The notes beneath the pieces are model-generated. The model was not told where the DNA came from. It did no database searches and saw only the letters and a list, made by a program, of their open reading frames with translations. A program made the position numbers and the translations under genes. DNA of 34,659 nt from a virus (lineage: Duplodnaviria; Caudoviricetes): positions 1-34,659 of IMG/VR virus record IMGVR_UViG_3300032330_000130; one strand, 5' to 3'. The stretch's first letter is position 1, and every line of letters starts with the position of its first letter. Shown here in pieces: positions 1 through 34,659 of this stretch.

Positions 1-91
1 AAAGCACAACTGGCGCAACACCCCCTAAAGGTGCGGCATCTTCTGACAAGTCTGGTGAGCGCATGGGTAAAACCGTGGGTGGCGTTTGCAT
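1..91. repeat. Terminal direct repeat, left copy (circular-assembly overlap)
   Basis: 1..91 matches 34569..34659 except at positions 28 (A vs C at 34596) and 87 (T vs G at 34655). Confidence 0.95.
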
Positions 92-185
92 GGGTAAGGA
101 AGATAAAGTAGGCGCTGACAAGCTGTTCAATACTGGTCGCACAGACGGTATTTGCTACACAAAAACTAAATCAGAGTACCGCTAA
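3..185 (+). CDS. 3' part of a ~70-aa G/K-rich hypothetical protein that crosses the circular junction (starts at 34541)
   Basis: Open frame STTGATPPKGAASSDKSGERMGK...TKSEYR*, continuous with the ATG at 34541 through the terminal overlap. Confidence 0.75.
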   Translation, partial: STTGATPPKGAASSDKSGERMGKTVGGVCMGKEDKVGADKLFNTGRTDGICYTKTKSEYR

Positions 186-190
186 AAAGC

Positions 191-228
191 GAAACCCAAA
201 CAGTCATGCACGACTGAATGGGCTTCTA
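191..228 (+). other. Intergenic stem-loop
   Basis: GAAACCCA-aa-CAGTC-atgcac-GACTG-aa-TGGGCTTC; no U-tract follows. Confidence 0.4.
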
Positions 229-254
229 AACATCACAAATGAAAAGGATTTGAA

Positions 255-473
255 ATGTCTACTTTGAATTGTAAGGCTTGTGTTTACTTTAATGACATAG
301 GTCAGATGGGGCAATGCAGACGCTACCCCACTTTCCAAAACCGCCATCATACCGAGTGGTGCGGTGAATTTGAGTTAGTTGCCATCGTCCCAACGGAGGA
401 TGTTTCACCCGTCCAAGTGGCGGGTGCTTTTTCTGGTAAGAAGCGCGGCAGACCAGCAAAGGCGGCAAAATGA
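255..473 (+). CDS. Small Cys-rich protein with a C-terminal AT-hook-like basic motif
   Basis: CxxC...C...WCGEF cysteine pattern, KKRGRPAK tail, AAGGA RBS. Confidence 0.75.
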   Translation: MSTLNCKACVYFNDIGQMGQCRRYPTFQNRHHTEWCGEFELVAIVPTEDVSPVQVAGAFSGKKRGRPAKAAK

Positions 474-751
474 ACTTGCAACCACTCAAAGACAAGATTC
501 TGGTGCGTCCTGAACAACGCATTCAAAGCACAATCTATTTCCAATCAGCAGAAGCCGAAAGCCGCGGCACAGTTATGGCGGTAGGCCCAGAAGCCGAAGC
601 CGAGGGCTTAAATGTTGGCGACAAGATTGCATTTGGTACGTTCCACAAAGACTACAAAGACGAATATTTAAAGTTTGAGGAAATCAAACACGATGACCAG
701 CGCTTACTCAAGATGAGTTGGCAAGATGTATGTTTTGTAATTGAGGAGTAA
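470..751 (+). CDS. groES: GroES/Cpn10-like co-chaperonin
   Basis: MNLQPLKDKILVRP...RGTVMAVGP...LNVGDKIAF...DV match the Cpn10 signature; 93 aa; ATGA coupling. Confidence 0.85.
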   Translation: MNLQPLKDKILVRPEQRIQSTIYFQSAEAESRGTVMAVGPEAEAEGLNVGDKIAFGTFHKDYKDEYLKFEEIKHDDQRLLKMSWQDVCFVIEE

Positions 752-753
752 AC

Positions 754-918
754 ATGGCGACTAAACCCGGCTTGTATGCCAACATTCACAAAAAGCAAGA
801 ACGTATCGAGCGCCAAAAGGCAGAGGGTAAACCCGTAGAGCGTATGAGAACGCCCGGCTCTAAGGGCGCACCTACTGCTGAAGCATTTAAACAATCTGCA
901 AAAACTGCAAAGAAATAA
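754..918 (+). CDS. Small basic phage protein, 54 aa (not in ORF track)
   Basis: MATKPGLYANIHKKQERIERQKAEGKPVERMRTPGSKGAPTAEAFKQSAKTAKK*; GAGGAG RBS. Confidence 0.8.
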   Translation: MATKPGLYANIHKKQERIERQKAEGKPVERMRTPGSKGAPTAEAFKQSAKTAKK

Positions 919-919
919 A

Positions 920-1063
920 ATGCCACTTATTAAATCTAAATCCCCCGAAGCGTTTAAAAAGAACATTAAAGCTGAAGTAAAGGCTGGCAAACCCATTAAA
1001 CAGGCTGTTGCAATTGCTTACTCAGAAAAGCGTGAAGCCGCTAAAAAGGATAAGAAAAAATGA
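920..1063 (+). CDS. Small basic phage protein, 47 aa (not in ORF track)
   Basis: MPLIKSKSPEAFKKNIKAEVKAGKPIKQAVAIAYSEKREAAKKDKKK*; the KQAVAIA motif is typical of small proteins near phage head genes. Confidence 0.8.
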   Translation: MPLIKSKSPEAFKKNIKAEVKAGKPIKQAVAIAYSEKREAAKKDKKK

Positions 1064-1209
1064 TTGAGCAAGTAAAAGCCCGAATTGCTGACCTTGAGAA
1101 GCAAAAAGAACAAATGTTGGCTAACTTTCACGCCATTTCAGGCGCTATTGCCGAGAATGAAGCATGGCTAAAACAACTTGCGGTTGAAAAGCCAGCCGAA
1201 ACCGAGTAA
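1060..1209 (+). CDS. Small coiled-coil hypothetical protein, 49 aa (not in ORF track)
   Basis: MIEQVKARIADLEKQKEQMLANFHAISGAIAENEAWLKQLAVEKPAETE*; ATGA overlap, AAGGA RBS. Confidence 0.7.
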   Translation: MIEQVKARIADLEKQKEQMLANFHAISGAIAENEAWLKQLAVEKPAETE

Positions 1210-1221
1210 ATTAGTGGCACT

Positions 1222-2265
1222 ATGCCAACACTAGCCGACATATACAGCGCCATCGACTCCGCTAAACGCAAGGGGTCTGATTTTGTTTGCAATCCCGGTG
1301 CAAGCCTCCAGCAAATGGCTGGTTACGGCATGGACAGGGCAAATGCCGCAAGGGATCAGCTATATGAGGCTACTGAGGCTGAAGGCATAGGTTACGGGCC
1401 AAAGACTAAGGCGCTGGCTCAAAAGATGGCTGAGTCATATAACCCTATAGGTATGACCACATGGCATGGATCGCCTCATGTATTTGAAAAGTTTGATCTA
1501 GGCAAGTTGGGAACTGGTGAAGGCGCACAGGCTTATGGGTCTGGGTTATATATGGCGCAAAACCCTAAAGTTGCTGAAGATTACGCTAAAACATTAGCCG
1601 CCAAATCAATGACAATAAATGGTCAGCCAATAGTTAAAGACATAAACAACTATTCTGTTCAAAAACTTGTTGGCGAATATGGAAACGACTTGCCAAAGTT
1701 AAAATCTGAATTAGACAAATATGCCAAAGATTATGCTGGCAACCCTTATGCTGACTTAATATCAGCACAAAATATAAGCAAAGCGATTGATGAAAAAAAG
1801 TTTAATGTAAATGCGGGCGGTAATCTTTACAAAGTTGACTTGCCTGACACACATATCCGCAGAATGCTTGATTGGGATGCACCTATAAAGGAACAACCCG
1901 TTGTTGTGCGTAAATTAGCCAAATCATTAGGGATTGACATGAATGACCTTGGCGGTGATTTGCTGGCTAAAGTAGGCAAAGACGAAGCTGGACGCAAAGT
2001 CATGCAAGACGCAGGGATTCGTGGCGTGAAGTATTTGGACGAGAAAAGCCGCTTTTCACCCCATGAAGTGTCCATAGCCGTAAAAGGCAAGCCATACGCT
2101 TCAAACCAATTTCTTACAAAAGAGCAAGCGGAAAAATATGCCGCTGAAAAGAAAGCCGAAGGGTTTGAAACTGCTTACAAAAACGTAGGTACTAAAAATT
2201 TTGTGGTGTTTGACCCAAATCACATGACAATCCTAGAACGCAACGCAAAACCCATCAATGACTGA
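1222..2265 (+). CDS. Stand-alone ADP-ribosyltransferase-like protein (ART-PolyVal / polyvalent-protein type domain)
   Basis: WHGSPHVFEKFDLGKLGTGEGAQAYGSGLYMA...GNLYKVDLP...LDWD...GIRGVKY...NFVVFDP motifs as in phage polyvalent proteins. Confidence 0.65.
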   Translation: MPTLADIYSAIDSAKRKGSDFVCNPGASLQQMAGYGMDRANAARDQLYEATEAEGIGYGPKTKALAQKMAESYNPIGMTTWHGSPHVFEKFDLGKLGTGEGAQAYGSGLYMAQNPKVAEDYAKTLAAKSMTINGQPIVKDINNYSVQKLVGEYGNDLPKLKSELDKYAKDYAGNPYADLISAQNISKAIDEKKFNVNAGGNLYKVDLPDTHIRRMLDWDAPIKEQPVVVRKLAKSLGIDMNDLGGDLLAKVGKDEAGRKVMQDAGIRGVKYLDEKSRFSPHEVSIAVKGKPYASNQFLTKEQAEKYAAEKKAEGFETAYKNVGTKNFVVFDPNHMTILERNAKPIND

Positions 2266-2671
2266 AACAACCGAAAAACGCCCTGTTGGTCGCCCATCCC
2301 TCTACAAATCAGAGTATTGTGAGGAAGTGATTGCATTGGGCAAAATCGGCAAAAGCGTGGAACAAATAGCCTCAAGATTAGGGTTTTCCCTACGCACAAT
2401 GTATCAATGGCGTGATGATCACGAAGAATTTTTGCACGCCTTGGAAGAAGCCAAGCAACATGAACTAGCTTGGTGGGAAGATCAAGCCGATTCTTACATG
2501 GTTGAGACTAAGGATGGGCCAAGGCTAAACGCAACATTGTGGTCTAGGTCTATGGCGGCAAGATTCCCCAAAAAGTACCGTGAGAGCGTAAAGCAAGAGA
2601 TTACAGGCGCTGATGGTGCGCCATTGCTAACGGGCATTCAAGTTAGCTTTGTAAAGCCTGATGACATCTAA
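2258..2671 (+). CDS. terS: Terminase small subunit
   Basis: GRPSLYKSEYCEEVI, HTH-like segment (SVEQIASRLGFSLRTMYQW), EITGADGAPL tail; upstream of terL. Confidence 0.85.
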   Translation: MTETTEKRPVGRPSLYKSEYCEEVIALGKIGKSVEQIASRLGFSLRTMYQWRDDHEEFLHALEEAKQHELAWWEDQADSYMVETKDGPRLNATLWSRSMAARFPKKYRESVKQEITGADGAPLLTGIQVSFVKPDDI

Positions 2672-2676
2672 GACGC

Positions 2677-2787
2677 ATGGGACAACCCATTCGTGTTGGA
2701 ATGTTAAGCCAGCGTTCAAGGATGTTGATGTGCGCCTTTTTCTGGCTTTCCAGCGCACCTAGCCAAAAACCGAATTGAGTTCCAACA
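2677..2787 (+). ncRNA. Candidate pseudoknotted structured RNA between terS and terL
   Basis: ATGGG/CCCAT hairpin; TGTTGGAA/TTCCAACA closing stem; GTGCGC/GCGCAC hairpin whose loop CTGGCTT is complementary to upstream AAGCCAG. Confidence 0.55.
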
Positions 2788-2791
2788 ACCT

Positions 2792-4075
2792 ATGTCTGAT
2801 GTAACCCAAGCAATTGCGAAGGCAGAATTCCCACTCAAGTTGGAATGCCTGTTTAAGCCATCACGTTACAAAGTCCTGTACGGTGGACGCGGTGGCGCTA
2901 AGTCATGGGGGGTTGCTAGGGCTTTGCTGATTAAAGGCGCACAAGCCCCGTTAAGAGTGCTTTGCGCCCGTGAATTCCAGACTTCCATCAAAGACTCAGT
3001 TCACAAGCTACTGTGTGACCAGATCGAGGCTTTAGGATTGCTTGGCTTTTACGAAATCACACAAACTAACATCAGGGGCAAAAATGGCTCAGAGTTCAGC
3101 TTTGTGGGTTTAAAGAACAATGTTGCCAACGTCAAGTCCTATGAGGGTGTTGATGTGTGTTGGGTTGAGGAAGCGCAGACAACCAGCCGTATGTCGTGGA
3201 ACGTCCTGATTCCAACGATTCGTAAGGAAAAGTCTGAAATCTGGATTACGTTCAATCCTGAGTTAGAGACTGATGAGACTTACCAGCGGTTTGTAGCTAA
3301 CCCGCCAGAGGATTGCATAGTCCAAAAGGTCAACTGGTCTGATAACCCGTGGTTTCCCGAAACGCTGAAACTTGAGAAGGATGCGCTTAAACACCGTGAT
3401 CCACAGGCTTATAACGTGGTTTGGGAGGGTTTATGCCGACAGACCGTAGATGGGGCTATCTTTGCCAGAGAAATGCAATTGGCTGAGTTAGATGGGCGCA
3501 TCACAAAAGTCAACTACGATGCCACAAAGCCCGTTCACGCCATCTTTGACCTTGGTTGGTCTGATGCCACAGCAATCTGGTTCTTACAGTTTGTTGGCAT
3601 GGAAACCCGCTTGATTCGCTATATTGAGGGCAATCAGCAGACCATGAGCGATTATCTAGCCAAGATGCAGACCTTTGGGTATATGTACGACACGCTTTGG
3701 CTTCCCCATGATGCTGAAAACAAAACGCTGGCGGCAAACGGCAGAAGCATTGAGGAAATCGTAAGGGCGGCTGGTTATAAAACCAAAATAATCCCTAGAA
3801 CGCCCATCATGGATTCAATCAATGCGGCTAGAACATTGTTTACAAATATGTGGTTTGACAGGGATAACTGTCACGAGGGCTTGCAATGCCTACGCCATTA
3901 CCGTTACGATGTTGACCCAGACACTAAGCAATTTAGCAAAACGCCTTTGCACGACAATTATTCGCATGGCGCTGATGCGTTTAGGTATATTGGTCTGATG
4001 GTTAATGAGCCTAGACAAGCCAGAAAGCCCAGACCCAATGCAAATTATGGTAGCCAACACTCATGGATGAGTTAA
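2792..4075 (+). CDS. terL: Terminase large subunit (PBSX/XtmB family)
   Basis: Walker A YGGRGGAKS, Walker B CWVEEAQ, TFNP motif, nuclease DLGWSD and HGADAFRY. Confidence 0.97.
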   Translation: MSDVTQAIAKAEFPLKLECLFKPSRYKVLYGGRGGAKSWGVARALLIKGAQAPLRVLCAREFQTSIKDSVHKLLCDQIEALGLLGFYEITQTNIRGKNGSEFSFVGLKNNVANVKSYEGVDVCWVEEAQTTSRMSWNVLIPTIRKEKSEIWITFNPELETDETYQRFVANPPEDCIVQKVNWSDNPWFPETLKLEKDALKHRDPQAYNVVWEGLCRQTVDGAIFAREMQLAELDGRITKVNYDATKPVHAIFDLGWSDATAIWFLQFVGMETRLIRYIEGNQQTMSDYLAKMQTFGYMYDTLWLPHDAENKTLAANGRSIEEIVRAAGYKTKIIPRTPIMDSINAARTLFTNMWFDRDNCHEGLQCLRHYRYDVDPDTKQFSKTPLHDNYSHGADAFRYIGLMVNEPRQARKPRPNANYGSQHSWMS

Positions 4076-4104
4076 AATGGCTCAAAATCACTTAGGGCAA
4101 CATC

Positions 4105-6186
4105 ATGGCTGATGATTACGACTCACGAATCCAAGAGGCAATAGAGTTTCTCAAGTTTGCTAATGATGCAGACACGATGAACCGTCAGGAAGCGCTTGAG
4201 GATTTGAAGTTTGGCGCTGGTGATCAATGGCCTGTAGAACTGCAAAACTCACGCAATCTTGAATCACGCCCTGTCATTACGGTGAATAAGGTGGACAACT
4301 ATTGCCGCCAAGTTTCAAATCAACAACGCCAGCAACGCCCCCGCATCAAAGTTCATGCCACAAATACGCATGAAGATATGGTGGATGCACAGACAATCAG
4401 CGGCATCATTCGCCACATTGAAGTCAATTCCAACGCTGATCATGCTTACGACAATGCGTTTGAATATGCTGTACGCATGGGTTGGGGCTATATGCGGGTC
4501 AGAACTGACTACATTTCAGAGGATTCCTTTGATCAGGAAATCTACATTGACCCTGTGGATAACCCATTCACGGTTTACTTTGACCCCAATTCTGTGTTGC
4601 CTGATGGCTCTGACGCTGACCGTTGCTTAATTACAACAATGATGCTGAAAGAGGAATTCCGCAAGTTGTACCCAGACGCTGATGATGGCGGCACAAGTTT
4701 CACACAACGCGGCACAGGCGACTCACAGTCTGAGTGGATCACCAAAGAGGACATTCGCCTTGCTGAGTATTACTACACGGTCAGAGAAAAAGCGACTTTG
4801 TATCTTTTGAGCGATGGATCAGCTACTTTTGCTGATGACAAAGACTTTTTCCAGCGCCTAGCCGCTTACGGCATTTCGGTGGTGGATAAGCGTGATTCAT
4901 TCAAAAAAACCATCAAATACTGCAAAATGACCGCGGTTGAGGTGCTTGAGGAACGCGATTGGGCTGGCAAATACATTCCAATTGTTCCCGTGTATGGCAG
5001 ACACATTGTCATTGGTGACAAGCGCAAAAAGTTTGGCATGATTCGCTATGCCAAAGACCCACAGAGGATGTATAACTTTTGGCAAACCGCCATTACTGAA
5101 GGTGTTGCATTAGCACCCAAAGCTAAATGGTTGCTGGCTGAAGGTCAGGACGAAGGGCATGAGAGCGATTGGGCAAATGCCAACATCAAGTCATTCCCTG
5201 TGTTGCGTTACAAACAGACAGATATTGATGGTCGCCCTGCGCCAGTTCCTACCCGTTTACAGCCTGAACCCCCACAAGCGGGAATTATGGCCGCGGCTAT
5301 GGGTGTGGACAACGACATTAAGAACATCATGGGTGTGTTTGACCCTGCTCAACTTGGGCAAGGCAACATTTCAGGCAAAGCATTAAATGGTCAGCAACAA
5401 CAAGTTGACCTGACAAACTTTGACTATTACGACAACCTTACACGTTCAATCAGTCACATTGGCAAAATCTGCCTTGACTTGATCCCTAAGATTTACGACA
5501 CAGAGCGAGTCATGCGAATCATTGGCGATGATGGCAAGCCAGAACTGTTGACCATTAACCAGCGTGACTCTGTTGGCAGGGTGCTAAATGACATCAGCGT
5601 TGGTCAATATGATGTGGTGATGGAGACAGGGCCGGGCTACAACAGCAAACGTCAGGAAGCCGTGGACAATATGCTTCCCCTGCTTTCAGCCGCACCAGAA
5701 CTTATGCAAGTTGCGGGTGATTTGGTGTTTAGAAACATGGATTGGCCCGGTGCTGACATCATTGCTGACCGCCTTGCCGCCTCTAACCCAATGGCTCAAA
5801 TTGACGATAAATCTAAAGTGCCGCCACAAGTCCAAATGCAATTGGCTATGTCGCAAAAACAGATTCAGGAACTTACACAGGCGCTTCAGGCTAGAGACAT
5901 GATGCTGAAAAACCGCATGGATGTTGAGCAAATGAAGCAAGATTCGGAGACTAAGCGCACCCTGATGAAAGAGACAAACAGGGCGCATGAGTCTGAATTG
6001 CGTGATGCAAGTGACCGTGAAGAAATGCGTATGCGTGTGGATGGTCAAGCGCACGACACGGTGGTTAAAACACAGACACAACTTGAGATTGAGCGCATGA
6101 AAGCTGAAATAGCTATGTTGCTTGCTCAAATGGACAGAAAAACATTAAATAATGCTAGTGCAGAAACAACTGAACGGGCTATTTGA
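4105..6186 (+). CDS. P22-like portal protein
   Basis: 693 aa after terL; DLKF..GDQW, RPVITVNKV, KDPQRMYN, SGKALN motifs; long C-terminal coiled coil like the P22 gp1 barrel. Confidence 0.93.
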   Translation: MADDYDSRIQEAIEFLKFANDADTMNRQEALEDLKFGAGDQWPVELQNSRNLESRPVITVNKVDNYCRQVSNQQRQQRPRIKVHATNTHEDMVDAQTISGIIRHIEVNSNADHAYDNAFEYAVRMGWGYMRVRTDYISEDSFDQEIYIDPVDNPFTVYFDPNSVLPDGSDADRCLITTMMLKEEFRKLYPDADDGGTSFTQRGTGDSQSEWITKEDIRLAEYYYTVREKATLYLLSDGSATFADDKDFFQRLAAYGISVVDKRDSFKKTIKYCKMTAVEVLEERDWAGKYIPIVPVYGRHIVIGDKRKKFGMIRYAKDPQRMYNFWQTAITEGVALAPKAKWLLAEGQDEGHESDWANANIKSFPVLRYKQTDIDGRPAPVPTRLQPEPPQAGIMAAAMGVDNDIKNIMGVFDPAQLGQGNISGKALNGQQQQVDLTNFDYYDNLTRSISHIGKICLDLIPKIYDTERVMRIIGDDGKPELLTINQRDSVGRVLNDISVGQYDVVMETGPGYNSKRQEAVDNMLPLLSAAPELMQVAGDLVFRNMDWPGADIIADRLAASNPMAQIDDKSKVPPQVQMQLAMSQKQIQELTQALQARDMMLKNRMDVEQMKQDSETKRTLMKETNRAHESELRDASDREEMRMRVDGQAHDTVVKTQTQLEIERMKAEIAMLLAQMDRKTLNNASAETTERAI

Positions 6187-6241
6187 TTTTGTAAAGAATA
6201 TGTGGTAAAAACCACTAAACCGTACCTGTGAGGTTCACAGG
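6183..6241 (+). promoter_or_regulatory. Putative sigma70 promoter and leader hairpin upstream of the scaffold gene
   Basis: TTGATT-17 bp-TAAAAA with TG extension; CCTGTGA-ggt-TCACAGG hairpin at 6225-6241. Confidence 0.4.
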
Positions 6242-6261
6242 GTCAAATCGTTGGGAAACGT

Positions 6262-7164
6262 ATGTCCGAAAAAGAAGCGGGTCAAGTATTGACCAGTGAG
6301 AATGCGGCAGAATTTTATGCAAACAGATTAGGTTTAGCTGAATCTCCAGCGGATACTGAGGCGGTTGAGGAAACTCCCGAGCCAGTAGACGAGGAAACGC
6401 AGAGTGAACCGAAAGAGGCAGAAAAGGAAGCAAACCAAGAGGGTGAGCGTAAGCAAAATCCTAAACTTGAAAAGCGGTTTTCAGAGATAACCAAGCAACG
6501 TGAGGAAGCGCGAAAAGAAGCGCAGAACGAGCGTCAAGCTAGGGTAGAACTAGAACAGCGTTTGGCGGCACTAGAACAGCAGAGACAGCCTCAACAGCAG
6601 TCTTATGTTGATCAAGAGCCACAACCAAGCCAGTTCAACGATGCGTTTGAGTATGCGAAGGCTCTAGCTGAGTTTTCAACAGAAAAAGCGTTAGCTGAAC
6701 GGGATAGGCAAGTAGCACAGCAGAGAGAGCAAGAAGCGCAACAAAAGATTATCCAATCTTGGGCGCAAAAGGTTCAGGAAGCGAAGGCAGAACTGCCCGA
6801 TTTTGATGATTTGGTCGCTTCCAGTGACGTAGTTGTAAACAACGCAGTCAGGGATGCAATTCTGGAGAGTGATGTAGGCCCAAAAATCCTGTATCACCTA
6901 GCTGAAAACAATGACCTAGCCAAAAAGATCGCCAGCTTGAGTCCAAATGCCGCGCTTAGAGAGATAGGAAAACTGGAAGCAAAGTTTGAGGCAAAGCCTG
7001 AGACTACGCAGACAGCCCCTGTTGTGAGAAGTAAAGCACCAGCACCGATTCAACCGATTCGTGGTGGGCAAGGCAAGGCTGATGTACCGATTTCCGCTGA
7101 TGGCGAATTTCATGGTTCATATCAGGCTTGGAAAGCCGCCAGAAAATCGGGGAAAATTCGGTAA
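6262..7164 (+). CDS. Capsid scaffolding protein
   Basis: Acidic N-terminus, coiled coil, GPKILYHLA and SKAPAPI motifs; lies between portal and coat. Confidence 0.88.
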   Translation: MSEKEAGQVLTSENAAEFYANRLGLAESPADTEAVEETPEPVDEETQSEPKEAEKEANQEGERKQNPKLEKRFSEITKQREEARKEAQNERQARVELEQRLAALEQQRQPQQQSYVDQEPQPSQFNDAFEYAKALAEFSTEKALAERDRQVAQQREQEAQQKIIQSWAQKVQEAKAELPDFDDLVASSDVVVNNAVRDAILESDVGPKILYHLAENNDLAKKIASLSPNAALREIGKLEAKFEAKPETTQTAPVVRSKAPAPIQPIRGGQGKADVPISADGEFHGSYQAWKAARKSGKIR

Positions 7165-7188
7165 ACCTAATCTTTTTGGAGTTTAAAA

Positions 7189-8427
7189 ATGGCTAATAAT
7201 TTATTGACGATCAGCAAGATCACAAATGAGGCCTTAATGGTCTTGGAAAATGAGTTGACTTTCACAAGTGAAGTTGACCGCAATTATGACGATCAGTTCG
7301 CTGTTGTCGGTGCAAAGATTGGTAACACAGTCAATGTCCGCAAGCCCGGTCGTTTCATTGGTACTACTGGCCCTGCATTGAATGTGGAAGATTTTAACGA
7401 GACTTCAGTTCCCGTTACATTGTCTACACAATTCCATGTGGACACACAATTTACTACGCAAGATTTGGCCCTATCTTTGGATATGTTCTCTGACCGCGTG
7501 TTGAAGCCAGCTATTGCCGCTATTGCCAACAAGATTGACCGTGATGGTATGTCTATGGCTACCCTGCAAACTGCCAACATCGTTGGTACTGCTGGAACAC
7601 CGCCCACAGGCTTGATCACATATCTGACTGCTGGCGCATATCTTGACTCTGAAGGCGCACCCCGTGACGGTCGCAGATCATGTATCGTTGAGCCTTTCAC
7701 ATCAGCAACCATTGTTGATAGCTTGAAGGGTTTGTTCGTTCCCTCTGACCGTATTGGTACACAGTACGAAAAGGGTTTGATGGGACGCGACTCTGCTGGC
7801 ATGAACTGGAAGATGGATCAGAACGTGGTAAGCCAAACCTTTGGCTCATTCGCGGGAACTGCTGTCTGTTCAACTACTGCCGCTTCAGGCTTCCTGACTT
7901 CTGGTTGGGCATCCTCTAGCACTATCACTTTGACTGCTACTGGTGCGGTTTCCCTTAACGCTGGCGATGTATTCCAAATCGCTGGTGTTTATGCGGTCAA
8001 CCCCCAGAATCGTCAAGCCTACGGCACAAACAAACTGCGTAATTTCGTAGTTAAGACTGCTGTTGCCGCTACTGATACCACAATGACTGTGGTTGTTAGC
8101 CCTGCTGTGATTACCGCTGGTCAATTCCAGAACGTGTCAATCCCAACAACTAGCACGACTGCCGCCATTACGTTCTTTAACAAGACGGGTACTGTTTCTC
8201 CACAAAACATCATCATGCACCGCAATGCGTTCACGCTGGCCGTGGCTGATCTTGAATTGCCAGAGGGAGTCCACTTTGCTGGTCGCGCTTCTGATAAGGA
8301 AATCGGGCTGTCCATGCGTGTGGTGCGGCAATATACAATTAACAACGATTCCATTCCAACACGTTTGGACGTTCTGTATGGTTGGGCCCCACTCTACCCA
8401 GAGTTGGCTTGCCGCGTAGCCGCCTAA
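7189..8427 (+). CDS. Major capsid protein, P22 gp5 family
   Basis: MANNLLTISKITNEAL.VLEN, KIGNTVNVRKP, HRNAFTLA, RLDVLYGW motifs. Confidence 0.95.
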   Translation: MANNLLTISKITNEALMVLENELTFTSEVDRNYDDQFAVVGAKIGNTVNVRKPGRFIGTTGPALNVEDFNETSVPVTLSTQFHVDTQFTTQDLALSLDMFSDRVLKPAIAAIANKIDRDGMSMATLQTANIVGTAGTPPTGLITYLTAGAYLDSEGAPRDGRRSCIVEPFTSATIVDSLKGLFVPSDRIGTQYEKGLMGRDSAGMNWKMDQNVVSQTFGSFAGTAVCSTTAASGFLTSGWASSSTITLTATGAVSLNAGDVFQIAGVYAVNPQNRQAYGTNKLRNFVVKTAVAATDTTMTVVVSPAVITAGQFQNVSIPTTSTTAAITFFNKTGTVSPQNIIMHRNAFTLAVADLELPEGVHFAGRASDKEIGLSMRVVRQYTINNDSIPTRLDVLYGWAPLYPELACRVAA

Positions 8428-8482
8428 TGGTCTAGGGGGGACTAATAATCCCCCCGTTCTAAACTTAATTTAAGGAAACATC

Positions 8483-8914
8483 ATGAGCAATCCCGGCCCA
8501 GCAAGTACCACAACGATTCACCCATCTAATTTGGCAACAAATCAGGCTATCCGCTTATTGGCTTACGCCAACGCTGTGCCTATCAGCCAAACGGGTGACG
8601 CTTCTGTAACCCTACCGATCAACAACACCACAACCTACGCTGTGACCAATGTTGCCATCACCAACGCTAACAAAGACGTTAGCTCTGGTGCATTGGCTAT
8701 CTGGACATTACCCGCTGGTCAAGGTACTGAGATCGTTACCAATGCGGCTTTGACAGGCAACACATCTTCAGCTTATGTGACCAACTCAACCGTTGTGTCC
8801 GCTACGAAAAATGCTAACTTGTCAGCACAAACCCTTTATGTAAAAGTTGGCACAGCCGTTTCTGGCGGTACTGTTGACATTTTCGTTTACGGTTACGACT
8901 TCTCCGAGTTTTAA
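8483..8914 (+). CDS. Virion protein, probable capsid decoration/cement
   Basis: Directly after coat and before the terminator; beta-rich; C-terminal TVDIFVYG; AAGGA RBS. Confidence 0.6.
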   Translation: MSNPGPASTTTIHPSNLATNQAIRLLAYANAVPISQTGDASVTLPINNTTTYAVTNVAITNANKDVSSGALAIWTLPAGQGTEIVTNAALTGNTSSAYVTNSTVVSATKNANLSAQTLYVKVGTAVSGGTVDIFVYGYDFSEF

Positions 8915-8932
8915 TCGGGGATAAAAGAGAAC

Positions 8933-8970
8933 AAAGCCACTCTGTCAAAGGGGTGGCTTTTTCTTTATTT
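8933..8970 (+). terminator. Rho-independent terminator
   Basis: AAAGCCACTCT-gtcaa-AGGGGTGGCTTT followed by a T-rich tract. Confidence 0.85.
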
Positions 8971-9006
8971 GGCGTTACAATTTAATTATTCTCTAAAGGA
9001 ATCATC

Positions 9007-9333
9007 ATGGCTCTCCAAACGACAATTTTGCGTGGAAACATCTCCAACGCATTCGTTATGGGTGTGACTTTTACAGCCACAACCGTTGCTACTTCTGGCG
9101 CATCTAAGACTGTCACTGTTGCTGGCTTAAAAGTTGGCGATGCAATCAAGGTCACTCTCCCCGCGGCTCAAACTACTGGTGTTGCTATTGCAAACGCTTA
9201 TGTTTCTGCGGCTGACACTTTGATTGTTCAGTTTATCAATGCAACAGGCTCAAGCGCTTCTGCCGCGGCTGGTGATTACACCGTGGTTGTAAATCGTCCT
9301 GAGTATTTGCCCCTTGATTCAAACGCTGTTTAA
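9007..9333 (+). CDS. Small beta-rich virion protein
   Basis: TVAGLKVGD...AYVSAADTLIVQF..YTVVV.RPE; strong RBS; in structural block. Confidence 0.65.
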   Translation: MALQTTILRGNISNAFVMGVTFTATTVATSGASKTVTVAGLKVGDAIKVTLPAAQTTGVAIANAYVSAADTLIVQFINATGSSASAAAGDYTVVVNRPEYLPLDSNAV

Positions 9334-9335
9334 TC

Positions 9336-9683
9336 ATGTCTAATACTACGGTCTTACGTCCTGTAGGAGTTACAACCGCCATTTCGGTGGGTGCGACTTC
9401 TACTGCCGCAACGCTTATTACCGCAAGCACCAATGACCAAGTTAACTACGCTTCTTTCATCAACACGGGTGCTACCTATGTTGCTGTCAGCCTTGGCGAT
9501 GCTAACGTGGCCGCGGCTGTCTTGCCCGTAAGCGGCTCAACCACAGGGAACTTTGTGTTACCCGCCTCTATGACAGTTCCAATTGTCTTGGCAGTACCCG
9601 CAAGTCCCTATTACGTCCGCATGATTGGTTCAGCCTCTGGCCCATCAATCGTTTATGTGACCCCCGTGGGCGATCAAACCTAA
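9336..9683 (+). CDS. Small beta-rich virion protein
   Basis: A/T/V-rich jelly-roll-like composition, VYVTPVG end; tightly packed. Confidence 0.65.
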   Translation: MSNTTVLRPVGVTTAISVGATSTAATLITASTNDQVNYASFINTGATYVAVSLGDANVAAAVLPVSGSTTGNFVLPASMTVPIVLAVPASPYYVRMIGSASGPSIVYVTPVGDQT

Positions 9684-9695
9684 AGGAAAAACCCC

Positions 9696-10253
9696 ATGTC
9701 AAGCGCTAATTCTGTTGCAAGCACATCATCTACAAATATTGTCCCTGTACAAGCTGAATTCAATTCGGCTGGCGTTTGCGTGGGTTTGGTTGGGCCGGGC
9801 GGGGCTTACTTTAGCCCCCCTCTGTCCAACGACACAATTACAGGCGCAACCATTGACAATTCGGTCATTGGCGGCACAACCCCTGCGGCTGTAACTGGTA
9901 CAAATGTTTATGCGTCAGCCGAAATTGGCTATAACGCATCAGCACAAGGAACTGTTACCCAAGCCACAAGCAAATCAACTGGCGTGACTTTGAACAAGTC
10001 TGCTGGTCAGATTACCATGAATGCCGCTTCATTAGCGGCTGGCACAACGGTTTTGTTTACTTTGACAAACAGCCTTTTGTCTGCCAAAGACGTTTTAGTT
10101 GTGAATGTGGGTAGCGGTGGAACGTCAGGCGCTTATTGGCCTTACGTTGCAAACGTAGCCGTTGGAACTGCTGTGATTGGTGTTTACAACAATACAGCTA
10201 GTCCATTGGCTGAAGCAATCGTGATCAATTACGCTGTTATTCACGGGGCTTAA
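9696..10253 (+). CDS. Virion fibre/appendage protein
   Basis: GTVTQATSKSTGVTLNK.AGQITM...FTLTNS domain typical of phage structural proteins. Confidence 0.65.
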   Translation: MSSANSVASTSSTNIVPVQAEFNSAGVCVGLVGPGGAYFSPPLSNDTITGATIDNSVIGGTTPAAVTGTNVYASAEIGYNASAQGTVTQATSKSTGVTLNKSAGQITMNAASLAAGTTVLFTLTNSLLSAKDVLVVNVGSGGTSGAYWPYVANVAVGTAVIGVYNNTASPLAEAIVINYAVIHGA

Positions 10254-10256
10254 AGC

Positions 10257-12473
10257 ATGGCTGACCCCGCCACAACGGTAGATCAAAACATTCTGCCTGT
10301 TCAGGCGTTGTTTAACCTTGACAATTCGTTTAATACGTTTATTGGTCAGGGTCAGCCGTTTTCTGCCCCAATTAGCCCAAATCAATCTGGTCTAAACATT
10401 ACGGCAAGCACAATCAACAGCACCACAATAGGTGCTTCTGTGCCATCTACGGGTGTTTTCACTAGCATTGCAACGACTACAGGGCAAATTAGCACTTCAC
10501 CAACAAGTGCTACAGATATAGCAAACAAGTTATATGTGGACACGGTTGCTCAAGGTCTAAACCCCAAGCAAGCGGTGAAATGTGGGACAACAGGCGCAAT
10601 TACGTTGTCTGGTCTGCAAACCATTGACACTTACACCACATTGGCGGGTGATCGGGTTTTAGTCAAGAATCAAGGCACATCGTCTGAAAATGGTATTTAT
10701 GTTGCTTCTGCGTCTGCGTGGACAAGAGCAACAGACATGGATGTGTGGGCAGAAGTGCCGGGGGCGTACACCGTCATTCTCAATGGTGGTCAAGCCAATA
10801 CAGGGTGGGTTTCCACTTCTGCTGATACAGGCACGATTAACGTCACCGCCATTACCTTTGTGCAATTCTCAGGAACAGGCAATTATTATGCGGGTACGGG
10901 TCTAAACCTTTCTTCAAACACTTTCAGCATTGCCAACACAGGCGTAAGTGCCGCGGCTTATGGGTCAGCATCTAAAACCCTGACCGCGACTGTCAACGCA
11001 CAAGGTCAATTGACCGTGTTAGCCGCAACTGACATTGCCATTACCAACACCCAAGTTTCAGGCTTGGGAACAATGTCCACTCAAAACGCTAATTCAGTAA
11101 CAATTACTGGTGGCACAATTAACGGCACAACAATTGGCGGCTCTACTGCTGGCGCAATTACTGGCACAACTATCACGGCTAACACACAGTTTAGCGGTGC
11201 GGGAACGGGTTTAACGGGTACTGCAACCAGTTTGTCCATTGGTGGGAATGCCGCCACAGCGACTACGGCAACAAGCGCCACAACCGCGGGAAGCGCAACA
11301 ACTGCGACAACTTCCACAAACATTGCGGGCGGTGCTTCAGGGTCTTTGCCATATCAATCAGCGGCAAGCACAACGGCATTATTGGGAATTGGCTCAAACG
11401 GTCAAATTCTGACAATTTCAAGTGGTTTACCCGCATGGGCAAATGCTTCAACTGCGGCAGTCACAAGTTTTAGCGCAGGGACAACGGGTTTTACCCCAAG
11501 TTCAGCAACAACAGGCGTTGTGACTTTGGCGGGAACTTTGGCGACTACCAATGGTGGAACGGGTCTTACAGCGTTTACATCAGGTGGTGCGGTGTATGCC
11601 TCAAGCACATCAGTTTTAACGACAGGAACGCTTCCTGTGGCTTCTGGCGGCACAGGCGTGACCACTAGCACAGGAACTGCCTCAGTTGTTTTGTCTGATT
11701 CTCCTACTTTGGTAACTCCTATTCTTGGAACGCCACAATCTGTTACGTTGACATTTGGAACAGGTTTGCCTTTAACCACAGGCGTGACGGGAACTTTGCC
11801 CATTGCCAACGGTGGAACAAATGCAACGGCTACACCAACTGCGGGCGCTATAGCCTATGGAACTGGTACGGCTTACGCATTTACAGCCACAGGGACAATT
11901 GGTCAAGTTCTGACTTCTAATGGTTCTGGTGCGCCAACTTGGACAAGTGCTTCGGGCGGGATTACAGTTACTGATGACACAACAACTAATGCTGTACGTT
12001 ATCCTTTGTTCTCTAGCGCAACAAGTGGAACAATTACAACCGAATACACAAGTTCAACCAAATACCAATACAACCCCTCAACAGGCGTTTTAACGGCAAC
12101 AGGGTTTAGCGGTTCAGGTGCTTCATTGACAAGCATTCCAAATGCGGGATTGGTAAATTCTAGCGTTACGATTGGATCAACTGCCGTGGCGTTGGGTGCG
12201 ACTGTGACCACATTTGCGGGTCTTGCTTCAGTCACATCAACCACTTTTGTTGGTGCTTTGACGGGTAATGCGTCAACTGCAACAAGTGCAACAACCGCAA
12301 CAAATGCGACTAATACGGCTATAACTGATGACACAACTACAAATGCCACTTATTACCCAACATTTGTTAGCACGACCACAGGCAATTTGCCTATTACAGT
12401 TTCGTCAACAAAGTTAAAATACAACCCTAGCACAGGCGCTTTAACCGCCAATAGGCTAATCATTGCACCCTAA
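10257..12473 (+). CDS. Long tail/head fibre protein
   Basis: ANKLYVD, LSGLQTID...GDRVLVKNQ...ENGIYV...WTRATD domain; GTLPxxxGGT repeats; duplicated DDTTTNA...YNPSTG module. Confidence 0.85.
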   Translation: MADPATTVDQNILPVQALFNLDNSFNTFIGQGQPFSAPISPNQSGLNITASTINSTTIGASVPSTGVFTSIATTTGQISTSPTSATDIANKLYVDTVAQGLNPKQAVKCGTTGAITLSGLQTIDTYTTLAGDRVLVKNQGTSSENGIYVASASAWTRATDMDVWAEVPGAYTVILNGGQANTGWVSTSADTGTINVTAITFVQFSGTGNYYAGTGLNLSSNTFSIANTGVSAAAYGSASKTLTATVNAQGQLTVLAATDIAITNTQVSGLGTMSTQNANSVTITGGTINGTTIGGSTAGAITGTTITANTQFSGAGTGLTGTATSLSIGGNAATATTATSATTAGSATTATTSTNIAGGASGSLPYQSAASTTALLGIGSNGQILTISSGLPAWANASTAAVTSFSAGTTGFTPSSATTGVVTLAGTLATTNGGTGLTAFTSGGAVYASSTSVLTTGTLPVASGGTGVTTSTGTASVVLSDSPTLVTPILGTPQSVTLTFGTGLPLTTGVTGTLPIANGGTNATATPTAGAIAYGTGTAYAFTATGTIGQVLTSNGSGAPTWTSASGGITVTDDTTTNAVRYPLFSSATSGTITTEYTSSTKYQYNPSTGVLTATGFSGSGASLTSIPNAGLVNSSVTIGSTAVALGATVTTFAGLASVTSTTFVGALTGNASTATSATTATNATNTAITDDTTTNATYYPTFVSTTTGNLPITVSSTKLKYNPSTGALTANRLIIAP

Positions 12474-12482
12474 GGAAATATC

Positions 12483-14198
12483 ATGGGAAATTTAGTTTTT
12501 CAGGCGACATTAGGTGGGACAGTCACGCTGGTTGGCCCTAACACTGCTAACACAACCAGTTTAACTTTACCCGCGGCTGATGGCTCTAGCGGTCAACCAC
12601 TCAAAACTGATGGCAGTGGCACATTGTCATTTGGCGCATTGGGCGTTGCGGGTGGCGGTACAGGCGTAACAAGCACGCCAACTAACGGTCAATTATTGAT
12701 TGGCAATGGGACAGGATTTACTGCGGCAACCTTGACCCAAGGCAATAACATAACAATTACCAATTCATCAGGAGGTATTTCAATTGCGGCAACTGCTGGC
12801 GGTAATTTTGGCGGTGATATTAGTTATACAGATTATTCGTTAACTACATCTACTGCTTTAACAGCTACTCCAACAACTGTTCATATGCAGTCTGTTTCTT
12901 TGGATGGCACAAGCGAGTTGATGATTTTGCATGGCTCATCATCGGCTCATGCAGTAGTTTGGAACAGTAGCACCAACACTTTTGGAACGCCTGTATTGGT
13001 TAGAACAGCAAATTTCGCTACAATAGGTACTTTAGGATTGGCAAAGATTTCATCAACTTCAGTTTTGATGTGTTCTTTGCCTAGTTCTGGTACAGCATTA
13101 GAAACTGTTGTTTTAACTGTTAGTGGAAGCACAGTTACGGTAAATACTGCACTAGCAACAACATTGGCGGCAACTAGCGATCTAATTACTGCAAATACTA
13201 GATTGGTAACTGTTGGTTCAAGTTATGTTTTAAATTACACAACAAATTCTGATGCCTTACCAAAGTTTAGAGCAATTACAGTAAGCGGAACAACCCCGTC
13301 AATTGGCTCTCAATTAGCCTATGCTGGTGGAACTGGCTTTTATCATTCATATGCTTATAGTTCTTCTATTTTGTTGCATCTTAGTGCCGATTCAACAACT
13401 GTTTATGCTTACCCAATCACAGTTAGTGGAACTACCTTAACTGGGGGAACTGCCGCAACAGCAACAACAACTAGTTCTAGTATTTGTTCAGGCGTTTTAA
13501 GCACAGGTCGAGTTGCTCTTTTTTATGCAAACACAACTGGTCGAGGCGCACTTGTTTCTGTTGCCGCCACAGTTGCTACTATTACAACTGCGGCAACTAC
13601 ATTAACTGTTGCATCAACTTTTTACCCGCAAATGCAAGTTTTTTCTAATCAAGCATTTATTTTAACTGGAGCTAATTCGTCAGACCGAATAAGTGTTTTA
13701 ACCGATACAGCGGGTGTTGCTACTGTTGGCACAGAATTGCAAGTAGTCGCTGGCAGTTATATGGTTGGGTATTTAAGCACAAGCAAAGTGTTTCTTAGTG
13801 ACACTACTTCGGGAGGTAGTCGATACCATCAATATGGCATTTCATCGGGTGCGGCTGTATTAGAAAAAACATTTCAAACAATAACAAGCACAGCTACTGT
13901 TACAGCTTGGACAGCAGGACGATCACCATATACCGCACCATTGTCTGGCCCTCCTCAAAGTGGAAGTAATCAAAACACAATGTTACGAAATTCATCAGGA
14001 AAAATAGCGGTAGGAATTTCGTCAACTGCGCCATTTACAACTTCAATTGATGGCACAAACCCTGCAAAATTACAGCAATCTGCAAATCCATTTAGACCAT
14101 ATAACGATGCAATATCTGATGCAGTAAATTGGGGAATTCCAGAAACAACATCAGGAACAGCTACTGCGATCACAATGAGAAAGGTAACATTAGCATGA
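12483..14198 (+). CDS. Second fibre / receptor-binding protein with probable C-terminal beta-propeller
   Basis: LTLPAADGSSGQPLKTDGSGTLSF and GQLLIGNG fibre motifs, then repeated TVSGTT blade-like units. Confidence 0.7.
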   Translation: MGNLVFQATLGGTVTLVGPNTANTTSLTLPAADGSSGQPLKTDGSGTLSFGALGVAGGGTGVTSTPTNGQLLIGNGTGFTAATLTQGNNITITNSSGGISIAATAGGNFGGDISYTDYSLTTSTALTATPTTVHMQSVSLDGTSELMILHGSSSAHAVVWNSSTNTFGTPVLVRTANFATIGTLGLAKISSTSVLMCSLPSSGTALETVVLTVSGSTVTVNTALATTLAATSDLITANTRLVTVGSSYVLNYTTNSDALPKFRAITVSGTTPSIGSQLAYAGGTGFYHSYAYSSSILLHLSADSTTVYAYPITVSGTTLTGGTAATATTTSSSICSGVLSTGRVALFYANTTGRGALVSVAATVATITTAATTLTVASTFYPQMQVFSNQAFILTGANSSDRISVLTDTAGVATVGTELQVVAGSYMVGYLSTSKVFLSDTTSGGSRYHQYGISSGAAVLEKTFQTITSTATVTAWTAGRSPYTAPLSGPPQSGSNQNTMLRNSSGKIAVGISSTAPFTTSIDGTNPAKLQQSANPFRPYNDAISDAVNWGIPETTSGTATAITMRKVTLA

Positions 14199-14455
14199 AA
14201 AAGATTACTACTGCCGCTGGCAAATTTGGCCCTTACGAATCTATTGAAGTTCTTGAAGATCGTTACCGAGTGGATGGCCCGTCAGACTTACCCTTTACCG
14301 TTATTGGTCAAGGTGAAATTAGCGATGTGGTAGATGGGGATTTTCCAATTCCCGAATATGTTGCGCCCGTTGTTGAAGAAGCACCACAACCCACTAGGGA
14401 AGAATTGCTTGCTCAAATTCAAGCACTTGCTACTCAAGTTCAATCTTTGCCATGA
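14195..14455 (+). CDS. Small protein following the fibre gene (assembly-chaperone-like)
   Basis: ATGA-coupled start MKKITT at 14195; PTREELLAQIQAL C-terminal helix. Confidence 0.55.
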   Translation: MKKITTAAGKFGPYESIEVLEDRYRVDGPSDLPFTVIGQGEISDVVDGDFPIPEYVAPVVEEAPQPTREELLAQIQALATQVQSLP

Positions 14456-14766
14456 ACTTTATTTGGACAATCACAGAAACCCAAGTCAAAGATGGCTTGA
14501 TTCTTTGCGCCAAATACCATGTGGTTGCAAAGGAAGATGACCTATCTGTTGAAACAGAGGGTTATTGGAAGTTTGGTGATCCACAATTAGGCGTTCCTTT
14601 TGATCAAGTGACAGAGGAAATGATTGTTAATTGGATTGAAAAAGAGACTATGCGAGATGGCGTTTGCGTCATAAAATCAAGGTTAATAGAACAACTTGAT
14701 TCACTCAGTAAAAGTCAGTTCGTACCCCCTCCTTGGATGCCTCAGACATTCAGCGTGAAACTGTAA
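14452..14766 (+). CDS. Conserved tail-fibre-associated hypothetical protein
   Basis: W.I...VPFDQVTEEMIVNWI...PPPW pattern common next to phage fibre genes. Confidence 0.6.
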   Translation: MNFIWTITETQVKDGLILCAKYHVVAKEDDLSVETEGYWKFGDPQLGVPFDQVTEEMIVNWIEKETMRDGVCVIKSRLIEQLDSLSKSQFVPPPWMPQTFSVKL

Positions 14767-14775
14767 GGAAAACCT

Positions 14776-15756
14776 ATGGCTGTGCCTTATGATATTGTTA
14801 GCCGAGCGCTAAAAGACATTGGCGCATTGGAGGCGGGTGAAACGCCAACACCAGACGCGGCACTTGATGCGTTTGAAATGATGAATGACATGATTGACCA
14901 ATGGTCAAATGAAAACATGATGGTTTTCAATGTCACAGAAATTATTTGCCCTGTCATTTCGGGTCAAACTCAATACACAATTGGCCCTAACCCATCGACT
15001 CAAAACTTTATTGGTGCTTCTTTTACAGGCTCAATCACAGGCACAACTTTGACCGTGACGGGCATTAACTCAGGCGCTTTGGCTCAAGGTCAAACCCTAA
15101 GTGGAACGGGGATTACAGCGGGAACAAAGATTACTCAGTTCTTGACGGGCGCTGGTGGCAACATCAATGAAACTGGTACATACCAACTTAACATTTCCCA
15201 AACTGTTGCCTCAACAACTATTACCGCTTACTACCAAAAACCTTTAAACATTGATTCAGCATTTGTTAGGGTTAACACTACATCTAATGGTCAGCCCATC
15301 ACGGGTGGTGGTTTGGACTATCCAATGTCAGTTTTGGCATTGCAAGACTATGAAATGATTGGTCTAAAAACGCTGAGTGGCCCGTGGCCTAAGGCGGTTT
15401 ACTTCAATGCTGGTTCAGATTCAGGCAATCTTTTTATTTGGCCTAGCCCCTCACAAGGTGAACTTCATTTGTTTGCTAATACCTTGTTTAGCCGCTACGA
15501 CTCAATGTATGAGGACTTAGCGCTTCCACAAGGTTACTCAATGGCTCTCAGATGGTGTTTAGCAGAGCGTTTGATGCCTATGTATGGCAAAGCCTCACCA
15601 ACGCAAATAACGATGATTCAGACGTTTGCAGGGCAAGCTAAAGCTACTCTCAAGCGCACAAATATGTCGCCATTGCAGACTGCCCGTTACCCTGATGCTT
15701 TGCTTACGGGTAGAGCAAAAGATGCGGGCTGGATTCTTACTGGCGGCTTTATTTAA
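14776..15756 (+). CDS. P22 gp4-like head-tail adaptor with an inserted beta-rich module
   Basis: [17 protein letters not shown]...MNDMIDQW and [18 protein letters not shown] motifs; Gly/Thr-rich insert at ~15016-15229. Confidence 0.8.
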
Positions 15757-15765
15757 GGGGCTACC

Positions 15766-18027
15766 ATGCCAGATTTTGGTTTTGTTGGCGCATCGTATGA
15801 AGCACCTAGCATCTATCAGGATGCTCAGGAGTGCATCAATTTCTTTCCTGAAATTGACCCTGCTAAACAGCAAGGGGAACGTGGGGTGGTGGCGTTGTAC
15901 CCTACGCCCGGTCTGACCTTAAAAGCGGTTCTCCCCAACCAACAAGAGGTTCGTGGGCTTCACACGGTTTCGGGCGGTGAGCAAATGATTGCGGTTTGCG
16001 GATCGTATGTTTACGCCTTGACCGCCAATTTAGTGCCTACGGTAATCGGACAACTTAATTCCAGTTCTGGAATAGTGCGAATTACTGACAACGGGGTAAA
16101 CGTCTATTTGGTGGACGGTGCTTATCGTTACACATGGCGTATTTCTAGCCCCGCATCTGCTGTTTTTACTGGTTCTGTAAGTGGCACAACCCTAACTGTT
16201 ACAAATGTTTCTAGCGGCACGATTGCGGCTAGTCAAGCCTTGTTTGGTGTAGGCGTAACTGGCGAAACCGTTATCACCGCCTTGGGTACGGGTACGGGTG
16301 GAACGGGAACTTACACAATCAATCTTTCCCAAACCGTTGCATCCACTTCATTGAGTTCTGCAACCGTAGGGGCAAAAGTCACGGGAACTGTTGGCGCTGA
16401 TCTGAGTACGGTCACAATTACAGGAACTGCGGGTCAGTTTGCTTGTGCCGCTTCTCCAATTCCTTTGGCTATTGGTCAGTCTTTAACAATTTATGGTGCT
16501 TATGGTGGCACAGGCTCAATTTCAGGATATGTAAATCCGACAACCTATTACATTATTGCGACTAACACTTCAACGACATTTACTTTGTCTGCGACTTTAG
16601 GTGGTGCGGCAATTACCACAACCGCGGGAACGCCTACGGGTTTGGGTTATCAAGTAGCGCCTACCACTTTAAATGTGACCGCTGTGGTGAGTGGGACTCT
16701 TTATGTTGGGCAAACAATCCAAGGTGATGCAGTACCCGCTAACACGATCATTACAGCCCTTGGAACGGGGTCTGGTGGCGTTGGAACATACACCATAAGC
16801 AGTTCAGGCTTCTTAGGTACAAGGACGTTTTACGGGCTTAATTTTTCTGTTTTGCCATCTACTGATGGTGCGTTTAGTGGTGCAAACACGGTTGATATTA
16901 TGGACAACTACTTTGTCTATAACAACCCAACGACTCAGCAATGGGGCGCAAGTGACCTTTTGTCGCCCATTTCACCGCCTTTGAGTTACTCATTAAAGGA
17001 TGGCGCACCTGATGATTTGGTGGCTTTGATTGTTGATCACCGTGAAGTCTATTTGATGGGTGAGATTTCGTCAGAGGTTTGGACTGATGTGGGAACTGTG
17101 CCGTTCCCGTTCCAAAGAATACCGGGGACTTCTACCCAACACGGCATTGCCGCACCATTTTCTTTGGCTCGACTTGGCAATTCATTTGCGTATGTTTCAA
17201 GAAACAACCGTGGTCAAGCGCAGATCATGCAAATGCAAGGATATATCCCACAAAGGATTTCCACTCACGCTGTTGAGAACACCTTAACTAATCAATACAT
17301 TAACGATGCTATTTCTTGGACTTATCAGCTTGAAGGGCATGAAGTTTTTGTAGTCACTTTCCCATCACTTGAATTGACATGGGCTTATGACATAACCACT
17401 CAAATGTGGCACAAATGGCTTTACACGGCTACAAATAGCACCTATCAACGTCACCGCGGTAATTGCTGTGCTACGTTTCAGGGCTTGGTCATGGTGGGTG
17501 ACTATTCCAATGGCAAGATTTATGAGTTGGATAAAAACAATTACACAGACGATGGGCAGACTATCCGCAGACTGCGTAGAGCGCCCCATTTGGTGACTGA
17601 GTTTCAAAGGCAGTATTTTGATGAATTGCAGATTCAGTTCCAGCCGGGCGTGGGGACTACGGGGCTTTCAGGGCCGGGTTTAATCCAAGATTTAAACACC
17701 ATTTATTTGGGTGATACATATACAATCACCAGTACGGGTGAATTAAATATTGAAGTTTTAAAAACCTACATTTTGGGAACTGTAAACAATACTGATAACC
17801 CAACCACAACAACGCCACAAGCCATGTTGCGGTGGTCTAGTGATGGTGGATCAACTTGGTCAAATGAGCATTGGACGGGTATTGGTCAACTTGGCAAATA
17901 CAAGAATCGTGCCATTTGGCGCAGATTGGGAACAGCCCGTGACCGTATTTTTGAAGTGGTGGTGACTGATCCTGTAAAAATGGTCATCATTTCAGCAAAC
18001 CTTAAAGTTCAAGGGGCAGAAAACTAA
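15766..18027 (+). CDS. P22 gp10-like tail nozzle / DNA-stabilisation protein with inserted modules
   Basis: [61 protein letters not shown] motifs. Confidence 0.92.
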
Positions 18028-18263
18028 TGGCTAATGGACTATCAAGCACACAGCAAGTTAACCCTTATCCACAAGCACCGTTTTTGGATGATGCGACAAA
18101 GCGCCCTGCTAGGTCATGGCAACAATACTTTGTGAACTTGTTGAACTTCGGTTCTTCTGCTACTGCAACGGCAGGGTCTGCAACACTTCCCGCTAATCCC
18201 GTGGGATTTATGAATGTCACCGTAGATGGGCAAAGCTACAAAGTGCCTTATTACAATGTTTGA
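18027..18263 (+). CDS. Small tail accessory protein (gp26-equivalent position)
   Basis: TAATG-coupled to the nozzle gene; R.WQQYF..L and LPANPVGF..V.V.G..YKVPYY. Confidence 0.55.
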   Translation: MANGLSSTQQVNPYPQAPFLDDATKRPARSWQQYFVNLLNFGSSATATAGSATLPANPVGFMNVTVDGQSYKVPYYNV

Positions 18264-18276
18264 GAGAGCCTAAATT

Positions 18277-19941
18277 ATGAATGAAATAGTAAATTCTATT
18301 GTTGGCAAAACTGTTGGCTTAACGCCTCAACAGATGAGCGCGGCAACAAAAGGCGGTGCGGGTCAAGCCATCAAGATTGGCAACACTTATTATCAGCCCC
18401 AATATGACACAACTGGTTCAGGCATGGATGCCCAACAAGGCCCGTTGTCGGGTTTTTTATCTTACGAAGATGCGGCTAATAAAGTTGGTGGTAAATACAA
18501 CCAATATGACGCACAAGGCAATTTTGTTCGTGAAGGCACTCAGCAAAAAGTAGATGCAACCAAAGATTTCCTAAAGTTTGCCGCATTAGCCGCTGGCGGT
18601 ATGTATGGACTTGGTGGCGTTGGTGCGGCTGGAACACCTTTTGCTGGTGAAGCATTAGCAGACGCGGGATTGCTCTCTGGTGGTGGCGGTCAAACACTTG
18701 GATCAATAGCAAATCTTGCCGCTGACGCTGATTTGGCTGGCGGTTTGATTCCTGAATTTGGTACAAATGCCGCGGCTGATGCGTTTATGACGGGCGCGAT
18801 GACTCCAGAAGCTACTGCGGCATTGGGTGCAACCGTGGCGGCCGCCCCTGAAGTGATTGGTTCTGGTAATGCTTTAACAACTGCCGCGGCAACAGCCGCA
18901 CCATTAACAACAACAACAACGCCAAGCACACTAATTAACCCAACAACGGGTTTGCTTGCAAATGCCGCTGGTACTTTGCTTAGTAATGTTGCAAATCAAT
19001 CTGGAATTGACAATGCAAGAGATGCTATTACCCAAGGCGGTGCAACGGCAAACACAGCATTAAACACGGCTTATCAAGATGCTAGAGGTTTAAATGCGGC
19101 AAACCGTACAGATTTGGGCAATGTTTTCTTAAACCAAAACACAAACCTAAACAATGTTATTGGCGCACAAGCGGGTATTTTTGATAGAACAAACACAGCA
19201 TTGGGTAACATTTACTCCAATACTGGAAAGAATCTGCAAAACTTGTATGAACAACAAGTTGGCTATCAACAACCTTACCAAGATGTTGGACGCACAGGCA
19301 CTAAAGGTTTAATCGACAATACACCTTACTTTACGCATCAGTTTGATACTGCTGATATGTATTCAGGTTTAGCACCTAACTACAATTTTATGTTGGGTCA
19401 AGGTCAAATGGCTAACCAACGTCTTGGAAACATGAGTGGTGGTGCTTTGGGTGGTAATGCAATGACAGGCTTGCAACGCTACACACAAGACTATGCGGGC
19501 AATGCTTATCAACAAGCCTTTAACAACTACGGCAAACAACGTAGCGACATTTACAACAGTTTAAAAGGTATGGCTGACATTGGGACAACTTCCACAGGAC
19601 AATTGGTCAATCTTGGCAATACATACGGTTCTAACATGACTGGTTTGTCTAACAATTACGCAAGCAATATGCTTGGTAATGCCAACACAATGCAAGGCAA
19701 TTACAACCAGTACGGCAGTAATTTGAACAATGCGGCTAATAACTATGCAAGTAACTTAACGACAAATGCCAATACTGGTGTCAATGCTTCAAATGTGTAT
19801 GGTCTGAATTCAGCTAATCTTGCAACTGGTCTTGCTGGCGCATTGGCAAGCAACGCCACAGCAACAGGCGCAAACAATGCAACCGCATTGAGCAACCTTG
19901 GCAATACCGCATTGCTTGGCTCTATGATCAAAGCGACATAA
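18277..19941 (+). CDS. DNA ejection/pilot protein (P22 gp7-like)
   Basis: Gly/Ala-rich hydrophobic segments, PNYNFMLGQG...LQRYTQDYA core, C-terminal NxYxSN repeats; position after nozzle. Confidence 0.7.
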   Translation: MNEIVNSIVGKTVGLTPQQMSAATKGGAGQAIKIGNTYYQPQYDTTGSGMDAQQGPLSGFLSYEDAANKVGGKYNQYDAQGNFVREGTQQKVDATKDFLKFAALAAGGMYGLGGVGAAGTPFAGEALADAGLLSGGGGQTLGSIANLAADADLAGGLIPEFGTNAAADAFMTGAMTPEATAALGATVAAAPEVIGSGNALTTAAATAAPLTTTTTPSTLINPTTGLLANAAGTLLSNVANQSGIDNARDAITQGGATANTALNTAYQDARGLNAANRTDLGNVFLNQNTNLNNVIGAQAGIFDRTNTALGNIYSNTGKNLQNLYEQQVGYQQPYQDVGRTGTKGLIDNTPYFTHQFDTADMYSGLAPNYNFMLGQGQMANQRLGNMSGGALGGNAMTGLQRYTQDYAGNAYQQAFNNYGKQRSDIYNSLKGMADIGTTSTGQLVNLGNTYGSNMTGLSNNYASNMLGNANTMQGNYNQYGSNLNNAANNYASNLTTNANTGVNASNVYGLNSANLATGLAGALASNATATGANNATALSNLGNTALLGSMIKAT

Positions 19942-19950
19942 GGATAAATC

Positions 19951-21519
19951 ATGGCTGATCTTTCATTCAATGTAAATTACGCCAAACCCCAGACTACAAG
20001 TCTTGGGGACATGGTGAACATGGCTTCTGGAATGCAAAATTTCCAACAAGCACAACAGCTAAATCCTTTGGAGTTAGAAAAAAAGCAGATTGAAAATCAA
20101 GTGTTGCGTCAGAAAAATGATGAGCGTTTAAAAATGCAACAGTTCATTCAAAACCCAGACAACTGGCAAACTGATGGAATAATGGATTTAAAAAAGATCA
20201 ATAAATTAGCTGACATTGCGCCATTGACAGGGCCTGAAAGAATCAAAGAACTAACAGGACTTCACACAGATCAGTCTAATGCTACAAAAGCAAGACAAGA
20301 TTTAACAAAGCAACAAAGAGCGCAAGTGGCTGATGTTAAAAGCGCTTTAGGTTTTGCTGGAGTAAATGACCCTAAACAAGTCATTAAAGCGTATCAAGGG
20401 TTTATTGATAGAAGCCCTGATGATCCTGAAATTCACAGATTGTTGAATGCTGAAATTAAATTGTTGAGTAGGGCAGAGGCTGGCCCACACATCACCAAAG
20501 ATTTGATGACTGAGGCTGGCATGGCTTTGCCTCAAGAAACTCAACGCACAACTTTTGCACAAAAGCCGGGTCTTGCTTCTGTGGGCGGTGGTACAGCAGA
20601 AACCCTTACTACGCCAGCAGGAATTGGCGGTGAAGCGCCAAGCACGAAATTTACAGGCAATGTTGAGCCTAATATTCTTGGCCCCAACATTGTTGAATTG
20701 AATGGCATTAAATATGTTGCTATGCCCTCCAAAGTGCCGGGCGGTCAGCCTACCCTTACCCGCGTAGGTGCTGAAGGTGAAGCTGGTGCGCCACAAGGTC
20801 AACAACAGGGTAACGTGGCACAACCTAATGTTCAACAACGTCCGTCTTTGGTTGTGGAAGATATGCCCGTTCCTAGAGGCGGCATTCCGCAGTTAAACAC
20901 GTTCCAACAAGCACGTTTGGAATCAGGTACAAATTTAATTAAGCAATCTGTTGAAACGGCTAATGCCGCAACAGAAGGCGAAGAAACATCACGCCAGATT
21001 AAAAACTATATAAATGCGACTGCTGGAAGCGCCCCCGGTCAAATGCTACGCAAAGCTGGAAAATGGGTTGCTGGTGATCCACAACTTGAAATTCTTAGCA
21101 AAAACTTGGCTGACCAACAACTGCGTAACATGAAATTGATGGGCGCGAAAACTGATGCCGCTGACGCAGACGTTAAAGCCGCAAGCGGTAATGTTGATTT
21201 GACCCGTGAAGGTTTGCAAGCCATTGTGGACAGAACTGATGCAAGCAATACTGCTGTCAAAGCGTTCCAAAAAGGCTTAAAAAGATACACAGACCAAGGC
21301 TTAAATGGTATTGTTCATGCTGACAAATTTAAAGAAGCATGGGCAGATAATTATGATGTTCGTGTGTTTAAAGCAATGAACATAATGAATTCAAATCTGT
21401 CGCAAGCACAAAGACAATTGGAACAACAGAAAATCCTTAAAGGTTTGACTAATGCCCAATTGAAAGAATTGCAAGAAAAAGCTACAAATATTGAGCGCTT
21501 ACAAAACGGTGGACGATAA
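19951..21519 (+). CDS. DNA ejection/internal virion protein (P22 gp20 position)
   Basis: Helical Q/K-rich 522 aa protein between the two other ejection genes. Confidence 0.6.
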   Translation: MADLSFNVNYAKPQTTSLGDMVNMASGMQNFQQAQQLNPLELEKKQIENQVLRQKNDERLKMQQFIQNPDNWQTDGIMDLKKINKLADIAPLTGPERIKELTGLHTDQSNATKARQDLTKQQRAQVADVKSALGFAGVNDPKQVIKAYQGFIDRSPDDPEIHRLLNAEIKLLSRAEAGPHITKDLMTEAGMALPQETQRTTFAQKPGLASVGGGTAETLTTPAGIGGEAPSTKFTGNVEPNILGPNIVELNGIKYVAMPSKVPGGQPTLTRVGAEGEAGAPQGQQQGNVAQPNVQQRPSLVVEDMPVPRGGIPQLNTFQQARLESGTNLIKQSVETANAATEGEETSRQIKNYINATAGSAPGQMLRKAGKWVAGDPQLEILSKNLADQQLRNMKLMGAKTDAADADVKAASGNVDLTREGLQAIVDRTDASNTAVKAFQKGLKRYTDQGLNGIVHADKFKEAWADNYDVRVFKAMNIMNSNLSQAQRQLEQQKILKGLTNAQLKELQEKATNIERLQNGGR

Positions 21520-23996
21520 TGGCACTTGCTGATTTCTTTACCAGACCTAGTTCAGAAACGCCAAGCGAGGGTGGTTTAAGCCCTGATTTGGCAGACCGCC
21601 TTGAACAAGCCAAAGCCGCTTATCAAAAGCAGTATGGCAAGCCTTTGCCTATTACCAGCGGGTTTAGGACTAAAGAGGAACAGCAACGGTTGTTTGATCA
21701 GCGTAAAAACAATCCTAACTTGGTAGCCGCCCCCGGCACTAGCTTGCACGAATCTGGCAACGCTGTGGACATTGGCACAAGCGTTCCTGAAGCGTTTTTA
21801 AACCAATTTGGCATACACCGCCCATTGGGTAAAAAAGACCCCGTTCACGCTGTTCTGATGCCCTCTCAAGCACCCTCTGAAGGCGGCTTGGCTTCTTTCT
21901 TTACCCGCCCAGAGGGTGAGCAAGCGCCTAAAGAACAAGATTTAACAAAACCGTTTGTTGGTTATCGCCCGATGCGTAGCCAAGCCGCTATTCAAGCACA
22001 GCAAGCTGGTTCGCCTGAAATGCAACAAGCTGGTCAAGAAAGAGCTAAAGAAAGCAATTTTTTGCGTGACTTGGCTTTAGGTGGTGCTTCATTGGCTGAC
22101 CAAACTATTGGCGGTATTTTGCCTATGGCGGGTCAAGTTACCCAAGCGGTAGCAAGACCGTTTACCACTCCGCAACGTGCTGAAGAACTTGGTGTCGCTG
22201 TTACATCAGCCCTTGAAAAACCATTTGGTAAAACTTTGGGCGCTATGGGTGTTGGTCAAGGTACAGAAAGCCCCGCCTACAAACAAGAACTGATGCGCTC
22301 TGTAATGGACGCATTTGCCAAAAATGGTGTTGAGCCAACTGCTGAATTGATTGCACAGAAAACTGGTCTGCCAATTGAAGATGTGCGTAATATGCTTGGC
22401 ACGACAATGATTGGTGTTGCGCCTACTGTTGGCAAATATGGTGCAAAAGGTTTTAATGCGGCAAGGGAAGTTGTTGGTGATGTTAGATCACAAATGCAAC
22501 AACAATTAGCCGCTAGACAGGGACAACCACAAGCACAACCAAGCGGAATGCAAAGCGCTGGTGCGGCCGCGACTATGCCAGAAAACGTCTTGCGCGGCAA
22601 CATTGATGCGGCTATCGCTCAATCAAGCCCTGAGTTACAGGCTCATGTTAAAACACTCAACCCAAGGGCTGTAGACATACCGTCTTTAGAAACCCGCAGT
22701 CTTGAAGATAAGCATGGCGTTAACTTGTCAGTAGGACAACGCACAGGCGATACAGGGCTTTATTCTCAAGAATGGAATAAACGTGGCGAAACTAAAATAT
22801 TGGAAAATCATTTTAATGAACAACCAAAACAGTTTAAAGCCGCGTTTGAAAATTCAATTAGACGCAATGCGCCTGATATTAACGAAATTGATCCTAGTGC
22901 CATTGGACAAGTTCAAATCAATGCGTTAGCCGCTAAAGATCAAATCCGCAGAACAGCTATTTCTGACGCATACAAAGCATTAGAAGATGCCAATGGCGGT
23001 CAATTCCCTATTGATATTTCAAAGCTAAAAGCCAACATAAACAACGAATTAAAAAGCAAACTAAAATTTAACGCTTATGAAGATAAGTTAGGCACAATCA
23101 AAAAAGACATTGACAGTCTAATTGAAAAAGGAAACATGACGTTTTCTGATTTTGAAAATCTTAGAACAAACTTAGCTGATGAATTGCGATCCAATGGAAA
23201 TGGAACGGCAAGGCAAGCCGCTTACATTGTTCGTGACCAATTAGAAAAGTTACCTATTTTTGGTGAAGAAACTGGAAGCCCACAAGCTATTCAACTTAAA
23301 GCATTAGCTGACAAAGCACGTTCTTTAAATAAAGAGCGCATGGATGTTATCAAGTCAAATCCAGCATACAAATCTGCTGTTAAAGAATCTAGCACTTTAG
23401 AAGATGCGGCATCACAAGGTGAAAGTCTTAACGCTGAAAAGTTCCATGATAAATTTGTCACCAAAGGAACGCCAGAGTCTATTCGTAGAATGAAAGCTGA
23501 ATTGGCAGACGATCCACAAGCTGTTCAATCAATGGTTGCGGGTGAATTACGTCAAGCTATGCGTAAAGCTGGATTGGCAACTGATACACCTGATTTAAAC
23601 CCAAAACAGTTAGCCAATTACATATACGATAACAAGGGACGTTTGCAAGAGGCGCTTGGCCCTGAAGGTATGAAAGACCTAATGGAACTGACAGCGCTTT
23701 CTAGTAAAGTTGGAATGCCCAAAACAGGCACATTTAACTATTCAAATTCGTTTAGTTCTATGTTGGCTGAAATGGCTAAACAAGGCATTCAAAGCGCTAC
23801 TGAAGCAAAGTTAGCCGCCATGACTAGCGGTGCATCTATTCCAGCTATGTCACTTGGCAAACAATTTATGGGTAAACTAAACAAAGAAGGTTTTGCGCGA
23901 CAAGCTGTGAATCCTTATGGTGGTTTAACCAAAGATTTAAACGCGCCTCAAAAACCCGTAAAAATTGATTTATCTGGAATGGCGAACAAGGAATAA
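21519..23996 (+). CDS. Large ejection protein (P22 gp16 position) with an N-terminal M15-family peptidoglycan peptidase
   Basis: ITSGFRT.EEQ..L...APGTSLHESGNAVDI...DPVH fits the SxHxxGxAxD...H zinc motif. Confidence 0.8.
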   Translation: MALADFFTRPSSETPSEGGLSPDLADRLEQAKAAYQKQYGKPLPITSGFRTKEEQQRLFDQRKNNPNLVAAPGTSLHESGNAVDIGTSVPEAFLNQFGIHRPLGKKDPVHAVLMPSQAPSEGGLASFFTRPEGEQAPKEQDLTKPFVGYRPMRSQAAIQAQQAGSPEMQQAGQERAKESNFLRDLALGGASLADQTIGGILPMAGQVTQAVARPFTTPQRAEELGVAVTSALEKPFGKTLGAMGVGQGTESPAYKQELMRSVMDAFAKNGVEPTAELIAQKTGLPIEDVRNMLGTTMIGVAPTVGKYGAKGFNAAREVVGDVRSQMQQQLAARQGQPQAQPSGMQSAGAAATMPENVLRGNIDAAIAQSSPELQAHVKTLNPRAVDIPSLETRSLEDKHGVNLSVGQRTGDTGLYSQEWNKRGETKILENHFNEQPKQFKAAFENSIRRNAPDINEIDPSAIGQVQINALAAKDQIRRTAISDAYKALEDANGGQFPIDISKLKANINNELKSKLKFNAYEDKLGTIKKDIDSLIEKGNMTFSDFENLRTNLADELRSNGNGTARQAAYIVRDQLEKLPIFGEETGSPQAIQLKALADKARSLNKERMDVIKSNPAYKSAVKESSTLEDAASQGESLNAEKFHDKFVTKGTPESIRRMKAELADDPQAVQSMVAGELRQAMRKAGLATDTPDLNPKQLANYIYDNKGRLQEALGPEGMKDLMELTALSSKVGMPKTGTFNYSNSFSSMLAEMAKQGIQSATEAKLAAMTSGASIPAMSLGKQFMGKLNKEGFARQAVNPYGGLTKDLNAPQKPVKIDLSGMANKE

Positions 23997-23998
23997 AT

Positions 23999-24541
23999 AT
24001 GGCAGTCAATCTTTCCCCTATTGGTAACGGTTTTCAATTCTTTACCAACACAGGACTCCCTTTAAATGGTGGGTATATCTACACTTACCAAGCGGGTTCT
24101 ACGACTCCTCTGACCACTTACACGACTTCAGCGGGTACGATTGCTAACACCAATCCCATTCAATTGGGAACAAGCGGTCGCCCCCCACAAGAGATTTGGT
24201 TGACTGAAGGTTATTCATACAAGTTCATCTTGACCGATTCTGACAATGTTCAGATTGCCACATACGACAATCTTTATGGCATCTTGGGAACTAGCGCAAG
24301 CACAAGCCCAATCCCATCAGGAAGCATCATTATGTGGTCAGGCTCTATTGGTGCTATTCCTACGGGATATTACTTATGCAATGGCTCTAATGGCACACCA
24401 GACTTGAGAGACAAGTTTGTAGTGGGTGCGGGTAACACCTATGCTGTGGGCAATACAGGCGGTTTTACTGCGGCTTCCACAAGTTCTGGCGGTACTTATT
24501 TACCCCTTTACTATGCGCTTGCGTTTATCCAGAAAGCCTGA
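23999..24541 (+). CDS. Short tailspike-type anchor plus tail-collar protein
   Basis: QFF...G.PL.GG.IYTY.AGSTTP..TY...NTNPI.L N-terminal domain; PSGSIIMWSG..IPTGYYLCNG.NGTPDLRDKF collar motif. Confidence 0.75.
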   Translation: MAVNLSPIGNGFQFFTNTGLPLNGGYIYTYQAGSTTPLTTYTTSAGTIANTNPIQLGTSGRPPQEIWLTEGYSYKFILTDSDNVQIATYDNLYGILGTSASTSPIPSGSIIMWSGSIGAIPTGYYLCNGSNGTPDLRDKFVVGAGNTYAVGNTGGFTAASTSSGGTYLPLYYALAFIQKA

Positions 24542-24542
24542 A

Positions 24543-24746
24543 ATGTCTGACATTGATTTGGTCAAATACGGGGTTCTTTGGCAAAAAGTTGAATCTATGG
24601 AAGCCAAGATTGATAAGATGGAAGCCCAACTTGAAACCCTGATTGAGTTAGCCAACAAAGGTCGCGGTGGATTTTGGATGGGCATGGCATTTGTGTCTGC
24701 AACTTCTACAGTTCTTGGTTACATTTCACACTATTGGTCAAAGTAA
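24543..24746 (+). CDS. Coiled-coil plus C-terminal TM protein (holin/XhlA-like lysis accessory)
   Basis: Start MSDIDLVKYG; LANKGRGGFW followed by a TM segment. Confidence 0.6.
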   Translation: MSDIDLVKYGVLWQKVESMEAKIDKMEAQLETLIELANKGRGGFWMGMAFVSATSTVLGYISHYWSK

Positions 24747-24750
24747 ATGA

Positions 24751-25038
24751 ATGCGCTGGCTCATACTTCTTTTGTTGCTTGGGCTAGTTGGTGCAGTAGC
24801 CAAGAATGGCTGTCACGTTAGAGAGTTTTATGGGATTGCCTACACGATCCATGATCCCACACAGCGTCATAAGGAAATGATGGCATGGCTAGATCAAAAT
24901 GCGGGGCATTGCAAGGCAACAGATTACACGGTTATTTGGAACAATTTGGCAGAATGGGCGGGATCAGCGGATTCCACATTTTTAAGGGCTAAAGTTGTTC
25001 ATGGGTACAAGGATGCAATTGAGCGTGAAAAGAAATGA
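24751..25038 (+). CDS. Exported hypothetical protein
   Basis: Signal-peptide-like MRWLILLLLLGLVGAVA; two Cys. Confidence 0.65.
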   Translation: MRWLILLLLLGLVGAVAKNGCHVREFYGIAYTIHDPTQRHKEMMAWLDQNAGHCKATDYTVIWNNLAEWAGSADSTFLRAKVVHGYKDAIEREKK

Positions 25039-25271
25039 TCGACACAATCAAATTATTTCCAACTGTTCAACCGTCTGGGTATCCAGATAAGCATGACCTT
25101 GCCCAAAAGAAATTGGAAAAACAGCATGAAATGAACAAAGCAAATGAATTGGCTAAACAACAGCAAACTCAATTGCAAGACATAGGCTTTGAGATTTATT
25201 GCAAAAGGTCAGTTCAAGAGCGCCTCCGCATGGAAATATTCCAAAACCGTAAACTGGATATTTATGTATGA
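25035..25271 (+). CDS. Hypothetical protein
   Basis: ATGA-coupled on both sides. Confidence 0.6.
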   Translation: MIDTIKLFPTVQPSGYPDKHDLAQKKLEKQHEMNKANELAKQQQTQLQDIGFEIYCKRSVQERLRMEIFQNRKLDIYV

Positions 25272-25540
25272 CCAAGAAGCCCGAAGCACCAATACCAGAC
25301 ACAAAAGAGAAGCTGACGCTGTACGTCACGTTGATGGTAAGCACAACCCTGTGCATTTGCGTCTTGGCTATGGTAATCGCCTTTCTCCTTGGATTGTGGG
25401 CAAAACAGGTGGACAATCACGAGATATTCAAGATGCTTTCACCCGCTTTTTCTACTCTTATAGGCGGCATGATTGGATTCCTGTCTGGTATCAAACTGAT
25501 GGCAGATGACGATAAACCTAGACATAAATGTAAGGATTGA
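25268..25540 (+). CDS. Two-TM membrane protein (holin/antiholin candidate)
   Basis: Two hydrophobic helices, PAFSTLIGGMIGFLSGIKL. Confidence 0.65.
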   Translation: MTKKPEAPIPDTKEKLTLYVTLMVSTTLCICVLAMVIAFLLGLWAKQVDNHEIFKMLSPAFSTLIGGMIGFLSGIKLMADDDKPRHKCKD

Positions 25541-26037
25541 TCATGTTTGAAATGTTATCAGGCGGTTTATTAGGTTCAATCTTTGGCGGCATCTTTAGGA
25601 TGGCCCCTGAAGTTCTCAAGTGGCTTGATAAGAAAAACGAGCGCCAGCATGAACTGAATATGTTTAAGTTCCAATGCGACTTGGAAGCCCAACGCGGTCA
25701 GCAAAAGTTGGCTGAGATTGGCGCACAACGTGAAGCCGCTATTGATGTGGGCGTGATGGATGCCTTTCAATCAGCCATAGAACAGCAAGCAACGATGGTA
25801 AAAGCCGCGGGTGGATGGGTAGCCAGCCTTTCAGCTTCTGTGCGTCCTATGGTCACTTATTGGGTTTTGTTTGTCTGGTCATTTATTCATGTCTGGTTTG
25901 CTTACAACGCATGGTTAGCTGGTGCGCCATCAGTAGAAGTATTTAAAACCATGATGACCCCTGACTTTTCAGCTTTGTTGTCAGGAACAATCAATTACTG
26001 GTTTCTTGACCGTACATTGTCTAAGCGTGGTCTATGA
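25537..26037 (+). CDS. Holin-like protein (3TM/GTA-holin-like)
   Basis: W...LSASVRP.VTY and YWFLDRTL.K motifs; directly upstream of the endolysin. Confidence 0.7.
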   Translation: MIMFEMLSGGLLGSIFGGIFRMAPEVLKWLDKKNERQHELNMFKFQCDLEAQRGQQKLAEIGAQREAAIDVGVMDAFQSAIEQQATMVKAAGGWVASLSASVRPMVTYWVLFVWSFIHVWFAYNAWLAGAPSVEVFKTMMTPDFSALLSGTINYWFLDRTLSKRGL

Positions 26038-26477
26038 ACTTAGAGTTAGCCGCATCCCTGTGTAGGCAGTTTGAGGGGTTTAGAAGTAAACCTTATCTCT
26101 GCCCTGCGGGGATTCCTACGATTGGTTACGGCTCAACCTACTATTCTGACAAACGCAAAGTGACCTTGGAAGATGCGCCTATGGATGAGTCTACAGCAAG
26201 CGCTTTGTTATTAGTAGAACTGCAACACACCTATTTGCCGGGCGTTCTGCGTAATTGCCCTATACTTTTGACAGATGAACGCAAGTGCAACGCGATCGTG
26301 GATTGGTGTTACAACCTTGGGGTGGGACGTCTCCAGACTTCCACTTTAAAGCGCAAGATAAATGCACAAGATTGGGACGGGGCAAAAGAGCAATTGATGC
26401 TGTGGACTAAGGGGGGCGGCAAAGTGTTGCCGGGTCTGCTCAAGCGCAGACAAGCCGAATGCGCCCTTATTTCTTAG
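26034..26477 (+). CDS. Endolysin, GH24 phage lysozyme
   Basis: FEG....PYLCPAGIPTIGYG, YNLG, STL.RKIN, LPGL.KRRQAE. Confidence 0.95.
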   Translation: MNLELAASLCRQFEGFRSKPYLCPAGIPTIGYGSTYYSDKRKVTLEDAPMDESTASALLLVELQHTYLPGVLRNCPILLTDERKCNAIVDWCYNLGVGRLQTSTLKRKINAQDWDGAKEQLMLWTKGGGKVLPGLLKRRQAECALIS

Positions 26478-26667
26478 CCTCTTTGATAAAAATACCAAAA
26501 CTGTCAATTGTTGTTTTGCCAAAAGGAAGCGGCTGGATGCGTTTTGCGTAATCCTCAAGGGCATCGTTCCAACCAGCGTCATAAGCCGCACACACAGCGT
26601 CTATGGCGGCTTCCTGAGCGCCTGTGATGCGTAGCAAACTAATTAGATCGTCTTTGGTCATTTGCAC
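26467..26667 (-). CDS. Hypothetical protein (start may be 26661)
   Basis: AYDAGWNDALE phage early-gene pattern; AAGGAG RBS. Confidence 0.6.
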   Translation of the reverse strand: MQMTKDDLISLLRITGAQEAAIDAVCAAYDAGWNDALEDYAKRIQPLPFGKTTIDSFGIFIKEAKK

Positions 26668-26833
26668 TCCTTTGGTGTCTGCCTATTTTCCTAGCAATCC
26701 AACAAGATTGGCAAATCCACTTATGCCCCATGTCAATGCCCCCCTCTGGAGGCTTGACTTCATCACATTTGTTGCAACATTTTAATTTGTGGACGGGCTG
26801 GTTGCCGTTTAGTCCGAGTGGATACATTGCCAT
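26639..26833 (-). CDS. Small zinc-finger protein
   Basis: CNKC...WICQSC. Confidence 0.6.
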   Translation of the reverse strand: MAMYPLGLNGNQPVHKLKCCNKCDEVKPPEGGIDMGHKWICQSCWIARKIGRHQRSANDQRRSN

Positions 26834-27135
26834 TCTCTTTCATTTCTTCCTGAATTGGATTTAACTGTGTTGCCTGTTAGCTGGATAAGACCAATGACTT
26901 TCATTTCATTGAGCCGCCTAGCCACTTGATTACCGTCTAGCATTGTCAAAGCCGAGATGCCATCTTTACCGAGTGGCCCGTAAAACTTCAAGCAATTAAA
27001 AATAACTTGGTGGTGTTGCGGTGCAACATCTTTAATTGACTCCGCGGCTTCAAACGATGTAAGGGGATCATTCGCACGAACTCTTGGGAATTCGGGCATG
27101 GCAAAAATGCGTTTAAATGTTTCTTTATAGTCCAT
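26809..27135 (-). CDS. Winged-HTH-like DNA-binding protein
   Basis: Start MDYKETF with AAGGA RBS; R..DP.TS.EAA and VARRLNEM...G.I...G......SGR..REW motifs. Confidence 0.65.
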   Translation of the reverse strand: MDYKETFKRIFAMPEFPRVRANDPLTSFEAAESIKDVAPQHHQVIFNCLKFYGPLGKDGISALTMLDGNQVARRLNEMKVIGLIQLTGNTVKSNSGRNEREWQCIHSD

Positions 27136-27153
27136 GATGTGTCCTTGTTGGGT

Positions 27154-27210
27154 GGGGGTACTAACTGCTCGTCCGCAAGCTAGGATTACCCTTTGCACAG
27201 CTTTCCCCCC
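27154..27210 (-). ncRNA. Candidate structured RNA hairpin with a loop-E/sarcin-ricin-type motif
   Basis: Minus strand GGGG-GAA-AGCUG...CAGUU-AGUA-CCCC with inner UGCAA/UUGCG and AGG/CCU stems. Confidence 0.5.
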
Positions 27211-27216
27211 GTAAAC

Positions 27217-27444
27217 TTAAAAATCTATGTCATCGTCTTTTGGCAGACCTTTGTAGCTTTCCTCTGGATCATTTAAAAATGCCCGTCCATCCCAATCTTT
27301 AAACGGCATTAAATCAAGAACAAGCATTTCACCAGTTTTGGTTTCAATAATGCTACCAATGGTGCGATAACGGTGTTTTGTTTTGCCATCTTTATCTGTG
27401 TAAGAGCCTACAGAGGCTTTGACAATTTTTAAAGTTTTAGACAT
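27217..27444 (-). CDS. Small single-stranded DNA-binding-like protein
   Basis: GSYTDKDGKTK.RY..IG beta-hairpin; acidic SSB-like tail DDDIDF; follows Sak and exonuclease. Confidence 0.65.
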   Translation of the reverse strand: MSKTLKIVKASVGSYTDKDGKTKHRYRTIGSIIETKTGEMLVLDLMPFKDWDGRAFLNDPEESYKGLPKDDDIDF

Positions 27445-28069
27445 TTTTGACTTTCATAAGTTTGTTGATTTTTTCATCCAGTTCAGCAAGGAATTGGATA
27501 ATTTCTGCCTCCATTAGCCTGATATACATATCGTCCCTTGGGACACGTTTAACAAACAACTGAAGTTCTGCGGGTAAGCGATTGTCAAAGCTGACAAAAT
27601 CACACCAGCTACGGTCTGTGCAAGCCATTTGGAATTGCATTTGCGTGTTGTATTTGTTTGGCACAGTCTGACTAAGCAAAGTCTCAATGTGCGTGGCTGT
27701 ATTGGGGCATTTGATTTCTAACAAACCATCATCCCCCACAAGCCCGTCAGGGGACGCACCAGCCATTTCAATTGTGGGATGGGGTACAAACCCCACTTCA
27801 TCCACTAAAACGTCTTTGAGCGACTCATAAGCGGCTCTGGCAAGGGGTTCTGTTTCTGTACCCCATTGCATAGCTGAGTTTGTAAAACCCTCTGCTTTTT
27901 GACCCGTTAGGCGTTCACACACTAATTGAGCCATGTAGTTTTCGCGGCTGGCGCTAAAACCCGTCTTAGTTTTGGCAAGCACATCAGCCACACGGGATGC
28001 TGTGACCTTACCAATCCGAATGGTGAACCATTGGTCTGACCCTTGGACTATTTCATGCAAATCGATCAT
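27437..28069 (-). CDS. YqaJ/lambda-exonuclease family recombination nuclease
   Basis: QGSDQWF..RIGKVTAS, MQWGTETEP.AR, GASPDGLV...LLEIKCP, QMQFQM; start MIDLHE with AAGGA RBS. Confidence 0.93.
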   Translation of the reverse strand: MIDLHEIVQGSDQWFTIRIGKVTASRVADVLAKTKTGFSASRENYMAQLVCERLTGQKAEGFTNSAMQWGTETEPLARAAYESLKDVLVDEVGFVPHPTIEMAGASPDGLVGDDGLLEIKCPNTATHIETLLSQTVPNKYNTQMQFQMACTDRSWCDFVSFDNRLPAELQLFVKRVPRDDMYIRLMEAEIIQFLAELDEKINKLMKVKNV

Positions 28070-28532
28070 ATAGTTCCTTTCTTTTAACTTGGTACACATT
28101 GCTTGCTTGTTCTGGGGTATCAAATGCATTTAAATGTATTTGTTTTCCATAGAATGAAATTCTTGCTGAAAACCTACCAGAACAATTTACACGCACACCC
28201 ATTGGCAAATTGGTTGTTCTTTTTCTAGTTTTATGATTCCAACTGTTTTCAGTTATGGTTGCTTTTCTTAAATTTTCAGGTCTGTCATCTAATGAATTGC
28301 CATTGATGTGATCTAGACAAGGTTTAGGCCAGTCACCATGTGTTAAAAAATAAACAAGGTGACCACGTTTATATTTTTTCTTATTTAATTGAATAACCCA
28401 ATAATGTTTGTTGCCTCTACTTTTTTGACTAGAGCCAGCTTCTTTGTTTAACAAATCAGGATGTTTTTTAGGTGGATTGATCCAATAAAACTGACCCGTT
28501 GTTTTTTCAAAACGCAAGTATTTTTCAATCAT
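28053..28532 (-). CDS. HNH homing endonuclease with AP2-like domain
   Basis: LDHINGNSLDDRPENLR followed by GV....GRFSARI...GKQIHL..FDTPEQA; AT-rich. Confidence 0.9.
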   Translation of the reverse strand: MIEKYLRFEKTTGQFYWINPPKKHPDLLNKEAGSSQKSRGNKHYWVIQLNKKKYKRGHLVYFLTHGDWPKPCLDHINGNSLDDRPENLRKATITENSWNHKTRKRTTNLPMGVRVNCSGRFSARISFYGKQIHLNAFDTPEQASNVYQVKRKELYDRFA

Positions 28533-28621
28533 CTTGGTGCATCCTCATAGTTATCTGGATTGAACTTGGGGCGCTTTGTCCCCTTGTCCATTGGGTTTGG
28601 GAATGGTGGGAAAGGCCACAT
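28529..28621 (-). CDS. 30-aa proline-rich peptide (not in ORF track)
   Basis: MWPFPPFPNPMDKGTKRPKFNPDNYEDAPR*; coupled by TAATG to sak and by ATGA to the HNH gene. Confidence 0.65.
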   Translation of the reverse strand: MWPFPPFPNPMDKGTKRPKFNPDNYEDAPR

Positions 28622-29175
28622 TACAGTTTCGCCTTTGCTTCATCTTTGGCGGCAATGACTTTGATCTGCCAAGCCTTGTCGCCATCACAAGCTGAATAAG
28701 CTATTTTGTAAGCCAGCTTCAATTCATCTTGTGTTTTGGCGTTGTAGATGGCCAGAAACAAGTCTGTCATGCTGTTTGGGTCAATGGTTGACTCAGGTTC
28801 ATCACCTTGCGGTAAATCATCACCAGCGTAGATGTATAGACCCAAACCATGCAAGCTGAGTGCCTTGGTCATACAGCGCATGATGGCGGTGTTGACTTGG
28901 AAAGCATCAGGGCTTTGGATTGCTTTGTTGCGGTGATCCATCACGGGTAACTGGCAAGTCATTGGCTTGTCAAACATAGTGACTGTGACCCAAACCATTG
29001 CTGTACCGTTAATGTCCATAAAACATTTGTCGCCAAACATTTCCACTTTAAACGTGGTTTTTGCATCAGCCTTGAGTGCTTCAGCCCATGCCCAAGCCCA
29101 TGACAAATAGGTAAGGTTTGCTTTCTTTTCTGTATGCTCATTGACATTCAGTTTAAGTAATTCTTGCACGTTCAT
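28621..29175 (-). CDS. sak: Sak/Rad52-like single-strand annealing protein (DUF1071)
   Basis: LNVNEHTEKK.NLTYLSWAWAW, LPVMD.RNKAI, RC.TKA...HGLGLYIYAG. Confidence 0.9.
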   Translation of the reverse strand: MNVQELLKLNVNEHTEKKANLTYLSWAWAWAEALKADAKTTFKVEMFGDKCFMDINGTAMVWVTVTMFDKPMTCQLPVMDHRNKAIQSPDAFQVNTAIMRCMTKALSLHGLGLYIYAGDDLPQGDEPESTIDPNSMTDLFLAIYNAKTQDELKLAYKIAYSACDGDKAWQIKVIAAKDEAKAKL

Positions 29176-29357
29176 GTTTCATCCTTTAAATAAGCCGTAA
29201 GGCGTTTGATTCGGTCTGAGTGATAGTCACCCATGCGCTTTGCATATTCTTGGGCACTGAGAGCCTCTAATAGCTTGCGCTGTGCCATTTCAAGTTCTTT
29301 GGCCGCTAACTCTTTGGCTGATGGCAAGCGGAAGTAATCTTTTAGTTGGTCAATCAT
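29172..29357 (-). CDS. Hypothetical helical protein
   Basis: Start MIDQLKDYF; ATGA-coupled to sak. Confidence 0.65.
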   Translation of the reverse strand: MIDQLKDYFRLPSAKELAAKELEMAQRKLLEALSAQEYAKRMGDYHSDRIKRLTAYLKDET

Positions 29358-29359
29358 GT

Positions 29360-29452
29360 TTACCCCCGCCATGCCAGCATTACGCCAATGCCGCCAAAGA
29401 TGACAATGGCTAAAAAGCATTCAACAAGGGTTTGAATAATTTTGTGTTTCAT
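29360..29452 (-). CDS. 30-aa single-TM membrane peptide (not in ORF track)
   Basis: MKHKIIQTLVECFLAIVIFGGIGVMLAWRG*; GAGG RBS, ATGA coupling. Confidence 0.65.
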   Translation of the reverse strand: MKHKIIQTLVECFLAIVIFGGIGVMLAWRG

Positions 29453-29706
29453 ATTGCCTCGCAAGTGTAAAAGTTACGTTTTGCCTCATCCATCAAACGC
29501 TTGTATTCGTCATTAGGAATGTCATAGGTAATGTCTTTGCCTTGTGCGTCAAACACAAACACATCAAACATTTCTGCAAAGTTGTGGTCATGTGGGTAAT
29601 TGTTTTCCTCTGGCAAGTGGTCATAGCCAACGGTCACGACTTCAATAGTCTCACCGTCATCAAATGAAACTGCGTCTTGAAAGCTGTGTTGAAGATTGTG
29701 TTTCAT
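29449..29706 (-). CDS. Acidic hypothetical protein
   Basis: Start MKHNLQ with GAGGA RBS. Confidence 0.65.
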   Translation of the reverse strand: MKHNLQHSFQDAVSFDDGETIEVVTVGYDHLPEENNYPHDHNFAEMFDVFVFDAQGKDITYDIPNDEYKRLMDEAKRNFYTCEAI

Positions 29707-29716
29707 GGTTTTATCC

Positions 29717-29977
29717 TCAAGCAAACTTATTGATAAATGCGTTTAACTTGCGGACTTGATCACGCGCAGACTTTTGAAATTCGTCACCGTTTTCACCAAT
29801 GTAATCCTCATTGTTTAAGTGACCAGCCTCATGGAAACAACTAAGAATGTATTTGGCTTCATGCACAATTTGTGCGTCTGTGTAATCGTTGATTTCTTTT
29901 TTATCGTCTTGAGAAATTTGCTGTAGGTTGTTAGCTAATTCGTCAATTGACATTGCTGATTTGATGATTGAGCGCAT
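29717..29977 (-). CDS. Hypothetical early protein
   Basis: Start MRSIIK with AAGGAAATC RBS; first gene after a consensus promoter. Confidence 0.7.
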   Translation of the reverse strand: MRSIIKSAMSIDELANNLQQISQDDKKEINDYTDAQIVHEAKYILSCFHEAGHLNNEDYIGENGDEFQKSARDQVRKLNAFINKFA

Positions 29978-30021
29978 TTTGATTTCCTTTAAAAAGACCC
30001 CATAAATTTGGGGCATGATGA

Positions 30022-30051
30022 ATTATAAGTTATCTTATAAAGAAGTGTCAA
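30022..30051 (-). promoter_or_regulatory. Leftward sigma70 promoter with an overlapping palindromic operator
   Basis: TTGACA-18 bp-TATAAT on the minus strand; TTATAAG-TTAT-CTTATAA at 30023-30040. Confidence 0.8.
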
Positions 30052-30105
30052 CACTTTTTTTAAATATTTTTAAATTATTTTTTGGGGGACTAAGCCCCCG
30101 TTTGA

Positions 30106-30351
30106 TTAACCTAACAAAGCCGCCAAATGTTCTGGTGAACCCTCACGGTACACACCGCCAACAAATGCGTAATAAGTAACGCCTTTGGCACTCATTAACA
30201 CGCCCACAGCAGGGTGCAAGTCTGTGCGTGGTGTGAACTTGGCAATTTTGGCGGCTTGGGCGGCATTGGCTTTAGCAAAACGTGCTTCAAACGCATCGTT
30301 TTCATTGCGCTTTTGTGCCATTGCATCAGAAAGAGTTTTAATTTGTGTCAT
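30106..30351 (-). CDS. Hypothetical early protein
   Basis: AAGGAAATC RBS; first gene after the second leftward promoter. Confidence 0.7.
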   Translation of the reverse strand: MTQIKTLSDAMAQKRNENDAFEARFAKANAAQAAKIAKFTPRTDLHPAVGVLMSAKGVTYYAFVGGVYREGSPEHLAALLG

Positions 30352-30397
30352 TTGATTTCCTTAAAAGACCCTGTGCGATTTGCTAGGGCATGAATGA

Positions 30398-30425
30398 ATT
30401 ATAAGCCAACTTATGCAAAGGTCAA
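30398..30425 (-). promoter_or_regulatory. Second leftward sigma70 promoter with operator
   Basis: TTGACC-16 bp-TATAAT on the minus strand; ATAAG-CCAA-CTTAT at 30401-30414. Confidence 0.7.
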
Positions 30426-30474
30426 CAATTATTTTGTAGGGACAAACCCTAATGTTGCTTTTATACAAATGGTA

Positions 30475-30489
30475 TATAATTTAGCTTAT
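30475..30489 (+). promoter_or_regulatory. -10 box of the cro promoter with a third operator copy
   Basis: TATAAT at 30475-30480, ATAAT-TTAG-CTTAT at 30476-30489; ATG lies 7 nt after the -10 box. Confidence 0.6.
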
Positions 30490-30643
30490 GAATAAAGATA
30501 AGTTTATTGCACTAGCTGGCTCACAGAGTGATCTAGCCAAACTATTGGGGATAAAGCAACCAGCTATTTCCCAATGGAAGGCTGTGCCTATTGCAAGAAT
30601 TTGGCAATTAAAACTTTTAAAACCAGAATGGTTTGACAAATAA
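30488..30643 (+). CDS. cro: Cro-like HTH repressor, 51 aa (not in ORF track)
   Basis: MNKDKFIALAGSQSDLAKLLGIKQPAISQWKAVPIARIWQLKLLKPEWFDK*, N15/P22-Cro-like pattern. Confidence 0.9.
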   Translation: MNKDKFIALAGSQSDLAKLLGIKQPAISQWKAVPIARIWQLKLLKPEWFDK

Positions 30644-30659
30644 GAAAATTATGTATAAT
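30633..30659 (+). promoter_or_regulatory. Putative promoter for the structured RNA / replication operon
   Basis: TTGACA and TATAAT are both perfect but only 15 bp apart. Confidence 0.5.
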
Positions 30660-30665
30660 CCAAAC

Positions 30666-30819
30666 CGTCTGAGTGGCATCGGACGAGCGAAACCAATTGA
30701 GAACCCCATAGATTTCTGTGTGGTCTTGCCTGACAACAGGCGAACTTTTGATTGGTTTCAATCGTTTGTTGTTGCTCTCGCCAAGAGCCAAGACCACAGA
30801 GCAATTTATGGGGTTTTTT
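30666..30819 (+). ncRNA. C4/CI-like cloverleaf RNA with upstream complementary target elements (attenuator candidate)
   Basis: Long stem AACCCCATA...TGGTCTTG / CAAGACCA...TATGGGGTT enclosing three hairpins, then a T-tract; upstream GAAACCAAT and loop TGGC are complementary to ATTGGTTTC and loop GCCA. Confidence 0.65.
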
Positions 30820-30987
30820 GCATTTGGCGGCTGTGCAATGCGGTACGTCGGTGGTTGCATCTAGGGATACCCTGTTACACGAGCGAACTAAAGCAGGGGC
30901 GGTGGGCGAAGGATAGAGCCGAGTGGTTTGGACGCAAGTCTAAGAAGTCTGTCCTATGCGATGCGATGACATGGCTCCGAAGGGAAG

Positions 30988-30996
30988 TTATCCACA
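30988..30996 (+). promoter_or_regulatory. Consensus DnaA box
   Basis: TTATCCACA in non-coding DNA ~70 bp upstream of the replication gene. Confidence 0.45.
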
Positions 30997-31064
30997 AGCA
31001 AAGCGATTGCTGTTTCACTACGGTAAGGCTTTGCTTTGCTCAAACAATCACCAAAGGGAAGTAA

Positions 31065-31463
31065 ATGCAAGACTTATTCGGTAATGAGATTCCTGAACAA
31101 CAAAAGAAAACAGATGAAGGGTTTGATGAATTCTGGTCTGCTTACCCCAAATGTTTTAGAAAAGGTGAGAAAGCCGCTTGCAAAAAGAAGTGGGCTGAGT
31201 CTTACTACTTTTCCCAAAAGCACATCATTTTAAAACACGTTCAATGGATGGCTACCACAGCGGCATGGTTGAAAGACAACGGGGCATTTATTCCAGCCCC
31301 CAAAGTTTATTTAAACCAACAGCGATGGGACGGTGCTGACGTTCCTGATTTAACGCCCAAATTCTTGATTGACCCCGCCTTGGCAAAGATAGAAGCTGAC
31401 AGCAAAAAAGCCGCACCTATGCCAGAACACATCAGGGCAAGACTTGCGGAATTACGCAAATGA
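31065..31463 (+). CDS. Replication-initiator-like protein (C-terminal domain only)
   Basis: FDEFWSAYPK....K.A..KKW and W....G.FIP.P..YLNQ.RW motifs; position after cro. Confidence 0.7.
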   Translation: MQDLFGNEIPEQQKKTDEGFDEFWSAYPKCFRKGEKAACKKKWAESYYFSQKHIILKHVQWMATTAAWLKDNGAFIPAPKVYLNQQRWDGADVPDLTPKFLIDPALAKIEADSKKAAPMPEHIRARLAELRK

Positions 31464-31693
31464 AAGATTTATTTGGTGACGAGGAATTTGATTGGAAAAC
31501 AGAATGGCAGGGAATGCCAGAGTTTATTCAAGATGATTTGTCAGAAATTCACAGCATTACAGTTCATTTTTTGACCACAGAAGACATGATTAAATTTTCT
31601 GAACTGATTGGCAAAAACATTACTTTTACAACTAAAAGCGTTTTGTTTCCAGTTACCCAAACAGAAAAAAAGGTGTGGATAGATGAATCCTAA
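31460..31693 (+). CDS. Small acidic partner of the glycosyltransferase
   Basis: EWQGMPEF.Q.D......I.VHF...ED...F..LI...IT..TKS..FP motif seen next to phage DNA-modification genes; overlaps the next gene. Confidence 0.7.
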   Translation: MKDLFGDEEFDWKTEWQGMPEFIQDDLSEIHSITVHFLTTEDMIKFSELIGKNITFTTKSVLFPVTQTEKKVWIDES

Positions 31694-32552
31694 ACACCCT
31701 GTTTACATTGTTTCCAAAGGGCGATGGGAGTCCCGGCTAACCAGCAAAGCGTTTGACGAAATGCAAATGCCTTATTTCATTGTTGTTGAGCAACAAGAAT
31801 ATGATAAATATGCCCAAGTAATTGACCCATCAAAAATTTTAATACTTGATAAACAATATTTGAAAGATTACGACACTTGCGACAATTTAGGAAACACGTT
31901 GGGGGTGGGGCCCGGTGCGGCTAGAAACTTCTGTTGGGATCATTCAATTTCCATTGGCGCTAAGTGGCATTGGGTACTGGATGACAACATTGATGGTTTT
32001 TGCCGCCTAAACCGCAACGAGCGCCACAAAGTCACTTCTGGAACAATATTTAAAATTGCAGAGGATTTTGTTGAGCGTTACGAAAATGTCTCTCAAGCTG
32101 GCTTTGAGTACCGTTTTTTTGCTGGTGGTAGCAGACGCAAAAAGCCGCCATTTCGCTTAAACACAAGGATTTATTCTTGCATTCTTAACCGCAATGATGT
32201 GCCTTACCGTTGGAGAGGACGCTACAACGAGGACACAGACCTTTCCTTACGAATGCTTAAAGATGGCTGGTGTACCGTATTGTTTCAATGTTTTTTGCAA
32301 AACAAAGCGGCAACACAAACCATCAAAGGTGGCAATACAGCAGAGTTTTATGAAAAAGAAGGAACACTTCCAAAATCACAAATGCTGGTTGATTTACATC
32401 CTGATATATCCAGATTGGCTTTTCGATATAGCAGACACCATCACCATGTTGATTACAGCGGATTCCAAAAAAACTTGTTAATAAAAAAACAAGGAATTGA
32501 AATTCCAACAGGCATTAACAATTATGGAATGAAATTAAATGACGCACCATGA
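31683..32552 (+). CDS. TET-associated/GREB1-type (TAGT) GT-A glycosyltransferase, putative DNA modification enzyme
   Basis: PVYIVSKGR, GPGAARNF.WDHS, HWVLDDNI, NTRIYSCIL, WRGRYNEDTDLSLR.LKDG, KGGNT, HHHVDY motifs. Confidence 0.8.
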   Translation: MNPKHPVYIVSKGRWESRLTSKAFDEMQMPYFIVVEQQEYDKYAQVIDPSKILILDKQYLKDYDTCDNLGNTLGVGPGAARNFCWDHSISIGAKWHWVLDDNIDGFCRLNRNERHKVTSGTIFKIAEDFVERYENVSQAGFEYRFFAGGSRRKKPPFRLNTRIYSCILNRNDVPYRWRGRYNEDTDLSLRMLKDGWCTVLFQCFLQNKAATQTIKGGNTAEFYEKEGTLPKSQMLVDLHPDISRLAFRYSRHHHHVDYSGFQKNLLIKKQGIEIPTGINNYGMKLNDAP

Positions 32553-32775
32553 AGCAAACAGAATTCTTGACCGAGCAAAAGAGGGGCAACAATTTAGCCA
32601 CTTTGTCATCACTAGAGCGCTTGAACTTACGGGAGACTATGAGGCAAACGGAAGCATTGGAATGGATCAGACGATTCAAAAAGAAAGCGTTGGAGGAGGG
32701 TGGCGGGGAAGCCCAATACTGGTGGCAACAGACCCTAGCGGACATTGCCAAAAAACGCGGACAACCAGCCGCTGA
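32539..32775 (+). CDS. Hypothetical protein
   Basis: EANRILDR.KEG......I.RALELTGD pattern; 3' half overlaps the next ORF. Confidence 0.5.
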   Translation: MTHHEANRILDRAKEGQQFSHFVITRALELTGDYEANGSIGMDQTIQKESVGGGWRGSPILVATDPSGHCQKTRTTSR

Positions 32776-32830
32776 TGACCTACGCCAAAGAATGAACAGG
32801 ATTAAAAATGAGACGAGCCGCAAGAGTTGA
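32549..32830 (+). CDS. Hypothetical protein (true start probably 32603 TTG or 32639 ATG)
   Basis: EALEWIRRF...WW......I.KKRG..AADDLR..MN pattern. Confidence 0.55.
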   Translation: MKQTEFLTEQKRGNNLATLSSLERLNLRETMRQTEALEWIRRFKKKALEEGGGEAQYWWQQTLADIAKKRGQPAADDLRQRMNRIKNETSRKS

Positions 32831-33074
32831 CGCAAATCAGGAACAGATCGTTTCAGCCCTGAGAGCCGCGGGCGCTTATGTGTGGATTATTTCTTTGCCT
32901 GTTGACCTTTTAGTTGGATTTCGCAATCACACATTCTTGGTGGAGATCAAAACAGATTCTAAAAAGCGTTTAACGGGCTTACAAGCCGATTTCTTTGAAA
33001 ACTGGTCTGGTAGTACGTTGGCGCGAATTGACAGCCCTGAAGCCGCCCTACGCATGATTGGAGTTATTAAATGA
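32808..33074 (+). CDS. VRR-NUC/PD-(D/E)XK nuclease (resolvase-like)
   Basis: RAARVDANQ..IV.ALR..G, PVDLLVG...LVEIK, LT..Q..F. Confidence 0.8.
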   Translation: MRRAARVDANQEQIVSALRAAGAYVWIISLPVDLLVGFRNHTFLVEIKTDSKKRLTGLQADFFENWSGSTLARIDSPEAALRMIGVIK

Positions 33075-33157
33075 GCAACAAAACAGCATGGGGAATGATT
33101 TTGTCTATTTTGTTGGCGTTTTGGGCGCTAATTGTTTTGTTTGTGAGGTCACTATGA
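33071..33157 (+). CDS. 28-aa single-TM peptide (not in ORF track)
   Basis: MSNKTAWGMILSILLAFWALIVLFVRSL*; GGAG RBS; ATGA-coupled on both sides. Confidence 0.55.
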   Translation: MSNKTAWGMILSILLAFWALIVLFVRSL

Positions 33158-33555
33158 TTTTTACCCTACACAACAGCCAACAAGCGCACACAGTATTAAA
33201 AGATTTGTGGCCCAAAATTAAAGAAACCTTGCAAGCTGGCAAGCAATTGCGTTTGGAAGTCAAAAAGGCAACCAGAAGCACAGACCAGAATGATATGTTT
33301 CACGCCCTGATTGACAAAGTTTATAAGGCAATGAAACTGGCTGGCTCAACATGGGTAGCAGACGATTGGAAGCGCCTTTTAATTGACCAATGGGCGCATG
33401 AGACAGGGCGCAAGATTGGCAAAGTAGCACCAAGCCTAGACGGTGAAAGAGTTGTTCAGTTAGGACTACAGAGCCACAAATTCACCGTTGAGGAAGGCTC
33501 AGAGTTTATTGAATGGCTATTGTGCTGGATGGCAGAAAAAGGAATAGAGACATGA
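33154..33555 (+). CDS. ninB: NinB/Orf recombination protein
   Basis: RSTDQN..FHA, DDWK.L, PSLDG..VV.LG..S.KF...E.SEFIE.L motifs; start MIFTL with GAGG RBS. Confidence 0.85.
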   Translation: MIFTLHNSQQAHTVLKDLWPKIKETLQAGKQLRLEVKKATRSTDQNDMFHALIDKVYKAMKLAGSTWVADDWKRLLIDQWAHETGRKIGKVAPSLDGERVVQLGLQSHKFTVEEGSEFIEWLLCWMAEKGIET

Positions 33556-33716
33556 AATTTAACCAAGGTGATACGGTGGACGGTCTTATAGAAGACTTGT
33601 TATATACCATCCACAAATACGATGAAGTTCTATACATGGCGACTGTTGTTGGCGCTTTAGAGTTTGTCAAATTACAGCTAATTTATGAAAGTAAGGAAAT
33701 TGCTAATGATGAATGA
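33552..33716 (+). CDS. Hypothetical protein
   Basis: ATGA-coupled; VVGALEFVKLQL helix. Confidence 0.55.
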   Translation: MKFNQGDTVDGLIEDLLYTIHKYDEVLYMATVVGALEFVKLQLIYESKEIANDE

Positions 33717-33867
33717 CAAGCCGCCAACAAGGGAAATGTGCTTAAAAATGGCAGAAATGTTGTTTAGTGATTTATTTATTAAACAAGCAGAGGAATTAGC
33801 TTGGAAATACTTGTTTATTTGGGCTATGTATGACCATTGGCTTGAAGAATATTGGATTGAAACATGA
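33706..33867 (+). CDS. Hypothetical protein
   Basis: AAGGA RBS before MMNDKPP; ATGA-coupled to the next gene. Confidence 0.5.
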   Translation: MMNDKPPTREMCLKMAEMLFSDLFIKQAEELAWKYLFIWAMYDHWLEEYWIET

Positions 33868-34094
33868 TGTGTCCAATTTGCGGCACACGCAAGAACAAAG
33901 TCTTAGACACAAGAGCAAACCCCGAATTTATCCTTAGAAGGCGGGAATGCAACAACTTTCACAAGTACCAAACCAAAGAATATGCAATATCTGAAACACC
34001 AGTATGTGAGAAGCCAGAAACTCCTAAAGCTAGTGGCGGCTCTCTCTTGTCAAAGCTGTGGCATGGACAATGGCATTCAGGCGGCTCACAGTAA
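33864..34094 (+). CDS. NrdR-N-like zinc-ribbon protein
   Basis: MCPICG....VLDTR......RRREC.N.H...T.E. Confidence 0.7.
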   Translation: MMCPICGTRKNKVLDTRANPEFILRRRECNNFHKYQTKEYAISETPVCEKPETPKASGGSLLSKLWHGQWHSGGSQ

Positions 34095-34302
34095 TTGGGG
34101 TGGCGGTAAGGGTAAGGGCATCAAGGCTGATGACAACCTAGTGGCGGCTTTGTGCCTTAAATGCCATTACGAAATAGATCAAGGGGCGCATCTATCCAAA
34201 GATGAGCGCAAAGATATGTGGCAAAAAGCCCACATTGCAACGGTTGAGGCACTTGGGGACAAATGGCCCGCAGAAGTGCCAATTCCTCACTTACCCTTGT
34301 GA
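33982..34302 (+). CDS. Zn-binding HNH-like nin-region protein (DUF968/DUF1364-like)
   Basis: RS.KLL..V..L.CQ.CG....QAAH...GKG.GIKADD...AALC..CH..ID. Confidence 0.75.
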   Translation: MQYLKHQYVRSQKLLKLVAALSCQSCGMDNGIQAAHSNWGGGKGKGIKADDNLVAALCLKCHYEIDQGAHLSKDERKDMWQKAHIATVEALGDKWPAEVPIPHLPL

Positions 34303-34457
34303 GCCTTGTCCAAGCCTTGAGCCTCATGTTGCTTCAATTCTTTTTCCACAGCTTTAATGCGGGACATTTCCTGACGATGCTCAGAGACTTTTTCGTAGTG
34401 CATAGGCTCACGGGGAGTTTTAGACTTTGCGGCTGTGATGATAAATTTTGAAGCCAT
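34287..34457 (-). CDS. Lone antisense small basic protein, 56 aa
   Basis: MASKFIITAAKSK... with AGGA RBS and its own putative promoter. Confidence 0.55.
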   Translation of the reverse strand: MASKFIITAAKSKTPREPMHYEKVSEHRQEMSRIKAVEKELKQHEAQGLDKAHKGK

Positions 34458-34480
34458 GATAAATCCTGTTAAAATGGTGA

Positions 34481-34512
34481 TTGACATTGTGCCACATAGC
34501 GCATAAAGTCAA
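34481..34512. promoter_or_regulatory. Overlapping divergent promoters (late rightward; leftward for the antisense gene)
   Basis: Plus strand TTGACA-17 bp-TAAAGT; minus strand TTGACT-15 bp-CACAAT with TG extension. Confidence 0.6.
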
Positions 34513-34540
34513 AACCATAAATTCTTTGCAAGGAAAAATC

Positions 34541-34659
34541 ATGGGAAAAGCTGATACAACAATGGCTAAAAGCACAACTGGCGCAACACCCCCTACAGGT
34601 GCGGCATCTTCTGACAAGTCTGGTGAGCGCATGGGTAAAACCGTGGGTGGCGTTGGCAT
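34541..34659 (+). CDS. 5' part of the junction-spanning small protein (continues to 185)
   Basis: AAGGA RBS, MGKADTTMAKSTTGATPP... Confidence 0.75.
   Translation, partial: MGKADTTMAKSTTGATPPTGAASSDKSGERMGKTVGGVG
34569..34659. repeat. Terminal direct repeat, right copy
   Basis: Matches 1..91 with 2 mismatches. Confidence 0.95.

Follow-up and report, generated by a model that had tools for sequence, protein, structure and literature searches.

The terS-terL region of the phage genome

The window (the whole stretch of DNA that was analysed, 34,659 nt) is a complete 34.7-kb phage genome with a terminal repeat of 91 nt, and it encodes a portal and a coat protein of the P22 type. The region between the two terminase genes contains the following features.

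2258..2671, + strand: terS, the upstream gene; similar to the Sf6 terminase small subunit (26.5 bits, slightly below the 27-bit cut-off)
2661..2762, + strand: 33-codon ORF, beginning at the leftover old terL start codon that overlaps terS; not conserved
2670..2697, + strand: collapsed module A cassette repeat, seen as a small hairpin; its cargo is missing and 2695-2697 are common to P1
2695..2786, + strand: the whole structured RNA, 92 nt, probably a compact subtype of the At1/Ti2 fold; 94 bits with the phage-only model R1, single copy in the window
2792..4075, + strand: terL, the downstream gene; Terminase_3, E 7e-41

The unusual size of the terS-terL gap, which had been pointed out in an earlier note on this DNA, was confirmed: it measures 120 nt, while the median gap between neighbouring genes is about 9 nt. 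Other wide gaps, of 209 and 253 nt, are found in the same gene run. The usual overlap of terS and terL is interrupted by the insert, and helix P1 of the RNA ends 5 nt before the terL ATG.

Two other parts of the window were recorded. Immediately 5' of terS, a 347-aa ORF (1222-2265) gave a weak match to ART-PolyVal (ADP-ribosyltransferase; 28.5 bits, under the cut-off), and at two other loci (L162 and L289) the 92-nt RNA is located directly 5' of a homologue of this ORF. Positions 30640-31064 comprise about 420 nt without a clear gene, 3' of a small repressor-like ORF, and include a 30-bp inverted repeat (30702-30731/30786-30815) with a U run at its end. An Rfam scan of 30640-31064 gave no meaningful match; we take this segment to resemble C4-type antisense RNA regions.

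Fold of the gap RNA

That the terS-terL gap holds a real pseudoknotted RNA structure is virtually certain. Positions 2695-2786 consist of four helices and a 7-bp pseudoknot, made up as follows.

2695..2702, + strand: P1 5' strand, partner 2779-2786; free in sequence, with 5-10 bp in most family members, two-sided changes at 7 of 7 pairs
2703..2715, + strand: junction strand between P1 and P2, 13 nt, G-U-U-A-A-N5-C-R-N; the At1 family, found independently, also has the G-U-Y-A-A and the C
2706..2712, + strand: pseudoknot 5' strand, partner 2742-2748; two fixed A and five free bases
2716..2719, + strand: P2 5' strand, partner 2775-2778; two-sided changes at 3 of 4 pairs, 3' side running directly into P1
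2720..2723, + strand: internal loop GGAU, facing 2771-2774 (4x4 loop); conserved, but set by the search patterns, and variable in the At1 subtype
2724..2726, + strand: P3 5' strand, partner 2768-2770; 100% of cells paired, two-sided changes at 2 of 3 pairs
2730..2735, + strand: P4 5' strand, partner 2753-2758; two-sided changes at 6 of 6 pairs
2738..2750, + strand: P4 loop core UUUU-N5-UUUC, which contains the pseudoknot 3' strand 2742-2748
2759..2767, + strand: P4-P3 linker, variable, with a possible C-NN-G turn at 2759-2762; the At1 subtype and some phage copies have an extra hairpin here

Several of these elements had been drawn in the earlier note. Both the GTGCGC/GCGCAC stem (2730-2735/2753-2758) and the 7-bp pairing of its loop with an upstream strand (2706-2712/2742-2748) were found where that note had placed them. 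The 8-bp closing stem proposed at 2694-2701/2780-2787 is also present, but the suggestion that it covers the ribosome-binding zone of terL did not hold, as no Shine-Dalgarno-like word lies inside it. The irregular-stem pairs TTC/GAA and GTTG/TAGC had to be replaced, covariation favouring instead TCAA/TTGA (2716-2719/2775-2778) and GTT/AAC (2724-2726/2768-2770), and of the proposed GG/CC stem one possible pair is left at most.

Since the junction strand is tied at both ends to the P1/P2 stack, the arm has to turn back, with the strand threading the closed P4 loop. The topology inferred from this would be ring-like, the junction strand winding for 7 bp through the P4 loop, where base triples are predicted for the U run. 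The invariant unpaired bases (G-U-Y-A-A, UUUU and UUUC) cluster at one end of the pseudoknot.

Homologous copies and covariation

An Rfam scan of the window returned nothing at the gathering threshold or at E<=10. Folded alone, the gap gave only a modest signal (z = -2.04; 4 of 200 shuffles equally good), and the minimum free energy structure of the window's own sequence differs from the conserved fold.

Copies were collected with sequence patterns. In viral sequences, the scan with the pseudoknot sequence fixed matched at least 119 stretches (about 360 estimated), and that with the pseudoknot left free at least 119 (about 780 estimated); the metagenome scan, in which neither pseudoknot strand was fixed, matched at least 120 (about 620 estimated). 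The 92-base fold occurs in hundreds of phage sequences. The window and 89 distinct copies, hand-picked from about 150 distinct ones, were aligned; the invariance of GUUAA, GGAUG and the 3' anchor in this alignment was partly built in by the search patterns.

The comparative signal was overwhelming. Across the 89-copy alignment, 98.1% of 2403 cells were paired, pseudoknot included, and two-sided changes were present at 23 of the 27 pairs. The covariation score was 0.72; shuffles scored 0.21, and slid partners no more than 0.13. When mutual information was calculated blindly over all column pairs, the top 20 places were taken by helix pairs, and RNAalifold unaided recovered the same P1-P4 helices. 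The G-U wobbles fall on the + strand, the direction of transcription. The metagenome set is the cleanest test of the pseudoknot because its pattern fixed neither strand: all five free positions pair in 108 of 114 distinct copies, and 24 of 29 distinct pseudoknot types pair, where 2.3 would be expected from shuffles.

Blastn against 50,697 GenBank phages produced two matches, both in the coding flanks. Among the matches listed for the genome scan, 112 of 120 failed the pseudoknot-pairing filter and were discarded as chance, leaving 8. In a low-sensitivity first look, 151 genomes from a single betaproteobacterial order were scanned with model R1, and only the seed genome matched. Small shares of four RNA runs, in the form of contigs that could not show RNA ends, were also inspected, and the element was covered in none of the four.

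Mobility and gene context

The 80 best TerL relatives from IMG/VR were taken from 600 candidates examined. In 71 of these, terS runs straight into terL with no insert; the remaining nine carry inserts, six with the 92-nt RNA and three with other modules only. The closest TerL proteins among the 80, at 99% identity, belong to phages with no insert. A quick tree was built from 72 distinct TerL rows, and placing the insert on it required seven changes, at least four of them forced by well-supported branches, compared to a mean of 7.7 for shuffled labels. The insert comes and goes among near-identical phages.

Gene context was equally varied. Clustering of the flanking proteins gave 37 groups upstream of the RNA and 34 downstream, some of which are spurious ORFs; they include ssDNA-binding proteins, polymerases, exonucleases, HNH proteins, methylases, TerS and TerL. 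Elsewhere, the RNA comes after dozens of unrelated genes, tRNAs or RNA-cassette arrays. Together with the scatter over the TerL tree, this bears out the suggestion that the element is a small mobile RNA module. No transposase or clean target duplication was seen, and insertion by target-site duplication was rejected, as the junctions differ among the nine inserts. Spread may instead occur by recombination via conserved gene ends and cassette repeats.

Positions relative to genes were counted for 153 distinct copies, 135 of which had a called upstream ORF. The RNA starts within 10 nt of the upstream stop codon in 68 of the 135, and within 30 nt in 90. A next start codon within 5 nt was present in only 10 of 126 copies, a Shine-Dalgarno-like word inside P1 in only 4 of 63, and a U-rich tail in 41 of 153; 22 of the 153 are cargo in RNA arrays. 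For the 99 copies with long flanks, orientation relative to the upstream gene was sense in 60, antisense in 13 and unclear in 26, and a convergent gene faces the RNA in 20.

Recurrent neighbours were also noted. A short hairpin motif, GCAGTTGCC, precedes many copies and is frequently located after the stop codon and ahead of P1 (just 5' of the copies at L083, L098, L129, L132, L143 and L170). Another module, with fixed ends GCGGAUGC ... AGCGAGUA (L051, L080, L105, L140, L150 and L180), occurs in the terS-terL gap as well as beside the 92-nt RNA. In the phage contigs L222, L238, L248, L252 and L276, the copies are located just 3' of an ORF of 23-24 codons, which we take to resemble the PQQ precursor peptide PqqA. 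One copy (L682) adjoins the 3' end of a tRNA, and others (L310, 286-384, - strand; L237) lie within a tRNA cluster on the strand opposite to the tRNAs. At L139 (272-389, - strand), a Betaproteobacteria-1 RNA (RF02932, 91 bits) was found about 170 nt 3' of a copy.

The adjoining cassette and the 33-codon ORF

The small hairpin that the earlier note had included in the element is indeed present at 2677-2690, but it is not part of the fold and belongs to the separate module A. A scan for the 3' half of module A matched at least 120 stretches (about 670 estimated). Its arrays, at 120 or more loci and with up to four units, contained 149 distinct inner sequences, and 46 distinct ones were located between units; a few of the between-unit sequences are not cargo. 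The module A stem covaries (99 GGGG/CCCC and 32 GAGG/CCUC among 169 units) and had no match in Rfam. Its ends enclose a 52-nt cargo in the inserts L019 and L021; in the window the inner cargo is absent, and the 92-nt RNA is one of the outer cargos. At L123, L127, L190 and L468-L587, the stem alternates with tRNA-like, kissing-loop and pseudoknot cargo. The array looks like a scaffold for swappable RNA cargo, possibly excised by a host nuclease.

The 33-codon ORF is present at 2661-2762 and overlaps the end of terS, as had been reported. Among the inserts, L005 has the same frame, L019 and L021 have another frame, and L020 and L071 have no ATG. The ORF had no Pfam match and was rejected as a gene.

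Relationship to At1 and Ti2

The gap RNA is very probably a compact relative of the fold of the Agrobacterium RNAs At1 and Ti2, as judged from sequence and pairing. The earlier note had called the element undescribed, which is correct insofar as the window has no Rfam match, but the fold is a distant form of Atu_At1 (RF02496). The phage copy L140 scored 27.8 bits against RF02496 (gathering cut-off 60), while the window gave no match at E<=10. The RF02496 consensus carries the same core as this copy, and the core, G-U-Y-A-A-N5-C ... UUUU-N5-UUUC in the P1/P2/P3/P4 frame with pairing between the two N5 segments, is present in the window. In the opposite direction, R1, built from phage copies only, matched 6 of 11 rhizobial loci with E values from 8e-4 to 0.15, only at At1-type RNA; it missed the other five, and its matches to At1 and Ti2 were weak (E 0.06-0.08).

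RF02496 itself was found in 11 of 151 genomes of one alphaproteobacterial order. Ti2 scored 80.5 bits on this model and is newly shown here, by sequence, to be a member of the family. In viral contigs, 16 of 18 loci hand-picked from 72 distinct pattern matches exceeded the RF02496 cut-off; these members occupy the same kinds of gaps, one of them 3' of a homologue of the window gene 754-918 and one adjoining a tRNA. The family therefore divides into two subtypes; the RNA in the window is of the compact type and falls below the RF02496 cut-off.

The pseudoknot was also evident in the bacterial copies, which were found without a pseudoknot constraint. Because the At1 rows of the mixed alignment were off by one MAFFT column (72% paired), the sequences were parsed directly: 14 of the 19 parsed copies pair at 5 of 5 positions, two of the five non-pairing copies are misparses, and several compensatory types are represented. 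In the Rfam structure of RF02496, a small hairpin is drawn where covariation places the pseudoknot strand.

Compared to At1, the window form is about 20 nt shorter and has no promoter of its own. It lacks both the At1 3' hairpin (GGCA/CG elements), for which it has a 9-nt linker, and a second small pseudoknot. The second pseudoknot, between the 3'-hairpin loop and the bases after it, was seen in At1-subtype copies at L439, L594, L622, L660, L661, L677 and others, with compensatory changes in several phage copies; it is missing from the Rfam structure. Given these absences and the score below the Rfam cut-off, the At1 and Ti2 data transfer to the window RNA by inference only.

At1 is located on pAtC58, 5' of ligD. 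It was measured at 113 nt by sequencing and 115 nt on Northern blots, with its highest level at high cell density (PMC3384568); a second account gives 118 nt by sequencing and about 140 nt on Northern blots (PMC3738593). Ti2 measured 113 nt by both methods, was the most abundant Ti-plasmid transcript, depended on VirA/G and was far in excess of its downstream mRNA; its deletion was reported, as data not shown, to have no effect on tumours (PMC3384568). In that study, At1 and Ti2 each ran as one full-length Northern band, and eight other sRNAs were processed; Ti2 has also been read as part of a 207-nt 5' UTR (PMC3738593). Neither RNA was listed as Hfq-enriched at its coordinates in table S6 of PMC4201532 (the At-plasmid rows spanning At1, and all Ti rows). 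A promoter of the RpoE2/EcfG type, GGAAC-N16/17-NNT(T/A), a pattern taken from the RpoE2 promoters printed in PMC6180224, was located 15-26 nt 5' of 17 of 22 bacterial copies, compared to 13 of 1190 background windows. Often, the gene that follows is encoded on the other strand. The termini of At1 coincide with the base of P1, and a U tract is absent. The bacterial relatives are stand-alone stress RNAs without a terminator-like U tract.

The sections on At1 and Ti2 in PMC3384568, PMC3738593 and PMC4201532 gave no function for the Atu_At1 family. No description of the phage form, of the pseudoknot or of the link between the phage RNA, At1 and Ti2 was found in the open-access literature, although the phage form may sit unnamed among the 8,495 candidate RNAs that Fremin et al. 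(2023) obtained from IMG/VR (PMC10690425).

Comparison with other structured RNAs

No ribozyme family was matched in the Rfam scans, and identity with hammerhead, twister, twister-sister, pistol, hatchet or HDV-like ribozymes was rejected. Pistol (RF02679) carries a UUAA stretch followed by a pseudoknot strand, as does the window RNA, but its topology is different, and in the window RNA neither UUAA nor the pseudoknot is followed by a fixed G. A cis-regulatory leader or riboswitch was likewise discarded: the RNA is not consistently 5' of functionally related genes and has no expression platform. The free variation of N5, with the lack of At1 and Ti2 in the Hfq-enriched rows of PMC4201532, spoke against an Hfq-dependent base-pairing sRNA.

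Exoribonuclease-resistant RNAs (xrRNAs) offer a further parallel. Class 3 xrRNAs such as ST9a, and flaviviral xrRNA/sfRNA, are similarly compact with a long pseudoknot to an apical loop, and leave a stable fragment after decay (PMC11702639). The class 3 loop, however, pairs with the 3' tail (PMC11702639), whereas covariation shows the partner in the window RNA to be the internal 5' junction strand, 5' of P4. There is also no common sequence, the known classes belong to eukaryotic RNA viruses rather than to a DNA phage and bacteria, and resistance of the phage RNA is putative. The coremin motif (xrRNA-C) has a UUAA-containing spacer after a stem, and a short spacer of this kind is the only likeness to it. 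Coremin requires a YGAD tetraloop and a CUAC spacer in a non-canonical pseudoknot (PMC10321173); both elements are absent from the window RNA, and coremin identity was rejected.

Possible functions

What the RNA does is far less sure than its structure and kinship. A sigma-70 scan found no promoter belonging to the phage element, so the 92-base RNA, probably transcribed together with the packaging operon, would be cut or trimmed out of late mRNA and would then remain when the messenger decays. The free pseudoknot sequence argues against an antisense role, and a stand-alone, uncut, non-antisense RNA with such a knot must work by shape; once released, it would act in trans. Any long stem halts 3' trimming, and stability alone therefore leaves the fixed core bases unexplained. 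The sfRNA of flaviviruses jams Xrn1, and by this analogy the target would be a host exoribonuclease. The reading that we tentatively place first is a free RNA that outlasts messenger decay and may serve as a shape-based decoy, stalling host RNA-degrading enzymes; instead of a nuclease, the RNA could have some other protein or a small molecule as its partner.

Behind it rank a stabiliser acting in cis and a partner other than a nuclease, both of which we consider rather unlikely. As a barrier to 3'-to-5' decay behind a gene, the RNA would let the upstream message (terS, ssDNA-binding proteins) outlast the downstream one (terL, DNA polymerase). The short distance from upstream stop codons, an orientation that tracks the upstream gene, and several cases of ssDNA-binding genes upstream with polymerase or exonuclease genes downstream are consistent with such a role. 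However, any insert in gene-dense phages comes after a stop codon, most of the best TerL relatives do without the RNA, array copies have no adjacent gene, and bacterial copies start from a promoter of their own and have no upstream message to protect. An aptamer-like sponge would use the fixed core to bind a small molecule or a non-nuclease stress protein, phages having borrowed it from the general stress response. Invariant unpaired bases grouped at one pseudoknot end, as here, are seen in the pockets of pseudoknot riboswitches, and the expression of the relatives is linked to stationary phase or VirG (PMC3384568). Against this, the downstream genes have no common theme, there is no expression platform, and no co-occurring ligand or partner gene was seen in the flanks examined.

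Two proposals of the earlier note fared worse. Small ribozymes are typically small and pseudoknotted, with fixed unpaired bases and a variable gene context, and the RNA has all four properties, which could suit a new self-cleaving class that cuts polycistronic phage transcripts. Yet no Rfam ribozyme family was matched, and the bases following UUAA are free to vary, whereas the catalytic G residues of the pistol consensus are fixed. The uncut At1 and Ti2 bands, alongside eight processed sRNAs in the same study (PMC3384568), lower this reading further, to an improbable one. The least probable reading of all is control of terL translation, in which a switch or attenuator would mask the start of terL and so fix the TerL:TerS ratio, flipping when ribosomes occupy the 33-codon ORF or when the cassette stem competes. 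The distance of 5 nt from P1 to the terL ATG, the three bases (2695-2697) common to the cassette stem and P1, and the broken terS-terL overlap would fit it. But the insert is missing from most relatives, the RNA is followed by many other genes or by convergent ones, a ribosome site within P1 and a start codon within 5 nt are both rare, and the ORF is not conserved among inserts. The RNA may affect terL locally as a by-product, but this would not be the function of the family.

The decoy reading can be extended to a first class of bacterial and phage exoribonuclease-resistant RNAs: a knotted general-stress RNA of alphaproteobacteria, carried by phages as swappable cargo in arrays with well over 100 other uncatalogued RNA modules, and jamming host decay in the manner of flaviviral sfRNA. 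We regard this full version as speculative and unlikely to hold in every part.

Implications

RF02496 was already catalogued as an RNA family, but without explanation; the pseudoknot, the membership of Ti2 and the large phage branch are new. They connect a widespread phage RNA with the stationary-phase sRNA At1 and with Ti2, which among the virulence-induced transcripts of the Ti plasmid is the most abundant and has lacked an assigned function since 2012. With the corrected, strongly covarying pseudoknot structure, Ti2 and At1 become testable by precise compensatory mutants in cultured bacteria. The adjoining cassette scaffold hints at a large uncatalogued pool of phage RNA cargo. Should the fold prove to withstand or trap exoribonucleases, bacteria would have an equivalent of the viral xrRNAs, and the fold would provide a 92-nt RNA-stabilising part.
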